A DNA stretch of 64,000 nucleotides from Eledone cirrhosa (taxonomy: Eukaryota), in NCBI GenBank assembly GCA_964016885.1, contig OZ024757.1:26784001-26848000 (forward strand), read 5' to 3'. Of this stretch, positions 1-64,000 are shown piece after piece. Numbering within the stretch: position 1 is the first letter of the stretch; each line of letters starts with the position of its first letter. Below the pieces are notes generated by a model. The model had not been told where the DNA came from. It saw only the letters and a list, made by a program, of their open reading frames with translations, and made no database searches. The position numbers and the translations under genes are program-made.

Positions 1-779
1 GGTCTCGCTGGAAATAGGGTCGGGGCGCTGAGGGTATTAGGTGGCCCCAAAAGTTTGAGAACCTCTGGCTTAAGGCATTCAAAGGACTTAAATCGGCACG
101 GCCCACAACCCCTCTTGCGGCGCAATCTAGCAGGTTGAGAGAGAGAGAGAATCCCACCGCACTCATAGGACTTGGCTAGTACTGTATCGTCCCTGGAAGA
201 AGGAAAGGCAAAGTTAACCTCGGTTAGATTTGAACTCAGAGCGTGGACAGCCTGAACAGATTCTGCCAGGCATTCTCTTTCCGGTCCTCTAACTTACTCT
301 TTACATGACAATAGAGTGGTAGGAGACCCAGGGGTCGACCCCGAGCAAGATGTTTGGGTAGCATCCATGAGCTTGGGTAACATCACGCTTGGAGATCCAG
401 TAAGATCTAGTGGAGACGGTTGCTTCTAACAGGACCAACTCGAAGGAGTCTTTGAGGACGGCCCCCTCAAGTGGGTGAAGCATAAGAAGAGGATTGAAAG
501 GCAGAGTTGACCTAGCCGAAATTTGAAGTGGGCGAAGAAGAGTGTGATTAGAGGAAGATTTGGCTGCTATTTCTAGCAATTCGAGCGATCACTTAGAGAG
601 AGGCTCTCTCTCGTCCTTCCTCTCTCTTTACTCTGTATGTAATGTATGCATGCATATGAAATGTACACGTTTCATGTGTTTCTTATTTAGCCTCTGGTCG
701 TCTCTGATGGAGTAGATCTAAGATAAAAAAAGACGTTCCACTTCTAACCATCTCGTCTTTTTTATATATCCACATCTAC

Positions 780-814
<35 letters not shown>

Positions 815-1728
815 TTAGTATGTTTGTGTTTACCTATTTTGTATGTGTATGAGTGTCTAATTCTTCTGTCGTTTAATGGTCTTGGAAGTAAAGTGTGAAC
901 GCCACAACTTCTCGTTTCCGACATTTCACCCTTCCACATACCCTGACCCCATCATCAATCAGTATCATACGTTAATTATGTCAGTTTTAAAAAGGAGGGC
1001 AGAGGAAGGGGGGATTAAAATAGACCAAAATATTTGAGTTAACCGGTGTCTAAAGATGGCCAGGGTGGAGAAAGATGTGGAATGGGAGAGTGAAAGATAG
1101 GACTAAGCGGGGGAGTGAAAGGTAAGACGACCGAGTGGTCAAAGAGGACTGAGTGAGGGGGGGTGGGGGTGAAAGATAAGAAGACTGGGTGAGAGTGAAA
1201 GCTAGGATAGCCGAGTGAGTAAGAGATAGTGAAAGAGAGGGAGGAAGAGAGAGATGAAAAAAGAAAAGAGATAGAGAGAGAGGGAGGGAGAAAGATAGAG
1301 AAAGAGAACAGAGAGATGAAGAAAGAGAGAGAGAAGAGAGATTGGGAGAAAGATAGAACAGAGAGATGAAGAAAGAAAGAGAGAGAGAAACAATCATATA
1401 GGGAGATTCAGTGAGAAAAATAGATAGGCACTATGTATAAGAATGAGAGATAGGGAGAGAAGGAAAAAAATCCAAACAGACATTAGAGATAAGAATAATG
1501 AGTAGGAGCCGAATTTTTTTCTCTTTTCTTCCTTCCTTCCTCTATATTTCTTTTATATTTAATCGTTATATATTTTTGGGTTATCACAATCAATTTTCTG
1601 CAAAAATAAAAGAGAAAGCACGCCATACCACCACTGTTATGAAATAAATGAAGATAGGGAAGTGTTGTGGTTTTGGCAGACGATCATTTGCAGCATGTCG
1701 TTTGTATGTCTGCATATGTAAATATGTC

Positions 1729-1784
<56 letters not shown>

Positions 1785-2611
1785 TATGCAAGCAGGGAAA
1801 AGCGGACGTAAAATCATGATGATGATGATGATATATGTATGTATGTATGTGTATTTGTGTATATATGTGTGTTTGTGGTCTATGTATATATATATATATA
1901 TGTTTGTATATGTATGTTTCTACATGTATGTATGTGTGTGTGTTTGTGATCTGTATGTGATATGTACGTATACATGTGTGTGTATGTGTGTTTGTTTGTA
2001 TGTATGGTTGTGTTCTCGGCTTACTATTTTATTTTAATTTTCCATTTTATTCAATATTAGATGTCTCTCTTATATTCCTTAACCAGTGGAGACCTGAACC
2101 ATTAATAATGACTGCAATAACGTTGAACGTATTTAATTTTAAGAGTTTAGGATTAGTTGGACAGATTATACGGGCAAAACCAACAGGGGTAGACCCCGAC
2201 CAAGATGGTTGGATAACATCCATGAGCTTGGCTGGTCACGCTTGGGGATCCAGGAGGATCAGTTGGAGACAATTGCTTCTGACAGGACCCACTGTGGAAG
2301 GAGTGTTTGAGGACTTTGCTCCCACGACCCTCACAGGAATAAGTGGGCGAAGACAAAATGTATATAGTGATGACACTGGTACCAAGCTGTCTCTGTCTTT
2401 CCTTTGGATAACAAGATATATTGCTGGACAGATTTTACAGGAGACCCAGGTATATACCTCGAGCAAGATGGTTGGATAACATGTATGAGCTTGGCTGGTC
2501 ACACTTGGGGATCCAGCCGGATCAGTTGGCGATGGCTGCTTCTCACAGGACCCCCTGGAAGGAGTGTTTGAGGACTCTGCCTCCACGACTTCCTCAGGAA
2601 TAAGTGAGTGG

Positions 2612-2885
2612 TGGAGAAGGCAAAGAAGAAAGAAGGAAAAGAAGGGAAAGAAGGCAAAGAAGAAAGAAGGAAAAGAAGGGAAAGAAGGCAAAGGAGAAGG
2701 AGGAAAAGAAGAAAGAAGGCAAAGGAGGAAAAGAAGAAAGAAGGCAAAGCAGGAGAAGAAAAAAGAAGGCAAAGCAGGAGAAGAAAAAAGAAGGCAAAGG
2801 AGAAGAAGGAAAAGAAGGCAAAGGAGGAGGAGAAGAAGAAGAAAAAGAAGAAAGAGAAGGCAAAGGAGAAAGAAGAAGAAGAATG
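2612..2885. repeat. GAA/AAGGCAAAG purine-rich repeat (expanded RTE tail)
   Basis: Begins exactly at the 3' end of an RTE fragment. Confidence 0.8.
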
Positions 2886-3269
2886 TGTATCCTAATGTAT
2901 ACCAGGTTTACTGGTTATCTGAATATCCATGTAAACTGGGACATTTGTGTTTTGATAAATTTTATAGTTTGTGTACTTTGATTGCTGCCATGTGGAGATG
3001 GTTAAATATAAAGTAAATATTTGAATTTATTTATTTCGAGGAAGCATCTAATTACTAAAATATGTTCAGCATATATGTACAAATGTCACCCTGTATTAAA
3101 TGTATGAATAACTTTGGAGAAATAACTATTTGCAGGGATAAATGTAGGGGCTAGAACACCCTGGCCCTTGTGATTGAAAAGTGAACTTCTTATCGTAGCA
3201 ATATAACAGAGATATCGTCACCGTCATCGTTTAATGTCCATCTTCCACGCTAGTATGTATGGGTTATAA

Positions 3270-4138
3270 ATAATAATAATAATGAAATTATTGTGTACTG
3301 TGCTCAGGTGCACTACAACTCATCAACGATGCATGTATAGTACATAGAATAATGTACAATTGTCAGGAAAATTAACAGTGTATGAGTCATGATATACATA
3401 TGTGCGTGTGTATGGAGGGGGAAAATCAGGTGTAATGTTGGCGAATTTCAGGAAGCATGGAGGTTTTAAAGGATGCAGTGTCTCGGCAGCTAACAACTGA
3501 TGCAGGTAGTTTGTTCCATGCTTCAGCAACTCTGAGCGCGAAAAAATGTTTCCGAAAGTCATGGGAACTGTGCTGTTTTCTGACTTTGTGGGCATGTCCA
3601 CGTGTGTTAGACACATGGAAATCAAAAAGGTACTCAGGGTTGTTGTTGGCAAGATGGTTAATAATTTTGTGGGTGTTTGTTTACCAAGTCAGTTGCCAGA
3701 CGTCAGCGCTTCAATGTATCCATGCCCAGGGAAGCAAGGTGTTCAGAGTATGGTAGATGCCTGAGGTCAATGTTCTGAGCAAGATAGGGGTTCCAGACTG
3801 GTGATGCAAATTCTAAGTGTGGCCACACCATAGCTATATACAGCTTTAAATAGATAGCTGGAGAGTGGCTGACAAAGGTCTTGCTGAGTGATGCTAAGAC
3901 ACTCTTGGCCTTCTTGACAATTTTAGAGACATGCTTCATCCAACACAAATCGCTGCTGACAGTAATGCCCAGGTCATGTTCACAAGAGGACTTCTTGATA
4001 TTAGTGTTGTGGAGGGGAGTCTGTGGATGCTGGGTTTTTCCTCCCAAAATGCATGGTGATACACTTGTCCACAGCCAACTTGAGTTGCCAGTCCGTGATC
4101 CATTGCTGCATTGTGTCCAGGTATGATTATAGGAAAGA
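3270..4138 (-). mobile_element. CR1-clade LINE, 5'-truncated and degenerate
   Basis: Translates to RT C-terminal motifs DLGITVSSDL, PHLEFASPVWNPYL, TRGH and FFALRVAEAWNKLP, and ends in an (ATT)n tail. Confidence 0.85.
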
Positions 4139-4139
4139 T

Positions 4140-4330
4140 CTATAGTGTTCAGTGGAGCAACGTGAAATGAAAGGATTTGCTGAAGAACACAACATGCAAT
4201 CCAGGAATGGAACACCCTTACCACCAGGCCACACACCTCCACACGCGTTACAATGGCTATTTCAATGCATCTCTCTCGCCATCCTCCATGACAATGCATT
4301 TTCCATTCTGTCCACTGGGACCGCAATGTT
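4140..4330 (+). mobile_element. Short CRE-like RLE C-terminal remnant
   Basis: WLFQCISLAILHDNAFSIL resembles the WLFQ.LSLAI.RGN..VL end of the element at 53840-54700. Confidence 0.45.
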
Positions 4331-5003
4331 GCCAATGCCTTGTGACCTCAGTGCCAAAGAGTGCTCCTCCCACTCTGTCCCAGCCGGTATCATTGGAGTA
4401 GTGATGTTTGAGCACGTTTTAGGGATTTAACTCTTTAGCATTTAAACCAGCTGTATACAGCCAGAATTCTCTCACCTCTTTCTGTTCAAACTGGGAATAA
4501 CTGGCTGCTCATACTTATGTTAAGGTATGTTCTTGAAATAAATAATATCAAAATCTCATAGATTCGATATTATGTGAGATAAAGTGTTTACCATGAAAAT
4601 ACAATAATTAATATAGAGTAATCCTAAAGGGTTAAATTGACCCCAGTACTTGAATTTATCGACCCTGATATTATGTGAGATAAAGCCTTTACTGCACAAA
4701 TACAATAGTAAATATAGAGTAATGTGAATGCTAAAGGGTTAAGGTAGCTGTGACAACACATAGGCAACAACAACAACAACAAAAACACCATGAATATCTT
4801 TATCAAGACTTAATACCTATACATTGAATGTCTACCTTTACATTTACTGTTTATTTATGTACCATAACATAGCTGTTCGACAAACAGAGATTGATAAAAG
4901 TAATTACTGAGGTCGGTCTGATCGACTAAATCCTTTGAAGGCGATGCCCCAGCATGGTCACATTCTAATTACTAAAACCTGTAAAAATATAAAAGAAAAA
5001 GAA

Positions 5004-5069
<66 letters not shown>

Positions 5070-5270
5070 CATCATCGTTTAACGTTTATCTTCCACGCTA
5101 GCATGGGTTATATATATATGTTCCTTCAATCTTTCTAATTTCTCATTCTTTCTTCTGATGAAGGACTAGCGTCTGAAATGTTAAGACTCTCTTCCTGCTA
5201 TTTCAAGTGTTAAACTAATATATTCCTTCTATATACTGTACTGTTTGTGTTGTTATTTATGTTTACCTTT

Positions 5271-5311
<41 letters not shown>

Positions 5312-5328
5312 GTGGTTACAATAATGTC

Positions 5329-5377
5329 CATTACGAGCTGAGGATCCGCTAAGGTGAAACAATTGTTCTCGGTATGG
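5329..5377 (+). ncRNA. Minimal type I hammerhead motif (Penelope-like style)
   Basis: CGAG-CTGAGGA-T-CC GCTAA GG-T-GAAA-CAATTG-T-T-CTCG. Stem III region is palindromic (ACAATTGT) and stem I extends via CCAT/ATGG. Confidence 0.65.
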
Positions 5378-5796
5378 TGAACTAACTGTTGTGTAACCAC
5401 TTCTACCTAACTCGTCCCATGGACTGAGTGCTCTACCACTACGGATATTACCTTCCAGTGTTCTACCACTATATATATATATATATATATATATAAATAT
5501 ATATATATACACACACATATATCCTTTGGTATTTGCTGTTGTCATCTACATAGATTGTTCGCAGTCATTTCTGTCTAAATCTAAAGGGTAAACTCTCTGA
5601 AACAAAGAATTTATTGTGTGAGAAGGGGGTTACCTTCCATAATTTGACTTCAGTTGCCTTTTTGCAACAGTATAAACGTGCGTCTGAATATGTATATATG
5701 TGTATGTTTGTATACATACACATCATTATAAATGAGTGTCTAGATATGTATGTGTTCACACATCAGCATATGTATGTGTGTGTATTTGGGTATGTA

Positions 5797-5849
<53 letters not shown>

Positions 5850-6914
5850 ACCCATCATCATTATTGCTGTCATTTAATGTTTGTTTTTCCAGGTAGCAAG
5901 GGTTGGACATGTTGTCACAGACAGTACATTTTATCATGACACCAGTACTAGCTAGGTAATCATGTCTTTAACCCTTTAGCATTTACATTACTCTATATAT
6001 ACTATTATATTTTCACAATAAAGGCTTTATCTCACATAATATTGGGTCTATGAGATTTTGATATTATTTATTTTGAGAACAATACCTTAACATCAGTATG
6101 AGTGGTCAGTTATGGACAGTTTGAACAGAAAGAGGTGAAAGAATTCTGGCTGGATATGGCTAGCTTAATTCTTTAGCATTTAAACTGGACATATCCGGCC
6201 AGAATTCTCTCACCTCTTTCTGATTAAACTGGCTGTAACTGGCCACTCATACTAATGTTAAGGTATTGTTTTGAAAATAAATAGTATCACAATCTCATAG
6301 ATTCAATATTATGAGAAAGAATTATGTGAGATAAAGCTTTTAGAAGGTTTGTTTACAGAAATGTTTTACATACTAGTACAACAGAGTCACCCATACCTGC
6401 ATATACACTGGCATGTATGTGTGTCTGTATGTATATGTATGTGTGTGTATATATATATATATATAAAGGCAATGACACAGGACAGTGACCTCTAGCGTTA
6501 CGCAGAAATACAGAAGACCCGACCTCCCATGGGTACAAGTCGAAGCTGAAGCATATAGACAATATGCCCCCACACCCTCCCACTGCAAAGTGCTTGTGGA
6601 GGTGCCACGGCAAAAAAGCACCCAGCACCCACTGTAAAGTGGACATGTAGGCGCCATGGAAAAAAGCACCCAGCACTCACTGTAAATGAGGTTGATGTTA
6701 GGAAGGGCATCCAGCTGTAGAAATCAAGCCAGAATCAGTTCCTGTATGAGCAAGACAAGGTAAACCGACTGGAGACTGCTCATAACAGGACAACCCATCT
6801 AACCCATGCTAGCGTGGAAGAACAGACGTAAAACGGTGATGAGATATATATATATTTATATATATATATGCATGTGTATATATATATATCTTCATATGTA
6901 TATATCTATGTATA

Positions 6915-7000
<86 letters not shown>

Positions 7001-7214
7001 TACACATACAGTTCAAGGAAACAACAAATAGAGGTACGAAAAGTCTTATATATATACAGAGACACACATACATGCCAGTGTATATGCATGTATGTGTAAC
7101 TCTGTTGTACTAGTATGTAAAACATTTCTGTAAACAACCCTACTAGCCTTGCTAACTATCTGTTACCTCATCCTGTCACCCCTTTTGTTTATTTCTCCTC
7201 CTTCTCTCACTCTC

Positions 7215-7990
7215 TCTCTGTAAAATGGTAGTGCTAGTGCCATATTCTAAAATGGTAGTGTTGCTGCAATGATAAAATGCATCCAGGCTACACAGTAAAA
7301 TGGTAATGCGTGTACAAGATAAAATGTGCCCAGTCCTCACTGTAAAATGTACCCAGTCCTCCCTGTAAAATGGTAGTGCTGGTACGTGATAAAATGCATC
7401 CAGCCTACACTGTAAAATAGTAGTGCTAATGCTTTATAAAATGCACCTCTGGAAGAACGGACGTAAAACGGTGATGATGATGATGATGATGATGACCTCA
7501 TCCATATTGTAAAATGGTAGTGTTGATATAATGAAAAATACAGTAAAATAGTAGTGCTAGTGCCATGATAAAATGCACCCAGCCCACATTTTAAAATGGT
7601 AGTGTTGATGTCATGATAAAAGTGTTGATACCATCATACAATATCCACAGTCCACACAGTAAAATTGTAATGCTAATGCCACAATAAAATACACCCAGTC
7701 CTCACTGTAAAATGGTAGTGTTGGTGACCTGATAAAATACACCCAGTCCTCACTGTAAAATGGTAGTGTTGGTGACCTGATAAAATACACCCAGTCCTCA
7801 CTGTAAAATGGTAGTGCTGATACCATCATACAATATCCACAGTCCACATTGTAAATTGGTAGTGTTGGTACCATGATAAAATGTATCCAGTTCATATTGT
7901 AAAATGGTAGTGTTGATGTCATGATAAAATGCACCAGGCCAACACTATAAGAGTAGAGCTGGTACCATGATAAAATGCACCCAGTCCACC
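7215..7990. repeat. About 51-bp minisatellite (CTGTAAAATGGTAGTG...ACCCAGTCC)
   Basis: Tandem degenerate units, visible as a 17-aa repeat in ORF 7611-7934. Confidence 0.85.
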
Positions 7991-8104
7991 CTGTCTGGTG
8001 GTAGCAGTGGTACCACGAGTAAACAAACAGAGTTCATGCCATGAAGTAGTTAGTGTTAGCAGACCTGTCAATTTTCCCTGTCCAACAGGGAGATCTCCCA
8101 CCCA

Positions 8105-9256
8105 ATTTGGGGTGGGTGAGAGATGTCTTCCTTGTGAAAATGGGTATAGCTTTCATTATGCAAAATCACCCCATTTTGCCTCATTTCTCCCTGTTTTAGG
8201 GCACATTTTTTCATGGTACTTTGGGGTGGGTGAGAGATGTTTTCTCTTGTGAAAATAGGTATAGCTTTCATTATGCAAAATCTCCCCATTTTGCCTCATT
8301 TCTCCCTGTTTTGGGGCACATTTTTTCATGGTACTTTGGGGTGGGTGAGAGATGTCTTCTCTTGTGAAAATAGGTATAGCTTTCATTATGCAAAATCTCC
8401 CCATTTTGCCTCATTTCTCCCCGTTTTGGGGCACATTTTTTCATGGTACTTTGGGGTGGGTGAAAGATGTCTTCTCTTGTGAAAATAGGTATAGCTTTCA
8501 TTATGCAAAATCTCCCCATTTTGCCTCATTTCTCCCCGTTTTAGGGCACATTTTTTCATGGTACTTTGGGGTGGGTGAGAGATGTCTTCTCTTGTGAAAA
8601 TGGGTATAGCTTTCATTAATCAAAATTTCCCCATTTTGCCTCATTTATCCCTGTTTTGGGGCACATTTTTTCATGGTACTTTGGGGTGGGTGAGAGATGT
8701 CTTCTCTTGTGAAAATAGGTATAGCTTTCATTATGCAAAATCTCCCCATTTTGCCTCATTTCTCCCTGTTTTAGGGCACATTTTTTCATGGTACTTTGGG
8801 GTGGGTGAGAGATATCTTCTCTTGTGAAAATGGGTATAGCTTTCATTATGCAAAATCTCCCCATTTTGCCTCATTTCTCCCTGTTTTGGGGCACATTTTT
8901 TCATGGTACTTTGGGGTGGGTGAGAGATGTCTTCTCTTGTGAAAATGGGTATAGCTTTCATTAATCAAAATTTCCCCATTTTGCCTCATTTATCCCTGTT
9001 TTGGGGCACATTTTTTCATGGTACTTTGGGGTGGGTGAGAGATGTCTTCTCTTGTGAAAATAGGTATAGCTTTCATTATGCAAAATCTCCCCATTTTGCC
9101 TCATTTCTCCCTGTTTTAGGGCACATTTTTTCATGGTACTTTGGGGTGGGTGAGAGATATCTTCTCTTGTGAAAATGGGTATAGCTTTCATTATGCAAAA
9201 TCTCCCCCATTTTGCCTCATTTCTCCCTGTTTTGGGGCACATTTTTTCATGGTACT
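8105..9256. repeat. 115-bp tandem repeat, 10 copies
   Basis: TTGGGGTGGGTGAGAGATG recurs every 115 bp with few substitutions. Confidence 0.95.
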
Positions 9257-9822
9257 CCCCATTTGTGTTTTTAGAGGTTGGCAGGTCCGCGTTAGGATGG
9301 GCATCCAGCCAGCCATAGAAACCATGCTAAAATAAAACATATGAGCAAGATACACTTGCGTGACATATCTGTCTTGTCTCATAACGTGACATATCTGTCT
9401 AACCTATTCAAGCATGGAAAATAGATCATGATTGTGACGATGATGATGTGTATGTCTGTGTGTGTATATATATTTATGTCTATATATGTGTGTGTATATA
9501 TGTAAATATATGTACATGTATGTGTATATATATATGTGTGTATATATGTATGTGTATATACGTATGTATGTATGTGTGTATGTATGTATATGTGTGTATA
9601 TATATATATGTAGGTGTATGTATGTATATGTGTGTATATATATATATATGTAGGTATATGTGTACATGTATATGTGTATATATATGTGTATATGTATATA
9701 TATAGATGTCCTCTTACTTTTCTAGACATCCCTTTCTCCTTCATCCCAGTAATATTCTCTCTCTCTTCTTCCCCACTTTAAAGGCATTGATTTTTCTGGC
9801 TATTTTATATTATAGATTTCTC

Positions 9823-11030
9823 TTTGGTGTTTGGTATTGATGGTGGTGGTGGTGTCGGTGTGTGGTGGTGGTGGTGTCGGTGTGTGGTGGTGGTGGTGTG
9901 TGGTGGTGGTGGTGGTGATGGTGGTGGTGTCGGTGTGTGGTGGTGGTGGTGGTGTTTAGTATTGATGGTGGAGTTGGTGGTGGTGTTTGGTATTGATGGT
10001 GGTGGTGTTTGGTATTGATGGTGATGGTGGTGGTGTTTGGTATTGATGGTGATGGTGGTGGTGTTGGTGTGTGGTGGTGGTGTTGGTGTGTGGTGATGGT
10101 GGTGGTGTGTAGTATTGGTGATGGTGGTGTTGGTGTGTGGTATTGGTGGTGGTGTGTGGTATTGATGGTGGTGGTGTTGGTGTTTGGTATTGATGGTGAT
10201 GGTGGTGGTGTTGGTGTGTGGTGGTGGTGTTGGTGTGTGGTGATGGTGGTGGTGTGTAGTATTGGTGATGGTGGTGTTGGTGTGTGGTATTGGTGGTGGT
10301 GTGTGGTATTGATGGTGGTGGTGTTGGTGTTTGGTATTGATGGTGATGGTGGTGGTGGTGGTGTGTGGTGATGGTGGTGGTGTGTGGTATTGGTGGTGGT
10401 GTGTGGTATTGGTGGTGGTGTGTGGTATTGATGGTGGTGGTGTTGGTGTTTGGTATTGATGGTGGTGGTGGTGGTGTGTGGTATTGGTGATGGTGGTGGT
10501 GTTGGTGTGTGGTATTGGTGGTGGTGTGTGGTATTGATGGTGGTGGTGGTGGTGGTGTTGGTGGTGGTGTGTGGTATTGATGGTGGTGGTGTTGGTGTTT
10601 GGTATTGGTGATGTTGGTGGTGTTTGGTATTGGGGGTGGTGGTGGTGTTATTGGTGGTGGTGGTGTTTGGTATTGTTGGTGTTTGTTATTGATGTGGTCG
10701 GCTTTGTTTGGTATTGTTGGTGGTGTTGTTCTTATTGTAGGTATTGTTTCTTATTGATGTGGTGTTGTTGTTGTTGTCTTTATTGGTGGTGGTGGTGGTG
10801 TTGTTATTGTCAGTATTATTTGTTATTGATGTAGTATTGTTATTGTTGGTGTTACTGTTGTTGTGGTGGTGGTGTTGTTGTTGTTATTGTTGGTGGTGTT
10901 GTTGGTGTTACTGTTGTTGTTGTGGTGGTGTTGTTGTTATTGTTGGTGGTGGTAGTGTTGTTGTTGTTGGTATTGTTTGTTATTGATGTGGTCAGCATTG
11001 TTTGATGTTGTTGTTGTTATTGATACTGTT
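9823..11030. repeat. GGT/GTT-rich low-complexity array
   Basis: (GGT)n/(GTT)n composition with an internal duplication of about 141 bp. Confidence 0.9.
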
Positions 11031-11082
11031 AAGTGTTGTTATGAGTTAGTTTTGTAATGTATCTGGTAAAATGATGGACTGT

Positions 11083-11083
11083 G

Positions 11084-11119
<36 letters not shown>

Positions 11120-11660
11120 TACATGGGTGGATAGACAGATAGATATCTACATGGGGAGATAGATAGTTAGACAGACGGATAGATAGACAGACAGACGGAT
11201 AGATGAATAGATAGACAGATAGTTAGTAAAATAGATGGATGGACAGATAGATAGGCAGACAGACGGACGGATGGATGGATAGACAGATAGGCAGACAGAT
11301 GGATGGATGGATAGACAGACGGACGGATGGATGGATGGATGGATAGACGGACGGACGGACGGACGGACGGACGGACGGACGGACGGACGGATGGATGGAC
11401 AGATAGATAGATTTCTTTATTAGCCACAAGGGCGCAACAAGAAAGGGGACAATACAAAGACAGATAGATAGACAGACAGACGGACGGATGGATGGATAGA
11501 CAGATAGATAAACAGAAGACAGATAGACAGACAGATAGATAGACAGGCAGATAGATAGATGGATAGATAGACAGAAGACAGATGGATAGACAGACAGACA
11601 GACAGACACAGATGGATGGATAGATAGTGAGAGAGATAGACATAGACAGAGAGATTGATA
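11083..11660. repeat. Compound GACA/GATA/GACG/GATG tetranucleotide microsatellite
   Basis: Seen directly in the sequence. Confidence 0.9.
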
Positions 11661-12008
11661 GGTATATGGATAGTGAGAGAAGGAAGAGGGATAGACAAAA
11701 GAAAGCAGACACTGATATGTAATGAAGCAGGCCTGAAAAACAGGTTCCGGGGATCAAATTGCTAAAATAATTGATTAAAAACTGCAGAGAGTTTGTGTCT
11801 GTCGGACATTTGTCAACATTTTCCATCCATACAATGGAGTGTATGTGTATGTGTATGTGTATATGTGCATACATGTGTGTGTGTGTGCATATGTGTATGT
11901 GGGTGTGCATGTGTGTGTATATGTATGTGTGCATATACGAGTGTATGTACATGTGCGCATGAGTGCAAATAGCCTGTAATGTTTTGGTCCTCCTCCTCAT
12001 AATATATA

Positions 12009-12087
12009 CAGGGTGTCCCCCAAAAATGTATACACACTTCAACAACATTCTAATAAATATGTATATACATTTTGGGGAAACACCCTG
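12009..12087. mobile_element. 79-bp Tc1/mariner-type hairpin MITE
   Basis: TA-CAGGGTG...CACCCTG-TA with long imperfect TIRs. Copies at about 20819-21043 (three tandem), 34768-34848, 49009-49078, 49426-49500, 51206-51332, 53742-53813, 56314-56418 and 57359-57437. Confidence 0.8.
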
Positions 12088-13510
12088 TAGTTCAACCTGA
12101 CGTTTTAAATAACAGAAATAACAGTAATACCAACAAACGGACCTAATAACTAGGAAACCTCTACACAGATGCTCGACCTGGTTAATTTAACACTGGAAGG
12201 GCCCATCCCTTTCCCAGGGTTGGATTTTGACCTTGTGGGTGCCTGGGACACTTCAGATTTAGGGGCCCCTCATACACAACAAACCCCACCAATTTTACAT
12301 ATCAAAGTTAGCTTGGAGCAAGTAATTGGAATTGAAAAGTTATAGATGTAGGTATTAGATTAAAACATTCTAACCATCCTAAAACTAAAAAGCCCAGCTG
12401 AGGGCACAAATAAATTGCTGGTGGGTTCCCCACTGCAGGGGCCCAGGGCAATTGCCCCTTTCCTCCCATCATTAATTCCTGCCCATTCCTCTCCAGGTCT
12501 GTCTGAACACTGATTACTTCCAGAGAAGAAGAGAGAGAGAGAGAGATAGAGATAGACAGAGTGAGAGAGTGTATATACAGAGGAAGAATAAACCCTAGTA
12601 CTAGACTGATACATTTTTCTTTTATCTACTTTGAAAGGATGAAAAAGCAAAGTTGACCTCAGCAGGATTTGATCATTAAGTGCAGACAACTACAACTAAT
12701 ACTACAAAGCATTTTATTTGACGTTGTAATGACTCAGCTAATTCACCATAATCAGCCCTAGATATATTGAAATAAATAGACCCTCCACCCATCCTAATAT
12801 AAAAACATGTTTACATGCTACACCTATATAGGTTTAACTGATCTCATGGGAGGTTTTCTTGGCTTTAACACTTTAGCATCTAAACCGGCCGTATACGGCC
12901 AGAATACTCTCACCTCTTTCTGTTCAAACTGGCTTTAACTGGCCACTCATAACAACATTAAGGTATTGTTCTCAAAATAAATAATATCAAAATCTCATAG
13001 ATTTGATATGTGAGATATTTATGTGAAGTAAAAAAAAAAGGTACAAAACTGTACTATGACTGTATAACATTAACCCTTTAGCATTTAAACCAGCTGTATC
13101 TGGTCAGAATTCTCTCACCTCTTTCTGTTCTAACCAGTCATAACTGGCCACTCATACCAACGTTAAGGTATTGTTCTCAAAATAAATATCAAAATCTCAT
13201 AGATTTGATATTATGTAAGGTAAAGCCTTTTCTGTGAAAAGACAATAGTAAATATAGAGTAATGTAAATGCTAAATGGTTAACTGATCTCATAGGAGTTT
13301 TTTTGTGGGGTGCTTAATGAAGGAGGCCACAATCCTCTCCTGAAAAGCTGTGTGAAATAGTGTATTGGTTGAGAACACAAAAGGCTGCTTGGTCAAGGAA
13401 TCGAACCAATGGCCATTAGTGAAACACAAAATGGCATGCAGTAGTGTCCTAGCTCCTTAGGTTTGGAGTAAAAATCTTACTGAGGACATCCATGCCTTAC
13501 TCCCTCCTGA

Positions 13511-13561
<51 letters not shown>

Positions 13562-13687
13562 ATTCTGTACGAGCGAGACACAGTCACCCGACCAATCTTG
13601 CCTCAAGATGGATAAACCCGTCTAACCCATGCTAGTGTGGAAGATGGATGTTAAACGATGATGATGATGATGATGTGTGTATGTGTA

Positions 13688-13726
<39 letters not shown>

Positions 13727-13828
13727 TATTCATCATCATCTTACATCTGCTTTTCGTTGCTTGCAAAGATGGGACTATATATACATATATATATATATAT
13801 ATTTAATGTACACTTTCCATGTGTATAT

Positions 13829-13877
<49 letters not shown>

Positions 13878-13910
13878 AATATATATAAATATATATATAT
13901 ATATATAAAT

Positions 13911-13978
<68 letters not shown>

Positions 13979-14379
13979 GTGGAAAGTGGACATTAAATGA
14001 TGATGATATATGGATAATACAATAATTCATTGATTTTTTTTTTTTCACCCTCTTTATCATTTACAGGTCTGGTCTGATAGCTGTCAGGACACCCAATGTC
14101 TCTTCTATATAGCTGATGGAAAATACTGTAATATACACATAACATTTATTTTACACGTGCTTAAAAAAGGCCCTTAAAAAACAATCAAAAATTTGTTAAT
14201 ACTATTTTCTGACTTGCTTTATAACAATTTTTCGTGTTTTCATCATTCCTTCTTCAAAAGCCACTATTTTGAAGGACTAACTATAGATTGTGGTATAGTT
14301 GATGTTCCTGTTGTTTGTATTTCACTCGTGTCTTTGTTATCTACTTTAGAGACTGATTCCAGTTAGTGGTCATTAATAT

Positions 14380-14730
14380 CGTTAGCATTCATTGATGCAG
14401 TCATTGGTATCTTAATATTCATTGACACAACCAGCTGTTTAATTAGCATTTGCTGAGACAGCTCCCCCAGCCTCATTAATATTCAGACACTGTCCCTGAT
14501 CTCATTAGCATTCAGTGACACAGCTATCTAATTAGCATTCTCTAAGACAACCTCCAGTCTAATTAGCATTCACTGCCACAGTCACCAGCTTAATCAGCAT
14601 TCACTGCCACAGTCACCGGTCTAATTAGCATTCACTGCCACAGTTACCAGTCTAATTAGCATTCACTGCCACAATCACCAGTCTCATTAGTAATCAGACA
14701 TAGCTCTGGATCTCACTAGCATTCAGTAAT
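14380..14730. repeat. 31-bp minisatellite (CTAATTAGCATTCACTGCCACAGTCACCAGT) just upstream of the ZUP1 ATG
   Basis: AATTAGCATT-like words at 14561, 14592, 14623, 14654 and 14685, with more degenerate units on both sides. Confidence 0.85.
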
Positions 14731-14810
14731 AAAGTCATTAATGTCATTAACTTTCACTGAGAAAGTCATTAGTCTTGTTGGCATGCACTGACAGTCTTAA
14801 GTGAAGAAAT

Positions 14811-15621
14811 ATGGCCAGCAAAAAGGAGGCTGCTGCAGATAAGGGTGGCAATGGAGATCTGTTGGATCTAAGCAGATCTGAAGACCTGCCACAAAGCTCG
14901 GGGTCCAACAGTAATACACTGTCCAGTTCATTGAAAAACAAAGTAGTTAGACCAATGGATATTGATATACAGAATGAGAGCAGCTATTATAATACATTAC
15001 TCGATGCACACAGGAATAATGGCGCACGGTGTAAAACCAAAAAGCTCAAACAGACCCAGTTAATATGCACAAAAAAGGGAATCTCAATAGCTATGGTTGA
15101 TAACATTTCCCAGTTTGATAAGGACCATGATATAACCCTCCATTTTACCGATAACAAACTGACCAAAGACAGTTCTGTATGCAATACTCAGGAGAATTCC
15201 GATACACTGCCCCTCAGAGTTTCTAACTGCCAACGAAAACTATTGACGCGATCTGCATCGTTAGACAACCGAGACATTGACAAAGATGTTGACACAAATA
15301 TTTCTGAATGGTTCGTGTGTTTCATCTGCAATACACCTAAAAATTCTGCTGAAGAGCTCCAGATCCACATCAATATGGATCATTTTGATACACATTCCGA
15401 AGAGCGGCAAGACAACAACTTCACAATTTGCTTCCTCTGCAACCAGCAGCTGAATTCTATCCAGGAACTTCAAGTACATATTAATCGGGACCATTTTGAT
15501 TCTCCTGTCAAACCAATCGGAAGTGATATTTCGGAGGCAGTAGCTACAAAGATGGCTGACAAAGATAACAAAGTTGTTTGCCTTGATTCAGATATTGGAC
15601 ATTTTGCTTTAAACAAAGACG
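14811..15621 (+). CDS. ZUP1: ZUP1/ZUFSP (zinc finger-containing ubiquitin peptidase 1), first coding exon, with two C2H2-type zinc fingers
   Basis: ATG at 14811 with an in-frame TGA 9 nt upstream. Long open frame containing CFICNTPKNSAEELQIHINMDH and CFLCNQQLNSIQELQVHINRDH. Donor G|GTAAGA at 15621/15622 is phase 1 and joins the next exon in frame. Confidence 0.8.
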
Positions 15622-16735
15622 GTAAGAAATATTTTGGCATTGTATATCTCTAAAGTTTGTGTTGCCACACATATGGAATGTCCTGTCGCTCTTTCACCCC
15701 AGAGCAGCCACCCTGCTGTCAAATGAGTTATCACACTGGTGGGACAGACCTCTGTGAGACATGCTGGCCTGGCTGCAGGGAATTCATTGCAAGAGACCAC
15801 TGCCTCATCTGGAGTGGGCCTCTGTGGTGTGGCACTGGTCATGCCCAAGCACGTCTGCAAGTCACTCATTGGCTGGAACTCAGTGAGTGACTGTTTGCTG
15901 TCTGCCCGTTGTTTTCTCTCAACGCCATGCTCCCAAATTGTAGCCCCCGCACCTGGCTCTCCTCATCAAGTACTGGTCCCCCCAAATCGTGGCTATGCTG
16001 TAAGATGAGTCAGGCTCCTAGTATTGGTGCCATCCCATACCGGGCTCCGCTGTGAGATGGATCAGGCTCCAGAGGTGGTTCCTTTGTGAGAGGGGTTCAG
16101 TGTGGCTAATTGGCCTGTCCCTCTTCATGACGGAGCCATCGAGTCCCACACTGTAAATGTGGTTGGTGTTAGGAAGGCATCCAGCTGTAAAATACCCGGC
16201 CAAATTTATAGTCCTCGCCAAAGCAAGATGCAGCATGGCCAACCATGGCTAGATTTGCCTCTCGGCATGGGTGACACATCTAACCATGCAAGCATGGAAG
16301 AATTGATGCTAAACGGAAATGACGATGATTCTAACTTTCTTGTTTTGGCACTGACAATGGCGATGAATTTGCTGAATCATTACAGCATCAAATTAAAATA
16401 GCTCAACGTAGTTTTACTGCTCTCTGTGCACTGAGTAAAAATTTTGCCACTTGTCAAAAAGTGCCCAGTCCATGCTGTAAAGTGGTCGTGTAGGGGTCAT
16501 GACTGTAAATATAGTTGGCGTTAGAGAGGGCATCTGGCCGTAGAAACGAAGCCAATACCAGTCCTGTGTGAGCAAAACACGGTCTTCCGACCTGATCTCT
16601 CACAAAGGGACAGCCTACCCTACCCATGTCAACATGGAAAATGGATGATAAATGAATATATGTTTTATATATATAATGCATGCATACGTGTGTGTTAATA
16701 TTGCATATATAATGCCAGTCTTTTATTTAAAACAG

Positions 16736-16809
16736 AGCAGAACGACAGATTGATTGCAGAGATGCTTCAGAAAGAATTTGATGAAGAAATTGAATTTCGG
16801 AAGTTGCAG
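16736..16809 (+). CDS. ZUP1: ZUP1 coding exon 2 (MIU-like ubiquitin-binding helix)
   Basis: AACAG| acceptor and CAG|GT donor. Encodes EQNDRLIAEMLQKEFDEEIEFRKLQ, matching the D-x-x-(L/I)A-x-x-LQ-x-E MIU pattern and the EFQKLQ segment of vertebrate ZUP1. Confidence 0.88.
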
Positions 16810-17148
16810 GTATTATTATTATTATTATTATTTGTGAATTGGTAGAATCTTGAGAGCATCAGTCAAATGTTCAGTAGTTTATTATTATTATTATTATAGA
16901 TATGGCAATGAAAGGTTTAAAACATACTTTCTCTCCCAGTTCACTATTACTATAATCAACATCACTACCACCACTACCATCATCACTAACAACATAAACA
17001 CCAACACCACTACCTTATAAACAGACACATACATGAATATATGAACACCTACTTGTATATGTATATACGCATACATGAATTTACAGTATTATCATTCCAT
17101 GTCTAAATAGACAATGATGTTGATGTTATTGTTGTTGTCTCTCTTCAG

Positions 17149-17317
17149 GATATGTATGGTATGACTGAAAGGGGCAACTACAAGAAACAATTCCATTCTA
17201 ATCTCAGTCAGGCTGTACAGAGAGGACAGATTAGTAGCTATGAATATCATATGTACACATCACAGATGTCAGAGTCTCAGCTAACAGGTATTGATGATGG
17301 AGTATCTTGCACTAAAG
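17149..17317 (+). CDS. ZUP1: ZUP1 coding exon 3 (ZHA/helical-arm region)
   Basis: CTCTTCAG| acceptor and AAG|GTAAAC donor. Encodes DMYGMTERGNYKKQF...RGQISSYEYH...GIDDGVSCTK, similar to ZUP1 YG..GGYKQQ...G.DDG. Confidence 0.9.
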
Positions 17318-17456
17318 GTAAACTAATACAGTTTTTCATTCTTTCACCCTGATTCGATGATAAAAAAAATACTGTTTATATATATATATGAGCCTTCTGG
17401 CTTAACACTTTAGCATTTACATCACTTTACATTTACTATTATATTTTTATGGTAAA

Positions 17457-17647
17457 GGCAGTGGATTGGTAGTATCAGTAGAGGGTCGGACGCCATGCTT
17501 TGACGTATAGAGTTACGGCCCTTGCCATTCTCAGTTCAAATCCCGCCGAGGTTAACTTTGTCTTTCATCCTTACGGGGTCGATAAAATAAAGTACCAGTA
17601 ATGCACTGGGTTATTGCTGGCCTTGTGCCAAAAGTAGAAACAATTAT
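17457..17647 (+). mobile_element. Second SINE family (B-box GTTCAAATCC; CTTTCATCCTTACGGGGTCGATAAAATAAAGTACCAG domain), nested in a piggyBac MITE
   Basis: Copies at about 27066-27250 (+) and 34215-34330, 61772-61960, 63083-63270 and 63288-63378 (all -). The central domain resembles the Meta/MESC SINE domain (from memory, unverified). Confidence 0.7.
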
Positions 17648-18597
17648 ATTTTCATGGTAAAGGCTTTACCTCGCATGATATCGAATCTATGAGATTTTGA
17701 TATTATTTATTTTGAGAACAATAACTTAACATCAGTAAGTGTGGTTGGAAGTCTCCACTATTACAGGCTCTACCACAAACCTATCGGTGAGCGGCTGATA
17801 CTTGGACAGTTTGCTCTCTAGAGTCTGAGCTGGTAGACGAATGCACCAGGTTGCCACTAGTGAAGGTGTCACGGCATGGTTATTTTCGAATTTATTTACA
17901 AACGATAACAATGATGTTAGATATATGGCTACGAGCAGGTTAAAACATGTTGTCTCTCACTGTTCATTATTCGATTATAGATTTGAGTGATGGTAGTGGT
18001 GGTCTGTAGTCTACTATATCTTCTTCACAAATTATGGGAGATAACTCCTGTTAACCAGAGGAAACAGGAGTTATCAGTCACTGTTGGTATTGTTTGCTCT
18101 ATTGTAGATGTTATTCTGGGTTGGCAGAGTCGTTGGAGCGTCGGACAAATGCGTAGCAGTATTATTCCGGCTCTTTACGTTTTGAGCTCAAATTCTGCCG
18201 AAGTCAACTTTGCCCTTTATCTATATATAAATTTAAGAGACTTCCGTCCGTCACACAATGTATAAAAAGAAGAGGATGGTAAAAAAAAATATATATAGCA
18301 AAATAGTGACTGGCGTTTTAATTGCTACCCTGTTTGTGAGTGTATGTGTATTTGTGTCTGTATGTCTGTGTTTGCACGTTTATATTTATAAACACATACA
18401 TATAAATGTATGCATATGCACATACACATATGCGTCAGCATGTTGAAAAAAATCCTAGTCCAAATAAAATACCAGTCAACTATTAGTGTCGATATAATCA
18501 ACTAACTCCCTTGTGCCTAAATAAGAAATCATTGTTTTATTGTATGTATTACAGTTACTGTTTTTTTTTCAAGGTATTATTGTTGTTATTATTGCAG

Positions 18598-18795
18598 GCA
18601 TCATCGTTGCTCTACGGGAGTATTACAAGCAACACAGCAAAAACAAAGATGTCTGGTTATGTTCAGATGTCGATCATTATGGTGGTTCCTTTGGGGACAC
18701 TGGTTGGGGATGTGGCTACAGAAACCTGCAGATGATGCTTTCCAGTTTGGTCAAAGAGCCAGTTTACCAAAACCTGCTCTCTGACGATTGCAAAG
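18598..18795 (+). CDS. ZUP1: ZUP1 coding exon 4 (peptidase C78 catalytic Cys)
   Basis: TTGCAG| acceptor and AAG|GTACC donor. Encodes GIIVALREYY...DTGWGCGYRNLQMMLSSL, the UFSP/ZUP1 GWGCGYRN catalytic motif. Confidence 0.95.
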
Positions 18796-19565
18796 GTACC
18801 TAGCTTGCCTTTTTCTTTTTTCTTTTGTTACAAAGTAGAGGGAGTGGAGAAAAAAAAAAAATATATATATCTATATCAGATAGGGTGTGGTAAAAAACCA
18901 GGTGGACCATAACCCAGCAGAGTACTCGATACTTGGGGTAGTAGAGTGGGTAATATGAAAAGATTCAGGAGCCTGATAGCTGAGCTCTGGCTAGTTTGGA
19001 TCTAGCTGTCGAAACGGCCAGAGCTCAGCCGTTGAGGTCCTAAATCTTTTCATATATATATATATATGAATACGAGTCCTGGGTTCAATCGGGAGTAATC
19101 ACAGTTAGTAAGTTACTCAATACATTAGTACAGTATACACATAATTTAATATACAAATGTCTTCTATAGGACTAGAACTGTTGATGATTTCCTCTGAATG
19201 AAACGATTCTAGTTCTGTAGAAGCCATTTATATATTAAATTTCATATATATATATATGTGTATCTAATATACAGTTAATGTGGTGTGGTAAATAAATATA
19301 AACATATATACCAGGTCCGAACACAGTAGAACCAAACTGTCACTGCCTCCGTCTCTCCATCTCTTGCCATTGTGAGCAAATGGGGCCCCACATGCTCGCT
19401 GCCCTGTGGACCCGGTAGACAGAATAGAGGAGGCGTTTCCTTGGAGGATGGTTAGGGAGACAAATTAAGTTTGTGAAGCAAGGTCCCACTGTGTATATGA
19501 TATATATATAAGCGCACACACACACACACACATATATATGTTAAGTATTTCCGTAGAAATAAAAA

Positions 19566-19596
<31 letters not shown>

Positions 19597-19671
19597 TATG
19601 TTAAGTATTTCCGTAGAAATAAAAAATATATATATATATACACACATATATGTTAAGTATTTCTGTAGAAG

Positions 19672-19703
<32 letters not shown>

Positions 19704-19890
19704 TATTATATATATATATAGTTTTATTAAATCTCATAATATGAAATGAAATTATTTGACTCTGCATATTGCAGAGAAAAGTGGATGTAAAAACGATAAC
19801 ACAACCACACACAAATTTAATAAAATAATTACATTTGATAAATCAGTTGATACATTGATATCATCATGTGACTATTTCCAATATTTGCAG

Positions 19891-20062
19891 CAAAGAATGG
19901 ACTGGTAGCATCAATAAAACGGTTACAACAACTGATTGAAAGGGCTTGGCAGCACGGTTTTGACCAACAGGGGGCTGAACAACTGGGTAATAAACTTGTG
20001 GACACTAGGAAATGGATTGGTGCCACAGAAATTGTCGCTATGCTATCTTCGTTGAAGTTCAA
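19891..20062 (+). CDS. ZUP1: ZUP1 coding exon 5
   Basis: TTTGCAG| acceptor and AA|GTAAGT donor. Encodes LQQLIERAWQHGFDQQGAEQLGNKLVDTRKWIGATEI, with the AW..GFD and WIGA.E motifs of peptidase C78. Confidence 0.95.
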
Positions 20063-21104
20063 GTAAGTTCATGCTTTTATTCATTTTTTCTCAAATAGCA
20101 AGGTTCTGATGTTGTTGGTTAACGATATCTTATTCAATCCTAATCAAGGATGCAAGTGGCTGAGCATTCCGCAGACATGTATACTCATAGCACAATTCTC
20201 AGTGAGTGTAACACAAGGCTGGCCCTTTGAGATAGAAGTACAACTCATTTTGTACCAGCTGAGTGAACTGGGTGGTGTAAGACACTAAGGTTGTCTATTC
20301 TGGGACTTCAGAGAGAGTCCAGAAGAGAGCAAGGAACAAACAAAAAAAGTAACTCCAGGTAGAGCCCTTACTTCTCTGCATAGAGAGATCACAGCTCTGG
20401 TACTACAGACATGTGGTTAGACTGTCTAAGGAAAGAATTGCAGCAAATATTCTACACTGAAATCCAGCCGGCAGGAGATCCACAGGTACACCACAAGCAA
20501 GGTGGTTGTATAACATCCACAATCTCAGTTGGTCTTGCTTGGGGATCCAACCAGATTTGGGTGGCAGTTGCTTCTAATAGGACCCTCTGGAAATTGTGAC
20601 ACATGAAATAAAGTGTCTTGCTCAACACAATGCACTGCTGGCAGTCAGACTCATGAGCTTGAGATTGCAACATGAACACCCTACCCTAAAAAAAACGCAC
20701 CTTCATACATACATATATGGTTTACAAAATCAGGTTTGTAGGTTGGGGGTTAGTTTAGTGTGAGTTATTATGGTATTTTTATATGGGTTAAGGCAATCAA
20801 CAGTCTTATTTATAGATACAGGGTGTCTCCAAAACAATATATACACACTTGAACAGCAGTCTAATAGGTGTATACATTTTGGGGTGGGGGACACCCTATA
20901 TATATGTGTCCCAAAACAATATATACACACCTCAACAGCATTCTAATATGTGTATACATTTTTGGGGACATCCTGTATATATATATACACACTTCAAAAG
21001 CATTCTAATAAATATGTGTATACATTTTCGGGGGACTCTCTGTATATATATGTGTGTACAGACACACTGTAGACATGAGAAATCTCCGGTTTTACCATTT
21101 ACAG

Positions 21105-21238
21105 GTGCCGTCTGATAGACATTCACTCCCCATCAGGACAGCAAGAGACACACCCTAGAATGTTCCAGTGGATCCGAGATTTCTTCAGAAGGAAGGATTA
21201 CCGTGAGTTTCGCTCCCCGCTCTACCTGCAATATCAAG
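21105..21238 (+). CDS. ZUP1: ZUP1 coding exon 6
   Basis: TTTACAG| acceptor and AAG|GTAAGA donor. Encodes CRLIDIHSPSGQQETHPRMFQWIRDFF...PLYLQYQ. Confidence 0.93.
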
Positions 21239-21797
21239 GTAAGATGTGTGTCCCCTCTATCCACCCTACCGCATCATCAATGTATGTACAAGTCTTTTAA
21301 CCCTATAGCTTTTAAACAGGCTGTATCCAGCTAGAATTCTCTCACTTTTTTTCTCTTCAAACCAGCTGTAACTGACTGCTCATACTGATGTTATGTTTTG
21401 TTCTCAAAAAAATACATATCAAAATCTCATAGATTCGATATTATGTGAGATGACGCCCGATTTGGCATGGTTTTTTTCGGCTGGATGCCCATCCTAATGC
21501 CAACCACTTTACAGTGTGTGCTGGGTGTCTTTTGTCGAGACACCTACATGACCACTTTACAGTCTCGACTGGGTCCTTTTTGTCATGTCACATACAAGAT
21601 CACTTTAGTGTGGAATGGGCGCTTATTGTAGTGAACCTACGCAACCACTTTACAGTGTGGACTAGGTGCTTATCGTCATGACTCCTACACGACCACTTTA
21701 CAGTGTGGACTGGGCACTTATCGACATAAAATGATGATATACCTATTTTTAGATAATAAAACTCACTGAACCCTACCCCCACGTCCTTTTTTTCCAG

Positions 21798-22018
21798 GTC
21801 ACAGTCAGACAGTGATTGGAGTGGAGACATCTCGTCAGACAGGTGCTATCACATTATTGATACTGGACCCTGCCAGTAGCAAGGCCCACATGAAGAAACT
21901 CAAAGCCCAGCCAACCCCAGTGTCAATGCAACCCCTGCGCAAATACTTGAACAACATGACCAAGGACCAATACCAAATTGTGGCAGTCGTTGGAACCCTC
22001 AATCAACAGGAATGGCAT
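21798..22018 (+). CDS. ZUP1: ZUP1 coding exon 7 (catalytic His and Asp)
   Basis: TTTCCAG| acceptor and CAT|GTAAGT donor. Encodes GHSQTVIGVE...LLILDP...QYQIVAVVG. Confidence 0.95.
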
Positions 22019-22078
22019 GTAAGTAGATTTATTGTTAATGTATGTGTGTGTAAAAGTGTCTGAGTGTCTATGTGTGTG

Positions 22079-22113
<35 letters not shown>

Positions 22114-22651
22114 GTGTGTGTGTGTATGTTATGTTGGTACCACAAAATATCCAGTACACACTGTAAAGCGGTTGTGTAAAAAGCAGCCAGCACACAGTGA
22201 ATGTGGTTGTCGCTAGGAAGGACATCCAGCCAGAAACAGTCGTATATGAATGAGACACAGTCACCCGACCCAACTTGCCTCTAAATGGGACAAACCCATG
22301 TTAGCGTGGAAGATGGGCGTTAAATGATGACGATGACATATCATCATCATCGTTTAATGTCCATCTTCCACGCTAGGATGGGTTAGACTGTTTTGTTCCA
22401 TTTGATGTGGGAATGGTCGGGACACTTTTACTTCCCTTTAATAAATTGCTCTCTTTATTGAAATGCACTTAAATAACACATATGTGCAACTACCAGTCTG
22501 CGGAAAGATTGTCCGGCATGAAGCCGGTCTGTGGTATAAAAAGGCTGGAGACCACTGCTCTAGTTTATCTAAGAAATGTCTAGAACTTTCTAATAGTGTT
22601 ACATAATTCTTCTAATATCAGAGTCCTAGGACTTGTCAGGCTGCCAATGTA

Positions 22652-22684
<33 letters not shown>

Positions 22685-22870
22685 GTGCATGTTTGTATGT
22701 ATATGTGTATGCATATATATATATATATATACACACACTCTATATTTGAATTACCTCGTTGTTTTTATTCTTATGCTTGTCACCTTTGTCTGCTAACAAA
22801 TTAATTACCATGTAACGAACTCTACAATTATTTCTAAATAGTCTAAATACTTAACTATTTGCTGTTGCAG

Positions 22871-22906
22871 GCTAGCAAGATTTTAAAATCTGAGAAACTT
22901 ACTTGA
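22871..22906 (+). CDS. ZUP1: ZUP1 terminal coding exon
   Basis: TTGCAG| acceptor in phase 0. Encodes ASKILKSEKLT*, which resembles the vertebrate C-terminus ASQVFTAEKIP. The joined CDS is 1815 nt (604 aa). Confidence 0.85.
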   Translation, partial: ASKILKSEKLT

Positions 22907-23219
22907 CTTGTACCTCCACCACCACCACTGCCAATACCAACATCATCATCATTATCACCACCATGACCAACACCACTACCACTGTTACTATGGCTAATAC
23001 TGCTAATACCACCACAATTGCAACCACTAACAACCTCCACCTTGTTATTGTTTGTTTATTATTATTATTGTTTTGTTTGTTGGTTTCTATTTAAAAACAT
23101 TTTTTTTTTGTTTTAACAACTTCTGCCTCTGCACACTAACACCACCTCCACCACTACAACCTCCCCCTCCTCCTCTTTGCCTTCTTTTAAATGTCCGCCA
23201 CTCAACACAAATGGATTAA

Positions 23220-23487
23220 CCCTTTAGCATTTACATTACTCTCAATATTTTACTATTGTATTTTCATGGTAAACCCTTTACCTCACATAATTATCTCTCA
23301 TAATATCGAATCTATCAGATTTTGATGTTATTTATTTTGAGAACAATACCTTAACATCAGTATGAGTGGCCAGTTACAGCCAGTTTGAACAGAAAGAGGC
23401 AAGAGAATTCTGGCCAGATATGGCTGGTTTGAACAGAAAGAGGTGAGAGAATTCTGACCGGATATGGCTGGTTTAAATGCTAAAGGG
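23220..23487. mobile_element. piggyBac-type MITE
   Basis: TTAA target on both sides and 14-bp TIR CCCTTTAGCATTTA/TAAATGCTAAAGGG. Related copies at 13074-13278, 40972-41118, 42349-42573 and about 4430-4738, 5972-6340, 12868-13030, 17405-17735, 21300-21450, 31351-31510, 38757-38906 and 58575-58656. Confidence 0.85.
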
Positions 23488-24293
23488 TTAAACCAAGATT
23501 TAAAAAAATTAATAATAACAACTAAATTAAAAGAACATAAACAAGTCTACTTGATTTCTATCGTGTATCTCAATTGGTGAAACAGTAGTATTGTCCTTGG
23601 TTACAGGTCTCCAATGGACCAATCACTGCTTCACTGAAATTGTGATCAGGGAGTGTCTGTGTAACTCAATGCAGCTCATTTTCTGCTCTCTCCTTACTGA
23701 TGCCTACATATCCTTTACTGATATATATATATATATATATATATCGATAAAACATATACATACATGAGTGTGGGTGTGTGTGTATCCTGGTTCTTAGAAT
23801 AGATACACTGTATCCCTGCATGTCGTAAGAGGAGACTTAAAAGGGGTCAGTGTCAGGAATGGCATATATATATATAAATATATGCATATATATATACATA
23901 TACATACATATAAATGTGTGTAGATGCAAAATGAGATTTTGTGCATTTTCCTTCTACCAAATTCCACATAGAGAAGGAATTGGTTAACCCAAAGCTACGG
24001 TAGAAGAAACTTGCCCAAAGTGCTGTGCTGTGCTGTACTGTAGGATTGAACTCAGAACTATATGGCTGTAAAGAGAACATTCTTAACCACACAGCCATGC
24101 CTGTACCCATTCCATTGTTTTTTTCTCAACCCCCTATCCCCCACTCCTTGTGCTAATTATTCTGTGATAAAAACCTGCAATTTACTCTGAAAAAAAATAT
24201 ACATTTTACATTTTACCTGATGTATTCATGTTGTTGTTGTTATTTTGATTTGTTTTTGTTTTTGTTTGTTTACTTTTTTTTTTCCATTAAACG

Positions 24294-24299
24294 AATAAA
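24294..24299 (+). terminator. Candidate ZUP1 polyadenylation signal
   Basis: AATAAA about 1.4 kb after the stop codon, flanked by T-rich sequence. No transcript evidence is available. Confidence 0.45.
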
Positions 24300-24346
24300 A
24301 GTTTATTCTCTACTTAAAACCATTTTTCTTGGTGTATTCTTTATAC

Positions 24347-24524
24347 CAGCGGTCACCAACTGGTGGTCTGTGAGGTGTATAGTTTATAGCAGCGTTTGCC
24401 AACCAGTGGTCCACAGAAAAATTTTAATGTATTCATCTTTTTAAAAAAAATTTATATTAGTGGTCCACAGGATTTAAAATTGATTTTAGTGGTCCATGAG
24501 GTCTGTAAGGTTGGCGACCATTGC
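24347..24524. mobile_element. hAT/Charlie-like MITE
   Basis: Ends CAGCGGTCACCAAC...GTTGGCGACCATTG form an imperfect TIR of the CAGTGG(T) type. Confidence 0.55.
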
Positions 24525-24814
24525 TTTATAGCATCTATTTCATTTGAAATGAAGAAAGTTAGTGGGAAAGACTCATTCTCTCTTATATACACAAAGTCCA
24601 AAGTCCCAGTTACTGCAATTCCGCCACCCAATGTGTGGCCTGCTTCCATCGATGTGTGTGTAGAGTTCATGTCCACTTACATAACCATAGGGGGTTTGTT
24701 ATATGGCCTTTGTTGCTCAGCTTGACCACGGAGAGCGTTCATTAAATGGTTTAGGCCCCCTTCCACCACTTCTAGTGTGGCTACAGAGTAGGCATTAAAT
24801 GGTTTACATCAAGC

Positions 24815-25722
24815 TGTACCTTGAAATCAAAAGGACAGATCCTGAAATCTATAACTCTTTCCTACAATCAGACCTGGACACAATGCAGCAATGGATCACA
24901 GACTGGCAACTGAAGCTGGCTGTAGACAAGTGTACCACCATGCATTTTGTGAGGAAAAATCCAGCGTCCACATACTCCCTCCACAACACTGATATCAAGA
25001 AGTCCTCTTGTGAACGTGACCTGGGCATTACTGTCAGCAGTGATTTGCGTTGGACAAAGCACATCTCTAAAATTGTCAAGAAGGCCGAGGGTGTCTTGGC
25101 ATCACTCTGCAAGACCTTTGTTAGCCGCTCTCCAGCCATCTATTTAAAGCTGTATACAGCTATGGTACGACCACACTTGGAATTCGCATCATCAGTCTGG
25201 AACCCCTATCTTGCTCAGAACATTGACCTCCTGGAAACCGTTCAGAGACGTGCAACGAAGCGCATACCCTCCATCATACTCTGAACGCCTTGCTTCCCTG
25301 GGCATGGATTCATTGAAGCTCCGATGTCTGGCAATGGAATTGGTAAACACCCACAAAGTTATTAACCATCTCGCCAACAACCCTGAGCACCTTTTTGATC
25401 TCCATGTGTCTAACACACGTGGACATGCTTACAAAGTCAGAAAACAGCACAGCTCCCATGACTTTCGGAAACATTTTTTCACGCTTAGAGTTGCTGAAGC
25501 ATGGAACAAACTACCTGCATCAGTTGTTAGCTGCCGAGACACTGCATCCTTTAAAACCCTCATGCTTCCCGAAATTCACCAAAACTACACCTGATGTACC
25601 CCTTCCATACACATGCACTGTTCATTTTCCTGACGTTTGTACATTACCCTATGTACTATACATACACTTTTGATGAGTTGTAGTGCACCTGAGCACTGTA
25701 CACAATATTTTCATTATTATTA
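24815..25722 (+). mobile_element. CR1-clade LINE, 5'-truncated
   Basis: Encodes LQSDLD..WQLKL..VRPHLEFASSVWNPYL..VQRRATK with a frameshift. Same family as 3270-4138. Further 3' ends at about 31025-31080, 33352-33717, 35407-35850 and 50200-50370. Confidence 0.88.
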
Positions 25723-27254
25723 TAAAAATCTAACATATATCATATGAAAACCACTTTGTGTTACATTTTTCTGGTAGTTTGAGCAAGCATACACGAGCTT
25801 TGATATCTTTCTCCCTACCTCCCTCTCTCTTTCACACACTGTTGATAATAGGGTCAACAGTAGAATAGTTGCTATCTATAAATACCTTCCTATGTATCTA
25901 GCTTCAGCCAATAAAAATAATATCTATTAATCTCCCTGTCTATTTAGCTGTGTCTACCTACTTGTTTATCTATAGCTAACTATGTGTCTGTATTTACCAA
26001 TGTATCTATCTTCGGACAACAACAAAACACAAATCCCAAAAGCAGTCAAAAGATAAACAGATAAATCAATACAATTTAGTGGATATATGTCTGATATTGA
26101 TTAAAGATATGGAAGAAAATTATTGTAATTGATTTAAACAAATGAAAATGAAATGAGGGGATTGTCAGTGATAAGGGGAAGGTCAAAGAAAATTTGAGTA
26201 ACCATCTGATCTAATCTAATCTGGTCGAGTTTACACTCACAAATAAGAACAAGGGCTGCCCCTAGGAGCATTGGATTTGGTGCACTTCATATTTGTTTCG
26301 GTTGCTGAATATAATCAGGGGTTGCTGCTTCTCCTGAAGGTCAATAGTTCTCTTCTAACTCGAGCACCTTTCCATTGTCAATTTGCATTGATCAGCTGCA
26401 AAGCCACATTGTTCTTAGAACCACTACACCAGTCTTTCGATGTGTGCAGCTGGAAATACTGCCACCATTGATTTTGGCAGGATTTTCTTTTTAGATGGTC
26501 ATTGACTTTTATGAGTTCTTCTGCCCTTTGTCAGGTTTTGTTTTTTGTCCTGCAGGGTGTCCAAAATCAACCCCCTCACCAAGTAAATTTGGTGGGGTTG
26601 CCGGTTTAGTCACTGACAACCCAACCATGAAACAGGTTGTACTGGGTTATATGTTACCAGTAGCACTCAAGAGTGATTTCAGTAACCAAGCATGTTTATG
26701 CAGAATGTTGTAAGCAAGGAATTATTAAAATATTTTACCATCATCATCATCATCAACACCATTTATTTTCGATGTTTGCATGGGTTAGACGGGTTGTCAT
26801 ATTATGAGACAGGTTGGGTCAGGTGATCATGTCTTGTTCATACCTTTTATTAGAATGCTGTTGAAGTGTGAACACCCTGCATATATAATCTACAAACAGC
26901 ATTGTTAAAGTTTAATGAAGATCATCATCGTCGATTAACGTCTATCTTCCACGCTAACATGGGTTGGACGGGGTCTCTGGCTGGTTTTCCTTCATAACGC
27001 CAACCACATTTACAGTGTGTGCTGGGTAATTTTTGTCGAGAAGATATCAATTATTATTGTTATTGGATTAGCAGTATCGTTATATAGTTATGGCCCTTTA
27101 GAGCCTGAGTTGAAATCCCGCGCAAGGTTAACTTTGCCTTTCATCCTTACGGGGTCGATAAAATAAAGCACCAGTAATGTACTGGGGTAATTGCTGTCGA
27201 CTTTACCCTCTCCTCAAATTGCTGGCCTTGTGCCTATATTAGAAACCATTATTA

Positions 27255-27725
27255 TTATTATTTGAAAAAGTTAATCAAGGCATCACCGAAGAGGTAAATG
27301 CTTGTCTTCAGCCCTTTCAACCGCATCCACCACACAACCTCTTTTGCCATGGTCACCAGGCAGATAAAAACTGCCTGCCCTTCCCAGCTAAAGGAAGCCG
27401 GCGGGGCAATCCTTATGATGGACTCAGCTGACAGCCGGATCCATCCTACATACAACAGCAGGTGTTCGACATAAACCCACAAGTCAGCAATGCTTGGACA
27501 CTGGACAAGTGTGTGCAAGACAGTTTCGTGGCTCTGTGCGCATCTCAGACAGACCTTGCTGACGGCACTTCCATGCATGTAGAGTTTATCTCGAACTGGC
27601 AAATCTCCCCGGTGGCACTGCCAGGCCAGGGATTTCTGGAAGTTGTCCATGGGACCCGGCCTGAAAGTTCCCCTGAAGAGATTGGCTAGAGTGAATGGGC
27701 CTACTCTGAGTATGCGCCTGTAAAT
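27255..27725 (-). mobile_element. L1/Tx1-type LINE C-terminal fragment (zf-RVT-like)
   Basis: ORF encodes LAWQCHRGDLPVRDKL...CLRCAQSHETVLHTLVQCPSIADLW, a C-x2-C...ET..H...C zinc knuckle typical of the L1/Tx1 ORF2 C-terminus. Confidence 0.75.
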
Positions 27726-28234
27726 TGGGGGTGGGAAACTGGGAGAGGGCACTTGCCCTGGAGTTCAGGGTCACCATGGCTTTTTTAATGGGCTTTCTCC
27801 ACGAGTGTCCCTCGGAAGTCTCCCCCTTCTTGGGGGAATTTTCCTTTATTATTGTTTTTTCTTTACACGCAGAAATGCCCATTTGTACTGTCCTGTGCTA
27901 TCCTTAATGTCTACTTTACGTCAACCCTTGTGGTTAATAAAGGAAGCATTATTATTATTATTATGATAAATTCCGACCTCACACGCTTACACCTCTCCAA
28001 GACAATGTCACTGGACCGAGACCTTTGGCGGTACTCAGTAATAGAGAAAACCCGCCTTACCTAAATACAAAGTAAAAAACCTACTACAGTCAGTAGGCAT
28101 CTCTATCAAAACACACCCCCGTCTCACCACCTCCACCCCATCCACACCGCCCCTTTCAATGTAAAGTTATGTTGATCCCACAACATCCAGGCCGAAACAA
28201 ATGAGATCGTGTAGGTGTCACGACAAAAAAAACA

Positions 28235-28690
28235 CACAGTCCACGCTGTAAATGTGGCCGTGTAGGCAACACGGTAAAAACCTCCCAGCCCCACACTGTA
28301 AATGTGGTTGGTGTTAGGAAGGGCATCCAGCTGTAGAAAACCCGCCAGACAGTCCACACTGTAATGTGGCCGTGTAGGCAACACGGTAAAAACCTCCCAG
28401 CCCCACACTGTAAATGTGGTTGGTGTTAGGAAGGGCATCCAGCTGTAGAAAACCCGCCAGACAGTCCACGCTGTAATGTGGCCGTGTAGGCAACACGGTA
28501 AAAACCTCCCAGCCCCACACTGTAAATGTGGTTGGTGTTAGGAAGGGCATCCAGCTGTAGAAAACCCGCCAGACAGTCCACGCTGTAATGTGGCCGTGTA
28601 GGCAACACGGTAAAAACCTCCCAGCCCCACACTGTAAATGTGGTTGGTGTTAGGAAGGGCATCCAGCTGTAGAAAACCCGCCAGACAGTC
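28235..28690. repeat. 112-bp tandem repeat x4 derived from the third SINE family
   Basis: Near-identical units containing GGTTGGTGTTAGGAAGGGCATCC, followed by a single SINE tail. Confidence 0.9.
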
Positions 28691-31600
28691 CTATGCGAGC
28701 AAGACAACCACTCTTGCCACCTCAAGTGGGAAAACCCCCGTCCAAACCCATGCAAGCGTGGAACACGGACGCTAAACCTGATGATGATGATGATGATAAT
28801 CACCATAAAACAATGGGTTATCTACTAGTAGCAACTGAAAGGAACAAACAATGACATTTCAATATATTTAAATATATTTACTGAGACCGATTCTGTGGAG
28901 ACAACAATGGGGTAACTGGCTGAAAAATTAAATACAATAGTTAGACTACTTCATAACAACAAAACTGCTAAGTAGAAGTAAAGTGATGTATGTGACAACT
29001 ATAAATAGAAATGGCTTCTTTCACAAAACCACACATACACACACACACACACATGAGTTGGTTCTTGGTTTGTTAGAGTAGTAACTCAACCTAAAATTAA
29101 TTCATAATGGAAAAAAAAACCAGATGTGTGCCCCAGCATGGCCTCAGGCCAATGACTGAAACCTGTCAAAGAATGAATATATATATATATATATATATAT
29201 CAGTATGAAGGCGGAAAAAAACAGCTACACCATTACTCACCAGAGTACTCGATACTTGGGGTAATAGAGTGGGTCCTGAATTTTTTTATATTACCCAAAC
29301 GGCTGAGCTCGGATCTAGCTGTTGAAACAGCTGGAGCTCAGCCGTCGGGGTCCTTAATTTTTTCACACACACACACACACATATATTTATATATATAATG
29401 TATATATCAACTGTTTATATATTTATATCATCATTTAACTTCCATATTCCATGCTTGCATGAGTTAGACAGGTTGCCATGTCACACGACAAGTCAGGTTT
29501 GGAGACCACATCATGTTATGGATCTGTATTTCGGCTTGGTTTCTATAGTTGGATGCCCTTCCTAATATATATATACACATAATATCATCCTCACTGTTTA
29601 ACATAGATTTTCCATGACTGCATGGGTTAGATGGGTTGTCGTATTATGAGGCTTGACAGATCAGGTGACCATGTCTTTTTCACACAATCTGTTTGTATAT
29701 ATATATGAATGAGGATAGAATCAGTTTGAAACTGGTCAGATCATTATTCAACAGTACTTGATACATGGGATAGTAGAGTATGGTTATATATCAAAGAGTC
29801 AGGACAGTGATGGCTGAGCCCCTGCTGCTCCAATGGCCAGTTCCATATATATATATATATCTGAAAATGTGTGTGTGTATGCTTTAATTCCTTTAAATCT
29901 TCATCAACACTCCTTCACTCCCACACTCATTAACACCCCCCCCCCCCCAGACACATCCAAATCTCTCATATATAGATTCACACATCACAACACAACCTGA
30001 TCTCAGTTTGACAATCGCCACCGCCACCGACGAATGCGAGAAAGTTCTCCAAGAAAGTTAACCAGGAATCTTTAAAATTCTTCCCACTGAAGTTAACAAA
30101 GAACTTACTAGATCTACCAACTTATAATATTATAAAGGTAAATCAAATTATTTAGAACTACAAGTGAAGTCATTCTTTTCCTTTTTTTCAAATATATAAA
30201 TATATATATCCATCTGTAATTCATTAATATTTACATACACAAACACACATTCACATCCATACAATCCATTTCCTATCTCAGCCATGTTGCTATAACAAGA
30301 AGTCTGTTTTCTGACCATAAGACCAAGTGAGTACTCGAAACATATTTGATAATAGTTCATCTGTAGTGAATATACTTTAATGGGTTTACAGTTTAATGAC
30401 AAATTCTGTGCTTCATTGATAATCTCTAAACAAGAATTTTTGTTGAACTGTAGATTATATATATATGATGATGATGATGATATATATATATAAATATATA
30501 TTTTTCCTACTATATCAAGCGTGAAACTAATAAATTTTCTTTTGTTATCTTAGCAATCTTGATTTTCTTTCTAGTGCATTGTATGGTTTTCAAAATTATT
30601 AAAATTTGTGTAATAATATATTTCTTTATTGTACTGTGTCATTAGCTTTATTTCTATTTGCCTTTTGCATATATACACACACACACAATACATTTATATA
30701 TATATATATATATACATACATACATACATACACACACACACATTTATATATATAGATATATCTGCTGGTTTTAATGAAAGGGAGACAAAGTACTCAATAC
30801 CAGAATAGCATATTATAGTTTATTTACGCTGTTTCGATACCCTGTTAGTCTGGAGTTTCCTGATGTGTTGTTGGTTCTTCAGATAGGTGAAGACTAAAAA
30901 CTAGACATATTATATATATATATATACAAACACGTACAATAGAGAGATAAACTATAAATGTTTATGGATGCAGTCCATATGCAAGAATGCCATTTAAGTA
31001 GAATTACCGAGAATCACAATATAAATGTTGTAGTGCACCTGAGCACTGTACACAATAATTTCATCATCATTATTATTATTATAAATTTATATTTAGTCTC
31101 TGACAAGCAAACAAACACTTGAAAATTCCCCATAAACTAGTATTTCATTTTAGTATGATATCAAATGTGAATGAAAAAACCCTTACTTAAATAGAAAATG
31201 TTAACAACAATTATTTTTTCTCCCTCGCATATAAAAAAAAGAAATAAAACCAACTGTAATAGTTTTAAAAAAATCCCAGCAAAATTAATATTTCCTTTTT
31301 ATAAGAAATTTTCTAATTTGATATTAAATCTGAATGAAACATTTACTTAACCCTTTAGCATTTTAACCAGCTGTATCTGGCCAGAATTCTCTCAACTCCT
31401 TCTGTTCAAACTTATGTTAAGGTATTGATCTCAAAATAAATAATATTGAAATCTTGTGAGATAAAATATTTACCCTGAAAATACAATAGTAAATATAGAG
31501 TAATGTAAAATCATCACTGACGTCATCATTTTTTCGTCCACTTTTCCATATTAGCATGGGTTGAATGGGATACCTTTGAAACTAGTTTTATGGCTTGGTG

Positions 31601-31927
31601 CCCTTCTTGATGCTAACCCTTTCAGTTGCCTCATACGGCACTCGGGAGTACACTGTATCTATTCTAAAAACCCAGGATACGTAAAAATGTTTTACAACTA
31701 TTTTTTCCTTCCTCTCTCTCAAACATAAAATAAGAAAATGAACTGCAATAGTTTAAAATACCTCCAAAAACTAGTATTTCATTTTATAAGAAACTTTCTA
31801 GTTTGGTGTTGAATTAGAATGATAGACCCCTACTTAAATGGAAAATGGTAAAAGTACTTTTTTTCCCCTTCTCTCTTGGTGAAACCTCTGGTGTTGGACA
31901 TTCAAGACATTTTGGCAGCATCAAGAT

Positions 31928-31948
31928 TCACTTCAGCTTATCAATGTC
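31928..31948 (-). CDS. GUK1: GUK1 terminal coding exon
   Basis: TTTTACAG| acceptor in phase 0. Encodes DIDKLK*. The core CDS is 582 nt (193 aa). Confidence 0.85.
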   Translation of the reverse strand, partial: DIDKLK

Positions 31949-32416
31949 CTGTAAAATAAAACAAAACATTAACATATTAACAATTAATGCAAAATAATTA
32001 TTTATTTGGAAGATTCTGAAATTGTTCATGACATTGGTAACAGGAAAACAACTAAGTACGTTTGTTAAGAATAACATGTCTGAGTACAACAACAAGTGTT
32101 TTAACCTCTTCAGTGCCGTAGATGAGATAACTCATCCTAACATGTATGCATTCCAGTGTCACGGGCGAGTTAACTCATCCTAACATGCTTGAATTCTTTT
32201 CCAACAGTTCATAACTTCAAAGTTATGAACTCGTTTCCAACAATTCATAACTTCAAAGCTAGATGGGGTTACTAGTTTATTGATGTGACCTTTCTCAATC
32301 ATTCAGATATGAGTTGTTAATAAATGTCTGTTTAAAAAATTAGTCATTTTACTGAAAAAAAAAAAAAACAGGTACAGAGGCTGACAGTACGTTGAAGGTG
32401 AGCTCTGTTACCTTAC

Positions 32417-32502
32417 CTCCTGAAGTATTTCTTTTAACTTTTCATAAGCTTCATCACATTTGTCATTTACAATAATATGGTCGTAGACATTCGGCTCCTT
32501 GG
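32417..32502 (-). CDS. GUK1: GUK1 exon
   Basis: CTCTCAG| acceptor and GAG|GTAAGG donor. Encodes SKEPNVYDHIIVNDKCDEAYEKLKEILQE. Confidence 0.93.
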
Positions 32503-32823
32503 CTGAGAGGAGACAGAAAATAAATAAGAAATAATTAGCGCATTATAAACATGATATTATACAGGTGTGATTGTAGGGGAGGGGTAAAAAGAGGCAGGTA
32601 TGGTTGTGAGGCTAATAAAAGAGAACAGAAGAAGTTGGCTGTTAGATTAATGTGGACAGGAAATATATAAATAAAATAAGAAATATTTAGTGCAATATAA
32701 ACAAGACATTATACACTCTAACAAGTAACGTTACTCCAAATACCCTTCGGAGGAACCCCAGTCGCACATACACACAGGCACACACATATACGTCAGTGTG
32801 TTGAAAAATATTCTAGTACTTAC

Positions 32824-32908
32824 AAAATTCTATGGCTTCATTTGCTGTAGCCAACCGTTTCTTCAGAGATTCCTCAGTTTCAGTTTTTCTGCCCCTCAAT
32901 CTCTTTTC
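32824..32908 (-). CDS. GUK1: GUK1 exon (LID domain)
   Basis: GTTACAG| acceptor and |GTAAGT donor. Encodes EKRLRGRKTETEESLKKRLATANEAIEF. Confidence 0.95.
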
Positions 32909-34845
32909 CTGTAACAAATCAAAACAATTTAATCAGTGATTATTGGTATCGTGTACGTGTGTGCGTCAGTGTGTATGAGTTGGTGTGTATGTGTGTGTGA
33001 AGGTATGTGGCTTTGTGGTTAGGGTATTCAGCTCGTGATCATATGGTTGTGAGTTCGATTCCCGGTGACCTGCTGTGTCCTTGAGCAAGACACTTTATTT
33101 CACATTGCTCCAGTTCACTCAGCTGGCAAAAATGAGTTGTATCTGTAATTCAAAGGGCCAGCCTTGTCACATTCTGTGTCAATGCTGAATCTCCCTGAGA
33201 ACTACGTTAAGGGTATGAGCAAGTTGTTCCGTTGATCAAATCAACTGGAACACTCGTCGTCGTAACCGACGGAGTGCCCTCGTGTGTGTGTGTGTGTAGG
33301 TGGGAAGATGTATACATAGATATATCCGTGTTGATGTGTAGTTGTATATATAATAATAATAATGAAATTATTGTGTACAGTGCTCAGGTGCACTACAACT
33401 CATCAAAGGTGCATGTATAGTACATAGAATAATGTACAAATGTCAGGAAAATGAACAGTGTATGAGTCATGATATAATAACAATAACAATAATGAAATAT
33501 TGTGTACAGAGCCCAGGTGCACCGCAACTCATCAAAAAAGTGCATGTACAGTACATAGGGCAATGCACAAACATCAGTAAAATGAACAGTGCACGAGTCA
33601 TGATACACACGTGTGCATGTGTATGGAAAGGGTACATCAGGTGTAGTTTTGGCGTATTTCGGGAAGCATGAGTGTCTTAAAGGATGCAGTGTCTCGGCAG
33701 CTAACAATTGACGCAGGGTGTGAATGTAAATGTGTATAACCATGATTTCTTAAATGTTAAATGACTGAGAGCACAAGGTGCTAGGTTGTCGGAGAGCTAA
33801 CCCTCTAACTACCACCAGTACTTATTGTCTACTGAGTGAACCAGAGATTGTCATGTCTTTGACACGGTTGAAGAGTCCTCCCAACTCTTTGTTTGGCAAG
33901 TTATCTATGGTTGGATGTCCTTCCTATTACTAATCACTTTATAGTAAAAGAGCAAATATATATATATATGAATGTATGTATAGTATATTTGGCAATATTC
34001 CGTATGTTTAATTAAAAACATACGGTATATTGCCAAATTTACTATACATACATTCATGTATACATCGCTATTTCAGAGTACCAATCCTAATATATATATA
34101 TATATATATTCATTAGTTAAGCAAAACAAGACCTCAAATTTCACAAGGAAGACATTATTAAAAGATTGTCAACATAGTTTTAGTTTAATGTAAGGAATGT
34201 AAAGAATAATAATAATTGTTTCTACTTTAGGCACAAGGCCAGCAATTACCCAGTACATTACTGGTACTTTATTTTATCGACCCCGTAAGGATGAAAGGCA
34301 AAGTTAACCTCGGCAGGATTTGAACTCAGATCATAATACTAATAATGTCCGTTTACAATTGTTTTGCTACCCCATATAATGTTTCTGGATCAAATAATTA
34401 TAGATCATTATTGATCTGGTTCAGTTGAAGATAATTAACTTAGGTAAAATTGGAGGAGTTCATCGGAACTTCAAAAGGAATATATATTAAGGTAAAAAAA
34501 GATGGTTACATGAATGTAATGTTCCATATATTGGTATTTCACTATGGTGTCCTGGGTATATCTATTGTCTGCCATAGGCGAGCAATATTCTTCTGTCGAG
34601 GCTGCATTATGTGAGATCTGCCTATGGGTAACAAGTAACATATTGCACATTGAGCACATGCCTTTACGCTTTGGCTTCTAACTAATTCACCAATCTCTCT
34701 TCTCCTCTCCTATCTCCATCTCTCTCTTTAAGATTGCTTACTCTTGAACTGTGTATATATATATAAACAGTGTATCCCCCCAAAAATGTATACAAACTTC
34801 AACTGCATACTAATTATAGTAAGTATATATATTTCTTGGAACACC

Positions 34846-34882
<37 letters not shown>

Positions 34883-34932
34883 CAATGATGATGATGATAT
34901 ATATTTGTTCTTTTACTGTAAAGTGATTAGTA

Positions 34933-34975
<43 letters not shown>

Positions 34976-35197
34976 TACTTATAGTCTGTGGTGTTGAAGC
35001 TGGGGAGACTACTAATCATGGGAGTACTCAATGCAAGGGGAGATGCCCAGTGGGTATAGAAATATGTAAAATGCAGATCGTGGTGACAAGCGGTTTCGGC
35101 TTGCGTGTTCAGCGGTCAGGATTTTACATAACTCTCTCTCTCTCTCTTTATACATATAGATATGACACAAACAAAATAAACACCACAATATACTGAC

Positions 35198-35336
35198 CAG
35201 GTCATCAAGAGATGGTGGTTGTACAAATATATATCTTGCATTCAGATCAGTATTTTTGATACTTTTAACTCCATTGATTTCTACTTCCAGAATACATATC
35301 CGACCTGTTTTTTGGATCTTTTCAACAGCATCTTTA
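35198..35336 (-). CDS. GUK1: GUK1 exon
   Basis: TTCTTCAG| acceptor and CTG|GTCAGT donor. Encodes SKDAVEKIQKTGRICILEVEINGVKSIKNTDLNARYIFVQPPSLDDL. Confidence 0.95.
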
Positions 35337-36367
35337 CTGAAGAAGAAAAAAACCAAACAAGAAAAAGATGTATTTAGCTAGTACAATTGTGAACTGGCAG
35401 AGTCAGTAATAATAATGAAAATTATTGTGTACAGTGCTCAGGTGCACTACAACTCATCAAAGGTGCATGTATAGTACATAGAATGATGTAGAAATGTCAG
35501 GAAAGTGAACAGTGTATGAGTCATGATATACACACAGATACATGTGAGCATGTGTATGGAGCGCGAATATCAGGTGTAGTGTTGCCGAATTTTGAGAAGC
35601 ATGGAATTTTTGAAGGATGCAGTGTCCTGACAGGTAACAACTGATGCAGATAGTTTGTTCCATGCTTCAGCAACTCTGACCATGAAAAAATGTTTCCGAA
35701 AGTCATGGGAGCTGTACTGTTTTCTGATTTTGTAAAAATGTCCATGGGTGTTAGACATATGGAATTCAAAAAGGTGCTCAGGGTTGTGTTGGCAAGAAGG
35801 TTAATGATTTTGTCGGTGTCTATCAAGTCAGTTGCTAGACGTCGGAGCTTTCATGTTTTTTTATTTGGGCTCTCTGCATCAGGAATGGATTAACCATTAA
35901 GCAAAATAAGCAGCCAAAATGGGGTTTCTTTAAAGGGTTTTTGAAGTAACGTTACTCGATAGAGTGCGTAGCTCAGAGATCAGAGAGTCACTCCAGATAG
36001 AGCTGCTACTTCTCTGGGCATGTGGTTAGAATGTCTCAGGAAAAAAATTACTGGACAGATTTTATGGGCAAAACTAACTGGCAGGAGATCCAGAGTTAGA
36101 CCATGAGCAAGATGGTTGGATAACATCCAAGAGCTTGGCTAGTTTTGCTTGGAGGATCCAGCCTGATCAGTTGGAGACGGTTGCTTCTGACAGGACCCAC
36201 TGGAAGGAGTGTTTCAGGACTCTGCCCCACAACCCTCTCAGGAATAAGTGGGTGAAGAAGAAGAAGAATAAGCACATGTGTAGAGCATCAAGGGAAGTGG
36301 GGCAACATTTTATGAAAACCAAATGTATGTGACTTGAAAAACACAATTTTTTTTACCAAGTACTCAC

Positions 36368-36464
36368 CTTGTGCCATAATAATTGCCAGAAAATGAAGCA
36401 TTTTCTAAAAAGATTTTATTCTTTATCATTTTTTCAAATTCGTTATGAGTGATAAAGTGGTAAT
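36368..36464 (-). CDS. GUK1: GUK1 exon (GMP-binding domain)
   Basis: TTTCAG| acceptor and AAG|GTGAGT donor. Encodes DYHFITHNEFEKMIKNKIFLENASFSGNYYGT. Confidence 0.95.
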
Positions 36465-36739
36465 CTGAAAGACATTTGTATAGATTATGTATATATATAT
36501 ATATATATATATATGCGTGTGTGCATATAATAATTATGATGACATATATATGTAAGTGAGATACAGACCTCCCAGCCTGTCTGGGAGGTCTGTAGTCCCC
36601 ACTTCAGTACAACTCGGTCCGTGAAAACCTGTCCAACCCTTGCTAGCAGGGAAAGCAGATGTTTAATGATGTTATTATCCTCTCTCCCACATTCCATACA
36701 CCCTAACACTCCACCCTTCACACCACTCATGCCTCAGCC

Positions 36740-37378
36740 TCTAGTCCATAGTGTAGAGCGGTCGTGTTAGTATCACAACAAAAACCTCCCAGTCCACACT
36801 GTAAAGTGGTCATTATGCTACCATGACAAAAACCTCCCAGCCCACACTGTAAGGTGGTCGTTATGCTACCATGACAAAAACCTCCCAGTCCACACTGTAA
36901 AGTGGTCGTTATGCTACCATGACAAAAACCTCCCAGTCCACACTGTAAAGTGGTCATTATGCTACCATGACAAAAACCTCCCAGCCCACACTGTAAAGTG
37001 GTCGTTATGCTACCATGACAAAAACCTCCCAGTCCACACTGTAAAGTGGTCGTTATGCTACCATGACAAAAACCTCCCAGTCCACACTGTAAAGTGGTCA
37101 TTATGCTACCATGACAAAAACCTCCCAGTCCACACTGTAAAGTGATCGTTACGGTACCACGATGAAAAGCACCCAGTCCACACTGTAAAGTGATCGTTAC
37201 GGTACCACGATGAAAAGCACCCAGTCCACACTGTAAAGTGATCGTTACGGTACCACAATGAAAAGCACCCAGTCCACACTGTAAAGTGATCGTTACGGTA
37301 CCACAATGAAAAGCACCCAGTCCACACTGTAAAGTAGTCATTACTGTACCATGATAAAAAGCACCCAGTATTCACTGT
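36740..37378. repeat. 48-bp minisatellite, about 13 copies in two subtypes
   Basis: CCAGTCCACACTGTAAAGTG units running directly into a SINE tail. Confidence 0.92.
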
Positions 37379-37815
37379 AAATATGGTTGGCATTAGGAAG
37401 GACATCCAGCTGTAGAAACCAAGCCAGAATCAGTTCTGTATGAGCAAGACAAGGTTACCTGACTTGACTTGCTTCAAACGGGACAGCTTGTCAAACCCAT
37501 GCTAGTGTGGAAAAATGGACATTAAACGATGATGATGATGGTGGTGATGGTGACAATACACACACACACACTTATAAACACTTTGACTCTTTCGTTTTAA
37601 TTGAAAGACACTGCTGATAATTTTCAAATCATGCCAACAGGGACAGACAGGTACACCCAACAATGTACTGTCAGGTGTTACTCTTTACGGCCACCTTCCC
37701 TCCCCCACTCAACAAGCAACATATAACCAATCCCCTCCCCCTCCCCTACCTGGCCAAGGACACAACGAGCCACTCAAACTCATTTTCAAAGTCGTAGTGA
37801 AAACCCTTGCCTTAC

Positions 37816-37857
37816 CTTTGCCATCGACTTCGCCAGGTCGTGGATTTCTTGTTGTGT
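37816..37857 (-). CDS. GUK1: GUK1 42-nt exon
   Basis: TTGCAG| acceptor and AAG|GTAAGG donor. Encodes HTTRNPRPGEVDGK, the guanylate kinase signature. Confidence 0.95.
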
Positions 37858-37884
37858 CTGCAATAGGAAAAAGATCAAAAGAAT

Positions 37885-38690
37885 TATATAGGTAGGTTAG
37901 AGAGCTAGATTAGAGAGGTAGGTTATATAGGTAGGTTAGAGAGGTAGATTAGAGAGGTAGGTTATATAGGTAGGTTAGAGAGGTAGGTTAGAGAGGTAGA
38001 TTAGAGAGGTAGATTATATAGGTAGGTTAGAGAGGTAGGTTAGAGAGGTAGGTTAGAGAGGTAGATTAGATAGGTAGGTTAGATAGGTAGGTTAGAGAGT
38101 TAGGTTAGAGAGCTAGATTAGAGAGGTAGGTTATATAGGTAGGTTAGAGAGGTAGGTTAGAGAGCTAGATTAGAGAGGTAGGTTATATAGGTAGGTTAGA
38201 GAGGTAGGTTAGAGAGCTAGATTAGAGAGGTAGGTTATATAGGTAGGTTAGATAGGTAGATTAGAGAGGTAGGTTAGAGAGGTAGATTAGATAGGTAGGT
38301 TAGAGAGTTAGATTAGAGAGGTAGGTTAGAGAGCTAGATTAGAGAGGTAGGTTAGACAGGTAGATTAGAGAAGTAGATTAGAGAGGTAGGTTATATAGAT
38401 AGGTTAAACAGGTGGGTTAGAGAGGTAGGTATATAGGTAGGTTAAAGAGGTAGATTAGAGAGGTAGGTTATATAGGTAGGTTAGAGAAGTAGGTTATACA
38501 GGTAGGTTATATAGGTAGGTTAGAGATGTAGGCTACAGAGGTACATTAGAGAAGTAGGTTATATAGGTAGATTAGAGAGGTAGGTTATATAGATAAGTTA
38601 TATAGGTAGGTGAGACAGGTACATTAGAGAAGTAGGTTATATAGGTAGGCAGGTTTGATGGGTACATTAGAGAGGTACATTAGACAAGTT
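37885..38690. repeat. 13-bp minisatellite (AGAGAGGTAGGTT and variants)
   Basis: About 60 degenerate units in a GUK1 intron. Confidence 0.9.
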
Positions 38691-39044
38691 GAGTTTGACA
38701 GCTAAGACAATTAAGTTAGGTATGAATTAATTACAAGCTTCTCCTTTGACAGTATAACCCACATCATATCGAATCTACAAGATTTTGATGTTATTTATTT
38801 TGAGAACAATACCTTAATATCAGTATGAGCAGCCAATTACAGCCAGTTTGAAGAAAAAGAGGTGAGAGAATTCTGGCTAGAGACGGCCAATTTGAATGCT
38901 AGAGGGTTAACAGAAAATGAGAAATGCACAGCATGCATACCAACATCACTTCTGATATATGTGGACATGTGCAGCCTTCAACACTTCCAGAAAACTCTAC
39001 CAAAATACCTCCTTTTGAGAAATGGCAGTAATTTTCTGTCCAAC

Positions 39045-39089
<45 letters not shown>

Positions 39090-41178
39090 AATTTTAGTAC
39101 AGCATTAACGAAGCTTTAGGTTGCGGCCAAGCTAACGAATGCAAATTCGGAATGTAGCTTTAGCAACTCGATAGGGAATAGTACCCCAGAGTAATAACAA
39201 TACATTTAGACAGCTTTGCAAATCAAATATAGCGATCGGCAGTCCAGCCGCACTGCCATAGCAACGAAAATGGTTGGACTCAGGAAAAGATTTTAGACTG
39301 ACCATGTGTGTGTGAGTGTGTGTATCTGTATCCCAGGTTTTAGAATAGATACATGATATCTGTCGTAAGGGGTGACTTTAGGAAGGGCACCTGGCTATAA
39401 AACTTGCATTTTACATATCACACACACACACACATATATATATATATTGGTCAGCGAAGGGAATAACATGTATGACCGGTAACATGTCAATGGATATTTA
39501 CATCTTGTTTGGATATTTGTCTGAAGAGAACACTTAAGGCAGTTGTTATATAATTGCCTTACGTCTTTGAAATACGTATAACAAAATAAATAGGGATGTA
39601 CAAATGAAATCGTCTTTTTTGTTTATTATATATATATGGAGGCACATGGCTTAGTGGTTAGAGCATTGGCCTTGCAATCGAAAGGTTGTGAGTTCAATTC
39701 TCAGACCGGGTGATGTGTTGTTTCCTTGAGCAAGACACTTTATTTCACATTGCTCCAGTTTACTCAGCTGTAGAAATGAGATGATAGGGACTGGGGTCCC
39801 TATCATACCACTGCAAAGTGGTCGTGGAGGTGCCACGGCAAAAAAAGCACCCAGCACTCACTGTAAATGAGGTTGGTGTTAGGAAGGGCATCCAGCTGTA
39901 GAAATCAAGCCAGAATCAGTTCCCGTCCCACCCTTGCAAGCAGGGAAAAAGCGGACGTAAAATGAAATATATATATCGTTATGCAGTAATACAGATGACC
40001 CGCCTTCCCATGGGCACGGGTTGAAGCTGAAGCATATATATATATATATATGTGTTATGCACCACCTCCACCTCAACCCCACCCTCCCATACATCTCCCA
40101 CGAGGACAGGCTGAAGCATACATCTAGTGAAACCTACAGCCCACACCACACTGTAAAGTGGTCATGCTGGTGACTAGACAAAAAGCGCCCAGAACACACT
40201 ATAAAGTGGTTGTGTTGGTGACACGATAAAAAGCGCCCTGCCCACATTGTAAAGTGGTCATGCTGGTGACATGACAAAAAGGGCCCAGCCCACAACTGTA
40301 AATGCGGTTGGCGTTAGGAAGGGTATCCAGCTGGAGAAGCCAGGCCAAAATCAGTTCTGTATGAGCAAGACATAGTCATCTGACCTGGCATTGTTCACAA
40401 CAGGTCAACTCATCTAACCCATGCTAGCATGGAAACATGAATGTTAAACAATGATATATATATATATCCATTGATTTGAGCAGTTTGTAGCTGTTTAGCT
40501 GCTTTGGTTAGTGCAAGCAACCTTAAGCTATATATCTACAGGGTAGGGCAGTTGAGAGAGTGGGGAAGACTAGGAAATAATACAAGGTAAAGAAGTAGGT
40601 GTGGAGAGAGAGATCAATGCTCACAACATATGGATGGTTTAGTCAAAAAACAAAGCTAAGCTGGCTAGCTGGATTAAATAGATTACATAGATATAGGAAA
40701 TCAATTTCTTTTGACACAGTATGGCAATAAGAAAAGTCAGAAGGAAAGTAGGGAGGGGCTCTTAGCTAAGAACTTCTTTTGTAGTTGTCTTACTAGGAAA
40801 GAGGGGCAACAGTGGTACCCCCAGCCATGCAGAGTTTATTTTAAGGAAATTTTATAACTGCATAAATCTTTGAGGCATGGGCCGTGACCCAGTATTTGAT
40901 ATTCTTTGAATCTGAGAAGCATTTGTAATGGTTATATTTTAACATTTTATGAGTGTTTTATGTTTTTTTAACCCTTTAGTATTTAGATTACTCTATATTT
41001 ACTATTGTATTTTCACTGTAAAAGCTTTACCTCACATAATATCGAATCTATGATATTTTGATATCATTTATTTTGAGAAGAATTCTGGTCGGATATGGCC
41101 GGTTTAAATGCTAAAGGGTTAATCATCAATTAATTACCATATAAGTAGATGTAGTATTTGACAGAAAATGTAAACTTA

Positions 41179-41358
41179 CTGTACAAAATTAGATTTAGAA
41201 CTGTGCAAAATTACATTTAGAACTGTGCAAAATTACATTTACAACTGTACAAAATTACATTTACAACTGTACAAAATTACATTTACAACTGGACAAAATT
41301 ACATTTACAACTGTACAAAATTACATTTACAACTGTACAAAATTAGATTTAAAACTGC
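41179..41358. repeat. 22-bp tandem repeat x8 (ACTGTACAAAATTACATTTACA)
   Basis: Seen directly in the sequence. Confidence 0.9.
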
Positions 41359-41544
41359 AGAAGAGGTCAACTGCATAAGCTGGTAATAGCTGCACTAGCA
41401 GGGAACAAGTGCATGTCAAAATAAACACTATAGCCTGTGATACAAAACTTAGCTGCAGGTATTATAAAGCTACAGTAGAGTAACAAACAGAACATAGCAC
41501 GGAGACATGAATAAAATGTGCTAAGGTATAGTGCTAATACTCAC

Positions 41545-41682
41545 GAGAAACACTGAAGGCAAAGCTTGTCGGATAGTCTTTGATTAGTAGTTGAAGTAGG
41601 GTGCCCTTACCAGCCCCCGACGGTCCACTAATGACAATAGTTTTTATATTGTTCATCTTCAGTGCTGTACTGGAGAAAGATG
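41545..41682 (-). CDS. GUK1: Guanylate kinase exon with P-loop (core ATG at 41656; 41682-41657 is coding only in the long isoform)
   Basis: Polypyrimidine-CACAG| acceptor and C|GTGAGT donor. Encodes MNNIKTIVISGPSGAGKGTLLQLL...FAFSVS. Confidence 0.95.
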
Positions 41683-41869
41683 CTGTGAGAAAGAAAGAAA
41701 AAGAAGCATTAAATAGCAATCTTACAAGTGAAATAAAAGTTGTTATTGTTATGGTTCACTCCTGGGTACATTTTGTGAACCTCATACAATATATTATCAT
41801 ATATACAGAAGACCCGACTTTCCAAGGGTACAAGCTGAAGCTGAAGCATATAGACAATATGCTCCCACC

Positions 41870-42135
41870 CCCTCCCACTTTAAAGTGGTTGGGGAGGTGT
41901 CATGACAAAAAAGCACCCAGCCCACACTGTAAAGTGGTCGTGTAGGCGCCACGGTAAAGAAGCACCCAATACTCACTGTAAATGAGGTTGGTGTTAGGAA
42001 GGGCATCCAACTGTAGAAATCAAGCCAGAATCAGTTCCTGTATGAGCAAGACATGGTCACCAGACCTGGTGTTGCCCACAACAGGACAACCCGTCTAACC
42101 CATGCTAGTGTGGAAGAATGGATGTAAAATGATGA
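41870..42135 (+). mobile_element. Third SINE-like family (GGTTGGTGTTAGGAAGGGCATCC...AACCCATGCTAG...GATGAT tail)
   Basis: More than 12 copies, e.g. about 6570-6840, 16140-16330, 16460-16650, 22140-22340, 28640-28800, 37360-37540, 39805-39965, 40270-40455, 43850-44075, 61500-61700, 62110-62340 and 62365-62545 (-). Confidence 0.75.
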
Positions 42136-42942
42136 TATATATATATGTATATATATAATAAGGAGTTGACGGGCCCAGCATATTTATCAATGCCACGACC
42201 GGTTGTATTTCAGCATACCAACTCCGGTTGTATCTCAGCGTATATATATATAAGCCCCCAATTTAATAAACTAATAAGGGTGAATCTGTTAACATTGAAA
42301 GTTAAATCAGGGCTAACATACAGGTCATTTTTACTGTTTTTGATTTAACCCTTTAGCATGTAACCTGGGTGTATACAGCAAGAATTCTCTCACTTTTTTC
42401 TGTTCAAACCGGCTGTAACTGGCCACCCATACTGTTGTTAAGGTATTGTTCTCAAAATAAATATCAAAATCTCATAGATTCGCTATTATGTGAGATCATT
42501 ATGTGAAGCCTTTACCACAAAAATATAACAGTAAATATAATAGTATAAATAGTGTAATGTAAATGCTAAAGGGTTAAAAAAGGAAAAGCTTATATCTATA
42601 TACTAATAAAACCCTGTAATTGTGTGCTTGTCTGTAATTTAATACAGCCAAAATGGCGCATAATGGGAAAATACTTTGAAAGGAAGTTGCTCCTGAAATG
42701 GGAATACAAATGGAATAAAACAAGTTTTGCGTAAATTGGAGCACAGTTCCCGAGATGCAAGGTTTTTCCGGGTACCTTTATAGAGAAAGAACGAGACAGT
42801 GTTTGTGAGAGAGTAGATTGAAAGAGAGAGAGAGCTGATGGTGTTGAATGAAATTATAACACAATATATATATAGTGGAAGGTAATATCCATAGTGGTAG
42901 AGCACTCAGTCCATGGGAAGTGGCTACACAACAGTTAGTTCA

Positions 42943-42992
42943 CCATACCGAGAACAATTGTTTCACCTTAGCGGATCCTCAGCTCGTAATGG
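42943..42992 (-). ncRNA. Minimal type I hammerhead motif, identical to the copy at 5329-5377
   Basis: Exact reverse complement of the 5329-5377 motif, inside a (TA)n-flanked element (about 42875-43056) with inverted repeats. Confidence 0.65.
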
Positions 42993-43052
42993 ACATGGTT
43001 ATACGGAACGGGAATCCCGTTCCGTATAACCAACTAACTGTTGTGTAACCAC

Positions 43053-43100
<48 letters not shown>

Positions 43101-43764
43101 GCCTTCCAATATCATTTTACATTATATACATGTCTGTGTATATTTTAATCATTTACAAATTACTTTTAAGTGAACATGATCTTAAACAAAATGTTTATAA
43201 ATGAACGTGACCCAATGGGTTACGGGTGGTCTAGTATAATATGATATAATATAAACAAATGCACAATAAAAAAACTATTCAAATACAACAAGGAATATGC
43301 AATTTTTACTTCTCTTTTGATGTGTAGTTGAAGAGTGTTTTGATAAGACCGTGGTAGTAGTACAGTATTGTAATATTATACAGTATTGTATTTATATCCC
43401 AAATCCTTTAATTTGGAGATCGATTAAACTAAGTGCTTAGTGCAGAGTGTGTATATATATAGTTGAAAATGAACAAACAAAACATAGGAGGCAAATGTAT
43501 GCAGTTATATTAGATCACATATGTCTGCTACAATAAACTGTATTATTATTTGATCCTCTAAATCCCATATCCTTTATATTGGAGATCCATTAAACCTAAG
43601 GTTTACTGTATAGCACACACACACACATATATATATATACTGTAGTAAAAGTTTGGAAGAAATATCCAAGGGTGAGAGCACTCAGTCCAGGGGATGAAAA
43701 ACAGGCTGAATGAGTTGGAGGTCAGAACCCAATGAAACTCAAATACCTGTATATGTCATTGTTG

Positions 43765-43806
<42 letters not shown>

Positions 43807-45299
43807 ACATCCAGTCCTAAATAAATGAGGTTGTGTAGGTGTCACAACAAAAAAAACACAGCCCACGCTGTAATGTGGCCGTGTAGGTAACACGGTAAAA
43901 ATCTCCCAGTCCACACTGTAAACGTGGTTGGTGTTAGGAAGGGCATCCAGCCGTAGAAAACCTGTCAGGCAGTCCCATACGAGCGAGACGACCAATCTTG
44001 CCTCAAGTGGAACAATTCCCGTCTAAACCCATGCTAGTGTGGAAGATAGACGTTAAACGATGATGATGATGACGAGTGAGACGCGGTCTCCCAACCATTC
44101 CTACATCAAATGGAACAAAAGTGTCTAAACCATGCTAGCATCGAAGATGATGATGATATGAAATGCAAATTTAAATAATTTTGAAAACCAAACAATGCAT
44201 TAGGAAGAACATTAAATTGCCAAGAAAGCAAAAGAATCTTACCTTAGCAAATTTAATGATATATATATATAGCAAATTTAAAGATATATATATATTCCTT
44301 CCATATACTGTACCGATTGTGTTATTTCTTTTTACCTTTTACATACATACATATATATATAGTTGAAAATGAATGAACAAAACACAGGAGACAATTGTAC
44401 ACAGTTATATTAGGCTCACGCTCGGTGGAAGTGGAGGAAGTCTCAACGTTTCAATAATAATAGTAAAAGAAAACTGGGAGAAACTCTTCCAACACAAGAT
44501 GATAATCTTCTTTAAAGAGGATGAAGCTAGCGTATAGCTGTGAGGACAGAAGTGAGATTTTGTCTGAAGAAAACCGAACAATAGCAGAGATCATGGTTGC
44601 TAAGTCTTAAAGAAATAACAACAGCAACGCCCTCAATATATAACAACAGCATCAACTGTATGTTTCCTTTCCATACATGTCTAAGTAGTTCAGTGGCCAA
44701 ACATTGTCTTCAAATCCACCATCACATATCCTGATATATTACCCCACATTAATAAAGGTATATATGTGTGTGTGTGTGTGTGTGTCTGTGTAAATATGTG
44801 TATACATATATGAATGTCTATATATATATATGCATATATATATGTATGCATATATGAATGTATGCACATATATATGATTTATTGCAACCATACAACTATA
44901 TATATATATGCATATGTGAATGTATATATACACACACACGTATTTATGTATATAAACATATATGAATGTATGCATATATATATATATATATATATATTTT
45001 ATTGCAACCATACAACTATATATATATATATATGCATATGTGAATGTATATACACACACACACACATGTATTTATGTATATAAACATATATGAATGGATG
45101 GAGATATATATATATATGTATATAGGAGTGTCTTTTGTACATATACACATGTATAAGACATAAAATTTCAATAGAAGAAGAAGAAGAAGAAGAAGAAGAA
45201 GAAGAAGAAGAGCAGTATATACCAGATTGATGGAAACAAGAGAGACTAAATTTCTATGGAGATAATTATTAAATGAAGAGATTAAAATAGATGAAGAAT

Positions 45300-46705
45300 A
45301 TTGATGATAATGGGTCTATATGTGATGTAGATGGAGATGTTGATAATAGTGGTGGTGGCAGTGATGATGATGATGGTAGTGGTAATAGTGATGATGATGA
45401 TGGTAGTGGTAATGGTGATGATGATGATGGTAGTGGTAATGGTGGTGATGGTAACAGTGGTGATAATGATGGGTCGATATATGATGTAGATGGAGATGAT
45501 AGTAGTGGTGGTGGTGATGGTTGTGAGGGTGGTGGTAGTGGTGATGGTTGTGAGGGTGGTGCAGTGGTGATGATGATGGTAAAGGTAATGAGGCTGGTAG
45601 TGGTGGTGATGGTTGTGAGGGTGGTGGTAGTGGTGATGGTAATGGTGGTGATGGTAGTGGTGATAGTAATGGTTGTGAGGGTGGTGGTAGTAGTGATGGT
45701 AATGGTTGTGAGGGTGGTGGTAGTGGTGATGGTAATGGTTGTGAGGGTGGTGTAGTGGTGGTGGTAATGGTTGTGGGGGTGGTGTAGTGGTGATAGTAAT
45801 GGTGGTGGTGGTAATGGTTGTGAGGGTGGTGTAGTGCTGATAGTAATGGTGGTGGTGGTAATGGTTGTGAGGGTGGTGTAGTGGTGATGGTAATGGTTGT
45901 GAGGGTGGTGGTAGTGGTGATGGTAATGGTTGTGAGGGTGGTGGTAGTGGTGATGGTAATGGTTGTGAGGGTGGTGGTAGTGGTGGTGGTAATGGTTGTG
46001 AGGGTGGTGTAGTGGTGATGGTAAAGGTAATGAGGCTGGTAGTGGTGGTGATGGTAATGGTGGTGGTGGTGATGGTAATGGTGGTGATGACAATGGGTCT
46101 ATATATGATGTATATGGAGATGTTGGCAGTGGTGGTAATGGTCATGGTGATGGTAGTGGTGATTGTGATGGTAGTGATAACAGTGATGATGATGATGATG
46201 GTAAAGGTAATGAGAGCAGTGGTGGTGGTGATGGTAACTGTGGTGTTGATAATGCTAATGGTGATGATGATGGGGGTACTAGCAGTGAAGTGGTAGTAAC
46301 AGTGATGATTGTGATGGTAGTAATAATAGTGATGATGATGATAGTAAAGATAATGAGGTTGATGGTGGGGATGGCAATGGTGATGATGATGATGATGGGG
46401 GGAAAAGGTAATGAGGCTAATGGTGGGGGTGGTTGTGGTGGTAATGGTCATGGTGGTAGTAGTAACAGTGGTGATGATGATGGGGGTAAGGGCAATGGCA
46501 TTGGTGGTAGCAGTGTTGATTGTGATGGTAGTGATGATGCTAGAGGTAATGAGGGTGATGGTGGTGGTGGTGGTGGTAGTAATGAGAGTGGTAGTGGCAA
46601 TGAGGCTGATGGTGGTAATCGTATTGATGATGGTAATGAAGGTGGTGGTGGTGGTGGTGGTGATTGTATCATTGATGATGATGGTGGTGGTAATGATGCT
46701 GATGA
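45300..46705. repeat. GGT/GAT trinucleotide low-complexity array with a 27-30-bp sub-repeat
   Basis: GGTAATGGTTGTGAGGGTGGTG recurs. This array is the source of the spurious Thr/Ile/His/Pro-rich ORFs. Confidence 0.9.
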
Positions 46706-47039
46706 CAGCAGTATAACAACAACAACAACAACAACAACCAAAAGCCAGCATGGAAAAACAATTCATTGTTTGGGAAATAAATTACAAAAAAAAAAAAAAA
46801 AAGCCTTCCTTAATAAATGTAGTGAATGTAATTATCAGCTAATTAGTGTTAATAATGAATGAGGTAAATGTAAATATGTCACAAAGGAATGGATTTATAG
46901 AAAGAAAATAAGGAAGACAATGGTAATAGGTTTAACCCTTTTGTTACCAACCTGGCCAAAACCAACTCTGGTTCTATGAAATAAAGCCACCCATTTTAAC
47001 CCTTTATCATTTATATTACTCTAAATATACTATTGTAAT

Positions 47040-47530
47040 TCTTCTTCTTCTCCGCCCACTTATTCCTGAGAGGGTCGTGGGGGCAGAGTCCTCAAACGCT
47101 CCCCCCAACAGGTCCTGTCAGAAGTAACCATCTCCAACTGATCCAGCTGGATCCCTAAGTGAGACCAGCGAAGCTCATGGATGTTATCCAACCATCTTAC
47201 TCGGGGCTCTACCCCTGGGTCACCTGCCAGTTGGTTTTGCCCATAAAATCTGTCCAGTGATTCTTTCCTGAGATATTTTAACCACATGTCCATAGTATCA
47301 GAGCTGTGATCTCTCAATTCGGAGAAGTAACAGCTCTACCTGGAGTGACCTCTCTTCTTGCACTTAATTCAGCCTCCTGCCTTCCATCACTCGTGAACAC
47401 GGCTCCAAGATACTTGAACTTCTCTACCTGCTTCAGTTGAACTTCATTCACATGTAGAGTGCACTGCGCAGGCTTCCTTGAGAGGACGAATGTCTCAGTT
47501 TTCATAGCACTGATTTTCATCCAGCTCTGC
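47040..47530 (-). mobile_element. RTE-clade LINE 3' fragment
   Basis: Encodes MKIS..KTE..LKQVEKFKYLG..FTSDG and PRVRWLDNIHEL, with a (GAA)n tail. Related fragments at about 320-490, 2140-2612 (two tandem), 20340-20600, 35940-36265 and 58350-58500. Confidence 0.75.
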
Positions 47531-50500
47531 TGAGAATAAATTAAAATCTTCAACAAGAATCTTACATTAAGTTACTATCTTAGTAATAAAATAATTAATT
47601 ATTTTAGTAAATCCCTCAAAATTCTTCATTAATATATTGAAATAGAGTGTATTTCATTAGAAATGAGGACATGAAAAGGGTTAAAGCAAAGGTTTCCTGG
47701 GTTCTGAGAGAGAATCTTGGAGATTGGTGCTGAGCTTCTGTTTCATATATGCAAGGAACCCATATGAAGTAGATTAGTGTTAAATCTCTCTCTGGATAGG
47801 ACACCAGTCATCACAGGTAACATTCCTCAAATGATCAGGTAATACTTATTCTATATATTCTCTCTTTCTCTCTATATATATATGTATATACATATATCAA
47901 TCATCATCATCATTTAACGTCTGTTTTCCCTGCTAGCAAGGGTTGGAAGAGTCTACATAAACCAAGTCAGCACTGAAGCGAGGCTACTGATGTCTCAGAC
48001 AGACCAAGGGGTATGTATCCCGCTTACATGTGGTCTTATTTAGTACAGAGAAGTTGCCATTTCTTTTGACACAAACTGGGCTATAGACTGGTGTTGTTGT
48101 TTATACAGTGTTCCTTTATATCCGGTAACTTAGCAGTTCTACAAACAGAGATGAATAAAATAAGTAGACGTATGGAAAATAAAAAAAAACATGGAATGTC
48201 TGGCCAAACACCTTTGATCAATTATAGGATTGTCCGATCATGGCATGCCTAGGGCTAAACAATAACAACAACCAATATTAAAAGGCTCTAGAGCTACTAG
48301 AAATAACAGCCAAAAATCTCTCTTGAGTCACACAAAAATCAAAACAAAACAAAAAAAATGACACAGAATAATGCAGTTGTGGGTTCCGTGATGGTCACGG
48401 ATAGAATGCCTTTAATTATATGATGCTGCAAGATCAGAGCCGACCAAGGGTTAAACAACAATAACACCAAACTATCCACGTACATTAGCCCTGCTCGTTC
48501 AAAGCTGGCTTCGTGTTACATGGCGCCTCTATGTGGTCAGTAGACCTGCAAGAAATAGCAGCTATCTTCCTCAAATGACACCGATTAAGTAAAAACAAAA
48601 CAACAACTTTATAAAGAAAGGGGATACAATGAATAATATAGATGGGATGGTCATGGCTAGCAGGCCTTTGATCATAGGTCTGTTGGATGTGATGACCTGG
48701 GGTTAAACCAGACAGCGTTTATGTAGTCACACAACATGCTAGAAATAGTAGCAAAATTTCTATCAAATTACACATTGTCTTCAAAAAAGAAAGGTGCGGG
48801 ACACATTACATAACGTAATCCTTGATACACATATGTTAATGTAGTCCAAGGTACATTATGCTGTGTTCGATCAACGCTACAAATAGTATTGAGCGAATGT
48901 GTTTATAAACACACATATATATATGACTTTTACATGACTAAAACTGTATGAAATCATCAGGATCACCTCCCGATACCCATTTGGAATCCATCCATATATA
49001 TATATATACAGGGTGTTCCCCAAAATGTATACACTTCAACAGTATTCAAATCAAAGTGTGCATACATTTTTTAGGATGTATGTATGTATGTATGTATGTA
49101 TGTATGTATATATTCGTTATTATCGCCAAGAAATTTTGCTACTATTTCTAGCACGTTGTGTGACTACATAAACGCTGTCTGGTTTAACCCCCAGGTCATC
49201 ACATCCAACAGACCTATGATCAAAGGCCTGCTAGCCATGACCATCCCATCTATATTATCCATTGTATCCTCTTTCTTTGTAAAGTTGTTGTTTTTTTTGT
49301 TTTTACTTGTTATTTGGGAGTTTACCTGTGGACTCCATGGATCACCAGACGACGTATACGGATATATATATATATATATAAATGAAAAGTATAGAAATTA
49401 TTGTAGCAAGAAGCCAACAGTATTCCGGTGCACCCAAAAATGTATACACACTTCAACATCATTCTAATCAAAGTATGTATACATTTTTTGGGACACCTTG
49501 TATGTAAATCTATCTATATATTTGTGCGTACGTGTATGTATATACAAATAAAAACAAAGGAACGAACGTACATGTGTATATATATATATATATATATAAA
49601 CTATAATAAAGTATACATAATGTGTGTGTATGTATATACAAAAAAAAAAAAAAATAAAAATAAAGGAACAAACGTATGTTTGTTTATATACACACACATA
49701 TTTTAATAAATATATATATATATATATAATATATATTATACACATATGTTAATATATGAAGGTATTTATAATATATATATATATATATATATAAACAAAT
49801 AAGATGTATATAATTATAATTGTTTCTACATTTGGCACAAGACCAGAAATTATCCCAGTGTATTACTGGTACTTCATTAATAAGATGTATATAAGTATAA
49901 TAGGTGTTGTTTTTAAAAATAAGGTGTGCAAAGGGAGAGAAGATGGAGGTCTCTTACCTCTCAGACCGACTGTGTGACTGTCAAGAGGTGTTGAGAAGGT
50001 GAACCGTTAAAGACAGCGTACTTATGAAGGTATTTAAAATTAAAAGGTACACGCAAAATCTATGTATATGAATATGGGTGTGTATATATATTTTCCTATA
50101 GAATATGTATTTGGTATATATAGAATATACCGTGTTTCTTTTACGATACAATCAGGATCACTTTCTCCCCCCCCCCTCTCTCTCTCTCTCTATATATATA
50201 ATAATAATAATGAAATTATTGTGTACAGTGCTCAGGTGCACTACAACTCATCAAAGGCGCATGTATAGTACATAGAATAATGTACAAATGTCAGGAAAAT
50301 GAACAGTGTATGAGTCATGATACAATAACAATAATGAAATATTGTGTACAGTGCCCAGGTGCACCACAACATATATATACATATATATATATATATATAG
50401 TGTATTAGAGTTCATTACTCACCAGAGTACTCGATACTTGGGGTAGTAAATTTGGACACCTTACGGCTGCACCTGCCGTTTCAATGGATCTATCTGTTGA

Positions 50501-50538
50501 AACAGCAGGTGCTCAGCCGTCGGGGTCCCGGATTTTTC

Positions 50539-50582
<44 letters not shown>

Positions 50583-50712
50583 TTATTTATATATACATAT
50601 GCATAGGAAGCGACTAAGCTGAAAGTTCGAAGTCACTGAGTGCTATCAAATTCATTAATTCAATATTTTAAACATTACAGTATTTTAGACAGACACACTA
50701 CCCCCTCCCTCT

Positions 50713-50751
<39 letters not shown>

Positions 50752-50788
50752 ATATATAAGATCAAAAGATGGTTAAATGAGTTCCATG

Positions 50789-50859
50789 TATTTTATTATG
50801 CGCATTTCAAAAACAAATATCATCATGCAATAACATTTGTGTTTTCGTCAGATAAAATA
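50789..50859 (-). ncRNA. Type I hammerhead ribozyme motif (inverted twin)
   Basis: Reverse complement of 50962-51032 with core CTGACGA (variable N7 position) and one A-U to G-U change in stem II. Confidence 0.85.
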
Positions 50860-50961
50860 GGAGGACATGATATGAAGGTTAAAAACACTTGTGGATAGTG
50901 CAGTTTTAAATCAACATATGCACTATCCACAAGTGTTTTTAACCTTCATATCATGTCCTCC

Positions 50962-51032
50962 TATTTTATCTGATGAAAACACAAATATTATTGCATGATG
51001 ATATTTGTTTTTGAAATGCGCATAATAAAATA
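50962..51032 (+). ncRNA. Type I hammerhead ribozyme motif
   Basis: Stem I TATTTTAT/ATAAAATA (8 bp), core CTGATGA at 50970-50976, about 15-bp stem II, GAAA at 51013-51016, palindromic TGCGCA stem III. Predicted AUA cleavage after 51024. Confidence 0.85.
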
Positions 51033-51156
51033 CATGGAACTCATTTAACCATCTTTTGATCTTATATATTATGTATACTCCAGTCCTACAAATTGTAGAG
51101 TGCTTCTTATCCGATACCTGCATTGCTTTATTGTACTACAATAAAAGTCACCTCCT

Positions 51157-51207
<51 letters not shown>

Positions 51208-51808
51208 GGGTGCGGGCGATATTTGTTCGCAACTTTGCAATGTCCCGAAAATGTACACACACTTGGATTACCTGTATAGGGAATATATATTAGAATTCTG
51301 TTGAAGTGTGAATACGTTTTTAGGACACCCTGTATGTATATATATAACAGATTAAACTTTAAGCAAAGAATCACTGCTTTCACCCTTAACGGGATCTTCA
51401 GAAGAGTGAAAGCAGCGATTCTTTGCTTAAACTTTAATCTGTTATTTTAATAAATATTTGCTCTATGGTTCTTATATATTTGATATATATTTATCCTTAT
51501 CGAGCCCTCTTTGGATTTTAGTCTTCACATTTATTATTATTACTATATATATATATATATATATGGTTAAAAAAGTTCCATATATATAATATATGGAACT
51601 TTTTTAACCATCTTTTAATTTCTTCTTTAATATATACTCCAGTTCTACCAACTGTTGAGTGCTACTTATCTGATATATGCATAGTTTTATTGTTCTACAA
51701 TATTACTCACCTTCTACATTATATATATGAGTATATATATATATATATATGAGTGTGTGTATATATATATATATATATATATGAGTATATATATATATAT
51801 ATATATGA

Positions 51809-51858
<50 letters not shown>

Positions 51859-52446
51859 GTATAATGTCATTATGTTTATGTATATATATATACACACACA
51901 TACACACCATGGCTATTTTATGACTGTAACTAATCCATGTAGTTTACATGTGTGAACGAATACAAGTTATGCATGGACATGTATAAAATCTGTTAATGTC
52001 GCTCGTGTTAAAAAACTAAGATATTCTATATTTTCTAGAACGACTATTCTCAGGCCGGATTTACCATTGTGCTTAAGTGTACTTAAACACAGGGCCCCAT
52101 TGGCCAGGGGGGCCCATCTTCCTGCCCCCAAATTATTTTTACCTCCTTCAGGGCCCAAGTAAGGGGCCTCATAACTTAACTAGCATAAGGCCTCATTTGT
52201 CCTAAATCCAACACTGACTCCCGAACCTCCGATCAGTTCCAGCAACAGGACAGCCTGCTCGTGAAATTAACGTGCAAGTGGCTGAGCATTCCACAGACAC
52301 ATGTACCCTTAACGTGATAATTCTCAGAGAGATTAAACATGACATAGTGTGTGATAAGCGATAGCCCTTTGAATTACAGGTATAGTTGATCTGACGGGTT
52401 TCCAGCGGATAGTCGAGACGTATCAACCCGAAGAAGCTATGGTAAG

Positions 52447-52614
52447 CAGTGCTGGATTTACCACTGTACTTAGATGCGCTTAAGCACAGGGCCTCGTTGA
52501 CCAGGGCAGGGGTGCTCTTCCTGCCCCTCAAAATGTTTTACCCCCTTCAGGGCCCAAGTAAGGGGCTTCATAACTTAACTAGCACAGGGATCATTTGTCA
52601 AAAATCCGGCACTG
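52447..52614. mobile_element. hAT-type MITE
   Basis: TIR CAGTGCTGGATTT/AAATCCGGCACTG and an 8-bp TSD ATGGTAAG/ATGGTAAA. A sister copy lies at 52051-52216. Confidence 0.75.
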
Positions 52615-52973
52615 ATGGTAAATGATATTTGTCCAAGATGTCTTATGATTGCAAAACGATCTTCTTAACCACTCGGCCATTACGTACAATGATGTATGTG
52701 TACAATTCAGACACATTTTCAAATACATACATACGTACACACACAAATACAAAAGACCGACACCCCCCACAAAAACAAACAAACAAACAAACAAACATAA
52801 ACAATGCCCCTACGAGGTCAACAGACTTGATATAACAACTATCTTTGCCATAAACTACATCTGACTGTCATAAACTTCAGATTATATTAGATAATAAAAT
52901 ACACTATGTCTATAAACAACAATAAACAAAGACTGGCTGATCGACGCTGGAATGTCTGTAATCATATGCCAGA

Positions 52974-53400
52974 AGGCGCATGTCTTAGTGGTTAGAGCAT
53001 TGGGCTTGCAATCGGAAGGTTGTGAGCTCGATTCTCGGACCAGGTGATGCGTTGTGCCATTGAACAAGACACTTTATTTCACGTTGCTCCAGTTTACTTA
53101 GCTGTAAAAATGAGTTGCGACGTCACTGGTGTCAAGCTGCATCGGTCATTGCCTTTCCTTTGGACATCATCATATATAGTGTATATATAATGTATAAATG
53201 AGTTGTGACATCACTGGTGCCAAGCTGTATTGGCTATAGCCTTTCCCTTGGACAACATCGGTGGCGTGGAGAGGGGAGACTGGTATGAATGGGCGACTGT
53301 TGATCTTCCACAAATAACCTTGCCCGGACCTCGGAAGGAAACTTTCTCGGTGCAAATTCCATGGTCATTCGTGACCGAAGGTTGTCTTTACCTAATCATA
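52974..53400 (+). mobile_element. tRNA-derived SINE with CORE-like domain
   Basis: A-box-like TAGTGGTTAGAGC and B-box-like GAGCTCGATTC, followed by TTGA(A/G)CAAGACACTT...GCTCCAGT. Other copies at about 33001-33280 and 39640-39790; reverse-strand remnants at about 20150-20275 and 20600-20685. Confidence 0.75.
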
Positions 53401-53839
53401 TGCCTGCTTTATCGGAATAAAATGTCATTGTGTATTTGTTCTGGCTCTTTACATTCTGAGTTCAAATCCCGTCGAGGTCAACCTTACCAGTTAAGTACTG
53501 GGGTTGATCAATAATTATATTTTTCTCCCCAAACTTCCAAAACACACATCTATTTGTATATATGCTACAATTTATGTACATGTTATATTTATCGGATATC
53601 GAAGTTTTTTTTATATATTGGTTGAGGTTGAGGTTGATATTTGATAACAGCTAAACTAATCACAACGAAAATGACCAAATATGCACCCCCCCCCCCCAAA
53701 AAAAATGTCTGGCCTTGTGCCTAAATTAGACATCAATATTACAGGCCAGCCAATGTATACACGCTTCAACAGCATTCTAATCAAAGCGTGTATGCATTTT
53801 TTTGGAACAGCCTGTGTATATATGTGTGTGTGTAGCAAA

Positions 53840-54700
53840 TGGAGTGAGTTGGGCTTGTCTCTTCCTGAGAAGGTGGAGGACAGTCGAAGTCAGAGAACTT
53901 AGGACAGCATAAGTTCGAAGGCCACCTTCGACTCCCTCTTCGTCCAGTCAGATCAGTTTGCAAGGTGCCGCTTACTATCTGCCAGCGCCAAATACTCAGG
54001 CGACTGGGTTGATGCCCTACCCGTGGCCAACGTTGGTGGCCTACTCAGCCTGGACGAACTTCGTGTCTCCATCGCCCTCAGAGTGGGAGCTGACGTATGC
54101 ATGGGTTTGAGGTGCCGATGCGGCAAATTCCTCGACTCCACAGTCTTTCTTGCCGCTTCGCGCGTCACACGGAGCTAAACCTCATTCTGAAGAGAGCTTT
54201 GGCCCAGGCGAATATCCCCTCAGTCTTGGAACCATCTGGGTTGTCGAGAAGTGACGCAAAAGACCTGACGGCCTTACTCTGTGCCCCTGGTGCCTTGTCT
54301 GAGACGTCACTGTTAGTGACTCTTGCTCTTTCCCACATCCTGGATGCTGCGGTTAGGACGAGAGCCACAGCTTTCGCAGCCGAGCGGAGTAAGACCCTCA
54401 AATACTCTGATCTGTCGGCGGCCAGCTACATTTTTCAGCCTTGTGGCTTTCGAGACATTTGGGGGGAGTCGGGCCGCCGACTGCGAGGTTCCTCTCTTCA
54501 CTGGCCGCTCGCCTAATAGAGGTAACTGGCGAATCTCGCGAGGGCGCTTGGCTGTTTCAGCACCTCAGCCTCGCCATCACCAGAGGTAACACTGACAGTG
54601 TGCTGGCTTGCCTCAAAAATCATTAGAGAGGTTGCCCAGTACTCATCGCGACGTTGCTGTCTTTTGTTCTGGTGTTGGCTCCGTTGTTCACCCCTTCCTT
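53840..54700 (+). mobile_element. Degenerate CRE-like non-LTR retrotransposon, zinc knuckle plus restriction-like endonuclease
   Basis: Frameshifted reading gives SGDWVDALP...LRVSIALRVG...CRCG..HSLSC..RHTELN..LKRAL..IPSVLEP..KRPDG..FETFG..WLFQHLSLAITRGN. Confidence 0.7.
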
Positions 54701-55154
54701 TACATTTTCTTTAATATTGTAACATTAAAAGAATATATCTTTCTAAATGAATCGCGAGCTATTTATAATGTTGTCTAAGCATTTGTAATGTTATTTGTGT
54801 ATATATTTAAAACGTTTGTTATGTTATTCTACTGTAAATTTATTTATATGCTCTGTTTATATTTTCATTCTGAAAGAATTGCAAACGATTTATAATGTTA
54901 TTTATACAACTATGAATAAAATGAAAAAAAACGAGATGTCCTACACGAGTGAAAGTATAAGGAAAAAAGATGAAATCGAAAATGCAACTGGAATCTTTTT
55001 AAAAATATTTATATGCCTATGATGGTTGGAAGATCACTGATGATTTTAATATGATTTATTTAATATCGTAAATATACTCCAAATACTTGTTGAGTGCTTT
55101 TATATCAGTTATAAATATTTACTCGTTGTTAACCCAACAATTTAAATAAAACTT

Positions 55155-55224
<70 letters not shown>

Positions 55225-55366
55225 AATTCCGTCGGAATTCCAGAACCTTTCCGGCACTGTCAATAAATACACCAGGATTTTATCATTCTGATGACTGAAA
55301 GCAAATTTTGTTTGCTTTCAAGAAACCACTGGTAAATGGAATAATTATCTTATGTTGTTTATTACA

Positions 55367-55423
<57 letters not shown>

Positions 55424-56704
55424 GTCACGCACACATATCCAGGAAGCTGATACGATAACGATATGTATATGCAGTGCCTCAGCCGGGTGGTTGGAACAGG
55501 TAAAAGAGTACACGCACACACACACACATATATATATATATTATGCATGTATGTGTGCACAATCAATGCATGTGAGCATATGTATATATATATATATAAA
55601 CAATGCAATAATGCATGTGCACGTATGTAAGTATGTAGACAGATAGTAGAAATACGTAGACAGACAGAAAGATATATATATATATATATGCAGATAAGAC
55701 CAATTATATTGACAGATCATTAGAAGAAATAGACAAATGAAGAGCAGATAGTGAAATTTAATCACGATTACAAACTATAGACATTGCCAGAAGAATGTCT
55801 TGTTATGTAAAGACATGGGGAAGGAAGGTTGAGGTGTGGGGCGACATTTCGGGGGTGTTTTTATTTATATATTTATCTTCACTTCCTACTTTCAAATGTT
55901 GCTCTAAACACTTATACAGAGTTAAATCACAAGCTAAACTACACATGGTCCTTTCATCGAGACTCCATTTCAAATTAATACGTTTGGCTGTTTTCCTCTC
56001 CTGCAGAGGAAATCCGACTTTTGAAAATAATTTCTTTTTGGCTACGCCTCACATAAAAAATATGTGTGTGTGTGAGTGTATATATATATATATTTGTTTA
56101 CATACAGATCTGTGTTCATTATATACACAGGGTGTCCCAAAAATATATATATATATATATTTGTTTACATACAGATCTGTGATCATATATATACATATAT
56201 ATATATATCTATATACGTATACAAACATATATATATATATGTTAATGAGATGGAGGTAAGACCACGATCTCTGGCGGCGTGTTTGTAACCTTTCCAAGCT
56301 TTATATATATATTCAGGGTGTCCCCCAAAAATATATACACACTTCAACAACAATCCAATAAATAAATATTGCCTGTACAGGTAATCAAAATGTGTATACA
56401 TTTTTTTGGGACACCCTGTATGTATATATATATGTATATTTATATCAAATGTGTTACACAGAAGGATTAAATGATTGACAGCGGAGTAGCAGGAGAGGAA
56501 TGTGAACTACAGCTTACGTTAATATATATATATAAACACATGCATATAATATATATATATAATTTTACACTTGAACACACGTCTGTTTTAAGGTTAAATA
56601 AGGTATAAAAGGGTAAGAAAACGAAGAAGAAGCAGCAAAAAGATGAGGATGATAATGGAATAATTTTGAGACGGGATAAGCTTGGACAGAGCGAAGTAAC
56701 TTAC

Positions 56705-56777
56705 CAGCTGGCAACGTGGAGATTGTGACAATGTTGGAACACAGAGATTTCAAACACCTCAGTGCGCGCACGTGCAT
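56705..56777 (-). CDS. GUK1: Putative upstream GUK1 coding exon encoding a mitochondrial-type presequence
   Basis: ATG, 24 codons (MHVRALRCLKSLCSNIVTISTLPA) and a consensus G|GTAAGT donor in phase 1. Splices in frame to the acceptor at 41682, which lies 26 nt before the core ATG. Confidence 0.65.
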
Positions 56778-59563
56778 TGTCCAATTTCGTTTTGGGTGGA
56801 AAAAAAAATAAATTTTGTAACCCGGGTGGGGTAGGATCTGTGTATATGTGTGTGTGTGTGTGAATAGATGGCTTGAGGTGGCGGTGATGTAGGAAGCGGC
56901 GAGGATTAAAAGACGAGGTGGGGGGGGGGGGGGAATTAAATCAGTTATTGATGATGGTGGAGTGAGGTTTTTTTTGGTGGGAAAAGAAAAAAAATATTTA
57001 AGCTAGGATCTCTGTATGTGTGAATAGATGGGTTGAGGTGGCGGCGACGGAGGGGGGGGGGGGGATAAAGCAATGTTGATGGTAGTTATTAGTGATGGTG
57101 GAGTGCAGTTTGTAATGATGTGGAAAGTAGGAATTCAGATGGTGTTGTGATGAAGCCGTGAGGTAGAATATTTTTAAAAAAGAAAACGGAATGGTACTGG
57201 AATCTTGCTAAAGTTCCTCTCCACACACCACACATACACTCATATATATATATATATTTCTTGGCAAATAGTCACTAGAAATATTTTTTATAAAAGTCAA
57301 TTTCGCTATTAATACAAACAGTATAGTGTATATGTATGTGTATATATATATATATACACAGGGTGTCCCCAAAAAATATATACACACTTCAACAGCATTC
57401 AAATCAAAGTGTGTATACATTTCTGGGGGACATCCTGTATGTATATATATATATATATTATGGAATACTGTTGGCTTCTTGCTACAATAATTTCTATACT
57501 TTTCATTTATATATATATATATATGTGTGTGTGTATGTATATATATATATATGTGTATGTGTGTGTGAGATGGTATGTGGGTATTTGTAGGTGCACGTGG
57601 TGTTAGTTTATTATGTATACTATACAAAATATTGTATGAGTGTATGTATAAATGTGCGTATGTGTAGGTGTGTATGCACGAAATATACTTGAGAGCACGG
57701 AAGTTTAATTCTGCAAGTAAGTAGTTAGATAGACAGAAAAGTCTAATTGTTGACATAGCATACATACATATATATATATATATATGTTGTGTATGTGTAT
57801 ATATATACATACACATACACACGTACACATTGCAACAGTCTACGTTGATTTCTGCAAGGTCATCCATCGTTTGAAATTCTACTATAACTCTTTTTATGTG
57901 TCTTTCTCAAGACAACTGCTCAATTAGATTTTTACTATGATAAAAAAAGAACACAAGGAAATATACAAGATAAACGCTCTATGGTGATGATTAATCATTT
58001 TCTTTTGATTTAATCTTAGTATTTAGTTCATAGCAGAAATATAATAATACAATGCTTATAGAAAGAAAGAATGCACAAACAAATATAATATAAAGGGAAG
58101 GGAAAGGAAAACAAAAATAAAGAGGAAAGAAAAAAGAAAAAAACAACAAAAAACACAGGAGCAGTTAGCACACACATCTGGGACCACATACAACAAAAGG
58201 CAGGCGAAAGGGGTGGCCAACCGAGCTGCTGCCAAAGTTAAAGGTAACAGAACAGTATCGCAAGGAGCACTGGGAAACCTCACTAATAATTTTTTTCTTG
58301 TAATTTTTCAAAATCTAAGCAGTATAATAAACATAATGTCTTCTTGTTTGCCCAGGGTCATGGGAGCTGAGTCCTCAAACATTCCTCCCAGTGGGTCATG
58401 TCAGAAGCAACAGTCTCTAACTGGATCCCCAGGCTTGACCGGTCATTGGGGCTGAGTCCTCAAAAACTCCTTCCAGCAGCAGCAACCATCTCCAACAGAT
58501 CCGAGAATTGAATTCACAACCTTTTGATTGCAAGCCCAATGCTCTAACCACTATGCACCTTCACCAGTTGCTTCTTATAGATTCGATATTATGTGAGATA
58601 AAGTGTTTACCATGAAAATACAATAGTAAATATAGAATAATGTAAATGCTAAAGATTTAAAATGCCAAAGACTCAGTATATAACTAAGACAGGAGTTACA
58701 GGATATAAAAGTAAAGGTATGTATGTGTATGTATCATAAATACACAGACCATCACTACCGCTACCACAATGATATATGTTGACCTTAAATGTATTCACCA
58801 CACCCTGCTCATTTAAGCTGTCAGTAATCCACATCAAACTTACCAACTAACCTACAGAGCTACATACCAACCAACTAGCCAATCAACACAATTACCAACC
58901 AGCATATCTACCAACTTGTCAACCAGCCAACCAACCAACCAACCTTACTTCATTCTAACCAGCCTAGCTAGCAAGCCATCTACCTATTTACCAACCTACC
59001 AATCTATAAGCATATATATATATAGGAAAAGAGTCAGGACCCCGACAGCTGAGCTCCAGCCGTTTCGACAGCTAGATCTGAACTAAGCCACCAGTTATGG
59101 TTCACCTGGTATCTTACCACACCTTCTTTGTTTTATATATATGTATATATATATATATAGTTCCACAACAAATAAGCAAACCATCCTCAAGAACGCATGT
59201 TTTACCCAACGGATTCCCAATTCGAGTGAATTTGTGCTCTGAACTCATCTTATGGATGAGTGCTCAACTTACTAATTAGGGTGTTTATCTGTGGCAGTTA
59301 CATTCTAAAGCCGTGAGGATAAACCGGTTTAAGCAATACAAAAGCATTTCATGTCAGTGGTATATTCCCAACGAAATGTTGGTGACTAGGTGTGACGGAG
59401 TTTCCGTTTGTGAAATGATGATGTCACATGGGGAGGGAGACTGTCAATGATATAACCATTACATAACCATGTCATTGAAATATATATAATACAATAAAAT
59501 AATTATGTAAAAGTAACCCTGTCTTAACAACATGTCATGTATATATATATATATATAAATTTT

Positions 59564-60250
59564 CCAGCCCACATTGTAAAGTGGTTGAGTAGGTGTCACA
59601 ACAAAAAGCACCCAGCCCACATTGTAAGGTGGTCGTATAGGTGTCACAACAAAAAGCACCCAGCCCACATTGTAAGGTGGTCGTGTAGGTGTCACAACAA
59701 AAAGCACCCAACCCACACTGTAAGGTTGTCATGTAGGTGTCACAACAAAAAGCACCCAGCTCACACTGTAAAGTGGTCATGTAGGTGTCACGGCAAAAAG
59801 CACCCAGTCCACACTGTAAGGTGGTCATGTAGGTGTCACGGCAAAAAGCACCCAGTGCACACTGTAAGGTGGTCATGAAGGAGTCACGGCAAAAAGCACC
59901 CAGTGCACACTGTAAAGTGGTCATGTAGGTGTCACGGCAAAAAGCACCCAGTGCACACTGTAAGGTGGTCATGTAGGTGTCACGGCAAAAAGCACCCAGT
60001 GCACACTGTAAGGTGGTCATGAAGGAGTCACGGCAAAAAGCACCCAGTGCACACTGTAAAGTGGTCATGTAGGTGTCACGGCAAAAAGCACCCAGTGCAC
60101 ACTGTAAAGTGGTCGTGTAGGTGTCACAACAAAAAGCACCCAGTGCTCACTGTAAAGTAGTCGTGTAGGTGTCACGGCAAAAAGCACCCAGTCCACACTG
60201 TAAAATGGTCATGTAGGTGTCACGGCAAAAAGCACCCAGTGCACACTGCA
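59564..60250. repeat. 48-bp minisatellite, about 14 copies
   Basis: AAAAAGCACCCAGTGCACACTGTAAAGTGGTCATGTAGGTGTCACGGC units. Reverse-orientation arrays at about 62545-62970 and 21505-21725. Confidence 0.92.
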
Positions 60251-60650
60251 TATATATGTGTTTGTGTATTCACAGACTTTAGCTAAGTAATATATTAATA
60301 TATTCTTTCTCAATGACAACTAGAACACATTTGGTTTATTTGATGCTAACTAGGAAGTCCTCTGTTTATTAATAAACCTTCTCGTCTTCCTGTCTATCTA
60401 CCTGGTTCATTATACCTCTCTAATTCTATCTATGCACACATATACGTCTATCGCCATACCTACCTACCTATATGTATCACACACACACATATATATAAAT
60501 TTGAGTATGTGTTTGTTGAACAATGGTTATCACCGAAATATATATTGCAGCGAATATGAATAAATGAAGTTAATTTTAACCAACTGACTTACACTTCTTG
60601 TTTATATATATATACATATATAATATATATCTGCACACACACACATATAA

Positions 60651-60685
<35 letters not shown>

Positions 60686-61052
60686 TATATATATACACAC
60701 ACATATATATATATATACACACACACACACATATATATACACGCACACGTGTATATATATATATATAAACATGATTAAATATTTATTTATTCCATGCACA
60801 AGTGCAATAATGTAAATCAACTACTTAACTATTATACAGGCATGAAATTACTAATTACAAGTTGTCAAGTTATAAGTATATAAATAGGTTGCTAGGTGGA
60901 TAGGTTGGAGGGGTTGGTCAGTAGGCTGGTGGGTGAATAGAGAAAATGTAGATATGAAGCTAGAAAGAGTTAATTGGATAGTAAATCAAAACTTAAATAG
61001 TTAAAAATAAAGGTAGACAAGCTAATAAACAGACATATAGACAGATACACAG

Positions 61053-61104
<52 letters not shown>

Positions 61105-61208
61105 ATAATAATAAAATTGAAAACTAAAATCCAAAGAGGGCTCGATAAGGAAAATATATATCAAATATATAAGAACCGTAGAGCAAATATTTATTAAAAT
61201 AACAGATT

Positions 61209-61263
61209 AAAGTTTAAGCAAAGAATCGCTGCTTTCACCCTTGACGGGATCTTCTGAAACTTT
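61209..61263 (-). ncRNA. Hammerhead-like fold with variant core (CAGAAGA) inside a 147-bp palindrome
   Basis: AAAGTTT-CAGAAGA-T-CCC GTCAA GGG-T-GAAA-GCA(9 nt)TGC-T-T-AAACTTT. The sister copy at about 51356-51403 (-) has the canonical CTGAAGA core. Confidence 0.55.
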
Positions 61264-64000
61264 CAGAAGATCCCGTTAAGGGTGAAAGCAGCGATTCTTT
61301 GCTTAAACTTTAATCTGTTATTTTAATAAATATATATATATATATATAAAGCTGTGTATCTGTCTCTGTCTATATGTCTGTTTATTAGCTTGTCTACCTT
61401 TATATATATATATATATTTATTTATTATAAGAACAGATTAAAGTTTCATAAATATTTGCTCTACGGATTTATATATATATGTATATATATATTAGGTGTA
61501 GGCGCCAGGGAAAAAAGCACCCAGCACTCACTGTAAATGAGGTTGGTGTTAGGAAAGGCACCCAGCTGTAGAAATCAAACCACAATCAGTTCCTGTATGA
61601 GCAAGACAAGGTCAGCCAACCAGACACTGCCCACAACAGGACAACCCGTCTAACCCATGCTAGCGTGGAAGAACGGACGTAAAACGGTGATGTTGATGAT
61701 ATAATCCTTACCAAGCCCTCTTATTATTACTATATATATATATTACATTAGCACTAATACAACATATTTAATAATTGTTTCTACTATTGGCACAAGGCCA
61801 GAAATTACCCAGTACATTACTGGTACTTTATTTTATCGACCCCGTAAGGATGAAAGGCAAAGTTAACCTCGGTGGGATTTGAACTCAGAATGGCAAGGGC
61901 CATAACTATGTGTCAAAGCATGGCGTCCGACCCCCTACCGATACTGCCAATCCACCGCCCACATGTTTAATAATAAAGACATGTGAGAGCATATCCAACA
62001 TGTTTATGTATAATAAACAGATATAAGTCTCACTATAGTTATTTTATGCTGTGATCATGTCACAGCTACCTTGGCTGACTATGTGTTCATATATATCTCT
62101 ATTAAACAGGTAAGTAGTAGTGCTAGTGCCACGAAAAATAGCACCCAGTTCACCCTGTTAGAGGTGATGCCATGAAAAAATGAACCCAGTACATGGCATG
62201 AAGTGATTAGCTTTCGGGAGGGCATCCGGCCATAGAAACCATGCTAAAATGGAACATATGAACATATGAGCAAGACAGTTGCCTGACATTTGTCTAACCC
62301 ATTCAAATATGGAAAATAGATGTAAAACACAGATGATGATATAATATGTATATATATATATATCAATGTTTAACTTCCATTTTTCCCAGCTAGCATGGGT
62401 TAGATGAGTTGTTCCGTTGTGAGCCGGTCAGATGACCATGTCATGCTCACACAGAACTGTTTCTGGCTTGGTTTCTATGGCTGGATGCCCATCAAAACAC
62501 CAACCATATTTACAGATAGAATGGATGCTTTTATCATAGCACCAAAATGACCACTTTATAGTGTGGACTGGGCGCTTTTTGTCATGTCAGCAACACAATC
62601 ACTTTATAGTATGGACTGGGTGCTTTTTGTCATGTCAGCAACACAATCATCTTATAGTGTGGACTGGGTGCTTTTTGTCATGTCAGCAACACAATCATCT
62701 TATAGTGTGGACTGGGTGCTTTTTGTCATGTCAGCAACACAATCATCTTATAGTGTGGACTGGGCGCTTTTTGTTGAAGCACCAAAACATCCAGTTTACA
62801 GTGTGGGCCGTGAGCTTTTTGTTGAAGCATGAAAACAATCACTTTACAGTGTAGACTGGGTGCTTTTTGTCATGTCAGCAATGCCATCACTTTAGTGTGG
62901 ACTGGGTGCTTTTTGTTGAAGCACCAAAACAACCACTTTACAGTGTGGACTGGGTGCTTTTTGTAGTGTTACCAAAAAAAATGCACCCAGATGACTTTGT
63001 TCTACCTATGTATCTGCCAGCCTACCTACCTATCTATCTACCAATCTACTATTGGAATTTGTGCTTTTAGTTGTTAATATGATAATTGTTTCTACGTTTG
63101 GCACAAGGCCAGCAAATACCCAGTGCATTACTGGTACTTTATTTTATCGACCCCGTAAGGATGAAAGGCAAAGTTAACCTCGACGGGATTTGAACTCAGA
63201 TCGTAAAGGGACGTAACTATGCTGGAAAGCATGGCGTCCGACCTTCTACCGATACTGCCAAATCACCGCCATGTTGTTAATATGATAATTGTTTCTACTT
63301 TAGGCACAAGGCCAGCAATTACTCAGTGCATTACTGGTACTTTATTTTATCGACCCCGTAAGGATGAAAGGCAAAGTTATGATGATAAGATCATATCTAT
63401 GTGTGTGATAAGATCATATCCAGTTGTTAATATGATAATGATGATAAGATCATATCTATGTGTGTGAGCTTTTCTTAATATTTAAATGTAATGTGCTAAT
63501 ATATTAGATAATATAATACACCCTCAAGAAAGGTGGTAAAAGATAACTCATAGACATCATCAGCATAAAAACAGAACAGCTAAGTTAATGTATTTAATGA
63601 AGCAACATAGCTGGTGTGTGTTTGTGAAATGCCCTGTGTGTTTGTGTGTATAAATTTTGAAGAGTTACAGGTGGAGAGATATATATAAATAAATATACCA
63701 ACACGTGGCATATAAGTTTGGTTAATTTTCACTCCCCCCATACCTTCTCTCTCTCATTCTGAGGTAATATTGTACAATGTAACCAAAGGGAGAATGTCCA
63801 TAGCTTGAATGCCTTTGGTCACTGTGTGTATGAATTATAAAATGTTACATACATATATATACATACACACACACACACACACACATATATATTAGCTTAG
63901 CAGACCTCAGATCGCTGAAGCTCACGGAGGAGATGACGAAGGACGGTGACAAGTGGAGAGATGCTGAATAGGAGCTGTCCCACCCTTGCAAACAGGGAAA

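Follow-up and report, generated by a model that had tools for sequence, protein, structure and literature searches.

The palindrome and its setting in GUK1

The window analysed here is a 64,000-nucleotide stretch of the Eledone cirrhosa genome (assembly GCA_964016885.1, contig OZ024757.1, positions 26,784,001 to 26,848,000 of the forward strand). Unless a locus handle is given, coordinates refer to this window, which contains the following features:

50744-51159: whole insertion, a head-to-head pair of short pLTR copies of a Penelope-like element (PLE), apparently of the Hydra clade
50744-50919, minus strand: left arm, of the 'short' type, element positions 2-177
50919-51159, plus strand: right arm, of the 'tailed' type, element positions 19-259
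50903-50918, minus strand: the 'spacer', unpaired left-arm sequence, element positions 3-18
51078-51159, plus strand: one-sided 82-nt 'tail' of the right arm
50785-50869, minus strand: left-arm type I hammerhead motif, with its core at 50851-50845 and cleavage predicted between 50797 and 50796
50952-51036, plus strand: right-arm type I hammerhead motif, with its core at 50970-50976, GAAA at 51013-51016 and cleavage predicted after 51024
50721-50743: left half of the (TA)n target tract
51162-51201: right half of the (TA)n target tract
56703-56777, minus strand: coding exon 1 of GUK1 (ends approximate), located by tblastn with mollusc guanylate kinases
41543-41704, minus strand: coding exon 2 of GUK1 with the P-loop (ends approximate), located likewise

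With exon 1 near 56777-56703 and exon 2 near 41704-41543, the palindrome falls in coding intron 1 of GUK1, where the initial annotation had placed it, and the left-arm hammerhead motif is sense to the GUK1 pre-mRNA. The paired parts of the arms (50744-50902 and 50919-51077) are 159 nt each, 99% complementary and 16 nt apart. The inverted repeat described earlier is thus real, but its arms had been given as 152 bp, with 7 TA-like bases omitted. The intervening 16 nt, at first taken for a separate spacer, are element positions 3-18 of the left arm, missing from the right; and the insertion extends to about 51159, 82 nt past the right arm. The arms differ, as reported, at exactly two places, 50847/50974 (N7 of the ribozyme core) and 50834/50987 (stem II). 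These had been called structure-neutral differences; both sites vary across the family (5/137 and 61/137 arms), so no selection is shown at the locus.

In the numbering used here, position 1 of the element is the C of the CATATG at the turn. The left arm is full from the inferred transcription start (the A at 50919, minus strand) to an internal TA-like 3' end, the right arm lacks the element's first 17 nt, and the two are joined through 1-2 nt of microhomology at 50919-50920, a junction (L001) of the class in which only the short arm is complete. A target-site duplication is indistinguishable at 50744-51159, which is flanked on both sides by (TA)n. The 82-nt continuation past the palindrome is found in the tailed arm of nearly all copies; in full-length copies it runs on into the 5' UTR, with the ORF's ATG about 80 nt beyond. 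In the family the tail also carries, on the antisense strand, a strong splice-donor-like motif, which at this locus (51143-51157, minus strand) has one base changed, as judged by eye.

The neighbourhood holds several other repeats. An older copy of the same family, 82% identical to the L062 unit described below, lies at 51562-51718 and contains a small fold-back in (TA)n that turns near the hammerhead cut site. A hairpin with 55-nt arms, 87% complementary and TA-rich at its flanks, occupies 51333-51456, and nested inverted repeats of 122 and 63 nt occupy 48586-49305. Between 51207 and 51332 is a short element with inverted ends and TA on both sides (by eye), resembling a Tc1/mariner-type MITE.

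In each arm an outward-reading motif combines CUGANGA, GAAA, a palindromic UGCGCA and an AUA site with a stem I of 8 bp and a stem II region of 36 nt. The CUGANGA/GAAA/NUH core with three stems, open at stem I, is that of a type I hammerhead, and the outward pair of hammerheads initially described is borne out by the inverted repeat, the cores and the folds; the motif scan also placed both predicted cut sites alike. A generic scan of the window (stem I of at least 8 bp) picked up these two hammerheads and no others, and 100 of 100 shuffled sequences gave none. A search of the window with Rfam, which the initial annotation had proposed as a check, yielded no hammerhead at the gathering score or at E <= 10, with hairpin-type chance matches only, and the ribozyme assignment therefore rests on motif and fold. 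All 11 core bases are intact in 131 of 137 sampled arms; common variants number 0 in the 11 core positions vs. 23 in 132 other positions, a contrast that is not significant alone, and 6 of 8 common stem variants keep pairing (by eye). Little weight is given to the ViennaRNA probability of the monomer hammerhead fold, 8e-7, since core and tertiary contacts lie outside the model; for the dimer stem III duplex, -10.5 kcal/mol is predicted. Cervera and de la Pena describe, for the pLTR hammerheads of such elements, a palindromic helix III, weak and dimer-dependent cleavage, and opposite-strand pairs 100-700 bp apart (PMC4209133).

Copies that start at the predicted cut, which lies at element positions 124/125, make up 4 of 33 internal starts (p = 0.001), three of the four being in L197 and the other in L063, and among the first 100 downstream-anchored arms there is one (L162). 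This pattern suggests that cleavage happens, yet that cut RNA may be a minor template. L197 (G000:C1:331692657-331695679) is a single insertion in which three segments start where the hammerhead is predicted to cut, and two of these are fused to sequence from within the ORF; the arrangement looks like repeated template jumps on cleaved RNA. A further type I hammerhead motif, of unrelated sequence, lies at 39521-39580 (plus strand), within GUK1 intron 2 and antisense to the gene; it has a CUGAAGA core and a palindromic UACGUA stem III, and probably belongs to another PLE family.

The repeat family and its coding unit

Mirror-image stubs like the palindrome number at least many hundreds in the genome. 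A search with the right arm gave 771 candidates, of which 40 were scored and are mostly 99% identical, and an inverted partner lies 16-56 nt away in 19 of the 30 top loci fetched (palindrome locus included). For a 25-nt sequence spanning the ribozyme core, the genome holds 15,714 exact matches (control, 0), and for a 16-nt sequence behind the cut it holds 18,160. The cassette of the initial annotation is accordingly no one-off but part of a genome-wide repeat whose junctions differ from copy to copy (19/30 top loci; 64 junctions). Since its arms are 99% identical to many dispersed copies, the insertion in GUK1 is young; it is non-coding, and an ordinary stub among many.

Longer copies continue upstream through a UTR of about 1.2 kb into the C-terminus of an endonuclease-like protein, for which a C-terminal peptide gave 54,482 first-look candidates (other families included); the 150 that were scored are all 93-100% identical. 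In L062, where the repeat unit is about 3.9 kb, the order is an inverted pLTR, a pLTR, an open frame of 821 codons and a second pLTR, with a single ORF of 800 amino acids counted from the ATG. Searches of Pfam, NCBIfam and PDB sequences recognised neither this ORF nor its homologues. Its AlphaFold model (pLDDT 67, pTM 0.47) has TERT as top Foldseek matches (E 6e-8), and the motif pattern of its putative C-terminal GIY-YIG endonuclease (EN) resembles, by eye, the EN rows of Hydra-clade elements; the profile search for this domain gave no match. The family has direct and inverted pLTRs, 5' truncation and a one-sided tail, as PLEs do, and its hammerhead motif sits in the pLTR, as in EN+ PLEs. That the arms are the pLTR ends of a PLE is, in our judgement, practically certain, and the link to PLE-type hammerheads with a palindromic stem III, proposed from the locus sequence, thereby stands. 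A second, Hydra-like PLE family, 42% identical to the main one, is represented by an open frame of 642 codons at L061:7175-9103 (minus strand).

The Hydra clade has been defined by DKT, RWK, a CxCx5C linker, and CxxC and CxH flanking conserved E and N, without the CCHH motif (PMC8557442). In our motif alignment the family has DKT, RW[T/I], CNCx5C, CNLC..E and N..CLH, and so follows this definition except that the K of RWK is not kept; insertion into (TA)n is a further trait of the clade that the family shares. Motifs, (TA)n target and hammerhead together fit placement in the Hydra clade, as far as sequence comparison can place it. The unit of about 3.9 kb in L062 is longer than the general length of Hydra-clade elements, below 3 kb, which is typical, not defining (PMC8557442). 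The Neptune clade was considered and rejected: it has a CX2-5CxxC linker and the CCHH motif in its EN, and the linker of the family is CxCx5C, as in Hydra.

Ends, junctions and the origin of the palindromes

The junction samples were anchored on motifs, are non-random and come mostly from one contig. The 3' ends are fixed: 130 of 224 segments end at 257 and 71 at 177, and both end types (about 177 and about 259) are TA-like and run directly into (TA)n. Of 47 head-to-head pairs, 44 combine a tailed with a short end; the 47 include two pairs (L033, L038) resembling unrelated neighbours. The 2.8-kb palindrome of the family at L031:3466-6236, in which both arms are tailed, is one of two such among the 47. 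Paired arms share minority alleles 126 times, against a shuffled mean of 32.5 and a maximum of 67 (2,000 shuffles). We therefore reject two unrelated RNA templates per insertion as the rule; the shared haplotypes could also reflect arms homogenised by gene conversion, or a pair of RNAs from a single source locus. With two pairs left out, there are 71 within-pair differences, of which 13 fall at 13 sites that are polymorphic in the family (p = 0.011); one of the two differences at the palindrome locus is among these 13. Such a pattern would fit if two templates are occasionally used or if the sites are mutable.

At the other end, among the first 30 ribozyme-anchored arms of contig C1, 10 have their start within positions 1-6, 15 run on upstream and 5 start elsewhere. 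Genome-wide, 11,147 arms reach the A at position 2. The base beyond is the templated G in 6,885, of which 4,417 extend upstream, C in 2,111 and, by subtraction, A or T in 2,151. The arms that end at this A thus number 4,262, about half of them with an extra C; C makes up 49.5% of the non-G cases, vs. 33% if the bases were even and 19% in the element. The extra C is on both arms in some junctions (L129, L156), and some extra Cs can be read as the partner arm's first base. The terminal 8-mer is re-copied in L013, L143, L146 and L147, three of which came from the C-anchored search; these repeats look as if the RT had realigned at the end of its template. Perfect palindromes centred on ATAT occur at 543 places, counted among the cases with the templated G. 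Completeness was compared at 64 adjacent junctions: in 28 neither arm is cut short, in 19 the short arm alone is complete and in 4 the tailed arm alone, 9 have two incomplete arms, and the remaining 4 join arms of the same type (scored by regular expression, with a few misreads, e.g. L003); the excess of short-only over tailed-only completeness, 19 vs. 4, has p = 0.003.

Untemplated G in L1 and SVA insertions has been ascribed to cap copying (PMC3287187). Copying of a cap would give an extra C on the cDNA, and the C excess after the position-2 A is taken as a sign of it. An internal promoter has been described in Drosophila Penelope (PMC2377424). Internal initiation, which had been invoked to unmask the ribozymes, may hold in another sense, the left arm being complete from the element's inferred start site. 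The TTCATA at this site fits an initiator consensus. Among 30 copies spanning the tail into the ORF (219 in the genome), none clearly begins at position 2: one old copy (76%) is ambiguous, one is unmapped, and the others extend upstream or break elsewhere. Position 2 is therefore not the usual 5' end of long templates. The 3' pLTRs, which are far more numerous, may be the main source of the short RNA, with copying in trans; alternatively, sequence may drive the hot spot.

We favour, with moderate confidence, a two-primer, capped-RNA origin for the palindrome insertions. The element's putative GIY-YIG domain would cut both strands of a (TA)n tract, and each cut 3' end would anneal to one of two AU-rich RNA sites 80 nt apart (177 and about 259). 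Both cDNAs would pass the uncut hammerhead toward the 5' end of one short, probably capped RNA, at which the primer nearer that end would usually arrive complete and the other would often fall short. On meeting the cap the RT would add a C, at times it would copy the terminal 8 nt again, and the two cDNA ends would then be joined by microhomology, often the self-complementary ATAT. In the titles and abstract openings that our literature search covered, with subscription journals thinly represented, neither a cap nor a two-primer reading of PLEs was found.

The same element could also have produced the palindrome by fold-back, as proposed for rotifer PLEs, one cDNA or antisense RNA priming on itself (PMC3846280), with the tail left by endonuclease resolution of the hairpin (PMC8557442). 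Self-priming accounts directly for identical haplotypes in the two arms and for the perfect palindromes; we nevertheless think it unlikely, since fold-back of a tail-primed cDNA predicts that the tailed arm is the complete one, opposite to the 19 vs. 4 just given, and fold-back from a short cDNA is unable to create the tail. The extra C on both arms of L129 and L156 also speaks against it, as does the turning site, which has no strong hairpin (-4.4 kcal/mol); a hairpin pause there was discarded for the same weakness of the fold. Quite unlikely, in our view, is a reading that keeps the two primers and treats the position-2 hot spot as a joining site, the ATAT annealing to the partner cDNA or to the (TA)n target, so that no RNA 5' end is involved. 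ATAT does lie exactly at the turn, solo copies adjoin (TA)n there and ORF-bearing copies run past it without a stop. Such joining leaves both the C excess after the A and the re-copied 8-mers unexplained, and no comparable hot spot is seen at the element's other TA-rich places. Amplification of the palindrome as a single MITE unit was also rejected, junctions differing among copies.

The remaining alternatives concern the locus itself. The predicted fold of read-through RNA is a single long hairpin that hides both ribozymes (-253 kcal/mol), so the self-masking proposed in the initial annotation is retained as a property of the fold; the purpose-built cassette is not, the geometry being that of a standard head-to-head PLE insertion. 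Masking is common to every such insertion and would thus be a by-product of head-to-head geometry, not a locus-specific device. A selected double-ribozyme switch regulating GUK1, masked in this way and unmasked by internal initiation or A-to-I editing, might draw on the two intact cores, the intronic site and the very stable hairpin; it is highly improbable for an insertion so young, with arms 99% identical to many dispersed copies, in a family where intact cores are unremarkable (131/137) and junctions vary freely. That the palindrome is an assembly fold-back artefact is barely credible: none of the short-read contigs listed spans the whole stretch, but there are two sequence differences between the arms, whose ends are unequal and whose flanks are dissimilar, and contigs of other runs join 50914-50920 to many right-arm positions, in the same junction class.

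The two-primer, capped-RNA origin can tentatively be taken a step further, to a 'strong-stop'-like PLE product. A single enzyme complex bound to both (TA)n ends may make two copies, each from its own fixed start site, of a capped RNA whose 5' end lies about 70 nt upstream of the hammerhead, its telomerase-like RT copying the cap, realigning and re-copying the last 8 nt as telomerase does with its template. If this is true, the thousands of short arms are a fossil record of the promoter start, the priming order and the rarity of ribozyme cleavage in templates. PLE inverted-repeat formation and the role of the hammerhead have been described as open questions (PMC8557442, PMC11167929), for which this family is useful in having young copies, intact ORFs and thousands of junctions. 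These junctions give sharp predictions: at which nucleotide the RNA starts, that the extra C derives from the cap, which of the two arms is complete, and that templates are mostly uncut. The family has also seeded the introns of a cephalopod genome with many perfect hairpins of 150 bp. Such hairpins are likely substrates for A-to-I editing. What the locus contributes is a new PLE family, and its value lies in the family-wide mechanistic read-out, not in the locus itself.

Comparison with known elements

With the Hydra-clade PLEs of Craig et al. 2021 (PMC8557442) the family has in common a single ORF with RT and a putative C-terminal EN, a hammerhead in the pLTR and the (TA)n target. It differs from the clade's references in a 3' UTR of about 1.2 kb, in an Asn/Pro-rich insert ahead of the linker, in having RWT or RWI for RWK, and in a tail of 82 nt, where the references have 30-40 nt (PMC8557442). 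The clade includes Hydra-1_Obim of Octopus bimaculoides, and the family appears distinct from the Hydra-1_Obim entries, both hammerhead and protein differing when compared by eye. Head-to-head pLTRs with one tail are already published PLE anatomy: Craig et al. describe the PLE 5' end as an inverted, 5'-truncated copy and the tail as one-sided, and in their supplement rows Penelope-13_HM is annotated with such a copy, like the family (PMC8557442).

Metazoan non-LTR retrozymes resemble the stubs in their type I hammerhead with palindromic stem III and in being short, non-coding and mobilised in trans (PMC7229834; bioRxiv 10.64898/2026.07.22.740005). They are described there as head-to-tail tandem monomers cut into circles, whereas the palindrome unit is a head-to-head pair whose ends do not match the hammerhead cut site. 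With pairs head-to-head and a tandem array absent at the site, a retrozyme was rejected.

The Poseidon element PAc of Anolis is comparable to the family in that its tail is set by two neighbouring RT start sites inside the RNA and its target is AT-rich (PMC11167929). For this lizard PLE in vitro, Frangieh et al. report that both strands are cut and extended and that the main template is uncut RNA (PMC11167929). PAc belongs to another clade, and its start sites are inside the ORF, whereas those of the family are upstream of the ATG; inverted products and cap run-off are absent from the parts of that account compared here.

Penelope of Adineta vaga, finally, shares with the family head-to-head pLTRs, a palindrome at the junction, a tail on a single arm and Inr-like motifs in the pLTR (PMC3846280). 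Arkhipova et al. ascribe the A. vaga palindromes to self-priming on an antisense template (PMC3846280), whereas the asymmetry of the junctions in the octopod family favours two primers on sense RNA.
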